DNA of 64,000 nucleotides, taken from positions 62,001-126,000 of the forward strand of contig NIVC01000714.1 in the NCBI GenBank assembly GCA_002269645.1, in the 5' to 3' direction. The notes under the pieces are model-generated. The model made no database searches. It saw nothing but the letters and a program-made list of their open reading frames with translations, and was not told where the DNA came from. A program made the translations under genes and the position numbers. This document shows positions 1 through 64,000 of the stretch, one piece after another; the stretch's first letter is position 1; every line of letters begins with the position of its first letter. The DNA comes from Macrostomum lignano. Lineage: Eukaryota.

Positions 1-383
1 GATGCTACTCGCAAGTATGACAAAAAGTAGTATGATTGGGACTTTTTGTTTCATTTTGCGAGGTCAAATATAAAACAATTTGACTAAAAGTTGTGTACAT
101 TGTTTAATTATTAATTAATAAATTGGTTCGAGTCATAGTTGATGACATTTTTCAGACTTTTATTTTGATTGCAATCAGAAATTCACAATTAGATTACTGT
201 TGATGGACACATTGGAGAGTGACTGGACAATGCAATACATGCCTCAACTGTCGTGCAGGTGCTAATTCGTTAAGCATATTGGAATGATGGGAAGATTTGC
301 TTTCCAATTATACCTGTCTGTATCCGTGTGTGTTAGCTTATCAATCAGCTAAATTGCTATTGTCTATCTGGTGCTGTGACTGC

Positions 384-486
384 CTGACTGGCTGACTGAC
401 TGACTGACTGACTGACTGACTGACTGACTGACTTGACTGAGTGGGTGACTGACTGACTGACTGACTGACTGACTGACTGACTGACT

Positions 487-534
<48 letters not shown>

Positions 535-725
535 TGAGTGAGTGGGTGACTGACTGACTGACTGACTGACTGACTGACTGACTGACTGACTGACTTGACT
601 GAGTGGGTGACTGACTTGACTGAGTGGGTGACTGACTGACTGACTGACTGACTGACTGACTGACTGACTGACTGACTGACTGACTTACTTACTGACTGAC
701 TGACTGACTGACTTGAGTGAGTGGG

Positions 726-769
<44 letters not shown>

Positions 770-864
770 TGACTGACTGACTGACTTGAGTGAGTGGGTG
801 ACTGACTGAGACTGACTGACTGACTGACTTACTTACTGACTTGAGTGAGTGGGTGACTGACTGA

Positions 865-899
<35 letters not shown>

Positions 900-962
900 C
901 GACTGACTGACTGACTTACTGACTGACTTGACTGAGTGGATGACTGACTGACTGACTGACTA

Positions 963-1000
<38 letters not shown>

Positions 1001-1069
1001 TGACTGACTGACTGACTGACTGACTGACTGACTGACTGACTGACTGACTGACTGACTGACTGACTGACT

Positions 1070-1101
<32 letters not shown>
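384..1101. repeat. (GACT)n microsatellite
   Basis: Seen directly, with GAGTGGGT interruptions. Confidence 0.95.
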
Positions 1102-2406
1102 AAGTGTTTGAAGTATGAAGTCACTATTCAGATACAAAAGTACTCCAGCCATGCCATCATGCAGCCATCAATATATTCTTGGAGTAAGTCTAAACGTTCA
1201 TTTTTTTATCAAATATGTTTACAGCGTCAACGCTGAGAAAACTCTCGTGACGAACCCCAGACAGAACGCAGTTTTGCCTGGCAGCATGGGTTTCAATAAG
1301 CTTTCTAAGAAAAGTTTTACGAGCGGGCAGGAGTTATGGCTGCTCAGTCTCTCGCGGGGTGGGGGGCGAGGGTCTGCAAAAAAATTCGGATTTGGCACGA
1401 AGCCGCAGGCCCTCAGTAACTCGGGGGAGAGAGAGAGATGGATAAGGCAGCCTCTCACTGCTCAGTCTACTGCAGTTGGCACCTTCGGACTCGAAGATGC
1501 TCCAGTTTTCGAGAGCTCAGGTGCTAAAGGTAAATAAATAGAAAAATAGAAAATTTCATTTCTAGAATAGACACACGTTTGACGGGCTGAAAATTCTATT
1601 TTTTATTTGAACGACTCCACAAGGAGCTCATTGTTGCTTTTGTCGAATTTTACTACGGTCGATGAAGCTCTGGCCCTGACGCCTTAGTCACACCTTTTCA
1701 GGCTTGCCTTCTTCTGCGAGGCAGTCCGCCATGGACTTCCAAACCTATGACACCTCATGCAATCAATGGACGATCAAGCTTTCCTTCTGCCAATAGGACG
1801 ATCGCGCGAAGCTGGCATGCTTTCAATCGGAAGTGGCTTCATCAGATATTATCGACTTAAATTCAGGAGAATTTATTATTGGAAACTGTCAAACGCGAAA
1901 AAATTAGAGCGAACTCACTGCTCCTGCTGTCTCTTTTATGAATTTCTTTCTAGCTGGATTTCTTCTCGTTCGAAGACTGTCTGTGGTAAATCCCCATCTG
2001 ATCCTTTCGGAGCATGCATGTATGGAAAGTTCGAGTGGCGTCATTCGAGTTTCGGTGACAGCACGGATACAGAACGCTCTATTTCAATCCAGTTGTTGTT
2101 TTAATTCTGGTCGAACTCCATGGCCTGCTGTGCCATCCCCCAGACACACTGTCGCCCCAGCAAGCGTCTGACGGGAGTCGGTGCAGCCTCCTCATTGGCT
2201 GAGGGCCACCAGCCCTCTCTCTCCCTCACACCCAGTGCCGAAGCTGCCCACCCACCCCAAACGCCAATTGAAGGGCGGCTGCAGGTCCGGAGACCTCGCA
2301 GGCAATCAACCCGCCTGAATCTGCTTTAATTTCCTAGAGCTCTCCGTTGGCCTCGTCAACCATTTTGAAGACTTTCCTTTCCTAAGTTTCAAACAGCACA
2401 GGTGCA

Positions 2407-3451
2407 ATGAGGACCTCTGCTGCAGCAAGCATTTTGCTGCTACTGCGGCTGCTTATGCTGGCGCCAAACTCGCAGGGCAGCGGCGGCGGCGGCTCGGGAA
2501 CAGACGGAGACGGCTACAGCTACTACGCCGACAACATCGCCTACCTGAACAACCTGTGCTATCACCGCAATGGCCGGGCCAAGTTCTGCCAGCCCCAGTT
2601 TGAGAACCTGGCCGTCAACAAGCGTGTGGAGGCCAGCAGCACCTGCGGAGCCACCCCGGTCAGAATCTGCCGCCGGGAGGGCCTGCGGCACAGCTGCGAA
2701 GTCTGCGACTCGTCAAGACCGAAGCTCAGCCACCCGGCCAGTCACCTGACCGACTATCACCTGCACGGCAGCTGCTGGGTGTCCGAGCCGCTGCGGCCGA
2801 ACCTCACATCCGTGAACTTGACCATCAGCTTCCACAAGAAGCACACGGTTTACTACATGAGCATCACCGGCTGCGGTGTGCAGCTGCCCGACGCTATTGA
2901 GGTGTTCAAATCTGCCGACTACGGAGCTACCTGGCAGTTGTGGCACCTGTTCTCAAACAACTGCACCAGAGACTACGGCAAGCGCGGCTACTCGTACCAG
3001 TTTCGCGAGATCATCCAGGCCAAGGAGGTCATCTGCAGCGACATCAACCTCATCACCAACATCAACGACCTTGGCGACAACCAGCTGCAGCAGCCGGTGC
3101 TCAGCTTCAGCACCAACTTCAACCGGTACTCAACTAACGGCAACTACGAGAAAGACCCCGTCATCATCGACTGGATGCTGGCCACCGACATGCGGTTGGT
3201 GCTGCGGCGGCATCCGTTCAAGAACGGCTCCGTCTTGGCCCAGCCGTTCGCCTTCTCCAACCTGGACATCGGCGGCAGGTGCTTCTGCAACGGGCACGCC
3301 AGCAGGTGCGTCTCTAAGCCTGGCGGCGACGGCGGCCAGGTGTGCGAGTGCGCGCACGGCACCGAAGGCGACGACTGCGAAAGGTGCAAACAGTTCTGGG
3401 TGGACCTGCCGTGGCGCAGGGGCACCCTGTCTGATCCGTCTGAGTGCAAGC
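2407..3451 (+). CDS. netrin: netrin exon 1 (signal peptide, LN domain, LE1)
   Basis: ORF 2407-3459 is netrin-like up to the donor AAGC|GTGAGT at 3451/3452. Confidence 0.93.
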
Positions 3452-6400
3452 GTGAGTAGCAGATATTTTGTCCAGGTATTTCCACTACTCGTCAATTATT
3501 GTGTTAGGTCGGTCTTCTGATAACTGGTCAGGTAAATGTGTCAAGGAAATTGTGTCAGGTCTCGCACTGGCGTCGCACCTGATCAAAGCTGAGCCGATGG
3601 GCAGGCAGTCGCTAACATTTCTAAACCGCTTCCAGTGCGCAACTTCACTGACTGCTGTTTGTCTAACTGGACTTGAAGTGAAAATCTCTGGGCTTTCGCT
3701 TAGCATAACCGCATGCTTTTTGCTGCGATTTATCTAACCTTGCTAATTCAATTATGCTCGTATGCATGACACCTCACGGCCTGGGAGCCCTGATCACAGC
3801 TGAGAACAAGCAAGTAGACATAGGCCTATAGGTTAACAGAACTCAAAGAAAGTCTCAAGCTCTCACACAATGCCCTGTGCTCGGTCACGCAAGATGCGCT
3901 TTTTTGATTCGCCGTCCACCGCCTCACCTGAGCTGGGGCAGTCGGGATGGACGGGAGTTTCTTCTTCAACGGATTTCTTTCTTAACGACAATTCGAACGT
4001 GACTTTCGTTCCAAATTCCTCAAGTTCACATGGAGGAGCTCTGCGGGTCAGTGAGCACTGGAGAGCTCAATTCCCGAGCAATTCGAGTATCTTTTTCTTC
4101 GACTTGACAAATAAGAGATTTGTAGTCGAAAACCTCCAGGGAATTGGTCGTTTACTGAGAGACACACGAAGAAAACAAACTACCGCAGGGCGCACAACCG
4201 CCGTGATTCGTCAAACGCATGCTTTGAAGATTAGTTCTCGCGTGGGCGGGAATCGAACCCAAGGTTACTTTTGGGTACTTTGGGGTAGAGGTGCGCGCAG
4301 GTACAGGCGTGTACAGGTAGAAGCGCGCACAGAGACGTGCACAGGTAGAAGCGTGCAGAGGTAGAGACGTGCACAGGTAGAAGCGTGCACGGGTAGAAGC
4401 GTGCAGAGGTAGAGACGTGCACAGGTAGAGGCACGCACAGGTTGAGGCACGCACAGGTAGAGGCACGCACAGGTAGAGGCGCACACAGGTAGAGGCGTGC
4501 ACAGGTAGAGGCGCACACAGGTAGAGGCGTGCACAGGTAGAGGCGCACACAGGTAGAAGCGTGCACAGGTAGAGACGTGCACAGGTAGAAGCGTGCAGAG
4601 GTAGAGACGTGCACAGTTAGAGAAGCGCACAGGTAGAGGCGCACACAGGTAGAGGTGGGGCACTATTTTGGCGCGAGAACTTACCGCTCCCGAGACACTC
4701 ACTCTGCCTCTTGGATAATTTGTGTGCCGCTAAACGTATATTACTAACAGAAGACACCATTATAACCTGCTCGCTTTGCTTAACAACCGCATGCAGTCTA
4801 ACACTAAACCGAATGCTTCCGTACCTAACCGCCCATCCCTCTGCGCTAGCCTGCAACTGCAACCTGCACAGCCAGCGCTGCAGCTTTGATCAGGCGCTGT
4901 ACACCAAGGCGAGAGGCGGCGGCCGGTGCCAGCAGTGCGAGCACAACACCGCTGGAGCTCACTGTGACACCTGCTCACCTGGCTATTATCGAGACCTGAC
5001 CAAAGACATGACCAGTCCAAAAGCTTGTCAAGGTAAATATTTCAAGCATAATTATTGGGACTATCAACCGAACCCGATTAACAGGTTGCGACTGTCACTC
5101 GCACACCGATCGGTGCTACTTCGATGCCGCGGTGTTCCAGAGCAGCGCCGCTTCTGGCGGCAGCGGCAGCGGGGGCGTCTGCCTGGGCTGCCGGCACAAC
5201 ACCGCGGGCAGGCAGTGCAGCGACTGTCGGCCCGGATTTCATAGAAATCGCAATGTGCCGCCCGACAGCGCCAGGGCCTGCACTCGTGAGTTGGAGACGG
5301 AAATCTAGCAGTCAGGCGCCAAGTCTAGCAGTCAGGCGCCAAGTCTAGGAGTCAAGCGCCAAGTCTAGCAGTCAGGCGCCAAGTCTAGCAGTCAGGCGCC
5401 AAGTCTAGCAGTCAGGCGCCAAGTCTAATAATCAGGCGCCAAGTCTAGCACTCAGGCGCCAAGTCTAGGAATCAGGCGCCAAATCTAATAATCAGGCGCC
5501 AAGTCTAATCTATTAATCAGGCGCCAAATCTATAAATCAGGCGCCAAAGCTATTGATCAGGCGCCAAGTCTTGGAATCAAGCACCAAGTCTAATAATCAG
5601 GCGCCAAGTCTAGCAGTCAGGCACCAAATCTAATAATCAGGCGCCAAGTCTAATCTATAAATCAGGCGCCAAATCTATAAATCAGGCGCCAAAGCTATTG
5701 ATCAGGCGCCAAGTCTAGCAGTCAGGCACCAGTCTAATAATCAGGCGCCAAGTCTAGCAGTCAGGCCCAAGTCTAGGAATCAGGCGCCAAATCTAATAAT
5801 CAGGCGCCAAGTCTAATCTATTAATCAGGCGCCAAATCTATAAATCAGGCGCCAAAGCTATTGATCAGGCGCCAAGTCTTGGAATCAGGCACCAAGTCTA
5901 ATAATCAGGCGCCAAGTCTAATAATCAGGCGCCAAGTCTAGGAGTCAGGCGCCAAGTCTAATAATCAGGCGCCAAGTCTAATAAACAGGCGCCAAGTCTA
6001 ATCTATTAATCAGGCGCCAAATCTATAAATCAGGCGCCAAAGCTAATAATCAGGCGCCAAGTCTAATCTATTAATCAGGCGCCAAATCTATAAATCAGGC
6101 GCCAAAGCTATTGATCAGGCGCCAAGTCTAGTAATCAGGCACCAAGTCTAGTAATCAGGCGCCAAATCTAGTAATCAGGCGCCAAGTCTAGTAATCAGGC
6201 GCCAAGTCTAATAATCAGGCGCCAAGTCTAATAATCAGGCGCCAAGTCTAGGAGTCGGGTTTTAAAAATGATTTAATATGGTTTAAGTTTTAGCTATCCC
6301 AGTCTACAGTCCAGTATCTATCTCTAGGAGTCCTTGAACAATAGCAGCTCTCAAATCGAACGGCATAGAGAATTTGGATTGCGCAATGGGGACTCGCGCC

Positions 6401-9400
6401 AGAGAAAGGCGTTAATACTCCATTGTGTACAGATAAGATAAGATAAGGTAGTTAGAGAGAAGGCACAAAAGATGAAAGGCGGCGCATTGGAAATTATATT
6501 ATTACGACTGCATTCTATTCTAATTGAAATCTCCAGTTAGACCTAACCAAACAGTTTTTATAGCAATTAAACCTCTGATTCACAAATTCTTGTTTATTTA
6601 TTGTTCAATTTACGACGTCGCCGGTTGGATCGATAATTGGATAATTAATGTTATAACACCTGAACTCAAAATTATTATAATTTTCCAAGTCTGCAACTGC
6701 CACCCGTTGGGCTCGAGGAGCAATATCTGCGACGGCAGCAGCGGCCACTGCACCTGCAAGGATGGAGTTAGCGGAGACAAGTGCGACAGGTGCATGGCCG
6801 GCTACGAGCAGACTAATGACCCAGCAGTGCCTTGCAGGCGGATCGGTGAGGCTGGGGAGAGGGAGGCAGCAAGGTAGAGGGATAGTGAGAGGGAGAGTGG
6901 TAAAGAGAGAGGGGGAGAGAGAAAGACAGAGACACATAGACACAGAGACACAGACACAGAGACACAGAGACACAGACACAGAGACACAGAGACACAGAGA
7001 CACAGACACAGAGACACAGACACAGAGACACAGAGACACAGAGACACAGAGACACAGAGACACAGAGACACAGAGACACAGAGACAGACACAGAGACACA
7101 GACAGACACAGAGACACAGACAGACACAGAGACACAGAGACACAGAGACACAGAGACACAGAGACACAGAGACACAGAGACACAGAGACACAGAGACACA
7201 GAGACACAGAGACACAGAGACGCAGAGACACATAGACAGAGACACAGAGACAGACACAGAGACACAGAGACACAGAGACACAGAGACACAGCGACACAGA
7301 GACAGACACAGAGACAAGAGACACAGAGACAGACACAGAGACACAGAGACACAGAGACACAGAGACACAGAGACACAGAGACACAGAGACACAGAGACAG
7401 ACACAGAGACACAGAGACACAGAGACACAGAGACACAGAGACACAGAGACACAGAGACACAGAGACACAGAGACACAGAGACACAGAGACACAGAGACAC
7501 AGAGACACAGAGACACAGAGACACATAGACAGAGACACAGAGACAGACACAGAGACACAGAGACACAGAGACACAGAGACACAGAGACACAGAGACACAG
7601 AGACACAGAGACACAGACAGACACAGAGACACAGAGACACAGAGACACAGAGACAGACACAGAGACACAGCGACACAGAGACACAGAGACACAGAGACAC
7701 AGAGACACAGAGACAGACACAGAGACACAGCGACACAGAGACACAGAGACACAGAGACACAGAGACACAGAGACACAGAGACACAGAGACACAGAGACAC
7801 AGAGACAGACACAGAGACACAGACAGACACAGAGACACAGAGACACAGAGACACAGAGACACAGAGACACAGAGACACAGAGACACAGAGACACAGAGAC
7901 ACAGAGACACAGAGACAGACAGAGACACAGACAGACACAGAGACACAGAGACACAGAGACACAGAGACAGACACAGAGAGAGGTTACTGCGTATCAGTTT
8001 AGTCAAATTAATTGGCGTCCTTCATCAGAAGATTTCAAGGAAGAGATAGGTGATGGAAGAGGGAGTGAGAGAGAGAGAGAGAGGGAGAGAAGGTAGGGAC
8101 TCCAATCTCCCTGACTGCAATCACTCTGACTAGAATATGAGCGTAGCTCCACCAGATACTCCACCAGAATCTCATGCAATTGCAAGAAAACGTTTTTCAA
8201 ATGGATTTTTCAATCAATACCTTTAAGGTGAGGCCTGGAGGCCGCAGCCGCCGCCACCACCGCCGCAGCCACAACCGCAGCCGCAGCCGCAACGGCCGCA
8301 GCCACCGGCGCGCCAGCCGTCAAGACCATCAAGCTCGTCTGGATCTCGAGGCGACAGGCGCGGCAAACCAGGTGAATTCTCAAGTCACCTTGTGACCAGT
8401 GGTAGTTGGGGATTAAATTCAGTTTGGTTTAACTTCAATTTTTCTCATTATCCTTACCTTCCTCTGACCCTCTCCTCTCAGACACTCTCTCACTAACCCT
8501 CTCCTCTCTCACTAACCCTCTCCTCTCTCACTGTCACTCTCCTCTCTCACTGTCACTCTCCTCTCTCATTGTCACTCTCCTCTCTCACTGTCACTCTCCT
8601 CTCTCACTGTCACTCTCCTCTCTCACTGTCACTCTCCTCTCTCACTGTCACTCTCCTCTCTCACTGTCACTCTCCTCTCTCACTGTCACTCTCCTCTCTC
8701 ACTGTCACTCTCCTCTCTCACTGTGACACTCTCCTCTCTCACTAACACTCTCCTCTCTCACTAACACTCTCCTCTCTCACTAACACTCTCCTCTCTCACT
8801 GTCACTCTCCTCTCTCACTAACACTCTCCTCTCTCACTGTCACTCTCCTCTCTCACTAACACTCTCCTCTCTCACTAACACTCTCCTCTCTCACTGTCAC
8901 TCTCCTCTCTCACTGTCACTCTCCTCTCTCACTGTCACTCTCCTCTCTCACTGTCACTCTCCTCTCTTACTGTCACTCTCCTCTCTCACTGTCACTCTCC
9001 TCTCTCACTGTCACTCTCCTCTCTCACTGTCACTCTCCTCTCTTACTGTCACTCTCCTCTCTTACTGTCACTCTCCTCTCTTACTGTCACTCACCTCTCC
9101 CTCTGACACTCTCCTCTCCCTCTGACACTCTCTCCTCTCCATTATCTTTCTTGGAACCCTTCATCCCATCGACAACTGTCCCTGTAGTTCCAAATCTCCC
9201 TGGCAACTAATTGCCACCGCACCTTTCGCCCTCAAAGAGGTGAAAAAAAAACAAAGTTAATCACTCGTTCTTCATCTTAAATTTCTTACTCATCGTTAAC
9301 TATGAAAATAGTGGCACAATGAATATCAACAAAGACCAGGGCATACAGCGTCCCAATAATGGCGATGGCGACACTTCATCAGAACTCTAAAAAGCTCACT

Positions 9401-12400
9401 TGACTGAAGTGGCCGCCTCTTTTTACTCGCACACGATTTTTGCCGGGCGACAAAGACTTTTCCTGTATTTCTGATTTTCAAGTGCTCGCCTGCTGAAAAC
9501 TTGGAAGAGAAACACTCCAGCAGTCCCCGGGATCAGAGGCAATTTATAGGGCCTATTATTATTATTAAGGGGCAGTTGTCCGGGCACCATACAGAGACGA
9601 CAAGATTATGCAAGATCCCACCATCCATTCTCATTCAATCCCTGGCAGCTCTCAAGTGCCCGCGACCGTGGTTTTGACCGCGGCTGGGCATCCCCAAAAG
9701 ACTTGACACTTTTCATTCAAAAATCTTTCTCGATCCCCCACAACTTCTTGGCCACAGCGCGGAGCCCGCGTCAGTTTTTTTGAAAGAGAGGCCTGCCTCC
9801 TGCCTACGCACCAATCCCCCAGGTGTGCCGTGCATGGCGAAAAGTTGTCGACATTGAAGAACGATTTCAATCCCTCTAATATATTTAATGAGTAGCGCCT
9901 GATAATGGGCAGCTGATATAACCAGGCCTGACATTGCCGGCCACGTCAACTCGGGATGAAGAGAAATCTCTTCACACCTTTCCACCCGCGCCACCATCGT
10001 TTAAGGCAGGTTTTACACGCAGCTCTGAAGGGGCCTTAGCTGTCTGTCTGCCTCTCTCTCGCCTTTCTCTCCCCTACCCTAGGCAGGGCTAGGCTCTCCG
10101 GCTCTCTCGGGGTTGTAAAAAAGGAATTCCAGGCATGACAACACAGCGAGCGCGAGAGTCAAGGCGGTCGACAGCAGCCCATCTGGCACAGTTCGATTGT
10201 AGACGGGAAAAGTTGAAGTTTTTAAGGCCTGGTCAGCATATGTCGCCAATACTCGGAGAGAGATGGGAGAGGCAACAGAAGTAAAACAGCATCGCACAGT
10301 TGTCGGTCTCGCCCAGCGGCAGCTGAAGTGCCCAAAAAGCATTACCGTTTGCTTCCATTAAAAGCCTGCCCCCCCCAGCCTCTTCTTAACAAATTGGTGC
10401 GGCTGAAGCCCAGAAAGCTTTTTTTCGCACCCGGGTGCCGCGTCGTAGCATTTCCGAAATTCCCCGAATATTCCGTATCGTTCGGGAACCGATTTCTCCA
10501 CTCGCCGCATTAAAAGCGCCACAATTCTTTGTTTTGCAGGTCGAACCAAATCGAAGGACAGGAAGTGCCCGAAAAGGTGCAAATCGAATGACTCAAGCCT
10601 CACTCAGGTGGACTATTGTCTGCGACCGTGGGGTGAGTATGGGAGAGCTGGCAAATATTGATGGGAATCAACTAAAGAGTGGAATATAGATGGGATGATG
10701 GAAACAGAACAGGGACAACAGGAAACAGAACAGGGAAAACAGGAAACAGAACAGGGACACCAGGAAACAGAACAGGGAAAACAGGAAACAGAACAGGGAA
10801 AACAGGAAACAGAACAGGGAAAACAGGAAACAGAATAGGGAAAACAGGAAATAGAATAGGGACAACAGGAAACAGAACAGGGAAAACAGGAAAAAGAACA
10901 GGGAAAACAGGAAACAGAACAGGGAAAACAGGAAACAGAACAGGGAAAACAGGAAACAGAACAGGGAAAACAGGAAACAGAACAGGGAAAACAGGAAACA
11001 GAATAGGGAAAACAGGAAATAGAATAGGGACAACAGGAAACAGAACAGGGAAAACAGGAAATAGAACAGGGAAAACAGGAAACAGAACAGGGAAAACAGG
11101 AAACAGAACAGGGAAAACAGAAAATGGAACAGGGAAAACAGGAAACAGAACAGGGACAACAGGAAACAGAACAGGGACAACAGGAAACTTAACTTGTTCA
11201 TCCATCAAATTCAGAGATTTGAGAGCTTAAATACCACAACGCGGAATTTCTGGGAGAGAAAAATGATTAGGAAAATATTTTTTTTTCCAGCCTGGTATGA
11301 AGGTTTAGACAGAATCACCAAGGCATCGAACATTCTGGTGCAGAAATTTAGTTGGATCGATAATTTCTTGCCTTACTCAGCAGCCGTTGTTTCTCGTCAC
11401 GAGTTTAGCAATTTTGGAATCGAGCGATTGGAGAGAGAGCTTGGGGGAGAAATGTCCTCGAAAGTGCAGATGAACATGGCTCAGTCCACTGCAATTAGAG
11501 GGGAACGCGTCATACTCAATGTTTCTTGGAAATCTTTTGAAGGCTCATTTTTCCATTTTTTTCGAATCCGTACCAACATTTCTATCGCAAATCTGAGACT
11601 GTGTGATATGGCGCCAAATCTATGATTGATTGATATGGCGCCAAATCTGGGACCGTTTGATATGGCACCAAATCTGAGACTGTTTGATATGATGCCAAAA
11701 CTATGATTGATTGATATGGCGCCAAATCTGGGACTGTTTGATATGGCGCCAAATCTGGGACTGTTTGATCTGGCGCCAAATCTGGGACTTTTTGAAATCT
11801 GGGACTGTTTGATATGGCGCCAAATCTGGGACTGTTTGATATGGCACCAAAACTCTAAGATAGCTCCAAATTAAGACCCAGTTGCGGCATAAAATATGCA
11901 GAGGCATTAACGGCAAGCAGGTCCAGAGGTGTTAAACTCGCACACACACGCGCACATATGCACACAATAGCCTACTGATAAATCTAAAAGGCAAATAACA
12001 GCAACCGCTTGGAGAGAAGAAGCTGAAAATCGGGAGAATTGTCTGAAGATCACGCGCCTCACCGGGTCGAGTGGCTGTGAAAAATTCAGTGGTTACAGAA
12101 TTGCGGCTCCGTCAATCATACAGACAGGTTATTAATAGAATACTCAATTGACTGCTCAAGCAGTCTGGCTGTGTTATCATTTCTTTGGGCTACTCATCCA
12201 ACCCCCGCAGCCCGGGGTGGTCAAGAATCGGTGTGGTCGTCTTTTGCTATTGTATAAAAATAAATAACTACGAAATTTAGCGCCAGGTGTGGCCACTGAC
12301 ACGGCACAGTCTTTGCTTAAGCGCACCATTGCTTGTGAGAAGCTGAGGGAGACAAGACTTCAGTGACACTTGTACAAGACTTTAGTTTTGTACAAGATTT

Positions 12401-13316
12401 CAGTGATGCTGTACAAGATTTCAGTGATGCTGTACAAGACATTAGTGACACTTTAGGGACACTTGTACAAGACTTTAGGGACACTTGTAAAAGACTTTAG
12501 TGACACTTGTACGAGACTTTAGTGATACTTGTACAATACTTTAGTGACACTTGCACAAGACTTAGGTGACACTTGTAGAAGACCTTAATGATAGGTCATA
12601 CTTGTACAAGATTTCAGTGATACTGTACAAGACTCTATAGTGACGCTAAAACTCGAGAGCAGGAGTATACCAGACCAAAAGTCTAGTACAAGAACTTCAC
12701 TGACGCCATGACCCCAACTCCCTCCACTGTCACCTTCGTAGCCATCCGAGCGCAGGTGTTGAGCATCCGTCGCCAGCGCCGCTGGATGCAGGTGTCCGCC
12801 AGAATCTTCCCGTACAGATGTCCCACTCGCAGCTGCCTGACCAGCCCGTCGGCCACCTTCTGGATCAAACGTCGACATTGGCGCTGCCGCTGTCCCAGGC
12901 TGCGCCGCGGCGCCACCTACTTGGTGATGACGCGCGACAAGCACCACCGGAAGCACCCGGACGACCTCGTGCTGGACAAACGATCCATTGTGCTCCGCTG
13001 GCAAGACAGCCAGCTCAACCAGCTCAGACAGTTTGAACGCTTCGTCGGGTACGACTACACCGCCGATGGCTGCGTCGACTGCGACTGCATCCGTCGGCGG
13101 CATCGGCAGCAGCGGCGACGGCGGCGCCAGCGCAGGCGGGGCAGCTCGGGCGGCAGGAAGGCCTCCTCCCGGATGCGGAAGCGGGACTCCAGATCCGCCG
13201 CCGCTGCCGCCGCCGCCGCCGCTGCCGGAGCCGCCGACGGAGCTGCCGCTTCTGCCGCTGTTTCGACGGCAAAGCCACCGAGGCAGACCTACCTTTACGG
13301 CGGCACAACGGACTGA
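2407..13316 (+). CDS. netrin: Netrin-family secreted axon-guidance protein (signal peptide, laminin N-terminal domain, 4 LE/EGF modules, Pro/Gln linker, NTR/C345C domain), about 798 aa
   Basis: Exons 2407-3451, 4850-5032, 5085-5285, 6690-6845, 8228-8371, 10540-10632 and 12742-13316. All junctions are GT-AG and phase 1, total 2397 nt in frame. Motifs: [68 protein letters not shown], and the NTR domain [45 protein letters not shown]. Confidence 0.93.
4290..4655. repeat. 16-bp minisatellite ACAGGTAGAGGCGTGC, netrin intron 1
   Basis: Tandem units seen directly. Confidence 0.9.
4850..5032 (+). CDS. netrin: netrin exon 2 (LE2a)
   Basis: Acceptor ctag|, encodes [36 protein letters not shown], donor |gtaaat. 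Confidence 0.9.
5085..5285 (+). CDS. netrin: netrin exon 3 (second LE2-type module, LE2b)
   Basis: Acceptor aacag|, encodes [43 protein letters not shown], donor |gtgagt. Not captured as such in the ORF track. Confidence 0.85.
5300..6252. repeat. About 20-bp minisatellite CAGGCGCCAAGTCTA(G/A)..AT, netrin intron 3
   Basis: Tandem units with higher-order variants. Confidence 0.92.
6690..6845 (+). CDS. netrin: netrin exon 4 (LE3)
   Basis: Acceptor ttttccaag|, encodes [46 protein letters not shown], donor |gtgagg. Confidence 0.9.
6925..7978. repeat. (AGAGACAC)n simple repeat, netrin intron 4
   Basis: Seen directly. Source of the spurious LCVS/RHRDT ORFs. Confidence 0.95.
8228..8371 (+). CDS. 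netrin: netrin exon 5 (Pro/Gln-rich linker)
   Basis: Acceptor ctttaag|, encodes [48 protein letters not shown], donor |gtgaat. Phase 1-1 and GC-rich. Not supported by homology. Confidence 0.65.
8470..9135. repeat. 19-bp minisatellite CTCTCCTCTCTCACTGTCA, netrin intron 5
   Basis: Seen directly. Confidence 0.93.
10540..10632 (+). CDS. netrin: netrin exon 6 (start of NTR domain)
   Basis: Acceptor ttctttgttttgcag|, encodes [31 protein letters not shown], donor |gtgagt. Matches the netrin C..C....K.YC..DYA pattern. Confidence 0.85.
10700..11187. repeat. 21-bp minisatellite AGGAAACAGAACAGGGAAAAC, netrin intron 6
   Basis: Seen directly. Confidence 0.93.
11585..11850. repeat. 27-bp minisatellite GATATGGCGCCAAATCTGGGACTGTTT, netrin intron 6
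   Basis: Seen directly. Confidence 0.88.
12360..12645. repeat. 22-bp minisatellite GACACTTGTACAAGACTTTAGT, netrin intron 6
   Basis: Seen directly, degenerate. Confidence 0.85.
12742..13316 (+). CDS. netrin: netrin exon 7 (NTR domain and Arg/Ala-rich tail)
   Basis: Acceptor ccttcgtag|, lies in ORF 12708-13316, stop TGA at 13314-13316. Confidence 0.88.
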
Positions 13317-13539
13317 ACACCGAGGTCGGTCTGGTCTGAGAAAAGTCGAAAACTAGAAAAAGATTGGCTTATATTTTGCGAGACGCGCGAGGCGAACTTA
13401 CTGGCTGCAGCTTTTGCCTCATTTTTTCAAATTTGTGTTTCCTTTTTTACGTTTTTTTGTTTTGTCAGTTTTTTCTTCTGCTGTCTCCTTGTGTTGTCAT
13501 CGGTAGTTCTGAATCGCTTAGGCTCTATATCTGGCGCTT

Positions 13540-14012
13540 AGTGTCTAAAAAGTGGCGCTTAGTAGCTCAAAAGTGGCGCTTAGTGGCTCAAAAGTGGCGC
13601 TTAGTGGCTCAAAAGTGGCACTTAGTGACTCAAAGGTGGCACTTAGTGGCTCAAAGGTGGCACTTAGTAGCTCAAAAGTGGCACTTAGTGACTCAAAAGT
13701 GGCACTTAGTAGCTCAAAAGTGGCACCTAGTGGCTCAAAAGTGGCACTTAGTGGCTCAAAAGTGGCGCTTATAGTGGCTCAAAAGTGGCACTTAGTGGCT
13801 TAAAAGTGGCGCTTATAGTGGCTCAAAAGTGGCGTTAGTGGCTCAAAAGTGGCGCTTATAGTGGCTCAAAAGTGGCACTTAGTGGCTTAAAAGTGGCGCT
13901 TATAGTGGCTCAAAAGTGGCGTTAGTGGCTCAAAAGTGGCGCTTATAGTGGCTCAAAAGTGGCACTTAGTGGCTCAAAAGTGGCACTTAGTGGCTCAAAA
14001 GTGGCGCTTAGT
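13540..14012. repeat. 21-bp minisatellite AAAAGTGGCACTTAGTGGCTC, downstream of the netrin stop
   Basis: Seen directly. Confidence 0.92.
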
Positions 14013-14879
14013 CAGGTTAAACGAGATCAAAACTGGCATCACGTGAGTCAAATATGGCAAAGTCAAAAGCCCCCTCCCCTCAGCTTCCTGTCATATTCGT
14101 GCGTCTTAACTTGTTTCTGCTTTGAATCCAGTGGACTCATCTTCAACTTTAATATTTTCTTGTTTTGCTGTCAGACCAACCGAAGGCGGTTACAACTTAC
14201 CTCATTGCACTTGCTGTCTGCCTGTTGTTTCTGACTCTGTAATCATTTGAAATCATTTTTCTATTCAGTGTTATAATGCTGACTGGGTTTTTATTGTTTT
14301 TCATTTAATTTTGCGCTTTTTTGTTTAACTGCTCTTTGCAAAAGAAATTAGTATTCGAACTAGCTGACCCCATCAGACCCCTGTAAATAGCTTTGGTTGC
14401 GATGGCAACTGTATTGCAAAAATAATTTAACATTTTAAACCCCAGCTCTTGTCTATAACAAAATAGTTCACTTTTGTGTTGATATTAATTACTAACTAAT
14501 GTGTTACAATACTTATATACATACGGTACTAATTTTGGTAGTAACGAAGCCTACAAAGTCATCAATATAGTATAATTGTAACTTTATTTTAACACGTTCG
14601 ATCCACTTTAAGCACACTTATTCTACTTACTTAGATGTTGGCGTTTAGCTACTGTTATTAGTAGTGCATATTGGCTTCTTATAAACGAAAACTTATCAAA
14701 TTAATGGTAATCGAAAATTATTGAATGTGCTGTTCTTGCAAAAATAAATTTTGGTTAATTAAATAAATTGCTTCTTAGTAGTCGCGGCCCTCAGTTAACT
14801 GGAATTTGGCATTGTGCCAGACTTTACTGATAACATATACCGAAATGCTGATGCATGCCAAAGAGAGATACAGCTGAGA

Positions 14880-15535
14880 AAGAAAGGAAGAAGGGAGACC
14901 GAAGGGAGGGTGAAGTGAGGGCGAAGAGAGAGCATAGAAGTATAGAGAGGGAGAAAAGAAGGTATAGAGAAGGCGAAGAGAGGGTGTGAAGGGAGGGTGA
15001 AGAGAGGGTGTGAAGGGAGGGTGAAGAGAGGGTATAGAGAGGGCGAAGAGGGGGTGAAGGGATTACGAAGAGAGGGTGAAGGGATTACAAAGAGAGGGTG
15101 AAGGGATTACAAAGAGATGGTGAAGGGATTACAAAGAGAGGGGGTGAAGGGAGGGTGAAGAGAGGGTATAGAGAGGGCGAAGAGGGGGTGAAGGGATTAC
15201 GAAGAGAGGGTGAAGGGATTACAAAGAGAGGGTGAAGGGATTACAAAGAGATGGTGAAGGGATTACAAAGAGAGGGTGAAGGGATTACAAAGAGAGGGTG
15301 AAGGGATTACAAAGAGAGGGTGAAGGGATTACAAAGAGAGGGTGACGGGAGTACGAAGAAAGGGGGAATGGTGGGCGAAGGGAGGGCGAAGGGAGGGCGA
15401 AGAGAGGGCCAAGGGAGGGCCAAGGGAGGGCGAAGGGCGGGCGAAGGGAGGGCGAAGGGCAGGCGAAGGGAGGGCGAAGGGAGGGCGAAGGGAGGGCGAA
15501 GGGAGGGCGAAGGGAGGGCGAAGGGAAAAGGAGAG
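14880..15535. repeat. Purine-rich compound array (22-bp GAAGGGATTACAAAGAGAGGGT followed by 11-bp GAAGGGAGGGC)
   Basis: Seen directly. Confidence 0.88.
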
Positions 15536-16952
15536 GGTTCATAAGCTCCTCTTAACATCTGAAAGTTTACAAGTGGAGTCTTAGTTAATTCTGCTCCCAT
15601 CATGAACCTCGCGAAGTGTTCCAGCCAAATGCAGACAGTAACAAGGGCAGACTGCAAGACTAGAAGAGCAGAATAGCAGAATAAGAAGCTTTCTGATTAC
15701 TGTTTACCTGCCAGTGTGAGCACGTGACCCTACAGCTCAAGGCTGGCCAGGTGTGTAGATGCGCCGGAAATTCCATCTCGAACCAGCCGACCTCAAAAGT
15801 GCGCACGGCTGCTCAAACACACACGCAAACACACCCCCTGACACACCTCACACTCCCATGAACCTCGAGAGGATCGAGATTTACGTCAGGCAAATTAGGA
15901 GAGTATAGACATCCGCAGGCTTTTGCAATTTCCTGGAGGCTGCTGCTGCTTCTGCGGTTCGGGAAAATTCCTTTCATCCGTGTTTCTGCGTTAATCAAAA
16001 TTCCCAGTTGGAGAAGCCTAAGCCTTAGTTATTTTATGGGAAACACTGCAGGATCCACTTTGCAAAGTCCTCTAATGGACTTGCTTGTCTTTATAGAGCT
16101 GCTTTGGAACTGCAAAAGGAACTCTCGGGTGATTGGCGGCGCTTTCTTGGCTTCCTGTTTTGTACTTCATCTGCGCAGCGTTGTGGACTGGGAAAAATCT
16201 GTTCACAAAGGCTAGAGAGAGAGAGGGGGGCGCATATCTATTTTTTTACAATATTTGACACCACAAATAAACTTGACGACTGTGACCTGACCTGAGCCCA
16301 AGAGAAGAAACGACGAGAAATTAAATTTAAAATAACGATGTACGTGCACATTCATTAGATGTCAGCGAAGCTGATGGACACCGAAGGTACCATCCATGCA
16401 TTCGTGTCTTCACGCATGCAAGCCGCCGTAGCATATCAGAACGGCAAAACGATGGCTGCACCACCATCTGGGACACTGGCGTCCTCAGGCAGCGGTGTGA
16501 GGATTCTGCGACGCTATCAAGTACGAGTAAAATGTACTTGCGACTTCAGCAAGCCCGATCCCAGTCTGGCACAGGAAGCAGATGCGCACTCTGCATCAAA
16601 ATCCTCCCTCAGACTTGTGCTGCTCTCCTCAGTCCAGCAGCAACTCTTTTTGTCGAGGCTCCGCTTCGTGTTTGTAGGTATTCATCGTACATTAGGACCA
16701 CAAAAGATGTACATCACCTGACTGACTGGCGCCTCGCTTATCCAGCCTCATATTTTAGACCCGTAGCCTCGGGAGTCGAGAATATTCTGCACTGCACTCA
16801 CTTTAGGGGAGGGGCTAAATCATTAAAATACCCTTAAAAATATCCACGCAATAAATCACCCGAGCTCAAGTTGCATTCAGTTTGTGCCAGACACGTGCAT
16901 TTAAAATGCGCTCTTGCACCAGGGTCAAGCAGGGGAAATGCGCGCTTGTCCA

Positions 16953-17260
16953 GAGGGAGAGAGAGAGAGAGGGAGAGGGAGGGAGAGGGAGAGGGAGAGA
17001 GAGCGAGAGGGAGAGAGAGGGAGAGAAGGAGAGAAGGAGAGAGGGAGAGAGGGAGAGAGGAGAGGGAGAGAGAGGGAGAGAGAGCGAGAGAGGGAGAGAG
17101 GGAGAGAGAGAGGGAGAGAAGGAAAGAAGGAGAGAGGGAGAGGGAGAGAGGGAGAGAGGGAGAGAGGGAGAGAGGGAGAGAGAGGGGGAGAGAGAGGAAG
17201 CGAGGGAGAGAGGGAGAGAGGGAGAGAGAGGGGGAGAGAGAGGGAGAGAGGGAGAGTGGG
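16953..17260. repeat. GA-rich simple repeat
   Basis: Seen directly. Confidence 0.93.
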
Positions 17261-17533
17261 AAGGCCTGTGAAATGGGGAGACAGGGCAAAACCGAAAGCA
17301 AGAGCCACTGCCACTGCCGTATTTACCGTCAAGATGCTTGAGCTCCCCAATTCGCTGAAGAGTTTTGCCGCAGTATATCGCAATCTGCAGCTAAATGATT
17401 CAAATTCACAAACAGTTTATACTCGTATTTAATGACGGATTTCCACAAGTGTTTTACAGGTAGCTACGAGTATATACTCGTGTGTCTCTATTGATCTCAG
17501 TAAAATTGACTCTTTCGTTGCCAAGCTGCATGC

Positions 17534-20025
17534 TCAAACGCTCGAGTCGACGAAGCATTTCAGCGCCTGAGCTTCGTCTGGTGGCATGAGCTGCCCATTT
17601 CTTGGAATTTGCTGCTCCTGCTGCTTCTGCTGCGGCTCCAGAAGCTGCTGCTGCTGCTGTTGGTTCTCAATTCGTCTCATCTGCTGAGCCGAGCTTTCCG
17701 CCTCGTTGCCATAGCAACCAGCCAAACAGCTGGGCAGCATCTGCACCAGACATGTCTTGAACCTGTTGTTACTGGCAACGTAGATGAAGAAGTTGCAGCT
17801 TCCGTCCAGTGAGCCAACGGCATTGGAGACCAGCGTCAGGGCGATGTACACACCTGGGGTCAGGTGGGTCAGGGTGATGTACACACCTGGGGTCAGGTTG
17901 GTCAGGGCGATGTACACACCTGGGGTCAGGTTGGTCAGGTTGATGTACACACCTGGGGTCAGGTTAGTCAGGGCTATGTACACACCTGGGGTCAGTTTGG
18001 TCAGGGCCATGTACACACCTGGGGTCAGTTTGGTCAGGGCTATGTACACACCTGGGGTCAGTTTGGTCAGGGCTATGTACACACCTGGGGTCAGTTTGGT
18101 CAGGGCCATGTACACACCTGGGGTCAGTTTGGTCAGGGCCATGTACACACCTGGGGTCAGTTTGGTCAGGGCTATGTACACACCTGGGGTCAGTTTGGTC
18201 AGGGCTATGTACACACCTGGGGTCAAGTGGGTCAGAGTGATGTACACACCTGGGGTCAGGTTGGTCAGGGCGATGACGCCCCAGGCCAGCTGCGGCAGCT
18301 GGCAGGCGATGTACAAGTTGGTGAGCATGAGCACAGTTCTGGTAGCCTGTCCGCTTCTCTGCTCGGCGCACCGTCTGGCCCGGTGTCCCTGGCCGTGCTG
18401 GCTGCGCAGCTCCCGGCCGGACCGGCGCACCCGCAGCACCGTCAGCCAGTTGCACACGCAGGCGGCCAGCACGGGGCCGCCGATCTGCAGGCCGAAGTTC
18501 ACCAAGCCGGTGTACATCCTGGTCAGCTTGGTGGTGGCGATCTCAGCGTAGTGCAGGCCGTCTGGACAGGCGGCCAGCCGGAGGTTGACCTCCATGAAGC
18601 GCGGGGTGCCGAGCGTCAGGGCGAGGATGCAGAGGCCGATTGTCACGCATTTGAGGTGGCGTCGGAGCGGCAGAGAGCGGCTTCTGTGGTTTGTAGAAGT
18701 TTCAGGTGCTTTCTTTAGGGCCGCGCACGAAATCGAACCATGGGGGTCGTGGCGCTACCCCTAGTAGTAAGAGTGACTCAGGTGGGACTCAGGTGTATCA
18801 TAGCTGACGCATTAAATGGCACTTTATCTCGAACAGCGAGATTGAATTATTCAATGTACCATGCAAGGTGACATTGGATTTTGACATTTCTTTACCGTCT
18901 AATCATCTCCTTTCAGGCTAAGTGCTGCAGTGGCGACAGAGCGCTTTTGCGGGCCTTTCAGCTGATTAAAGAAGCCGGATCCAATTAGCTAAATAACAGC
19001 CCACAGCTCTGCTACAAAATGACAGGGCGACACAGAATCGGTTCTTGGGTTTTTAATCTTCAAATTGCAACCCTGGATCATATTATCTAGCCTTAAATCA
19101 TGTGTTTGATTTCTGCGAAGCAGCTTGCTTGCCGATGGGGTGGTGGGTCAGTTATTGCGCACAAGTGGTGAAGCAGCTTGCCGATTGGGGTGGTGGGTCA
19201 GTCAGTGCGCACTACTAACTAACTAAATAAGTAATACGGCGCCTCAGCCATTGAACAGGCTCTTACGCCACAAGACTGACCCAAACAGGGCTGGTGGTGG
19301 GTCAGTCAGTGCGCACAAGTGAAGCGGCTCGCTTATCAATTGGGGTGTTGGGGTGGTGGGTCAGTCAGTGTGCACAAGTAAAGCGGCTCGCTTATCAATT
19401 GGGATGTTGGGGTGGTGGGTCAGTCAGTGCGCACAAGCGAAGCGGCTCGCTTATCGATTGGGGTGGTGGGTCAGGCCATAATTAAAGTCCAAAATTTAAC
19501 TGAGTGCGGGCTGGCAGCTATCGCCTATTATTTAATGTCATTAATTAATGAATTGAATGAAGGTGCAAACCTTAGGGGAGCGTAGATCTTGATGACTCTG
19601 GACAGAGCGATGAGCAGCATCAGCCAGTTGTGCGCCATCACCAGCGAGACTCTCAGCGCCCAAGCTGGCGGGTGCAGGTAGGCCAATGCCAGGTAGAACT
19701 CCCTAGAATGGCCGCCGCTCACCTGGAGCGTATGGCAGGCATTGTCTAGAAGGTTCAGCAGTACATAGAGCGTGTCCGGCACGGCCAGGTAGCGAAGTAA
19801 CCTGGCCAGCTCAGACTGAGCTCCCGCTCGAGTCAGCACCGCATAGGACAGGCTGTTGAGCAGTATTCCAGCGCCTGTGAGCAGCATCTGCGCCAGGTTC
19901 AGTAAGACTACCAGAGCCAGTAGTGGCCCGCTGCTCTGGTACCTGTAGTCCGCCTCGGTGCAGTTGACGATTTCCACGAATCTGTAGTACACGGCCGGGG
20001 CCGGAGTCCTGCCTGGGGCGAGCAT
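17534..20025 (-). CDS. Class A (rhodopsin-like) peptide GPCR, FMRFamide-receptor/Srw-like. About 534 aa with the internal repeat, about 402 aa without it
   Basis: Exons 20025-19571 (donor CTAAG|gtttgc) and 18683-17534 (acceptor accacag|), in frame. Seven hydrophobic segments: GILLNSLSYAVL, LRYLAVPD, LIALSRVIKIYAPLR, LGTPRFME, GPVLAACVCNWL, CQLPQL, DGSCNFFIY. Confidence 0.85.
17854..18270 (-). repeat. 33-bp in-frame tandem repeat (GVYIALTKLTP, 12 extra units) inside GPCR exon 2
   Basis: 13 occurrences of CCCCAGGTGTGTAC on the minus strand at 33-nt spacing. Confidence 0.95.
19120..19475. repeat. Degenerate about 45-55-bp repeat (..GGGGTGGTGGGTCAGTCAGTGCGCACAAG..) in the GPCR intron
   Basis: About 6 imperfect copies. 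Confidence 0.75.
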
Positions 20026-20311
20026 GTCAGTCAGTAAAAGAGCCTCTCACACGGGAATCTGCAAGAGAATTCTATTACCTGCTACTCCCCTTCGGCCTGC
20101 CCGCTCACCTGGCTTTAGTAGCCATGCTCGGCTGAGTCAGCAAGCCGGTTCGCTTTGCCGCGATTGGCCCAGCCAATATGGAAATTTTCCAAGGTAAAAT
20201 TCCAATTATGCTAGTTAGCCGGCTGGAGCATGTGATGCCAAGACTGACTTGGAATTTTGCTATTGAATTATCGCGTGAGCTTCTGTGCGCAACCCGTAAC
20301 AATACCTTATA

Positions 20312-20590
20312 ACAGGTAGGTGATACACCTGTCTAGCAGGTGACGCCATCCTGTCTAACAGGTGGCACACCTATCTAACAGGTGACGCCATCCTATCTAA
20401 CAGGTGACGCCATCCTGTCTAACAGGTGACGCCATCCTATCTAACAGGTGACACAATCCTGTCTTACAGGTGGCACCATCCCGTCTAACAGGTGGGCACT
20501 ATTCGGTCCAACAGGTGTCACCATTATGTCTAGCAGGTGACACAATCACCAGGTGACACCATCCTGTCTAACAGGTGACACTATATTGTC
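20312..20590. repeat. 22-bp minisatellite AACAGGTGACGCCATCCTGTCT (contains an E-box), upstream of the GPCR
   Basis: About 13 CAGGTG/CACCTG motifs counted. Confidence 0.85.
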
Positions 20591-21111
20591 TAACACCTAT
20601 ATAATTGGCAACCGGTTACTATATGCACCTACATGCATGCACATTTGGATGCAGCAGATGTATATTCAAGTAGATTTGTATCAAGTAAATTTTCAGTTAC
20701 GATACGAGCTATTTAAACTATCGTAAGCTAATTCACACAAGAATTGTCACTCAACAGAGGCCGTCTTAAACAGGCGATTTGAAATACATAAACCATAATT
20801 TCTGAGAGGACTCACAAGAGTGCATGAAAGCAGTCCATAATATAAAAGCCTATACAATATCAAGCAAAAGATATTGTTATATCTTTATAATAAGTATCGT
20901 TAGTACCAAGCAAAAGGATAGCTTTGGTGCTGATGGCTCAATATTAATTAATTATCAAGACAGATCATTCCTTTTAGACGATTTTTCGTCCATCGAAACT
21001 TTCATGTGCATCGCCTATTACTCGCAATATCACTTTCAAGTAGCATTATTAGAACTTAAAATTCGGAAATAGTATTAAAAAATAAATGATCCCTACTACT
21101 TTGTAGGGATA

Positions 21112-22880
21112 TGACCAATTGATGCAGCAATACCTGGATGACCCAATTGATGCAGCAATTCCTGGATGACCCAGTTGATGCAGCAATACCTGGATGAACC
21201 AATTGATGCAGCAATACCTGGATGAACCAATTGATGCAGCAATACCTGGATGACCCAATTGATGCAGCAATTCCTGGATGACCCAGTTGATGCAGCAATA
21301 CCTGGATGACCCAATTGATGCAGCAATACCTGGATGAACCAATTGATGCAGCAATACCTGGATGACCCAATTGATGCAGCAATTCCTGGATGACCCAGTT
21401 GATGCAGCAATACCTGGATGACCCAATTGATGCAGCAATACCTGGATGAACCAATTGATGCAGCAATACCTGGATGACCCAGTTGATGCAGCAATACCTG
21501 GATGACCCAGTTGATGCAGCAATACCTGGATGAACCAATTGATGCAGCAATACCTGGATGACCCAGTTGATGCAGCAATACCTGGATGACCCAGTTGATG
21601 CAGCAATACCTGGATGAACCAATTGATGCAGCAATACCTGGATGACCCAATTGATGCAGCAATACCTGGATGACCCAATTGATGCAGCAATACCTGGATG
21701 AACCAATTGATGCAGCAATACCTGGATGAACCAATTGATGCAGCAATACCTGGATGACCCAATTGATGCAGCAATACCTGGATGACCCAGTTGATGCAGC
21801 AATACCTGGATGACCCAATTGATGCAGCAATACCTGGATGAACCAATTGATGCAGCAATACCTGGATGACCCAATTGATGCAGCAATTCCTGGATGACCC
21901 AGTTGATGCAGCAATACCTGGATGACCCAATTGATGCAGCAATACCTGGATGAACCAATTGATGCAGCAATACCTGGATGACCCAATTGATGCAGCAATT
22001 CCTGGATGACCCAGTTGATGCAGCAATACCTGGATGACCCAATTGATGCAGCAATACCTGGATGAACCAATTGATGCAGCAATACCTGGATGACCCAGTT
22101 GATGCAGCAATACCTGGATGACCCAGTTGATGCAGCAATACCTGGATGAACCAATTGATGCAGCAATACCTGGATGACCCAGTTGATGCAGCAATACCTG
22201 GATGACCCAGTTGATGCAGCAATACCTGGATGAACCAATTGATGCAGCAATACCTGGATGACCCAATTGATGCAGCAATACCTGGATGAACCAATTGATG
22301 CAGCAATACCTGGATGAACCAATTGATGCAGCAATACCTGGATGACCCAATTGATGCAGCAATACCTGGATGACCCAATTGATGCAGCAATACCTGGATG
22401 AACCAATTGATGCAGCAATACCTGGATGACCCTATTGATGCAGCAATACCTGGATGACCCAATTGATGCAGCAATACCTGGATGACCCAGTTGATTCAGC
22501 AATACCTGGATGACTTAATTGATGCAGCAATACCTGGATGACTTAATTGATGCAGCAATACCTGGATGACCCAATTGATGCAGCAATACCTGGATGACCC
22601 AGTTGATTCAGCAATACCTGGATGACTTAATTGATGCAGCAATACCTGGATGACTTAATTGATGCAGCAATACCTAGATGAACCAATTGATGCAGCAATA
22701 CCTGGATGAACCAATTAATGCAGCAATACCTGGATGAACCAATTAATGCAGCAATACCTGGATGAACCAATTGATGCAGCAATACCTGGATGACTTAATT
22801 GATGCAGCAATACCTGGATGACTTAATTGATGCAGCAATACCTGGATGACTTAATTGATGCAGCAATACCTGGATGACCC
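21112..22880. repeat. 28-bp minisatellite GATGCAGCAATACCTGGATGACCCAATT (about 63 copies), intergenic
   Basis: Highly homogeneous. Source of three overlapping spurious ORFs. Confidence 0.95.
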
Positions 22881-23872
22881 AATTGCTTCAATTTTTGAAA
22901 GTTTATTTACTAAAACTAGTGAAATGCTTAATCAGGAATATAATTATAAATATAGTTTATATAGCAAAAGCATATATATTTATACATATATTTGTATCAT
23001 ATTTTAATATGAGTATATTAATATATAAAAGTCTTGATAAAAAATCGTTCAAACGTTTCGTGGCATACAGCAGTGCATTGTGGCTCTGGGTGCAAAATTT
23101 TACATATCAATGTGCTCGAACTTGAAATTGAAAAAAAAAGAAAATTTAAGCACGACTTCAGGTGAACGAGGAGTCAAGTTAATAATTAATATTCTCGAAC
23201 TACGGGACACAACAGGCTGGGACCTCCAACTAGCAACCTTCTGGCTGTTGCGGACTTGAAATTCGATTCATCACCAAAGGTTAAAAAAGTTCAAAGAGGA
23301 CCGAAAATTCTAAAAAAATTGAAAAGGTTTTTTCCTAAGTTAATTACCAACAAAAAACTAAACAGAAATTCAATAACTTTGTATACACGAGAAAAACACA
23401 CGCAATCGAAGACACATCGAATCGAATTTTGAGCGAATAAAAACTTCGTGATGCAGCATGAACAGTTAAAAATGAAAAACAATAATTAATAAAGCTGCGC
23501 GGAAGCCTTCGTTTCTTAGAAAAAATTGGTTGAATAGCACACGGAAATAATCAATCATTATAATACATAATTAACTGCCAAGTACTCAGTTAATTTCTTT
23601 TATTACCCAAGCTGAGATTCCACAACAGGAGCCGGTGTAACCTGGGTTCGAATCCGCGTACGAGGCCAACATTATTATAACGGTTCTTGATTCTCACTAA
23701 AAATAACTTGATCCCGTATTGACCAAGGTAAAAGGCCGGAGTAAGTATAACTGTAATGCTACAGCCTAATGCCTCGTCAGCTAATCAGTTAGTACATTCG
23801 TCAACCTTTCGCGGTGTAAAGCCAGGTCATAACAAACCATTCAGCTGTATTAAAAAAAAACCGCACGCAGGA

Positions 23873-28080
<4,208 letters not shown>

Positions 28081-28474
28081 ATTTATAGATTTATAATGAT
28101 GATGTCTACCTCGATGGGAATTCTCAGACGGGATTATCGCACAGAATTGCTCCCACAGAGAAGCTCCAGCGAAAGACTCACAGAGACTCGAAGCTTGGAG
28201 CAGCTTATATTTATATACAGGCATGAGAAAGTGGATTGGACTCAAAAAACATTATAATGCGTGCCACGTATAAACTTGAGAAGCTGTTATAAAGCATTTA
28301 TTTATTATTTTATTGCTCAATTTAGCAGTTACAAAATTTGTGTTATTTTCTGTCCTGCTCCATCACACGGCCAGCCCCCCCCATGACTCCAGCCGAGAGG
28401 AGAGGGCGGAGACGAGAGCCATAAAGTTCTGCTGCCGCGCATGTGGGGACACCGGGAGAGAAAAGGGGAACTGA

Positions 28475-28530
<56 letters not shown>

Positions 28531-28789
28531 CAAGAAAGCACGTTGGAAGTCAATTAAAGAAATTAAAAGACAGAGAGGATTTCTTATACACCGAAATCGA
28601 GCTCATGCATTTACAGTACTTACACACGTGTTATTTAGGGACTTTGGCCTCAAGCCAAATATGGACAGGGCAAGCACGATAGGTCTGAAACACTGTCATT
28701 TATAGTAACTAACCGCTTAATAGGGCTCTTTTTCCAGCCTCTAGCCATTGTTGTCAGCAATTTGACTAATTTATCTTAGCCCTGACTCT

Positions 28790-29150
28790 CAACTAACTTC
28801 ATCCTGACTCGCCAGATCAAGCTCAACTTTGATCTTATCAAATCTATATCTCACCCTAAATCTCAACCAATCTCACCCTGACTCTCAATCAATCTCACCC
28901 AGACTCTTGAACAATCTCACCCCTGACTCTCAACCAATCTCACCCTCGAATCTCAACCAATCTCACCCTGACTCTCAATCAATCTCACCCTGACTTTTAA
29001 CCAATCTCACCCTGACTCTTAACCAATCTCACTCTGACTCTCAACCAATCTCACCCTGACTCTCAACCAATCTCACCCTGACTCTCAACCAATCTCACCC
29101 TGACTCTCAATCAATCTCACCCTGACTCAAAACCTAATTTCACCCCTGAC
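28790..29150. repeat. 22-bp minisatellite TCTCAACCAATCTCACCCTGAC
   Basis: Seen directly. Confidence 0.88.
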
Positions 29151-29172
29151 AGAACCCAATCAATCAACTCAC

Positions 29173-29329
29173 CTATTAATAGGCTGTAGAGTGCCGCCAC
29201 CGCTGGAGCAATTAGCGGGTGGCAACTGCGATGGAAGCTGGACAGTCGGTGGCGACGACTCGGTTGGATGTCCACCGGCAGTCCGGCGAGAGCTGACTCC
29301 TTCGTCTGATCTTTCGTCAGTGGCCATCG
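29173..29329 (-). CDS. Su(H): Candidate alternative upstream exon C of Su(H)
   Basis: Acceptor cccgcctgcag|, donor AATAG|gtgagt. Enters in phase 1 and exits in phase 2, matching the phase-2 start of core exon 26616. Confidence 0.6.
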
Positions 29330-29549
29330 CTGCAGGCGGGAGATGAGGCATCAAATTTCAGTTTGACAGCTTCTTTGACAGATTATTTGTGAGCTACAAT
29401 ATACGCGAACCAGTACAGCTCGATGGTAAGGATAAATAGGAAAAGATTATGCAATGGGCAGTGAGCAGCTGACATGAAAGTTTGTGTACGATAATTTAAA
29501 TTGCAAATTCTCTGCTTATCTGCTTATAAACCTGCGTGTCTGATTTAAA

Positions 29550-29787
29550 TGTCTGTCTGTCTGTCCGTCTGTCTGCCCGCCTGTCCGCCAGTCAGCCTTC
29601 TTATCTGTCTGTCTGTCCATCTTTTTGCCTGCCTGCCTGCCTGCCTGCCTGTTTGCCTCTCTGTCTGTGTCCGTCTGTCTGTCTGTCTGTGTGTCTGTCT
29701 GTCTGTCTGTCTGTGTGTCTGTCTGTCTGTCTGTCTGTGTGTCTGTCTGTCTGTCTGTCTGTCTGTATGTATGTCTGCCTGTCTGCC

Positions 29788-29818
<31 letters not shown>

Positions 29819-29871
29819 ATGTCTGTCTGTCTGTCTGCCTGTCTGTCTGTCTGTCTGTCTGTCTGTCTGCC

Positions 29872-29918
<47 letters not shown>

Positions 29919-29931
29919 ATGTATGTCTGCC

Positions 29932-29970
<39 letters not shown>

Positions 29971-30023
29971 ATGTCTGTCTGTCTGTCTGCCTGTCTGTCT
30001 GTCTGTCTGTCTGTCTGTCTGCC

Positions 30024-30082
<59 letters not shown>

Positions 30083-30120
30083 ATGTATGTATGTCTGTCT
30101 GTCTGTCTGTCTGTCTTAGT
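29550..30120. repeat. (GTCT)n microsatellite
   Basis: Seen directly. Confidence 0.95.
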
Positions 30121-30150
30121 GTCTGTCTGCTAGTCTGCAGACAAATTTAC

Positions 30151-30364
30151 CTCCTACAAAGGATCCGTCTCTAGCATCAAGACGCTGAAGTGAGTCAGCA
30201 GACGACCTGAATTCTTTCAAAAAGCAGCTGCTGCAGTCCCCGTCAGTCGCTCGATGAGTCGGTGTGGAGTCAATTCGTTCTAACAAGGCACTGTCGGCCT
30301 GATAATGACGCTGCTGCTGATGATGATGATGCAGCAAAAGAGGCTGGGCTAGTTCGCACTGCAT
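30151..30364 (-). CDS. Su(H): Candidate alternative upstream exon B of Su(H) (MQCELAQPLLLHHHHQQQ...), may start at acceptor 30402
   Basis: His/Gln-rich open frame with donor GGAG|gtaaat (phase 1), compatible with exon C. Confidence 0.45.
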
Positions 30365-30683
30365 CCCAAATCTGAGTCGAAATGCACTTGTAGAGAAGAT
30401 TTCTAGTTTTAGACTCGAGAAACTTATCTTAGTGCTCAATTTATCTCTGAATGCTCAATATTGAGTCATATATATATATATATATATGACTCAGAAAGCG
30501 ATGGGGTGGGGGAGCAGGGGAACCTGCTCCGCTCTGCAGTCTACTAGCTAAGGGGGAACTGAGCTTGAGCACACCCCACACGCTCACAGAGGGATGCTGG
30601 AGGACTGGAGGAGGAGAGGAGGTTGGGGACTGGGCTCGAGTTCCTCTCTCTCTACCCCTTCCCTTCTCCCTTCTTATTCTTCG

Positions 30684-30691
30684 CGTGGGAA
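30684..30691 (+). promoter_or_regulatory. Canonical CSL/Su(H) binding site CGTGGGAA
   Basis: Exact match to the high-affinity CSL consensus, in the putative Su(H) 5' intronic region. Confidence 0.45.
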
Positions 30692-31609
30692 AATCGCCCC
30701 TAGAAGAACAGGTGACGCACGAAAAAGCAGGGCGCAGCTTTGAGTTAGACAGAACAGGTAAAGCAGCGCACGTGGCCACCAACCAACTGCCGTCACCCCA
30801 GCCACCACTTGACCAAGGAGATCCTTAAAACTTAGACAACTGGAGTGGAAACTCTTCTTGCCCAAAGCCTCGGCATTTTAAAGACAGTCGTAAGACAGAC
30901 CTAAATTCCACAAGACCTAAAGTTCACAAGACCTAAATTCCACAAAAACTTAAAGTTCACAAAGTATAATATTTGCAACCCTTAAATTTTAGGCGATACG
31001 AAATTAAAGGTCTTGTGAAAGCGCCACAAAAAAACTGAGTTTAGATTTAATTTGATTTCTAAATTCCCAAGTCATCGGTTTTCTAAGCCAAATTATTATC
31101 GAATATTATTTTGTAATGCCATGGTTTAAAGACGGTTAAGAGACTTTAGCTTCTTTAGAGTAACAAAGTGATACACAACAGTCGGAAATTGTCGGAAACA
31201 ACCTTTTTAGAAAGGTTTAGTCAATTGTGTAACTCCAGGTTGTTAGTTGACGATGTCCATGATCAAAACCCAACATCCTCTTATCATAGCGTCACATGGT
31301 GTGGCTTGCCCCCCCCCCTGCGCAGCTGGCAAAGTTCCCTATGATTGAGGCATGACCGAATGCTTCTCAATGCAATTCTCGCTTTAATATGATGTATGCA
31401 ATGAACTCGCGCTGTTTTGCCGACTTCAATATCGCTTCTTTCTTTTAAGTTTATAGATTTCTCTCTCTCTCTCTCCCTCCCCTCGCATTATAAACTTTAT
31501 TCGAACTCTAAAAACCCTAAGTACTTCCTCATCCAGTTAACAATAAAAATAATAGAATAATTAATACTAACAATAGTGTAGCCAGCCTCACAACACACTC
31601 TCTCCATTC

Positions 31610-31631
31610 CGTGGGAAAATAAGCGTGTGAA
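31610..31631 (+). promoter_or_regulatory. Pair of CSL sites, CGTGGGAA and CGTGTGAA (direct orientation, 6-nt gap)
   Basis: Both match YGTGDGAA and lie about 150 nt from the ATGGGAA minisatellite. Confidence 0.5.
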
Positions 31632-31776
31632 ATTCTCAGTCAGTTATTATGTTATGTTAGTTATAATATAAGCTTGATTAAACTGCGTTGCCACGGCAAC
31701 GGACCCCGGCTCTACGCAGACTTATGCAGCGGAGACTCACTGGAGATTGTCTTGAGAGAAAAAGGAGACCCGCTGG

Positions 31777-32830
31777 AGAATTCCCCAGATGGGAAATAGA
31801 AGAATTCCCCAGATGGGAAATGGTAGAATTCCCCAGATGGAAAATAGTAGAATTCCCCAGATGGGAAATAGAAGAATTCCCCAGATGGGAAATGGTAGAA
31901 TTCCCCAGATGGAAAATAGTAGAATTCCCCAGATGGTAAATAGAAGAATCCCCCATAATGCGAAATAGAAGAATTCCCCACCCAGATGGGAAACAAAGGA
32001 ATTCCTCATAGATGGAAAATAGAATAACCCCCCACAGATGGGAAATAGAAGAATTCCCCAGATGGGAAATAGAAGAACTCCCCACCAGATGGGAAATAGA
32101 AGAATTCCACCAGATGGGAAACAGAAGAATTCCCCAGATGGGAAATAGAAGAATTCCCCAGATGGGAAATAGAAGAATTCCACCAGATGGGAAATAGAAG
32201 AATTCCCCACCCAGATGGGAAACAAAGGAATTCCTCATAGATGGAAAATAGAATAACCCCCCACAGATGGGAAATAGAAGAATTCCCCAGATGGGAAATA
32301 GAAGAATTCCACCAGATGGGAAATAGAAGAATTCCCCACCAGATGGGAAATAGAAGAATTCCCCAGATGGGAAATAGAAGAACTCCCCACCAGATGGGAA
32401 ATAGAAGAATTCCACCAGATGGGAAATAGAAGAATTCCCCAGATGGGAAATAGAAGAATTCCCCAGATGGGAAATAGAAGAATTCCACCAGATGGGAAAT
32501 AGAAGAATTCCCCACCAGATGGGAAACAGAAGAATTCCCCAGATAGGAAATAGAAGAATTCCCCACCAGATGGGAAACAGAAGAATTCCCCAGATAGGAA
32601 ATAGAAGAATTCCCCAGATGGAAAATAGAAGAATTCCCCACCAGATAGGAAATAGAAGAATTCCCCAGATGGAAAATAGAAGAATTCCCCACCAGATAGG
32701 AAATAGAAGAATTCCCCAGATGGAAAATAGAAGAATTCCCCACCAGATAGGAAATAGAAGAATTCCCCAGATGGAAAATAGAAGAATTCCCCACCAGATA
32801 GGAAATAGAAGAATTCCCCAGATGGAAAAC
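31777..32830. repeat. 24-28-bp minisatellite GAATTCCCC(ACC)AGATGGGAAATAGAA
   Basis: About 40 units, of which about 25 retain ATGGGAA by hand count. Confidence 0.93.
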
Positions 32831-32895
32831 AGATACCGGCTAAAGAACAACATAGTGGAAGCGGACACCCCCTGAAAGGCATTCGGGAACCTCAC

Positions 32896-33360
32896 CGTTG
32901 TCCCGGCCGAATGCGGTTGACCCGCCAGCTGGCCAAGCAGCCCTGGCCGAGGCTGCGCCGCTAAAATCCACCGGCTCAACCTTAGAAGCTCGGGTGGCAT
33001 GCTGGTGCTGCCTTTTCAACGACTGCTGCTGATGATAAGCGTGCCTGGCACTACTGCTAGTAGTATTAGTAGGCGAGACTGAAGCAGCCGCAGCCGCGGC
33101 GGCCGCAGCAGCCGCTGCATAATTCAACTGATAATAACCGGCTGTCGCTGTTGCGGGCATCTCGCCAGCGGTGGGTGGACCTCCAGCTGCTGTAGCCGCA
33201 GCCGCAGCCGCCGCGGCGGCGGCCCGGGAAGCGGCTGCAGCTGCGGTAGCGGCCGAGAACATGGCTAGAGGAGACAGCGGCTGCTGACTAAACGGCGGCA
33301 GTGGGTACTGCTGCTCACTGCCGCCGCCACCGCTGCTGCCAAGGTGATGACTGTACGAAT
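32896..33360 (-). CDS. Su(H): Candidate upstream exon A of Su(H) (poly-Ala, low complexity)
   Basis: Frame open from acceptor cccctag| (33360) through ATG 33262 to donor AACG|gtgagg (phase 1), compatible with exon C. Contains poly-Ala and KVEPVD. Assignment to Su(H) is an inference. Confidence 0.55.
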
Positions 33361-33509
33361 CTAGGGGCGAATTGGTGCCGAACTGAAATCATGCGGGGGG
33401 TCGATAGATTGTGTAACAAGTATTAAATAGTTGAGTAGAAAGTAGGCTTGAACTAAGCAAGGCAGGCAGAATTCTAGACAAATAGGACTTAGGAGTTCAA
33501 ATTTGTTAG

Positions 33510-33840
33510 ATGAGATTTGCCGGATGGGATTTGGGACATGCTGGATGAGATTGGGGATTTTTTCGGATGGGATTTAGGATTTGGGAGTTTAGATTTGTTT
33601 GATGGAATTTGGGATTCTTCTGGTGGGATTTGGAATTCGTCTTATGGGATTTAAGCTTTTTATGTTCAGATTTGCCAAATGGGATTTAAGATTTGGGAGT
33701 TTAGCTTTGCCAGATGGGATTTAAGATTTGGGAGTTTAGCTTTGCCAGATGGGATTTAAGATTTGGGAGTTTAGCTCTGCCAGATGGGACTTAAGATTTG
33801 GGAGTTTAGATTTGTTCCATGGATTTAGGATTTGGAAGTT
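33510..33840. repeat. Degenerate about 35-bp repeat GGGATTTAAGATTTGGGAGTTTAGCTTTGCCAGAT
   Basis: 3-4 good copies plus a decayed flank. Confidence 0.75.
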
Positions 33841-34774
33841 GATATTTTAGAACGGTTTACGATTAAGATCTACATGGGTAGTAAGATGTGTTTTTACTAC
33901 GTATCTAAAATAAATACCCACACAGTGTACCCAATTTTCGGGTAGTAAAATTTAACGTGGGATATTAAGACTTCAGGCGTCAGGCAATACCGATGGGATC
34001 AAAAGCTTCATGCAGCCTGAATCCCAAAGCGGCTTACCGGAAACAGAAACGGCAAAGCCAGCGGATGCGCGGTGTTGAGCAAATTGAATGACATTACTGG
34101 CGGAAGAACAAACAGACACAAACAAAAAAATACAGCGGGCCCAACAACGGCAGAGAAATTATGACTGAATTTGGATTCCGACTTTCGGCTGAAGGAAGCC
34201 ACCCGCTGGGTTTGATGAAGTATTCGAAAAACAACCCCACTGCACGCGATTAGGGGATGGCACAAGGGAAAAGAATCCTGGCGAATGGGAAGAAGACAAC
34301 ACCTCGCCGCTCGACGGGATAAAAATCTGGGAGATTTTCAAGTCCTGCGCCGGCACAGGTAATTGCAGGAATAGTGGCCAGGCTGACAAGCCCAGCGGTG
34401 AAAAGTAGTATCTAAGGAAATGGGAGAGGGAAGAGTTGACGACAACAAGGCAAAGTAGAGCCGCAAAGTAAGAAAAAGAAGAAGAATGAACACCCAGCGG
34501 GAGCCCCAGGCAGCGGGCGGTGCAGTGTGACATTTTCACAGACACGCGGCATGCAGGCCAGAAGGAAATTAAAGAAGCGAGGGCTTCGGCTCCTTGTTTT
34601 CTGCTTGCAGTCTTGTCTTTTTTAGGGCCCCCTTGGCCAAGGAGAACTTGAAACAGAACTTGAAAAGAGCGCCAACTCTGCCTCTAAAATTTATCTTTCA
34701 AACACGATGAGGCACTTAGCTTGCAGGCAGGCTACGGGTCGAGACAGTAGTGCCGCACCTTACTATGTGGCTTA

Positions 34775-35205
34775 GAGATGAGACCAAGCGGGATTTCACG
34801 GTCATTCAGTAAGCCCTAGAGTCCATTTCAATTATGAGATGAGACCAAGCGGGATCTCACGGTCGTTCAGTAAGCCACAAAGAGTCCATTTCAATTATGA
34901 GATGAGACCAAGCGGGATCTCAAGGTCGTTCAGTAAGCCACAAAGAGTCCATTTCAATTATGAGATGAGACCAAGCGGGATCTCAAGGTCGTTCAGTAAG
35001 CCACAAAGAGTCCATTTCAATTATGAGATGAGACCAAGCGGGATCTCAAGGTCGTTCAGTAAGCCACAAATAGTCCATTTCAATTATGAGATGAGACCAA
35101 GCGGGATCTCAAGATCGTTCAGTAAGCCACAAAGAGTCCATTTCAATTATGAGATGAGACCAAGCGGGATCTCAAGGTCGTTCAGTAAGCTACAAAGAGT
35201 CCATT
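34775..35205. repeat. 63-bp tandem repeat (about 7 copies)
   Basis: Unit GAGATGAGACCAAGCGGGATCTCAAGGTCGTTCAGTAAGCCACAAAGAGTCCATTTCAATTAT. Confidence 0.93.
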
Positions 35206-35869
35206 CGGCTTTCACGTTTTATAAAACTTTTGTTTGAAAACTCGAAGATTTGTGTGCCATTCCAGATTTTATTTTAATAGGTCGGTCTCCTTGAGCAGTC
35301 GCTGGTGCGCATAAAAAGTCAAGGGAAGGCTAAGGGAGGATGAGGCCGGCCCCATCAGACCCAGAAACAATGAGTAATGACGAAGTTGATAGCCAGTGAA
35401 AGCGAGCATTGCGATATATATAGGGCAAATTCCATTCCACCGAAAACAGAGCGAGGGAAAGGAAAATCTTGCCGCCAAAGAAAGAATCTTGGAAGATTCC
35501 CATCAGCCCCGAGGCCAACAGGACCACAGCATCCCCCCCCCCAGCCCCCCTATTAGCAAAGTGGGCAGCAAGCACGCATGGATGCAAACAGAATAGAGTG
35601 GCTTACGGGTGGAACTGGGGTGCAAATTGGGGCCCGTGCTGTGAGGCCGAAATTCTTTAAGAAAGTAAATTGAAAACCACCGCTAGTGGACCGACCGACC
35701 GTGGAGTATTAAAAATATATTATATAGATTGGATTGCAAAAGGCTGAACTGTGGATTGCAGTCATTATTATTTACTTACTCATCAAGGCCAAGGGGGCTT
35801 GGGTATTGGCCCTAATGGCACAACCCCCCCCCCACCAACCTTGGCCAAATTGCACACGCTTTACCATTA

Positions 35870-36111
35870 AATAATAGTTATAACAATTGATTACACCTGT
35901 CCCAATGGCCGGATGTGCAACCGACATCTCAGCCGGCTTTTGCGCGGCGCATCTGAAGGCTGCGTACGGCTGCTCAGTCCAAGGACTGCAGAGTGCAGCA
36001 ATGCAGAGTTAAGTGTCTTGCTCAAGGACACAAATTGTTCCGAGTGGGTCTAGAATCGAACCCCGACCTTCAAGTCATGAGTCCGACGCTCTGACCACTA
36101 GGCTACAACCC
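35870..36111 (-). mobile_element. tRNA-derived SINE (tRNA-like head 36111-36045; 3' end uncertain)
   Basis: Minus strand GGGTTGTAGCCTAGTGGTCAGAGCGTCGGACTCATGACTTGAAGGTCGGGGTTCGATTCTAGACCC has A and B boxes and a CAT anticodon-like loop but imperfect stems. It is followed by GTGTCCTTGAGCAAGACACTTAAC, a segment typical of tRNA-SINEs in aquatic animals. Confidence 0.7.
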
Positions 36112-36736
36112 ACTAAGCTACGGCCCCTTTCTTTACAATTAAAAAATGAAAGCACCAAATAAATCGAGTTTAGTTTCCCAACTCCAGAGTTTTAGAATTG
36201 GGATTCCGTGTTGATTCTGCAGAGGAAACAGGAGGCGGTCACCGTCGAGGCTGCGCCGAGGGTCTTCTGTCATCGTCGTTAATTTTTTGAAGCAAGAAAC
36301 GAAAGCCAGACCTCCGAAGGCTTTACCCTGATAGGGAGATATATGAGGATCCCCCGTCCCAACAACAATTTCCCAAATCCCTAAAAAGGGAGTGTCGAAA
36401 TGGCGGGTGAGGTTGTAATCCGGTCGCCACCAGAGTGCCGCCATTGGGTCATTTATCACCGCGGTCGCTGGATAGCCAACCCCATCCGCCTCCACCCCTT
36501 CCCGAGCTGCCTTATGGACTACTAAAACTAGCTACCTGGACCTGGAAGCCATTGGAATTTTTGCCTCGGTCGGTGACTTTACAATAAGTCTGAGTGACCT
36601 TTAAACAGAAAAAACGGAATGAAAGCAGAAACTTGAATACCATATTTTTCTTGTCTACTATTTGCAAAGTCGTGTTTGATTTTTTGTTTTAAAAACAAAA
36701 ATTAATTTGATCTTCATATACCCACGAAACTTCAGT

Positions 36737-37701
36737 TACTTCACAATCCCAAAAATTCACAATTCCTAAAATTCACAATCTCCAAGTTTAACAACCCCTA
36801 AGCTTCACAATCCCAAAGCTTCACAATCCACAACTTCAAAATCCCCAAAGATTCATAATCCCCAACCGTCACAATCCCCAGCTTCACAATTCCCAGGCTT
36901 AAAATCTTAAAATCTTCACAATCCCCAAGCTTCACAATTCCCAAGCTTAAAATCTCCAAAGCTTCACAATCCCCAAGCTTTAAAGTCCCCAAACTTTACA
37001 ACCTCAAAGCTTCATAATCCCCAACCGTCACAATCTCCAAGCTTCCAAGTCCCTTAAACTTTACAACCTCAAAGCTTCACAATCCCCAAACTTCACCCCC
37101 CAAGCTTTACAACCTTAAAGCTTCACAATCCCCAAACTTCACAATCCCCAAAGCTTCACAATCTGCAAACTTTACAACCTCAAAGCTTCATAATCCCCAA
37201 CCGTCACAATCCCCAAGCTTCACAATCCGCAAACTTTATAACCTCAAAGCTTCACAATCCCCAAGCTTTAAAGTCCCCAAACTTTACAACCTCAAAGCTT
37301 CATAATCCCCAACCGTCACAATCCCCAAGCTTCCAAGTCCCTTAAACTTTACAACCTCAAAGCTTTACAATCCCCAAAGCTTCACAATCCCCAAAGCTTC
37401 ACAATCCCCAAAGCTTCACACTCCCCAAGCTTCACAATCTGCAAACTTTACAACCTCAAAGCTTCATAATCCCCAACCGTCACAATCCCCAAGCTTCACA
37501 ATCCGCAAACTTTACAACCTCAAAGCTTCACAATCCCCAAGCTTCACAATCTGCAAACTTTACAACCTCAAAGCTTCATAATCCCCAAGCTTCACAATCT
37601 GCAAACTTTACAACCTCAAAGCTTCATAATCCCCAACCGTCACAATCCCCAAGCTTCACAATCCGCAAACTTTACAACCTCAAAGCTTCACAATCCCCAA
37701 G
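36737..37701 (+). repeat. About 16-bp array (AAGCTTCACAATCCCC)n, left arm of an inverted pair
   Basis: Reverse complement of the 39247-40565 array. Confidence 0.9.
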
Positions 37702-39246
37702 CATCTCTATTTGCGTGTCAGTGTGTCGCGAATTTCTAAACTTGCGAAATCGTTCTGCATGCTATTTTTAGAACTCTCAGAACTTATGGTGTTCAAACAA
37801 TTGCCTTTACCCCACCTCTCTATCAATCCCTTGATTCTTCCCAAGCCGCCGCTTGCCTTTAAATGTCGCGCATTGTGCCCCAGTGTGTTATTGTCTTGGG
37901 TGTTGAGCAAAAAATGGTCAATTGTCTAAGCATGACTGCAGCCAAATCCAGAGCTTTTGTCCTCATTTGTCTTCTATGGACTTGAAGTTTATTTAGGCTG
38001 TTCAAAAATTTGATTCTTTCTTCTACTAAGGATCACAGATTCTATAAACACTAGATGGCTCACTCAGCGAAAAATCTTGCTCCCAAACAGACCGTCTATG
38101 GTTGGAATCGCTATTTTTAGCCCTAGTGTTAAACGCAGGCTTTTAATGTGTTTTATACTCTTTCTACTTTGTTCTATTCTTATAGCTATGGGAAGTGAAA
38201 GCGAGGCATTTACCTCAAAATTGCCGAACTTTTTGCCATAACGTTTGATAGAAAAATCGAAGATGTCTTAAATTTCACACTGTCCTTCGTTTAGATAAAA
38301 GCAACATACTGTGAAAAGCTGACGTCAATAGGACCTGCTTGTCACACGTTATACCACAATTATCGGCACTTTAAAACAAAGGCATATCGTAAAAAGTCTC
38401 TTAAAGTGCCGATAATTGTCGCATAAATTCTGATTGGAAAATCCTACTGTCTTCAGATTTTCATAACCTGGTGCCATCATTTGTGGAGGTGGCTGGGTAA
38501 AACTTTTGCAGCCTGCAGCACAGCAGATTTTTGAGTTCATTACCAGAAGCTTGTTGGTCTTCGCCTTCGGTGTTCAGTGTCAAATATATAATTCTATCTA
38601 GTTGTTGCAGGAGAAAGAACTGGGTGTGCTAGAATCAGTGAGAGAAAAGTTTTTTTGCTGGCTCTACGCTAGTTATAAGCTGCTGGCGCGGGGGGCGAAG
38701 TCTCGCGAGCGAGGGATTCCAACCATAGACAGTGAGAATTTGGCCTCCACTGAAGGAATGGAGAGTGAGCCATCTAGTGTTTATAGAATCTGTGCTAAGG
38801 ATTAAATTACTTGCTTATCATAGATCTTATGTTCTATGGGGATTATTCAAGGTAAGAGAAAGTTCTTAGAAGACAGACACTGCCTGTTTTTTAATTAAAA
38901 CATTTCACAAGCATTGTGGAATTGCATTGCAGCAGTTCCCGTATGAACTGTTTTTTGTTTTATACAGTCAGGCTGTTTCCACAGTTTGAAAATTTCACCA
39001 TGGCATAAATTATCGCTGCTGTGTCATCGCTCTGGTATTTCCTGTTAGCTTTTGCTATTCCTAATTTTTGCCTTTCAATTCAAGATAGAGAGAAGAAGCT
39101 GCATGAATTTCGAAGAAGTCCAGTGAGGTAGTATTTCGATTTGGTCGATAAAATATTTACATGAGAGTTTTTCAACTTGCGGTACTTTTGTAGTTTTTAC
39201 GGCATTTTAAAGTTTCTGGATTGGGATGTTTAAGGGAGTATAAAAC

Positions 39247-40565
39247 TTGGGGATTGTGAAGCTTACTGTGAAGCTTGGGGATTGCGAAGCTTACTGTGAA
39301 GCTTGGGGATTGCGAAGCTTGGGGATTGTGAAGCTTGGGGATTGTGAAGTTTTGAGATTGTGAAGTTTGGAGATTGTGAAGCTTGGAGAATGTGAAGCTT
39401 GGGGATTCTGAAGCTTGGAGACTGTGAAGCTTGGGGATTCTGAAGCTTGGAGAATGTGAAGCTTGGGGGATTGTGAAGCTTGGGGATTGTGAAGCTTGGA
39501 GAATGTGAAGCTTGGGGGATTGTGAAGCTTGGGGATTCTGAAGCTTGGAGAATGTGAAGCGTGGGGGATTGTGAAGCTTGGAGACTGTGAAGCTTGGGGA
39601 TTCTGAAGCTTGGAGAATGTGAAGCTTGGGGGATTGTGAAGCTTGGGGATTGTGAAGTTTTGAGATTGTGAAGTTTGGAGATTGTGAAGCTTGGAGAATG
39701 TGAAGCTTGGGGATTCTGAAGCTTGGAGACTGTGAAGCTTGGGGATTCTGAAGCTTGGAGAATGTGAAGCTTGGGGGATTGTGAAGCTTGGGGATTGTGA
39801 AGCTTGGAGAATGTGAAGCGTGGGGGATTGTGAAGCTTGGAGAATGTGAAGCGTGGGGGATTCTGAAGCTTGGAGAATGTGAAGCGTGGGGGATTGTGAA
39901 GCTTGGAGAATGTGAAGCTTGGGGATTGTGAAGCTTGGAGAATGTGAAGCGTGGGGGATTCTGAAGCTTGGAGAATGTGAAGCTTGGGGGATTGTGAAGC
40001 TTGGGGATTGTGAAGTTTTGAGATTGTGAAGTTTGGAGATTGTGAAGCTTGGAGAATGTGAAGCTTGGGGATTCTGAAGCTTGGAGACTGTGAAGCTTGG
40101 GGATTCTGAAGCTTGGAGAATGTGAAGCTTGGGGGATTGTGAAGCTTGGGGATTGTGAAGCTTGGAGAATGTGAAGCGTGGGGGATTGTGAAGCTTGGAG
40201 AATGTGAAGCTTGGGGATTGTGAAGCTTGGAGAATGTGAAGCTTGGGGATTGTGAAGCTTGGAGAATGTGAAGCGTGGGGGATTCTGAAGCTTGGAGAAT
40301 GTGAAGCGTGGGGGATTGTGAAGCTTGGAGAATGTGAAGCTTGGAGAATGTGAAGCTTGGGGATTGTGAAGCTTGGGGATTGTGAAGCTTTGAGGTTGTA
40401 AAGTTTGGGGATTGTGAAGCTTTGGGGATTGTAAAACTTGGGGATTGTGAAGCTTGGGGATTGTGAAGTTTGGGGATTGTGAAGCTTTGGGGATTGTAAA
40501 ACTTGGGGATTGTGAAGCTTGGGGATTGTGAAGTTTGGGGATTGTGAAGCTTGGGATTGTGAAAT
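39247..40565 (-). repeat. About 16-bp array (GGGGATTGTGAAGCTT)n, right arm of an inverted pair
   Basis: Source of spurious ORF 39263-40597. Confidence 0.9.
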
Positions 40566-41002
40566 TTATATTCCTTCAAATCCAGGCACCACCGCAAAGG
40601 TCCTTGGATTAGCTGGGAAACTAGGGAAGGAAGACAGGTTTATAAGCCTGACCCACTGGGGGAATAGGCTTAAGGGTAATCTGATCTGCCCTGCCGCTCT
40701 CCTCCCCTACGGTGTCTTTGCCAAAACTTGAAAACAGACCGGCGTTACGGTCTTCCTTGCCAGAAGAAAATGCGCCAATTTCTAACGCTGCGGGAAAATC
40801 TTCTTTTGCCTTTCCCTAATAAAGAATGACCGAAGGGTTGGGGCTGCTGGCAGGGGGACAACAGGAGCGGGAAGGGAGGGGGCCGCGAGTCTGCTAAGGC
40901 AATTAACGACGTTATAAGACTGACTAACTGGCTTACTGCCTTACTGCCCGGGCGGTGCTTGTGAATAGAATAAGTCATTGCCATGGGACTGCCACCGAGG
41001 CG

Positions 41003-42600
41003 GATTAGGGCCGGATCTAGTGTGTCAGTAGGGGCGGATCTAGTGTGTCATTAGGGGCGGATCTAGTGTGTCATTAGGGGCGGATCTAGTGTGTCATTAG
41101 GGGCAAATCTAGTGTGTCATTAGGGGCGAATCTAGTGTGTCAGTAGGGGCGGATCTAGTGTGTCATTAGGGGCGAATCTAGTGTGTCATTAGGGGCGAAT
41201 CTAGTGTGTCATTAGGGGCGGATCTAGTGTGTCAGTAGGGGCGGATCTAGTGTGTCAGTAGGGGCGGATCTAGTGTGTCATTAGGGGCGGATCTAGTGTG
41301 TCATTAGAGTTGGATCTAGTGTGTCATTAGGAACGGATCTAGTGTGTCATTAGGGGCGGATCTAGTCTGTCATTAGGGGCGGATTTAGTGTGTCATTAGG
41401 GGCGGATCTAGTGTGTCATTAGGGGCAGATGTACGAGAACGGTATTGGAGACGGATTTGAAGTGTGGATAAGGCGGATTAGGAGCAGATTAGGGGCGGAT
41501 TGAGAGCGGATTAGGGAAAGATTAGGGGCGGATTGAGGGCGGATTGGGAGATAAGGGGCGGATTGGGAGAGATAAGGGGCGGATTGGGAGAGATAAGGGG
41601 CGGATTGAGGGCGGATTGGGGGCAGATTAGGGGCGGATTGAGGGGCAAATTAGGGGCGGATTAGGGGCAGATTGAGGGCGAATTCGAGGCGGATTAGGGG
41701 CGGATTGAGGGCGGGTTAGAGGCAAATTTAGAATGTGGATTAGGGGAGGATCCAGATGGCGGATTAGGGGAAGATTTACAAAGAGGGTTAGGCGAAGATC
41801 TACAGAGGCTATACAGGCCGGATCTTAATGGCGGATTAGGGGCGGATCTACATGGCGGATTAGGGGCGGATCTACATAACGGATTAGGGGAGGATCTACA
41901 GGGCGGATTAGGGGCGGATCTACATAACGGATTAGGGGAGGATCTACAAGGAGGATTAGATTAGGGGAGGATCTACAAAGAGAATTAGGTCAGGATCTAC
42001 AAAGAGGGTTAGGGGAGGATCTACAAAGAGGATTATTGGAGGATCTACAAAGAGGATTAGAGGATCTACAAAGAGGATTATTGGAGGATCTACAAAGAGG
42101 ATTAGGGGATGATCTGCAAAGACGATTATTGGAGGATCTACAAAGAGGATTATCGGACGATCTACAAAGAGGATTAGGGGAGGATCTACAAAGAGGATTA
42201 GGAGAGGATCTACAAAAAGAGGATTAGGGGAGGATCTACAAAGAGGATTATTGGAGGATCTACAAAGACGATTATTGGAGTATCTACAAAGAGGGTTAGG
42301 GGAGGATCTACAAAGAGGATTATTGGAGGATCTACAAAGAGGATTAGAGGATCTACAAAGAGGATTAGGGGATGATCTGCAAAGACGATTATTGGAGGAT
42401 CTACAAAGAGGATTATCGGACGATCTACAAAGAGGATTAGGGGAGGATCTACAAAGAGGATTAGGAGAGGATCTACAAAAAGAGGATTAAGGGAGGATCT
42501 ACAAAAAGAGGATTAGGGGAGGATCTACAAAAAGGATTATCGGAGGATCTACAAAGAGGATTAGGGGAGGATCTACAGGGCGGATTAGGATGGATGGATC
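41003..42600. repeat. TTAGGG-containing compound minisatellite whose unit changes along its length
   Basis: 23-bp TTAGGGGCGGATCTAGTGTGTCA, then ATTAGGGGCGG, then GAGGATCTACAAAGAGGATTAGGG. Confidence 0.88.
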
Positions 42601-43204
42601 TAGAGGTGGGCTAAAAAATTGAACTGCAGCAATATTTTACATCCTAGAGGTACAAATGTTAAAATTGAATAAACCAAGAGCCACATGTAAATCAATATGA
42701 TAGGCAAAATAAACGGACAAAAATATCTTATCTAATATATTTAAATATTAATCCAATATTTAATATTATACAATATTAATCGAACGCATGCAAATAGAAG
42801 AGAATAGCCAGGATTAACAGTTGTGCTTAGGAAAAAATTAATAGCTAGCAGTTAAAAGCTTTTATTATGAGTTAATTTAGCAGGAAAATCGAAGGTCAAA
42901 TAAGCTAATAATAAAAGTTACAGAAAATACAATTTGCTCTAGGATATTAATATTAATGCAGTTAGCAATGTCAGCAAGATACATTTATAATAACACATTT
43001 ATCTATTCTTGTACACAAAATAGGCCTATCTGCAGGTAAAAAAGTCGGCTTTTTAAAGTTGCTAAGATGAAAACTAAATAGCACAGAAACACGGGGATAT
43101 TGCCAAATCAAGGGCGCTTAAGAGACAAAATTTTCAACTGGTTAATTGTGCCTATGGGTGATGCATTGAAACTGAGCCTGCTTTTGCGCCAATTCGCATG
43201 CTGC

Positions 43205-43800
43205 ATTCACTCAGTCACTCCATTAGTCACTTAGTCTCCTAATCACTCAGTCACTTAGTCTCCTAACCACTCAATCACTCAGTCTCCTAATCAATCAGTC
43301 ACTTGTCTCCTAATCAGTCACTTGTCTCCTAATCAGTCACTTGTCTCCTAATCAATCAGTCACTTAGTCTCCTAATCACTCAGTCACTTAGTCTCCTAAT
43401 CAATCAGTCACTCAGTCTCCTAATCACTCAGTCACCCAGTCTCCTAATCACTCAGTCACTTAGTCTCCTAATCACTCAGTCACTTAGTCTCCTAATCACT
43501 CAGTCACCCAGTCTCCTAATCACTCAGTCACTTAGTCTCCTAATCACTCAGTCACTTAGTCTCCTAATCAATCAGTCACTCAGTCTCCTAATCACTCAGT
43601 CACCCAGTCTCCTAATCACACAGTCACTTAGTCTTCTAATCAATCAGTCACTTGTCTCCTAACCACTCAATCACTCAGTCACTCAGTCTCCTAATCACTC
43701 AGTCACCCAGTTTCCTAATCATTCAGTCACCCAGTTTCCTAATCATTCAGTCACCCAGTCTCCTAATCACTCAGTCACAGAGTCGCTTAGTCACTCAGTC
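43205..43800. repeat. 24-bp minisatellite TCAGTCACTTAGTCTCCTAATCAC
   Basis: Seen directly. Confidence 0.9.
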
Positions 43801-44671
43801 ACTCCGCGGTCACCCACTCAGTCGTTTAAGTCCATCACTATTTAGTTACTCAGTCGCTCACCAAGTCCCTCATTCAGTCAGTCAATCAGTCGGCTCAGTC
43901 AAAGACCCAAATTCGTAACCATTGGGCCTCACACCAAACGCACTGACACTGGCCTACCGGCGCACACTACTAGTAGTAGTACAATAAAGGTCAAAGACTA
44001 GACAAACAAGGCAGAGAAAAAGTTCAATAAACTGGTAGCGGGCGGGCGCCATCACGACAGCAGCTTTTAAGCAATTAAATATAATAAAACCTACTAATAA
44101 AAACAAGCAGAACTATACAAGGCGCCTTTGAACATGAATTGTTTTGTTTTAAATTTATACGCTTCAAACAGAACTATAATGATGGTAATAAAAACTAGAA
44201 ACTGGCGGACCAAAAAATTGATAAATATTTTAATAAATGACTCTGGATAAAAAGTTATACAATGCATGAGAATTGAATTATAACAGGACCCAGATAGCAA
44301 ATGCCAACTTAAAGCTACCAAGAGGGCAGAGTCGAGCGTTTAAACAAATCATACGAGTATAACACAACCCAAACTGAAATACGCGTGTTACACTACTGCT
44401 ATTGCTTTGTCAGTCAGTAGAGTTGTCTGCGCCGTAAATATCGATTTCTTAATAATGAATAAAGAATAATTACTTACTAGACTAATAAAATACTATTATT
44501 ACGATTTTGCATTACACAGTCGCAGGATTCCAGCGCCATCGGCATATCAGCGCACAGTACGGTCGTGTGAGAGACAGAAAAATAAGTGAGGAAGACTGAT
44601 GGACGCGTACGGCATATGAAGGGTTGATATGATGTAAGAAAAAAAGGTTAAACAGCTAGAGGGATATTGGA

Positions 44672-44783
44672 AAGCAGACAGACAGGCAGACAGACAGGCA
44701 GACAGGCAGACAGACAGACAGACAGACAGGCAGGCAGGCAGACAGGCAGACAGACAGACAGACAGGCAGGCAGACAGACAGGC

Positions 44784-44820
<37 letters not shown>

Positions 44821-45063
44821 GGCAGACAGACAGACAGGCAGGCAGGCAGACAGGCAGACAGACAGACAGACAGGCAGGCAGACAGACAGGCAGACAGACA
44901 GACAGACAGACAGACAGGCAGACAGGCAGACAGACAGACAGGCAGGCAGACAGACAGACAGACAGGCAGACAGACAGGCAGACAGACAGGCAGACAGACA
45001 GACAGACAGGCAGGCAGACAGGCAGACAGACAGGCAGACAGGCAGGCAGGCAGACAGACAGAC

Positions 45064-45112
<49 letters not shown>

Positions 45113-45287
45113 GGCAGACAGACAGGCAGGCAGACAGACAGGCAGACAGACAGGCAGGCAGACAGATAGACAGACAGGCAGGCAGACAGACAGACAGAAA
45201 GGCAGACAGACAGACAGACAGACAGGCAGGCAGGCAGACAGACAGACAGACAGACAGACAGAAAGGCAGACAGACAGACAGACAGGC

Positions 45288-45364
<77 letters not shown>

Positions 45365-45395
45365 TACATACAGACAGACAGACAGACAGACAGGC

Positions 45396-45448
<53 letters not shown>

Positions 45449-45449
45449 G
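44672..45449. repeat. (GACA)n microsatellite
   Basis: Seen directly. Confidence 0.95.
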
Positions 45450-45594
45450 GTTTATTTTTTCCTATCTGGAAGCTGCCGCCTTCCAATCAAACGAATCTCA
45501 GTCAGGCAATCAGTCAGCTCTGCATTGAAAATTCGAAGCAAAATGATTACAGAAATTCTCGATCCCCATGGCAACACAATTTTTCCTTCTCTGT

Positions 45595-47475
45595 TCAGCA
45601 CCGAGGCACCCGGGGCAGCAGAGCGCAGGCCCTGTCTGCGGCTTCATCTTTGGCTTTGAAGTCAACTGACTCGGCGTTGAAAGTGCCGGAGTCGCCGCCG
45701 CCCTGCTCAGCCGCCGCTTCTTCATCGTCGTCTCTGTCGCCGTCGTCCCAGGCGCCGACACAGGCTGGGGAGCCGCAGGCGCAGATTTTCTGCAGCTGTT
45801 CGCGCGACTGGGTGAGTGGGGGAAGAAGAACAAGGGATTATTTTTATAGATTTTTTAGAAGTTCTAAAAACTCTGGGGTTCTAAAAAATATGATGGATAT
45901 TCTAAGAAATGAAAATTGCGATTCTAAGAAATGAAATTGCGATTCTAAGAAATGAAATTGCGATTCTAAGAAATGAGATTAGGGTTCTAAGAAATGAAAA
46001 TTGCGATTCTAAGAAATGAAATTGCGATTCTAAGAAATGAAATTGCGATTCTAAGAAATGAAATTGCGATTCTAAGAAATGAAATTGCGATTTCAAGAAA
46101 TGAGATTAGGGTTCTAAGAAATGAAAATTGCGATTCTAAGAAATGAAATTGCGATTCTAAGAAATGAAATTGCGATTCTAAGAAATGAGATTAGGGTTCT
46201 AAGAAATGAAAATTGCGATTCGAAGAAATGAAATTGCGATTCTAAGAAATGAAATTGCGATTCTAAGAAATGAAATTGCGATTTCAAGAAATGAGATTAG
46301 TGTTCTAAGAAATGAAAGTTGCGATTCTATGAAATGAAATTGCGATTCTAAGAAATGAAAATTGCGATTCTATGAAATGAAATTGCGATTCTAAGAAATG
46401 AAAATTGCGATTCTATGAAATGAAATTGCGATTCTAAGAAATGAAAATTGCGATTCTATGAAATGAAATTGCGATTCTAAGAAATGAAATTGCGATTCTA
46501 AGAAATGAAATTGCGATTCTAAGAAATGAAATTGCGATTCTAAGAAATGAAATTGCGATTCTAAGAAATGAAATTGCGATTTCAAGAAATGAGATTAGGG
46601 TTCTAAGAAATGAAATTGCGATTCTAAGAAATGAAATTGCGATTCTAAGAAATGAAATTGCGATTCTAAGAAATGAAATTGCGATTCTAAGAAATGAAAT
46701 TGCGATTTCAAGAAATGAGATTAGGGTTCTAAGAAATGAGATTGCAATTCTAAGAAATGAAACTGCGATTCTAAGAAATGGAATTGTGAATATAAGAAAT
46801 AGAAACGCTGTTGTAATTAGCTTGATAGAGATTCCAAGAAGATATGAAAGAACTAAGATTCGAAACTAAATTCCAAGAAAACCGTTATTAGGATTCTAGA
46901 AAGTAAAATAGGTATTTCAAGAAGCAGATTGTACATATTGTACAGATTGTAGAGTGTACATGCCTGACAATTAGGAAGTCAGGGCTGCAGATGTACAGGG
47001 GTCAGCGAAATAAGTAAGGGATTAATGGATTCTGAGAAAGAAGATTTTTTCTAAGAAATCTTCAAAAACCGAAGTAGAATGGATCAGTCAGCATGCGGGA
47101 ACTCACCATGGGCACCGTGGCCCTGTGAGTGGCTGGCTGACGATCTCTACGCTGCAGTCGGGCTTCAACCGGAGATGCGGCATCAGCGCCGGGCGCCGCA
47201 GCCTCCGTCTTGTCCGGCTCCGCGACGTCCGGAGATCCCCACAAACTCAAGCCGATGGGATCTGTACACAAGCTTGGAGCGCTCCATCTTGATTGATGAT
47301 TCTGACCAGGCAACTGCAGAGGATGCCGCTGGTGCTGCTGCTGATACTGATGATGCTCGGTGGAGGCTGGATGAATTCGAATACGAAGCTGTTCAACCAT
47401 TGTGGTTGTGACTGCGGCGGCGGCGGCTGCGGCGGCCGCTGCATTGGCCGCCGAGGCTGCTGGCTGGCCCGTCAT
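45595..47475 (-). CDS. Probable two-exon orphan gene, about 193 aa, low complexity with a CxCGSPxC motif
   Basis: TATAAAAA at 47601-47594, ATG 47475, donor ATG|gtgagt at 47107, acceptor cacccag| at 45807, stop at 45595 and AATAAA at 45456-45451. Exon 2 has a strong C/G third-position bias. I recognise no family. Confidence 0.5.
45900..46795. repeat. 21-22-bp minisatellite ATTGCGATTCTAAGAAATGAA (intron of the orphan gene)
   Basis: Seen directly. Confidence 0.93.
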
Positions 47476-47593
47476 CAATCTGCCGCGGGATTCGCTGATG
47501 CCGCTGGCTGGCTGCAGGTGACGATGCACTTTTGTTTTTAATTGACTCCGCACTGGCAATGGAGCTGCTGAGGTGCTGCAGGGGGTAGGCCGG

Positions 47594-47601
47594 TTTTTAT
47601 A
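47594..47601 (-). promoter_or_regulatory. TATA box of the orphan gene
   Basis: TATAAAAA about 32 nt upstream of an initiator-like TCAG (about 47569). Confidence 0.4.
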
Positions 47602-47628
47602 GCATTCGATGCGAAAAGTTTACATAGA

Positions 47629-47930
47629 TGGATTGCTAGTCTAGCCAAACTGATGTATTTTCAAGATTTGGGATTTGAAAGAGATGAAGGATTAGGGATT
47701 ATAATAGTGGATTGCTAGTCTAACCAAACTGATATATTTTCAAGATTTGGGATTTGAAAGAGATGAAGGATTAGGGATTATAATAGTGGATTGCTAGTCT
47801 AGCCAAACTGATATATTTTCAAGATTTGGGATTTGAAAGAGATGAAGGATTAGGGATTATAATGGTGGATTGCTAGTCTAGCCAAACTGATATATTTTTG
47901 AGATTTTGAAATTAAAAGATGAAGGATTAA
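47629..47930. repeat. 79-bp tandem repeat, 4 copies, immediately upstream of the orphan gene TATA box
   Basis: TGGATTGCTAGT recurs at 47629, 47708, 47787 and 47866. Confidence 0.9.
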
Positions 47931-48409
47931 AAAAGTCTCGTGCAGAACTGATGCGATGAAAAATGATGAAATTAATTTTTATTACTTACAATTTTAAAAG
48001 AAAGATGAAGAACTTAAAATCGCAATTGAGTACTTAGATAACAATAATAATAATAATAGTATTCATATTATTTACCAGTAATGAGTTAAAAGCGCATATG
48101 GAACACATTAGACTAAATTGCTTTTAACTGTACCAGAAAATAGACAAAATTAAACAAATAGAAAACAGGGGACACTAATTTCTGAGAGAAACTTCAAACT
48201 CCAGATACATGATAACTATTTATAAATATGAAGCCAGACTTAACAAAGGAGAACTCGAGACGGGCTGGAGATAAAAAATGCAAACTGACTTTTTCCCCTC
48301 TCACTTTGAGTGCAACTCAAACAAGAACGCGCGGCAGCAACCTATGGGTACCGTGGGTACCGCCGTTTCGAAATCAACGCACACTGCTATCTGGAAGGGC
48401 GAGTGTGGA

Positions 48410-48875
48410 AGGGCGATTTTGTAAGGGTGATTCTAATAGGGCGATTCTAGACGGGCGATTTTGAAGAGCGATTTTAGAAGAGGAATTCTGGAAGGGCGAT
48501 TCTGGAAAGGCGATTCTAGTAGGGCGATTCTGGAAAGGCGATTCTAGAAGGGCGATTCTGGAAAGGCGATTCTAGAAGGGCGATTCTGGAAGGGCGACTC
48601 TGGTAAGGCGATTCTAGAAGGGCGATTCTGGAAGGGCGACTCTGGTAAGGCGATTCTAGAAGGGCGATTCTAGAAGGGCGACTCTGGTAAGGCGATTCTA
48701 GAGGGGTAATTCTGGAAGGGCGACTCTGGTAAGGCGATTCTAGAGGGGTAATTCTGGAAGGGCGACTCTGGTAAGGCGATTCTAGAAGGGCGATTCTGGA
48801 AGGGCGACTCTGGTAAGGCGATTCTAGAAGGGCGATTCTAGAAGGGCGATTCTAGTAGGGCGATTCTGAAAAGGC
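48410..48875. repeat. 14-bp minisatellite GGGCGATTCT(A/G)GAA
   Basis: Seen directly. Confidence 0.9.
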
Positions 48876-49417
48876 GATCCTATAAAAACTTTTATACCGA
48901 GAAAACCAATTGCAAGTGCAATATAAGTGGCTAGAAGGGTCAAGCAGACAACGCGCACGCATCACGAGCTATAAAAAAATGGCCACATATATTGAAAAAT
49001 AGGGACACGGTTAGATTAAAAAGACACAAATTGTTGACACATACTAAAGTGAGGGCGCACGGCCCTTCATAAGGGTAGAAAACGAGAAAAAATGAACCAT
49101 AAGCAAACGTGGCTTACACACAAAAATACACAATGCAGAGAGTGCAGCCGATCAACGCATTTATAAAAGCTGCCAAATGGACAATTTAAGATGAATTGGA
49201 GACACCCTGTTTTTATAACAAAAATAATATTATTACAAAAGTAAATTGAGAGCATTTGCATATACACACACGGGGCATTGATAAAAATGCTTAGAACAAA
49301 AAACTTTATTAATTTTCAAAACTACCGCAGTTAGCCACAGAGCTGGCATGGTTACTGAGATAAAAAATGCCCAACTTTGCTATCGAAAATTATCATAGTA
49401 GTTACTACAGCTGGATA

Positions 49418-49812
49418 TAAAACTACCGCAGTTGGATTCAAATCTACCGCAGTTGGATTCAAATCTACCGCAGGTGGATTCAAATCTACTGCAATTGGAT
49501 TTAAATCTACTGCAATTGGATTCAAATCTACTGCAATTGGATTCAAATCTACTGCAATTGGATTCAAATCTACCGCAATTGGATTCAAGTCTACCGCAAC
49601 TGGATTCAAATCTTACTGCAACTGGATTCAAGTCTACCGCAACTGGATTCAAGTCTACCGCAACTGGATTCAAATCTACCGCAATTGGATTCAAATCTAC
49701 TGCAGTTGAATTCAAATCTACCGCAATTGGATTCAAATCTACTGCCAGTTGAATTCAAATCTACCGCAGTTGAATTCAAATCTACCGCAGTTGGATTCAA
49801 ATCTACCGCAGT
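49418..49812. repeat. 21-bp minisatellite AAATCTACCGCAGTTGGATTC, downstream of the Pds5 stop
   Basis: Seen directly. Confidence 0.9.
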
Positions 49813-49978
49813 TATTTTCGCCCAGATTTGGCCCTATGCAGATGGATTCAAATCAATCGCGGCTAATTTCAAAACTACATCAGTTAGACTCAAAACTACC
49901 GGAAATAAGTCTAAAACTACCTCGATGGGATTCAAAACTGCCGCAGTTGTCTGCGCCGTGACTTGGCCACCGGTCAGC

Positions 49979-52900
49979 TCAGTTACGCCGCGACAAAGCT
50001 TCGATTGATCGCGACTTGGCGGCTCGGCTCAACCGTCCGCTGCTGACGCCACTGCCGCTGCCGCTCCCAGGAGTCGGGGTTGTCGACAAAGTCGACGGCG
50101 AAGCGACGGCAACGGCTAGGCCGCGTCGGCGCTTCTTCGGCGACGGCGACGGAGCCGGCGACGAGGCCTCCTGAGACGCGGCCGACGATTCGTCGGTTGG
50201 CGAAACCATCGCAACTGCGCGACGCTTTCGACTAATTACTGTCGCCTTTGATGTTGCCGCCTTTGACGCCGCCGTCTTTGAAGCCGCCGCCTTTGTGTTT
50301 GCCGCTTTTGGAACTACCGCTTTTGAAGCTGCCGCCTTAGAGATTGGTCGACTTTTTGCGCCCCTGCGTCGACCAACAGGCGACGGCGATGGCGATGGCG
50401 AAGGCGAAGGTGTTGGCGATGGCGACGACGACTTTGTAATAGTCTTTGTCGCTGACGGCCTAGTCTTTGTAGCAGTCTTTGTTGCAGCGGCTTTTTTAAT
50501 TTTGCCGGCTTGGACGGCGGCCGAGCGGCCATTCTGAGAGGCGGCGGCGCCTCGCTGCTGCGCCTGCTTTTTCTTTGTAGCAGCAGAAGTAGCAGAAGCA
50601 ACTGGCGACTCAGTAGAAGTGGTCGCTGACTTCAACGGCGATTTTATTGGCGATTTTGCTGGCGGATTTTTGGCCACCGTTGAAGGCTGCTGCTCGTCGC
50701 GCTTGCTTTGCTAGATAAAAAACAATTAATAGATTGAGAATGTTAAAAATTATTTTAAACTACTTATAGTATTTAGGTCAACAAAGTTTTTTAGTTTGTG
50801 TAATTAGCCTTTAGAAAAAAATAAAATTTTAATAAAGCTTTCCAGAATCAAAACCGGGAGAAATTACCTGAGAGAGTGGCTTGGTAGAAGTCGACGATGT
50901 ACTTCTATTAGCCGAAAGGGACACCTGGACGGCCGGTGTACTTTTAGCAGCCGGCGCCGACGGAGGCGATTTGGCCATAGTTGAAATGTTGCTAAGATTG
51001 GCAGAGTTAGTGGTTGCAGCGGCAGCGGCGGCCCTTTTACCCAATCGGACTCGGTCCTTCGGTATGAGGCCCTGCTGAATTGCGGCTGGATTCTTGGGTG
51101 GGCTGAACTGCACACCGGCTGGCAGGCTGGCGAACTCCGCTGCCACTGTGGCCTCCCGGTTAGCCGGCAGTAGGAACAGGCGCTTGGGCAGCTGAGGCTC
51201 GATAGGATAGTTTGAGATGGAGAAATTTGTACTTTTAGTCACTATGAGGCCGAGCGCCAGGTCGCAGACTGCGTGCAACTTTTTATTAGCCAATTCGTCG
51301 TCTGGGCGTTGGGCGTCGCGAGCGAGTCGCATGGTCTCCAGCATTCGGCGTAGGAAGCCGAAGTTCTCGCCTTTGGCAATCAGCGGCTCCAGGAGGAAGC
51401 GGAGGCCGCTCTTTAGTCTGCGGGATTGGTGGCAGCAGATTGGGGGCATTTATAAGGGCGAGGTAGGGGTGAGATACATAAGAAAACGGTGCGATAGAGG
51501 GAAAACAGGGGTGAGATATATACGAAAACAATGAGATAGAGGTGAGATAGGGGTAAGATATATAAGAAAACGGTGAGATACAGGGAAGAAAGGGTGAGAT
51601 AGAGGGGAGACAGGGGTGAGATATATAAGAAAACGGTGAGATAGAGGGGAGACAGGGATGAGATATATAAGAAAACGGTGAGATAGAGGGAAGACAGGGG
51701 TGAGATAGAGGGGAGACAGGGGTGAGATAGAGGGGAGACAGGGGTGAGATAGAGGGGAGACAGGGGTGAGATAGAGGGGAGACAGGGGTGAGATAGAGGG
51801 GAGACAGGGGTGAGATAGAGGGGAGACAGGGGTGAGATAGAGGGGCAAAAGGGGGTAAGACAGCATAGAAAAGATGGCTTATAGGTTAGTGAAACTCACC
51901 TAGCCAATTGTTTGGCATCCTTTGGCGACTCGAACTCGGGATCATTGGCCAGCAGGTGCACGGCATAAGGCAGAGTGTAGTCTGGCAGCACGGCAAAGAA
52001 TGTAACCCGATCGTTGGCAATGACGGACTGCTTGCTGGCCAGGTACTCCCTGCGGGCGGCCACGCAGCGGCTGTAGTAGGTGCGCGCAGTCTGCAGCAGC
52101 TCCTTGTCCTCGGCGGCCTCGGGCACGTAGGCGAACATCGCCATGAACTGCAGGGGCAGCTTGAACTTCACCAGGCCTCGGTGCAGCTTGCCTGGGGATG
52201 AGATGGGATCAGAGTCATCCAGCATTGAAGCAGCTCCCACTATAATAAAAGCAGAAGACTCACCCAGCATTGAAGCCGCAATAAAAGCAGAAGACTCATC
52301 CAGCATTGAAGGCACAAAAAGCAGAAGACTCACCCAGCATTGAAGCCACTCCTCACACAACAATAAAAGCAGAAGACTCACCCAGAATTGAAGCCAATCC
52401 CCAACCAACAATAAAAGCAGAAGACTCACAGCACTGAAGCCAATCCCCCAACAATAAAAGCAGAAGACTCACAGCACTGAAGCCAATCCCCCAACAATAA
52501 AAGCAGAAGACTCAGCACTGAAGCCAATCCCCCAACAATAAAAGCAGAAGACTCACCCAGCACTGAAGCCACTCTTCCACAAAAGCAGAAGACTCACCCA
52601 GCATTAAAGCCACAATAAAATCAGAAGACTCACCCACTATTGAAGCCACAATAAAAGCAGAAGACTCACCCACTATTGAAGCCACAATAAAAGCAGAAGA
52701 CTCACCCACTATTGAAGCCACAATAAAAGCAAAAGACTCACCCAGCAATTAAACAACAATAAAAGCAGAAGACTCACCCAGCATTGAAGCCACAAATAAA
52801 AGCAGAAGACTCACCCAGCATTGAAGCTACTCCCCACCCAACAACAAAAGCAGAAGACTCACCCAGCATTGAAGCTACTCCCCACCCAACAACAAAAGCA

Positions 52901-55900
52901 GAAGACTCACCCAGCACAGCATGCCGCACCTCCTTGCACGGGTCGCAGACGGTCAAGGCCAGAGTTTGGAATCGCTCGCAGTCCAAGAGCGGCACCAAAG
53001 CTTGGCGTTTGCAAACGCGCAGCAGCGCTTTGGCCGCGCAGACTCGCATCTGCGCCATCTCGCCAGCTTCCAACTTGGCGCCTTTGCCCGAAGAAGAAGA
53101 AGACGGATTGCCGTCGTACAGAATGATCTGGTGGAACAGGTCCACAATGGATTGGGCCGTATCGGAGGTGCAGTCGGCGGCAGCGGACGATGAGGCAGCG
53201 GAAGCTGAGGCCAGCCCGATCAGGTAGTGACAGAGGCAGCGTATGCTGGCCAATTTCACCTGGGCAAGATGCGACAAAGACTCAGTAGGGCTCCAACGGC
53301 TCAAGTCTCTGGCTGAACTGGCAGCTGTCGATTTGCTGCGACTACCAGCAGCTGCGGCGCCTCCAGCGGATGATGAAGGAGCTTGCCGGACGAATTCGGG
53401 CAACCGCTTGGCGACAAGATTGGCTACTTTGGATTGGTACTTGAGGGCGCTCTGTTTTAGAATCTGTGGGGATTCGTTGTTGAATGAGAGGACTGAGACT
53501 GGGGTGACAATAGGGGTGAGACTGGATGATGAGATTACGGTGAGATTGGATGATGAGATTAGGGGTGAGACTGGGGGCAACATCAGGGGTGAGATTGGAT
53601 GATGAGATTAGGTAAAACTAACTAGGGGTGAGACTGGAGGTTAGGCTAGGGATGGGACTAGAGGTGAGACTGGATGATGAGACTAGAGGCGAGACTGGAT
53701 GATGAGACTAGAGGCGAGACTGGATGATAAGTTTAAAGATGAGACTAGAGGTAAGACTTAAATCGAAATTGAGATCGGATCATGAGACTGAGATTGAGCC
53801 CGAATGAGACTAGAATAGAACTGACCGGTGAGACTAGAAGCGCCCCTCCCCAGCAGACAATTAAAAAAGGCCAGAGTCAGACCTGTCCCAGAGCATCCAG
53901 CCTGGGCACGCAGAGTTCGCTGCCGGAGCTAATCTTGACGGCATCGGCCACCAGGCTGTCCAGCTCGCCGGCAATCTGCGGCGCCAGCTCCGTTGCCTGC
54001 AGCGCTGTCAGACACTTGGCCGCCACTTTGGCAAGCGACGAGCACGACGCCGAAGTTTTGGCGACGTCGCAGATTCGACGAAGACGCGGCACGACAGCGT
54101 CGATGGCTTCTTGTCGATCTTCGGTGAACAGCGGCGTCAAATTCAACAGCAGGCGAAGACAGACCTCGGCGGTGTCCATCTCCATGGACTCGTCGCCCAG
54201 GCATTCGACAACGTAGTCGAAGGTGTCGTCTAAATCGACAGTGTGCCTCAGATAGAAGCTGAGCATGTTGAGCAGCAGCAGGCCCTTGTGCTGGGTGACT
54301 TCGCACGCTTCGCCGGGCAAAATGTTGGCCGGGTCTTCGCGGCCGCTGATTAGCAGGTTCACCAGGCTGGTGACGGATTCGCGGTCGAATAGCACCGGGC
54401 CAACTCGTTCTAGCAGAGTCTTCACCGTGATGCGATAGTTGATGGCGTTCTCCGTCTCTTTAGCCTGGGAGTGGTTTCAGAGCAAATGGAGTGCGTCTTC
54501 AATGCTGCACAGCAACGGGGATTCGCCTTGGATACAACCTTGGTGAACGGGGGATTCCCCTTGGATACAACCTTGGGAGACGGAGATTCCTCTTGGATAG
54601 GACCTTGGAAAACGGGGATTCCCATTTGATAGGACCTTGAAAGACGGGGATTTCCCTTGGATAGGAACTTGAAAGACGAGGATTCCCCTTGGATACAACC
54701 TTAGAAGACCGGATCCATCTTGGATAGGACCTTGAAAGACGGGGATTCCCCTTGGATAGGACCTTGAAAGATGGGGATTCCCCTTGGATACAACCTTGGA
54801 AGACGGGATCCCTCTTGGATAGGACCTTGGAAAACGAGGGTTCCTCTTGGATAGGATAGAACCTTGGAAAAAGGATTCCCTTTGAAAACAATCAATAAAA
54901 ACGGGAATTTTCTTTCGATATACCTTGGAAAACGGGGATTCCTCTTGGATAAACCGTGGAAAAACGGAGATTCCCCTTGGCTGCGACTTTGGAAAACGGG
55001 GTTTCCATTTGATGCGACATTCAAAGCTACAGATGAAAACTTGATCATGACGGGAAGTCCCCTTAAATATAAAACCAATGCGCACCTTTTTGCCAATATG
55101 AAGAGCCTGATCGTGGCTAGCTAGCAGGCTTCGCAGCAGTTCCGCAGCCTTGTCGCACGGACAATCCTTGGACAGAATTTTGGTTAACAGCTGGCGCATC
55201 GGCTTCTCGCGGTGTAGAAAATTGAAGAATTTGCGCAAATACTCGTTGGCCCGTTCGGCGTGTTGGAAATAAATAGACAGAGATCGAAGCTTAGCCATGA
55301 TGACGGACTCGGATTCTGGAGACAGTTTATCTGGCTCGGCCGAGATTATCTCTAGGATGGCGCTGGTCAGCTGGGTCACGTGATACTGCGTCTTCAGCAT
55401 CTCCACTAGTGCCTGCATCGGAAATAATATTGAATATTCGTATTAGAGACAAAAGAATACTTCGCTTTTATTACTCATAGTAGTATCCAGCCAAAGCTTA
55501 TATTCAGTTTATTATTAAGGAGCCTTATAGGGCAATTAAACACATTAAGAAATTAGGCCTGTTAGTTCAATTAGGCATCCAATGGACCCAATTGGGCATT
55601 CTATGGACACAATTTCGGCACCACATAGACACATTTGGGCATCCTATAGACATTTAGGCACACCAGAGACACATTTGGGCATCCTATAGACATTTAGGCA
55701 CACCAGAGACACATTTGGGCACCCTATAGACACATTTGGGCATCCTATAGACATTTAGGCACACCAGAGACACAGTTAGGCACCCTATAGACACATTTGG
55801 GCACCCTATAGACACATTTTTAGGCACTTTATAGACACATTTTTAGGCACTTTATAGACACATTTTTAGGCACTTTATAGACACATTTTTAGGCATTTTA

Positions 55901-58900
55901 TAGACACATTTAGGCACTCTATAGACACATTTAGGCACATCATGGACACATTTGGACACCTTAGAAACACATTTTAGGCACACTATAGACAATTTTTTAG
56001 GCACCCTATAGACACATTTGGGCACCCTATAGACCCTATAGACACATAGTTAAGTCGTGGACCCATTTTAGCCCCATATAAAAGTTACCCACCCCCCACT
56101 ACGGACCCCAATAAGACCCACCGAAGTGATTATAAATCAAAAGCATAGCAATTTCTAAAACAACTCATCCAGACCTTAGTAGACGGATTGCTAAACGAGC
56201 AGAAGCAGCGCAGCAGGGCTCGCATCCGATCTTTTGAGCCCAGACTGTAGGGCACCAATGAGGCCTTGAAGTGCCGTTCCACTGCTATGCGATCCCAGTT
56301 GCTCTCCTAGAAGGCAGGCGACATGTTTAAAACGATTAAAAATTATATTATTTTCGATACATATTGGCGACGTTTTTTATTTACTTATCTTAAAGCCTTT
56401 TACTATTTTACATTACTCAAATCTCAACTTTTTAATCTCTATTCACTATAGTCATACACATTTTCTCATAAATCTATCACAATAAATCCAATTACAAAAA
56501 TTTCTTTTTTTGATGCTTTAACTCCATCATAGGGATACAGAACTATTTCACTAATCCCAATAATCCCACTAAGTCCCCCGCCGAAGTCAAATTATCTCAC
56601 CTCAGAAATCCCACAATCTCCACGTCCCTTAATCCCATCTCCCTAATTCCCACACCCCTATTCCTATCTTCTTAATCCTATTTACCTATTCCTATCTCCC
56701 TAATACCATCTCCTTAATCGAACATCCCTAATCCCATCTTGCGGATCCCATCTCGCAAATACCATCTCCCTAATTACATCTCGCAAATCCCATCTTCCTA
56801 ATCCTATCTACCTATTCCCATCTTCCTAATCCTATCTACCTATTCCCATCTTCCTAATCCTATCTACCTATTCCCATCTTCCTAATCCTATCTACCTATT
56901 CCCATCTTCCTAATCCTATCTACCTATTCCTATCTTCCTAATCCTATCTACCTATTCCTATCTTCCTAATCCTATCTACCTATTCCTATCTTCCTAATCC
57001 TATCTACCTATTCCTATCTTCCTAATCCTATCTACCTATTCCTATCTTCCTAATCCTATCTACCTATTCCTATCTTCCTAATCCTATCTACCTATTCCTA
57101 TCTTCCTAATCCTATCTACCTATTCCTATCTTCCTAATCCTATCTACCTATTCCTATCTTCCTAATCCTATCTACCTATTCCTATCTTCCTAATCCTATC
57201 TACCTATTCCTATCTTCCTAATCCTATCTACCTATTCCTATCTTCCTAATCCTATCTACCTATTCCTATCTTCCTAATCCTATCTACCTATTCCTATCTT
57301 CCTAATCCTATCTACCTATTCCTATCTTCCTAATCCTATCTACCTATTCCTATCTCCCTAATCCTATCTACCTATTCCTATCTCCCTAATACCATCTCCT
57401 TAATCGAATATCCCTAATCCTATCTCGTGAATCCCATCTCGCGGATCCCATCTCGCGGATCCCACCTCGCAAATCCCATCTCCCTAATCGCATCTCGCTA
57501 ATCCCATCTCCCTAATCACATCTTGTTAATCCCATCTCGTCAATCCCACACCCTAATCCCATCTCGCTAATCGCAACCCGGATATCGCATAAATAAAGCA
57601 ATCTAATCTCTTACCTGGAAGTACATGTGCATGATAGCATTAACGCACTGGGACAGCCTAGACCACACAGTTTTATTGCCAGACTTAATCAAATCAGCAT
57701 TCATACTGTAGGTTTTATAGATGCTGGCGAGGCTGGTGAGGGCAGCCCGGCGCACGCCTTGGTCTTTGTCGCGAGACCGATCAATTAAAATCGATAAATA
57801 GTCCTCCGGCAGGGACTCCAGCTCCTGCTTGGCCAGTTCAACTACTTGGCCAATCACGCAGTCTCTGATGTCCGTGTGGGCGTCAATACTTCGACCGCGG
57901 AGCAGCGCAACCAGGGTGTCACGCAGGTCGGGATTCGTTCGCAGCAGCTGAGGCACGGAGGCCACGCAGATTCGCCTGACCTCCAAGCTGACGTCAACAA
58001 ATCTACCGAGGAAAGCTTTCCACAGATCCGGCTGAAGCTGCACCAGATTCCCGGTGGTCTCGCTAAATAGCTTCGCCATAAGTCGGCAGGCCCGCTTCCG
58101 TTCGCGCTCGTGATTTGACAGCAGCTTCAGCTCAAGCATGGGCAGCACGGGACTCACGAACACGTGATCAATCTTGTGCAGCTCATAGATTAATGAGAAT
58201 ACTAATTCGTCTCTGATGCCAGACTGTTGAGACTTGAGCTGCGGCTGCTCATCGGAGTCCTCGGACGAGAGCACGAGCATATTCTGCAGCATCTGGTGAA
58301 TCATCTGATCCAGGTGCTTCACAGTTTCCTGCACAATGATAAGTAAGGGTAGGTAAGTAGTAGATTGTGAAACAAGCTGGTTGGCAACCAACATTTACTT
58401 GCCAGGGGCATTAAAACTTGTTGGCAGGGAACCAAAACCGGTTCCCGTTGCCAGGGCGATTTAAACTCGTAGCCAATGACACTAGAACCAGTTGCTAATG
58501 ACACTAGAACCAGTTGCTAATGACACTAGAACCAGTTGCTAATGACACTAGAACCAGTTGCTAATGACACTAGAACCAGTTGCTAATGACACTAGAACCA
58601 GTTGCTAATGACACTAGAACCAGTTGCTAATGACACTAGAACCGGTTGCTAATGACACTAGAGCCGGTTGCTAATGACACTACAACCGGTCGCTAATGAC
58701 ACTTGAACCGGTTGCTAATGACACTAGAACCGGTTGCTTAGGACACTAGAACCAGTTGCTAATGACACTAGAACCAGTTGCTAATGACACTAGCCGGTTG
58801 CTAATGACACTAGAACCGGTTGCTAATGACACTAGAACCGGTTGCTAATGACACTAGAGCCGGTTGCTAATGACACTAGAGCCGGTTGCTAATGACACTA

Positions 58901-61900
58901 GAACCGGTTGCTAACGACACTAGAGCCGGTTGCTAATGACACTAGAACAGGTTGCTAATAACACTACAACCGGTTGCTAATGACACTTGAACCGGTCGCT
59001 AATGACACTTGAACCGGTTGCTAATGACACTAGAACAGGTTACTAATGACACTACAACCGGTCGCTAATGACACTTGAACCGGTTGCTAATGACACTAGA
59101 ACAGGTTACTAATGACACTACAACCGGTCGCTAATGAAACTTGAACCGGTTGCTAATGACACTTGAACAGGTTGCTTAGGACACTAGAACCGTTTGCTAA
59201 TGACACTAGAACCGGTTGCTTAGGACACCAGAACCGGTTGCTTAGGACACCAGAACTGGTTGCTTAGGACACTAGAACCGTTTGCTAATGACACTAGAAC
59301 CGGTTGCTTAGGACACTAGAACCAGTTGCTAATGACACTAGAACCGGTTGCTAATGACACCAGAACCAGTTGCTTAGGACACCAGAACTGGTTGCTAGTG
59401 AAACCAGAACCGGTTGCTTAGGACACCAGAACCGGTTGCTTAGGACAGCAGAACCGGTTGCTAGTGACACCAGAACCGGTTGCTTAGGACACTAGAACCG
59501 GTTGCTTAGGACACTAGAACCGGTTGCTAATGACACTAGAACCAGTTGCTAATGACACTAGAACCGGTTGCTAATGACACTGGAACCGGTTGCTAATGAC
59601 ACTAGAACCGGTTGCTAATGACACTACAATCGGTTGCTAATGACACTAGAACCGGTTGCTAATGACACTAGAACCGGTTGCTAATGACACTAGAGCCGGT
59701 TACTAATGACACTACAACCGGTCGCTAATGAAACTTGAACCGGTTGCTAATGACACTAGAACCAGTTGCTAATGACACTTGAACCGGTTGCTTAGGACAC
59801 TTGAACCGGTTGCTAATGACACTTGAACCGGTTGCTAATGACACTTGAACCGGTTGCTAATGACACTAGAACCAGTTGCTAATGACACTAGAACCAGTTG
59901 CTAATGACACTAGAACCAGTTGCTAATGACACTAGAACCGGTTGCTTAGGACACTTGAACCGGTTGCTAATGACACTAGAACAGGTTACTAATGACACTA
60001 CAACCGGTCGCTAATGACACTTGAACCGGTTGCTAAAGACACTACAATCGGTTGCTAATGACACTAGAACCAGTTGCTAATGACACTAGAACCAGTTGCT
60101 AATGACACTACAATCGGTTGCTAATGACACTAGAACCAGTTGCTAATGACACTAGAACCAGTTGCTAATGACACTACAACCAGTTGCTAATGACACTAGA
60201 ACCGGTTGCTTAGGACACTTGAACCGGTTGCTAATGACACTTGAACCGGTTGCTAATGACACTAGAACAGGTTACTAATGACACTACAACCGGTCGCTAA
60301 TGACACTTGAACCGGTTGCTAAAGACACTACAATCGGTTGCTAATGACACTAGAACCAGTTGCTAATGACACTAGAACCAGTTGCTAATGACACTAGAAC
60401 CAGTTGCTAATGACACTAGAACCGGTTGCTTAGGACACTAGAACCAGTTGCTAATGACACTAGAACCAGTTGCTAATGACACTTGAACCGGTTGCTAATG
60501 ACACTTGAACCGGTTGCTAATGACACTAGAACCAGTTGCTAATGACACTAGAACCAGTTGCTAATGACACTAGAACCGGTTGCTAATGACACTAGAACCA
60601 GTTGCTAATGACACTTGAACCGGTTGCTAATGACACTAGAACCAGTTGCTAATGACACTAGAACCAGTTGCTAATGACACTAGAACCGGTTGCTAATGAC
60701 ACTAGAACCAGTTGCTAATGACACTAGAACCAGTTGCTAATGACACTTGAACCGGTTGCTAATGACACTTGAACCGGTTGCTAATGACACTAGAACCAGT
60801 TGCTAATGACACTAGAACCAGTTGCTAATGACACTTGAACCGGTTGCTAATGACACTTGAACCGGTTGCTAATGACACTACAACCGGTCGCTAATGACAC
60901 TTGAACCGGTTGCTAATGACACTACAATCGGTTGCTAATGACACTAGAGCCGGTTGCCAGGGACTAGAGAACCTACAGAACTGCTTGCTTAGAACCTCCA
61001 AGCTAAATTACCAGTAGAGATTAGAAATTTTACCCGCAAAAGCCGCGAAGCCAGCTGATAGCAGCGGGGCTCCTGCATCTTCTTCGGTTGAATAATGAAC
61101 TCGAGCACGTATTTGACGGTGTCAGGGCCTAACAGTTCCATCTCCTCGTCAACAACTTTAACAGCGGCATCTAACAGATAGCGAACGCAATCGTCTGGCG
61201 TGTCCTCCCAGCTCCAGATGTCCACAGTGCGCACGATGGTGAACAGGAATCGGAAGAACTCAAAGCAGGCCCGCTTGCCATCCGGATTGGTGTGGCACAC
61301 GGAGATGAAATCGGTTTGTATCAGGCTCTGACAGAAGTAGGACAGGTTCTGGTAGGCCACGTCCTCTTTCGATTGGATCTGCGGTGCGGCGATCAGGGGA
61401 AAGGTGTCAGAAAGAGGATTTAAGTTTGTCAGATTAGGACAGTAAGACAGTGGGGTGCCAGATAAGACAGTGGGATGTCAGGAAAGACAGCGGGATGTCA
61501 GATAAGACAGTGGGATGTCAGGAAAGACAGCGGGATGTCAGATAAGACAGTGGGATGTCAGATAAGACAGTGAGATGTCAGGAAAGACAGTGGGACGTCA
61601 GATAAGACAGTGGGATGTCAGGAAAGACAGTGGAATGTCAGAAAAGACAGTGGGATGTCAGATAAGACAGTGGGATGTCAGGAAAGACAGTGGGATGTCA
61701 GATAAGACAGTGGGATGTCAGGAAAGACAGTGGGATGTCAGATAAGACAGTGGGATTTTGGGAAAGACAGTGGGGCGTCAGATAAGACAGTGGGATGTCA
61801 GGAAAGACAGTGGGATGTCAGATAAGACAGTGGGATTTTGGAAAAGACAGTGGGACGTCAGATAAGACAGTGGGATGTCAGGAAAGACAGTGGAATGTCA

Positions 61901-62679
61901 GAAAAGACAGTGGGCGTCAGATAAGAAAGTGGGATGTCAGATAAGACAGTGGGATGTCAGGAAAGACAGTGGGATGTCAGATAAGACAGTGGGATGTCAG
62001 GAAAGACAGTGGGATGTCAGGAAAGACAGTGGGATGTCAGATAAGACAGTGGGATTTTGGAAAAGACAGTGGGGTGTCAGATAAGACAGTGGGATGTCAG
62101 ATAAGACAGTGGGATGTCAGCTAAGACAGTGGGATGTCAGGTATGACAGTGGGATGTCAGATAAGACAGTGGGATGTCAGATAAGACAGTGGGATGTCAG
62201 ATAAGACAGTGGGATGTCAGATAAGACAGTGGGATGTCAGATAAGACAGTGGGTGTCAGATAAGAAAGTGGGATGTCGGGAAAGACAGCAGAGCGTCAGA
62301 GTCTCCCCATCATCATATGCTTCACCTGCTGCATGCGGGAGGCGGTCTTAAAGAGAAAGACGACCACAGTAACAATGAGTTGGTCCTCGTCGCACAAGCT
62401 GACAAACGGGTTGCTGGGGCAGTAGATTTTGAACAGCTCAATTAAACAGCAGCCAACCAGCAAGCGGATATCTTTATCCGGGTGGTTTAGAAAATGGCTG
62501 GCAGCCAGGTGCAAGCTCAGGCCCTGGAAGTCGTTGTTATTATTGCCTTGTTTGTCCAAACTCACTAGCATAGTGAGGGCGCCCCAAAGCTCTTTGAGAC
62601 GCTTTTTCAGTTCATCCGGTTTGAGACTCTCGTGAATCTCTTTGCATCCGGGTGGATAGAGAATGGAGCAGCTAGACAT
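49979..62679 (-). CDS. PDS5: Sister chromatid cohesion protein Pds5 (HEAT repeats plus basic Ser/Pro-rich C-terminal tail), about 1526 aa
   Basis: Exons 62679-62326, 61378-61034, 58328-57615, 56306-56175, 55412-55086, 54464-53883, 53463-52911, 52191-51900, 51417-50868 and 50710-49979. All GT-AG, total 4581 nt in frame. Motifs: YPPGCKEI, HPDKDIRLLVGCCL, LIYELHKID..SPVLPMLELKLLSN..ER, FLGRFVDVSLEVR, KLHRGLVKFKLPLQFM, LPDYTLPYAVHLLANDP, KLHAVCDLALGLI. Confidence 0.93.
51460..51850. repeat. 22-bp minisatellite GTGAGATAGAGGGGAGACAGGG, Pds5 intron 8
   Basis: Seen directly. Confidence 0.9.
52205..52918 (-). repeat. About 33-45-bp minisatellite containing TGCTGG|GTGAGT, Pds5 intron 7
   Basis: 15 GACTCAC (plus strand) counted, including the true donor. 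Confidence 0.9.
53500..53760. repeat. About 25-bp degenerate repeat CTGGATGATGAGACTAGAGGCGAGA, Pds5 intron 6
   Basis: Seen directly. Confidence 0.75.
54510..54990. repeat. About 31-bp repeat GGGGATTCCCCTTGGATAGGACCTTGAAAGAC, Pds5 intron 5
   Basis: Seen directly. Confidence 0.85.
55570..56045. repeat. About 21-23-bp repeat GACACATTTGGGCACCCTATA, Pds5 intron 4
   Basis: Seen directly. Confidence 0.85.
56590..57575. repeat. 28-bp minisatellite TATTCCTATCTTCCTAATCCTATCTACC, Pds5 intron 3
   Basis: Homogeneous core with decayed flanks. Confidence 0.92.
58475..60960. repeat. 22-bp minisatellite GAACC(A/G)GTTGCTAATGACACTA (more than 100 copies), Pds5 intron 2
   Basis: Array of about 2.5 kb. Confidence 0.96.
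61440..62285. repeat. 20-bp minisatellite GTCAGATAAGACAGTGGGAT, Pds5 intron 1
   Basis: Seen directly. Confidence 0.94.
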
Positions 62680-64000
62680 GGCTGTATTGGATGAGTTGAT
62701 TAGGACTGCCAGATAGATACAGCAGTCATAAAAATACAATTATTAAAAAAACATATATAGATATCAATATTGCTTTGTACTTTATATTGATTTTTTAATT
62801 GATAAAAAATGAATAATATGCTTGTACATTATATCTTTAGGAGCCTAAATTGCAGTGCTATCTGCATTCAAGTTCATCAGTAAAGCATTAAAAATAAAAT
62901 AAAATATCAAACATCCCATACTTTCATAGCACAGTCTTTTGACCCTCAGAAGTTGCATAACGGTGGTAAGGTAGCATTTACCACTATCAAAGGCTAGATT
63001 GAAAAGGAAGGCTTCTCAAAAACCAACTGATGAGCAGGCTATCACTCTCACAGAAGATCTCATTAAGAATTGGAGATTTTATTACTCTAGAGATTAGTTA
63101 CTTTTACTTAGACAATACAAGAAAAATATTTGAGGGGACAGAAGGGAGAGATAAGAAAAGGGGAAGAAAAGAGAGGGGAAAGAGGAGAAAAGGAGGCAGA
63201 CTCAGAGAAGAAAAGAGGAGAGGGGAAAAGGGAGAGAAGAGAGATAAAAGTCAAAAAAGGCAATCAAGTTGATATGCATTGAGCACCAGATGCATTCTAC
63301 AAAATACTACTACATTCCTGCACCTATAATAGCCAGAAGGTTTCAATGCCTGATGCTGATGGCACACTAAAACCATTACAAGAAAGTTATAGGAAGTTAC
63401 ATAAATTTTACTAGCTTATGGATATGGATATAGATATAGGAAAAATGTTTATGGCAAAACTCTAGCGAATCTTCAATATAAAAAAGTGTATAGCCTATGC
63501 CTAAAAATTAGACAGTTAGGATCACTAAGTCTATTATTACTCAGTAACATATATTTTGATGTCCTAAATTATGCCTAGCTAGTGTTAATTCTGTGACACT
63601 TATAATAGGTTAGCTTCAATGTTGCTGCTAGTCCATAGTGGAAAGTGGCACAGGTGCACTGGAATTAATTTTAGGAGGGGCAATTTGTACACTTGCCACC
63701 TATGTGCTAGCTGTATACCATGTGTATAAGTTCTATGTCTTAACCCTAAATACTAACCTTATACAAAAAGCACCATACTATTAACCCTCAACGACATTTG
63801 TGTAAAACACAAAAATGATATTCAATTTTGCAGAATCCTTTTAAAATTGTAAAAAAAACTATAATTAGTCTTCAAATATACTGGTGTAACAAACCATATC
63901 AGATGCTATAACCCCAAGGTTTTTTGTAGATGCAGTGGATTCAGTTTAAATACTGTTTTATAACTAATTTTTGTTTTAAGCCTTATTTGCACTGCCTTAA

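What the first reader, a model, noticed from the sequence alone, without database searches (positions are those of the whole stretch)
31777..32830. Minisatellite of about 25 CSL-type motifs (ATGGGAA) inside the putative 5' region of the CSL gene
Seen: an array of about 1 kb whose unit carries ATGGGAA (about 25 intact copies by hand count) lies between candidate Su(H) exons A and B. The protein's DNA-contact motifs ([22 protein letters not shown]) are intact. Established: C. elegans LAG-1 binds RTGGGAA, and CSL genes are autoregulated through clustered sites (lag-1 locus; Drosophila Su(H) autoregulatory socket enhancer). Inference: the minisatellite may be a copy-number-tunable autoregulatory enhancer, silencer or CSL sink. 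Caveats: the context GATGGGAA is weaker than the CGTGGGAA consensus, the inverted TTCCC spacing (9 nt) does not fit a paired SPS site, and nearly every intron here has some array.
Basis: partly seen in the sequence, partly recalled or inferred. Interest (0 to 1): 0.72.

Follow-up and report, generated by a model that had tools for sequence, protein, structure and literature searches.

The report
CSL-motif minisatellite upstream of flatworm CSL gene
A real 1-kb tandem repeat carrying 25 weak binding motifs for the Notch-pathway factor CSL lies just 5' of that factor's own gene in a Macrostomum-type flatworm genome; it is most likely one of the many neutral repeats of this genome, but it sits beside a statistically unusual cluster of three strong CSL sites, so self-regulation of the gene is plausible and testable.

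Summary
Window 31777-32833 is a 1,057-bp minisatellite of 42 head-to-tail units (24-nt unit, with 23- to 29-nt variants). It has exactly 25 ATGGGAA, all as GATGGGAA on the + strand, antisense to a complete CSL/RBPJ gene of Macrostomum lignano type whose sure coding exons lie at 26616-23873 (-).

Against:
- 44% of the window is tandem arrays.
- An array in the CSL locus carrying RTGGGAA arises by chance with P about 0.04 (0.5 window-wide). A second such array lies in a PDS5 intron.
- 17 of 42 units have lost the GGG core, and a recently homogenised block is almost all dead units.
- There are no paired sites.
- 'Exon A' has no homologue and no codon bias, and is absent from the only public gene model. 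'Intronic' is therefore unproven.

For:
- ATGGGAA is an experimentally bound CSL site of intermediate strength.
- New here: all three CGTG(G/T)GAA sites of the 64-kb window fall in the 2.4 kb between the array and the gene (P about 0.002).

Most likely this is a neutral minisatellite beside a plausible CSL autoregulatory region, possibly an accessory bank of weak sites. Binding and reporter tests are needed.

The parts
31777..32833 (+). Minisatellite of 42 units. The unit is GAATTCCCCAGATGGGAAATAGAA, with 23- to 29-nt variants mostly carrying extra bases (ACC/CC) before AGATGG. 25 units carry GATGGGAA and 17 carry GATGGAAA, GATAGGAA or other dead cores.
31778..31945 (+). Sub-block I: a 72-bp higher-order repeat (three units), 99% self-identity at lag 72. 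4 intact motifs in 7 units.
31946..32531 (+). Sub-block II: mixed 23- to 29-nt units with a duplication at a 229-bp lag (units 9-11 = 18-20). It holds 20 of the 25 intact motifs.
32532..32833 (+). Sub-block III: a 51-bp higher-order repeat (24+27 nt) in about 6 copies, 93-97% self-identity. Only 1 of 12 units is intact (ATAGGAA x6, ATGGAAA x5).
30684..30691 (+). Canonical high-affinity CSL site CGTGGGAA in unique DNA, 1.36 kb 5' of candidate ATG 29327.
31610..31631 (+). Two canonical CSL sites in tandem, CGTGGGAA (31610-31617) and CGTGTGAA (31624-31631), lying 146-167 bp from the array edge.
26175..26616 (-). CSL core exon C1 ([11 protein letters not shown]...RRIK), containing [11 protein letters not shown]. 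Acceptor cgcag|T, phase 2.
24841..25281 (-). CSL core exon C2 (VISKPSKKK...IIQFQ), containing [11 protein letters not shown].
23873..24376 (-). CSL core exon C3 (ASPDPKD...LASP, then the stop codon).
29173..29327 (-). Candidate first coding exon ('exon 1', MATDERSDEG...). A strong acceptor (ctcccgcctgcag) lies 2 nt before the ATG, a possible spliced-leader site. The donor is AG|GTGAGT, phase-compatible with C1. It is the first exon of the public M. lignano model A0A1I8F7W9.
27536..28080 (-). Candidate alternative 5' coding exon ('exon B', MDPEQQ..., Gln/His-rich). TATA-like boxes lie upstream and the donor CAG|GTCTGA is phase-compatible with C1. No homologue, and GC3 is 0.51.
32896..33262 (-). 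It is frame-compatible with exon 1 and with exon B. It has no homologue, no Pfam match and no codon bias, and is not in the public model.
56625..57572 (-). Second array of the window carrying ATGGGAA in its consensus unit (4 ATGGGAA plus one TGTGGGAA site; core AGATGGGAATAG on the - strand). It lies between PDS5-matching ORFs, in a putative PDS5 intron, and is the best match to the CSL-proximal unit elsewhere in the window.

Best explanation
The feature is an ordinary, neutrally evolving minisatellite of the repeat-rich Macrostomum lignano-type genome. It was made and reshaped by replication slippage and unequal exchange, as its higher-order repeats of 72, 51 and about 229 bp show.

Its 24-nt unit happens to contain GATGGGAA, a CSL site of intermediate to low affinity, so amplification produced 25 copies 5' of the CSL gene. 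The unit may possibly have been seeded from a site-rich stretch.

The array was not built or kept for CSL binding. If the gene regulates itself, the working core is the three canonical sites (CGTGGGAA x2, CGTGTGAA) in the unique DNA between the array and the gene. The array would at most add weak, unselected occupancy.

Shown: the anatomy, the motif counts, the background of arrays, the decay of the motif within the array, and the placement of the canonical sites. Inferred: neutrality, and autoregulation through the unique sites.
For: - 27.9 kb of the 64 kb (44%) is tandem arrays: 55 arrays, 41 of them 200 bp or longer. The sure CSL introns are 93% and 67% array. [quoted passage not shown]
- In unit-shuffling simulations, 0.69 arrays per window are expected to carry RTGGGAA, with P(>=1) = 0.52. 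Two were observed, the second in a putative PDS5 intron. For the 7 arrays of the CSL locus, P = 0.04.
- Other arrays amplify other transcription-factor cores with no matching gene nearby: kappaB-like x19, TAATCC x32 and x28, CAGGTG x12.
- Within the array, the most substituted columns are two of the three G's of the core. 17 of 42 units are dead, and the homogeneous 51-bp block has 1 intact unit in 12.
- All sites point the same way, so there are no paired (SPS) sites.
- No terminal inverted repeats flank the array, and no protein homologue exists for its open frames.
Against: - The array lies next to the one gene whose product reads its motif. The local chance is about 0.04.
- It sits 146-167 bp from two canonical CSL sites and about 1.1 kb from a third. 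These are the only CGTG(G/T)GAA sites in 64 kb (P about 0.002 for the placement).
- ATGGGAA is bound by LAG-1 in EMSA, and a site cluster in the lag-1 first intron is functional (PMC4133882).
- The dead units stem from few mutational events spread by higher-order amplification, so motif decay is weak evidence against selection.
- Two other eukaryotic CSL loci used as controls show no such clustering, so the clustering here is not a generic property of CSL loci.
Confidence: 0.55

Rival explanations
1. The array is a working part of a CSL autoregulatory module. It would be a homotypic bank of about 25 intermediate-affinity sites which, together with the three adjacent canonical sites, recruits CSL (repressor without Notch, activator with NICD) to the gene's own 5' region. 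Copy number would then tune the output or buffer free CSL, acting as enhancer, silencer or sink.
For: - 25 GATGGGAA in 1,057 bp, against 16 RTGGGAA in the other 63 kb.
- Local chance of about 0.04.
- An adjacent cluster of canonical sites in the same orientation.
- AATGGGAA gives >2-fold NICD response and is frequent in CSL ChIP peaks (PMC4176381).
- Su(H) has its own autoregulatory enhancer (PMC3390367).
- The DNA-binding domains of this CSL are canonical.
- If exon A is real, the array starts 62 nt into intron 1.
Against: - The finding was picked from a scan, so its P of 0.04 carries a look-elsewhere cost.
- 40% of units lack the core, and a recently homogenised block is almost all dead.
- Position 1 is G, not the preferred C/T, and position 2 is A (PMC4176381).
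- There are no paired sites.
- A similar core is amplified in a putative PDS5 intron.
- There are no data on binding, accessibility, conservation or polymorphism.
Confidence: 0.3
2. The array does not belong to the CSL transcription unit at all. 'Exon A' would be the last coding exon of a separate upstream gene on the minus strand. Its stop codon lies 7 nt before the array, so the array would sit in that gene's 3' UTR or in intergenic DNA, with an AATAAA at about 31500.
For: - The exon A ORF is open for 42 codons upstream of its ATG, back to a possible acceptor (tttcag|TTC), and ends in TAG at 32840-32842, just before the array.
- An AATAAA lies on the minus strand near 31500.
- The public model of the CSL gene starts at 29327.
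- M. lignano has many trans-spliced and polycistronic units (PMC5730564).
Against: - The ORF has no homologue in 1.84 billion representatives, no Pfam match and no codon bias, so it may not be coding at all.
- It also has a good donor (GTGAGG) and is frame-compatible with the CSL exons.
Confidence: 0.1
3. The array is read by other factors that recognise GGGAA/GGAAA-type purine cores, such as Ikaros-like zinc fingers or Rel/NFAT-type factors, rather than by CSL.
For: The unit holds TGGGAA and GGGGAATTC (on the opposite strand). The 'dead' variants create TGGAAAA x9, an NFAT-like core. That these cores are shared by several factor families is from my own knowledge, not from a tool.
Against: There is no strict kappaB decamer in the array (0 matches), no evidence for any such factor here, and the same chance argument applies as for CSL.
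Confidence: 0.04
4. The repeat is protein-coding: a long open frame (31678-33000, 440 aa) runs through it on the minus strand.
For: Units of 24 or 27 nt keep the frame, and five of the six frames are open.
Against: - There is no homologue among 5.8 billion proteins.
- The frame drifts between units of 23, 25, 28 and 29 nt.
- Open frames are expected for any stop-free unit divisible by three.
Confidence: 0.01

Closest known systems
[quoted passage not shown]
   Same: Many NTGGGAA sites (13 in 1,758 bp there, 25+3 in about 2.2 kb here) lie in the 5' part of the CSL gene itself. ATGGGAA is among the sites shown to compete for LAG-1.
   Different: - The paper does not describe the lag-1 cluster as a tandem array, and it was shown to work by EMSA, ChIP and reporter mutation.
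- Here 25 of the sites are copies of one unit, 40% of units are dead, the intronic position is unproven and nothing is tested.
Drosophila Su(H) Autoregulatory Socket Enhancer ASE5 (Liu and Posakony 2012, PMC3390367)
   Same: It is a CSL gene with a nearby module of CSL sites for self-regulation. The three unique CGTG(G/T)GAA sites here resemble its high-affinity sites.
   Different: ASE5 lies just downstream of the gene, has five high-affinity sites plus POU-homeodomain and other inputs, and is not repetitive.
Ordinary minisatellites / VNTRs of the M. lignano genome (Wudarski et al. 2017, PMC5730564)
   Same: It shows head-to-tail units of 10-100 nt, higher-order repeats and a non-coding position, and is one of 41 such arrays in this window.
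   Different: Nothing structural differs. Only the coincidence of its motif with the neighbouring gene sets it apart.
Tandem-repeat enhancers / VNTRs with embedded factor sites (e.g. PMC13373173, PMC3762855, PMC8096271)
   Same: The idea is that a repeated unit carrying a factor site acts as a copy-number-dependent regulatory element.
   Different: Those cases rest on expression or binding data. Here there is sequence only.
Su(H) paired sites (SPS)
   Same: They use the same CSL core motif.
   Different: An SPS needs two sites head to head at a fixed short spacing for NICD dimer cooperativity. Here all sites are head to tail at 23-29 nt.

Membership tests
Minisatellite (tandem repeat, unit 10-100 nt) | Head-to-tail copies of one unit, many copies, far beyond chance | tested here: met
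   42 copies, period 24, 84% matches. 38 matches of the unit against 0 in shuffles.
Minisatellite (tandem repeat, unit 10-100 nt) | Higher-order repeat structure from unequal exchange or slippage | tested here: met
   Self-identity is 99% at lag 72, 93-97% at lag 51 and 72% at lag 229.
Minisatellite (tandem repeat, unit 10-100 nt) | Length polymorphism between individuals (VNTR) | not testable with these tools
   Only one copy of the locus was available. The public M. lignano model and the window ORFs I tried were not on record in the assemblies collection.
CSL-site cluster acting in CSL autoregulation (lag-1 intron-1 type) | Density of RTGGGAA/YGTGRGAA sites far above background | tested here: met
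   25 sites in 1,057 bp, against 16 in the other 63 kb and 18.3 expected for the whole window. In addition, 3 of the window's 3 CGTGKGAA sites lie in the adjacent 2.4 kb.
CSL-site cluster acting in CSL autoregulation (lag-1 intron-1 type) | Location in the CSL gene's first intron or immediate regulatory region | tested here: inconclusive
   The array lies 5.2 kb 5' of the first sure coding exon and 2.45 kb 5' of the ATG of the public model. It is intronic only if exon A is real, and exon A is unsupported but frame-compatible.
CSL-site cluster acting in CSL autoregulation (lag-1 intron-1 type) | Sites bound by the species' CSL in vitro and in vivo | not testable with these tools
   Only literature on other species is available. 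ATGGGAA competes for LAG-1 (PMC4133882) and AATGGGAA is intermediate for fly CSL (PMC4176381). GATGGGAA itself was not found tested.
CSL-site cluster acting in CSL autoregulation (lag-1 intron-1 type) | Sites preserved (purifying selection on the core) | tested here: not met
   17 of 42 units have substitutions in the GGG core, which holds the most substituted columns. The 51-bp higher-order block has 1 intact unit in 12. Conservation across species could not be tested.
CSL-site cluster acting in CSL autoregulation (lag-1 intron-1 type) | Expression of the gene depends on the sites | not testable with these tools
   This needs a reporter or a deletion in M. lignano.
Su(H) paired site (SPS) | Two CSL sites head to head at short fixed spacing | tested here: not met
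   There is no TGGGAA on the minus strand within the array. The canonical pair at 31610/31624 is also head to tail.
Transposon-borne satellite | Array flanked by terminal inverted or long terminal repeats, with copies elsewhere | tested here: inconclusive
   No inverted repeats flank the array, and the unit is found nowhere else in the window. The two metagenome hits are single-copy chance matches.
CSL / RBPJ / Su(H) / LAG-1 protein family (the neighbouring gene) | LAG1-DNAbind, BTD and TIG domains with the DNA-contact segments | tested here: met
   The protein aligns over 434 residues with human RBPJ 2F8X, E 1.5e-206. The closest protein is M. lignano A0A1I8F7W9, 97-98% identical on exon 1 and core exon C1.

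The most novel reading that the evidence does not exclude
A copy-number-variable minisatellite serves as a tunable bank of low-affinity CSL sites in the CSL gene's own 5' region or first intron, working with three flanking high-affinity sites. Array length, and the share of live units, would then set the strength of Notch-effector autoregulation or titrate free CSL. That would be a convergent, repeat-built counterpart of the lag-1 intron cluster.
Probability: 0.2. Interest if true: 0.7.

Novelty: new member of a known kind. Interest (0 to 1): 0.35.

Why it matters
If the array, or the canonical sites next to it, is bound by CSL, this would be a third, independent animal lineage (Platyhelminthes) in which the Notch nuclear effector regulates its own gene through clustered sites. 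It would also show that a fast-mutating tandem repeat can supply such sites. M. lignano has transgenesis, so the question is directly testable.

If the array is neutral, as I think more likely, the case is a useful caution. In a genome where about 40% of a locus is minisatellites, arrays full of recognisable factor motifs are the rule and say little by themselves.

Tried and rejected
1. **Transcript or homology support for the 5' exons.**
   - The exon A+B peptide found nothing among 5.8 billion proteins.
   - The exon A ORF found nothing among 1.84 billion representatives and has no Pfam match.
   - N-termini of CSL proteins from other animals are not conserved, so homology cannot decide.
2. 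**Dispersal of the repeat family.**
   - The translated array ORF found no protein.
   - The 28-nt unit pattern found nothing in metagenome contigs.
   - A 22-nt pattern gave two single-copy chance matches in unrelated AT-rich coding DNA, and nothing in viral contigs.
   - The flatworm genome itself is not in any searchable DNA collection here.
3. **Fetching other copies of the locus.** The M. lignano model and two window ORFs are not on record.
4. **Origin of the unit from the flanking canonical sites.** A local alignment scan does not place those flanks among the best matches. The best match is the array in the putative PDS5 intron.
5. **The two CGTGGGAA sites as one duplication.** Rejected, because their flanks are unrelated.
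6. **A transposon origin.** No flanking inverted repeats were found.
7. **A coding repeat.** Rejected.
8. **A general habit of CSL genes to carry site clusters.** Two other eukaryotic CSL loci show none.

Full report
**What is there.** The stretch 31777-32833 is one tandem array. Tandem Repeats Finder gives period 24 (also 51), 42.0 copies, 84% matches and consensus AGAATTCCCCAGATGGGAAATAGA, and the raw sequence shows it directly. Cutting at the GAATTCC anchor gives 42 units of 23-29 nt. Exactly 25 units carry ATGGGAA, always as GATGGGAA and always on the + strand. The array has no GTGGGAA and no site on the other strand. The unit with up to 3 mismatches occurs 38 times, all in the array, against none in shuffles. 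The observation and the hand count are therefore correct.

**Organism and gene.**
- The closest protein to the core is a Macrostomum lignano entry, UniRef100_A0A1I8F7W9. It is a poor gene model of essentially the same sequence, 97-98% identical on exon 1 and core exon C1. The window is therefore M. lignano or a very close relative or copy.
- I placed three sure coding exons by tblastn and splice sites: C1 26616-26175, C2 25281-24841 and C3 24376-23873, the last ending in the stop codon.
- Their product aligns over 434 residues with human RBPJ (2F8X, E 1.5e-206) with the DNA-contact segments intact. Canonical DNA specificity is a fair inference.
- Neighbouring genes are a laminin-N/netrin-like gene (+, 2.4-6.9 kb), a rhodopsin-type receptor (-, 17.5-20 kb) and PDS5 (-, 50.8-62.7 kb).

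**Is the array inside the gene?** This is open. There are three candidate 5' coding exons.
- 'Exon 1' (29327-29173) has a strong acceptor 2 nt before its ATG and the donor AG|GTGAGT. It is the first exon of the public model.
- 'Exon B' (28080-27536) is Gln/His-rich and has TATA-like boxes upstream.

All three are phase-compatible with the core. Exon A also reads in frame into exon 1 or into exon B. None of them looks like the real exons in composition. GC3 is 0.51-0.55 against 0.82-0.84, and the codon log-odds are -0.31 to +0.02 against +0.65 to +0.83.

Exon A and exon B have no homologue and no Pfam match. N-termini of CSL proteins are not conserved, so homology cannot decide. Some CSLs start at the Met that lies inside C1 here.

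M. lignano uses spliced-leader trans-splicing for about 39% of genes (PMC5730564). The acceptor before ATG 29327 could be such a site. So the array is certainly 5' of the gene: 5.2 kb from C1 and 2.45 kb from the ATG of the public model. Whether it is in intron 1, in upstream DNA, or in the 3' region of an unrelated upstream transcript cannot be told from sequence.

**Background.**
- The window holds 55 tandem arrays, 41 of them 200 bp or longer, covering 27.9 kb or 44%.
- The two sure CSL introns are 93% and 67% array.
- I shuffled each array's consensus unit and asked how often RTGGGAA appears. The result was 0.69 arrays expected per window and P(at least one) of 0.52. Two were observed.
- For the 7 arrays in or next to the CSL gene, the expectation is 0.042 and P is 0.04.
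- The second motif-bearing array (56625-57572) lies between PDS5-matching ORFs, in a putative PDS5 intron. It is also the best match to the CSL-proximal unit anywhere else in the window (core AGATGGGAATAG).
- Other arrays amplify other recognisable factor cores with no matching gene nearby: kappaB-like decamers x19 at 54515-55006, TAATCC x32 and x28, and CAGGTG x12.

The array on its own is therefore a coincidence at about the 4% level locally. After a genome-wide scan that is weak.

**Signs of constraint inside the array.** There are none.
- In the aligned units, the most substituted columns are two of the three G's of the core (6 and 10 of 42 units). 17 units read GATGGAAA, GATAGGAA, GATGGTAA and the like.
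- The array is built from higher-order repeats: 72 bp at 99% self-identity, 51 bp at 93-97%, and a 229-bp duplication.
- The homogeneous 51-bp block at 32532-32833 has a single intact motif in 12 units.
- Published data say substitutions at core positions 4-6 reduce binding to about 50 uM or worse (PMC4176381).
- This pattern fits expansion blind to the motif. Only a few mutation events underlie it, though, so it is not strong evidence against function.

**Quality of the sites.**
- ATGGGAA oligonucleotides competed well for LAG-1 (PMC4133882).
- For fly CSL, AATGGGAA competed only at 125-fold excess and gave just over 2-fold NICD response. C at position 1 is preferred 3-4-fold over T (PMC4176381).
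- GATGGGAA itself I did not find tested.
- All sites are head to tail at 23-29 nt, so there are no paired sites.

If this gene is self-regulated, canonical sites should lie in the unique DNA nearby.
- The window has three CGTG(G/T)GAA sites, no more than chance overall (2.63 expected).
- All three lie at 30684, 31610 and 31624, in the 2,449 bp between ATG 29327 and the array. They have the same orientation as the array motifs.
- Markov simulations from the window's unique sequence give P = 0.002 for two CGTGGGAA in that stretch. They give fewer than 1 in 2,000 for three CGTG[GAT]GAA, and 0.01-0.04 for looser definitions.
- The flanks of 30684 and 31610 are unrelated, so they are not one duplication.
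- The region was defined after I had seen the sites, so these values are indicative only.
- Two other eukaryotic CSL loci fetched as controls show no such cluster.
- This supports autoregulation of the gene through its 5' region. It says less about the array itself.

**Verdict.**
- Most likely (about 0.55): the array is one more neutral minisatellite whose unit contains a weak CSL site. It lies beside a plausible autoregulatory stretch whose core is the three canonical sites.
- Main rival (about 0.3): the array is a working bank of low-affinity sites in that module.
- The known precedents are the lag-1 intron cluster (PMC4133882), the Su(H) ASE5 enhancer (PMC3390367) and tandem-repeat enhancers in general. 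Even the rival reading would therefore be a new member or variant of known kinds.
- What I could not do is search the flatworm genome for the unit, see other copies of the locus, or see transcripts. Those steps, with EMSA, CUT&RUN and reporters in M. lignano, would decide the matter.

Noticed in passing
window 30684-30691, 31610-31617, 31624-31631 (+): The only three CGTG(G/T)GAA (canonical CSL) sites of the 64-kb window lie within 950 bp of each other, between the array and the CSL gene. The second and third are 14 bp apart, head to tail.
   Followed up: yes
window 56625-57572: A 14/28/84-nt array between PDS5-matching ORFs (a putative PDS5 intron) carries AGATGGGAATAG / AGATAGGAATAG on the minus strand: 4 ATGGGAA plus one TGTGGGAA. 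It has the same G/A variant pair as the CSL-proximal array. It may be a distant relative of that unit or a chance match.
   Followed up: partly
window 36739-37702 and 39246-40563: Two long arrays have the same 16-nt unit in opposite orientation (CTTCACAATCCCCAAG versus CTTGGGGATTGTGAAG). They flank about 1.5 kb, forming a large inverted pair of minisatellites.
   Followed up: no
window 54515-55006: An array with a 32/63-nt unit contains the palindromic kappaB-type sequence GGGGATTCCCC. 19 of the window's 21 matches to GGGRNWYYCC fall here.
   Followed up: partly
window 17835-18275 (within minus ORF 17534-18646): A 33-nt minisatellite (13.4 copies, 93%) keeps an open frame as an 11-residue repeat (LTKLTPGVYIA...) inside a long ORF that has a weak, sub-threshold match to rhodopsin-type 7TM receptors (7tm_1, 22.8 bits against a 30.5 cut-off). 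It is either a coding repeat in a receptor or an intron that happens to stay open.
   Followed up: no
window 24377-24840 and 25282-26174: The two sure CSL introns consist almost wholly of arrays (67% and 93%). An (AGT)104 microsatellite runs to within about 12 nt of the 3' splice site of exon C3.
   Followed up: partly
window 41004-42606 and 56625-57572: Arrays built on GGATTA/TAATCC (the K50-homeodomain core) hold 32 and 28 copies, out of 99 in the window. No Otx/Pitx-type gene was recognised among the ORFs I scanned.
   Followed up: partly
window 29329-29331 and 28080-28220 (minus strand): A strong 3' splice site lies 2 nt before ATG 29327 and may be a spliced-leader acceptor. TATA-like boxes lie before the ATG of exon B. 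The CSL gene may have alternative 5' ends.
   Followed up: partly
L001 8016-8037, L002 5271-5292: Two JGI metagenome contigs share an identical AT-rich coding stretch that contains the 22-nt pattern once. It is a chance match with no repeat.
   Followed up: yes
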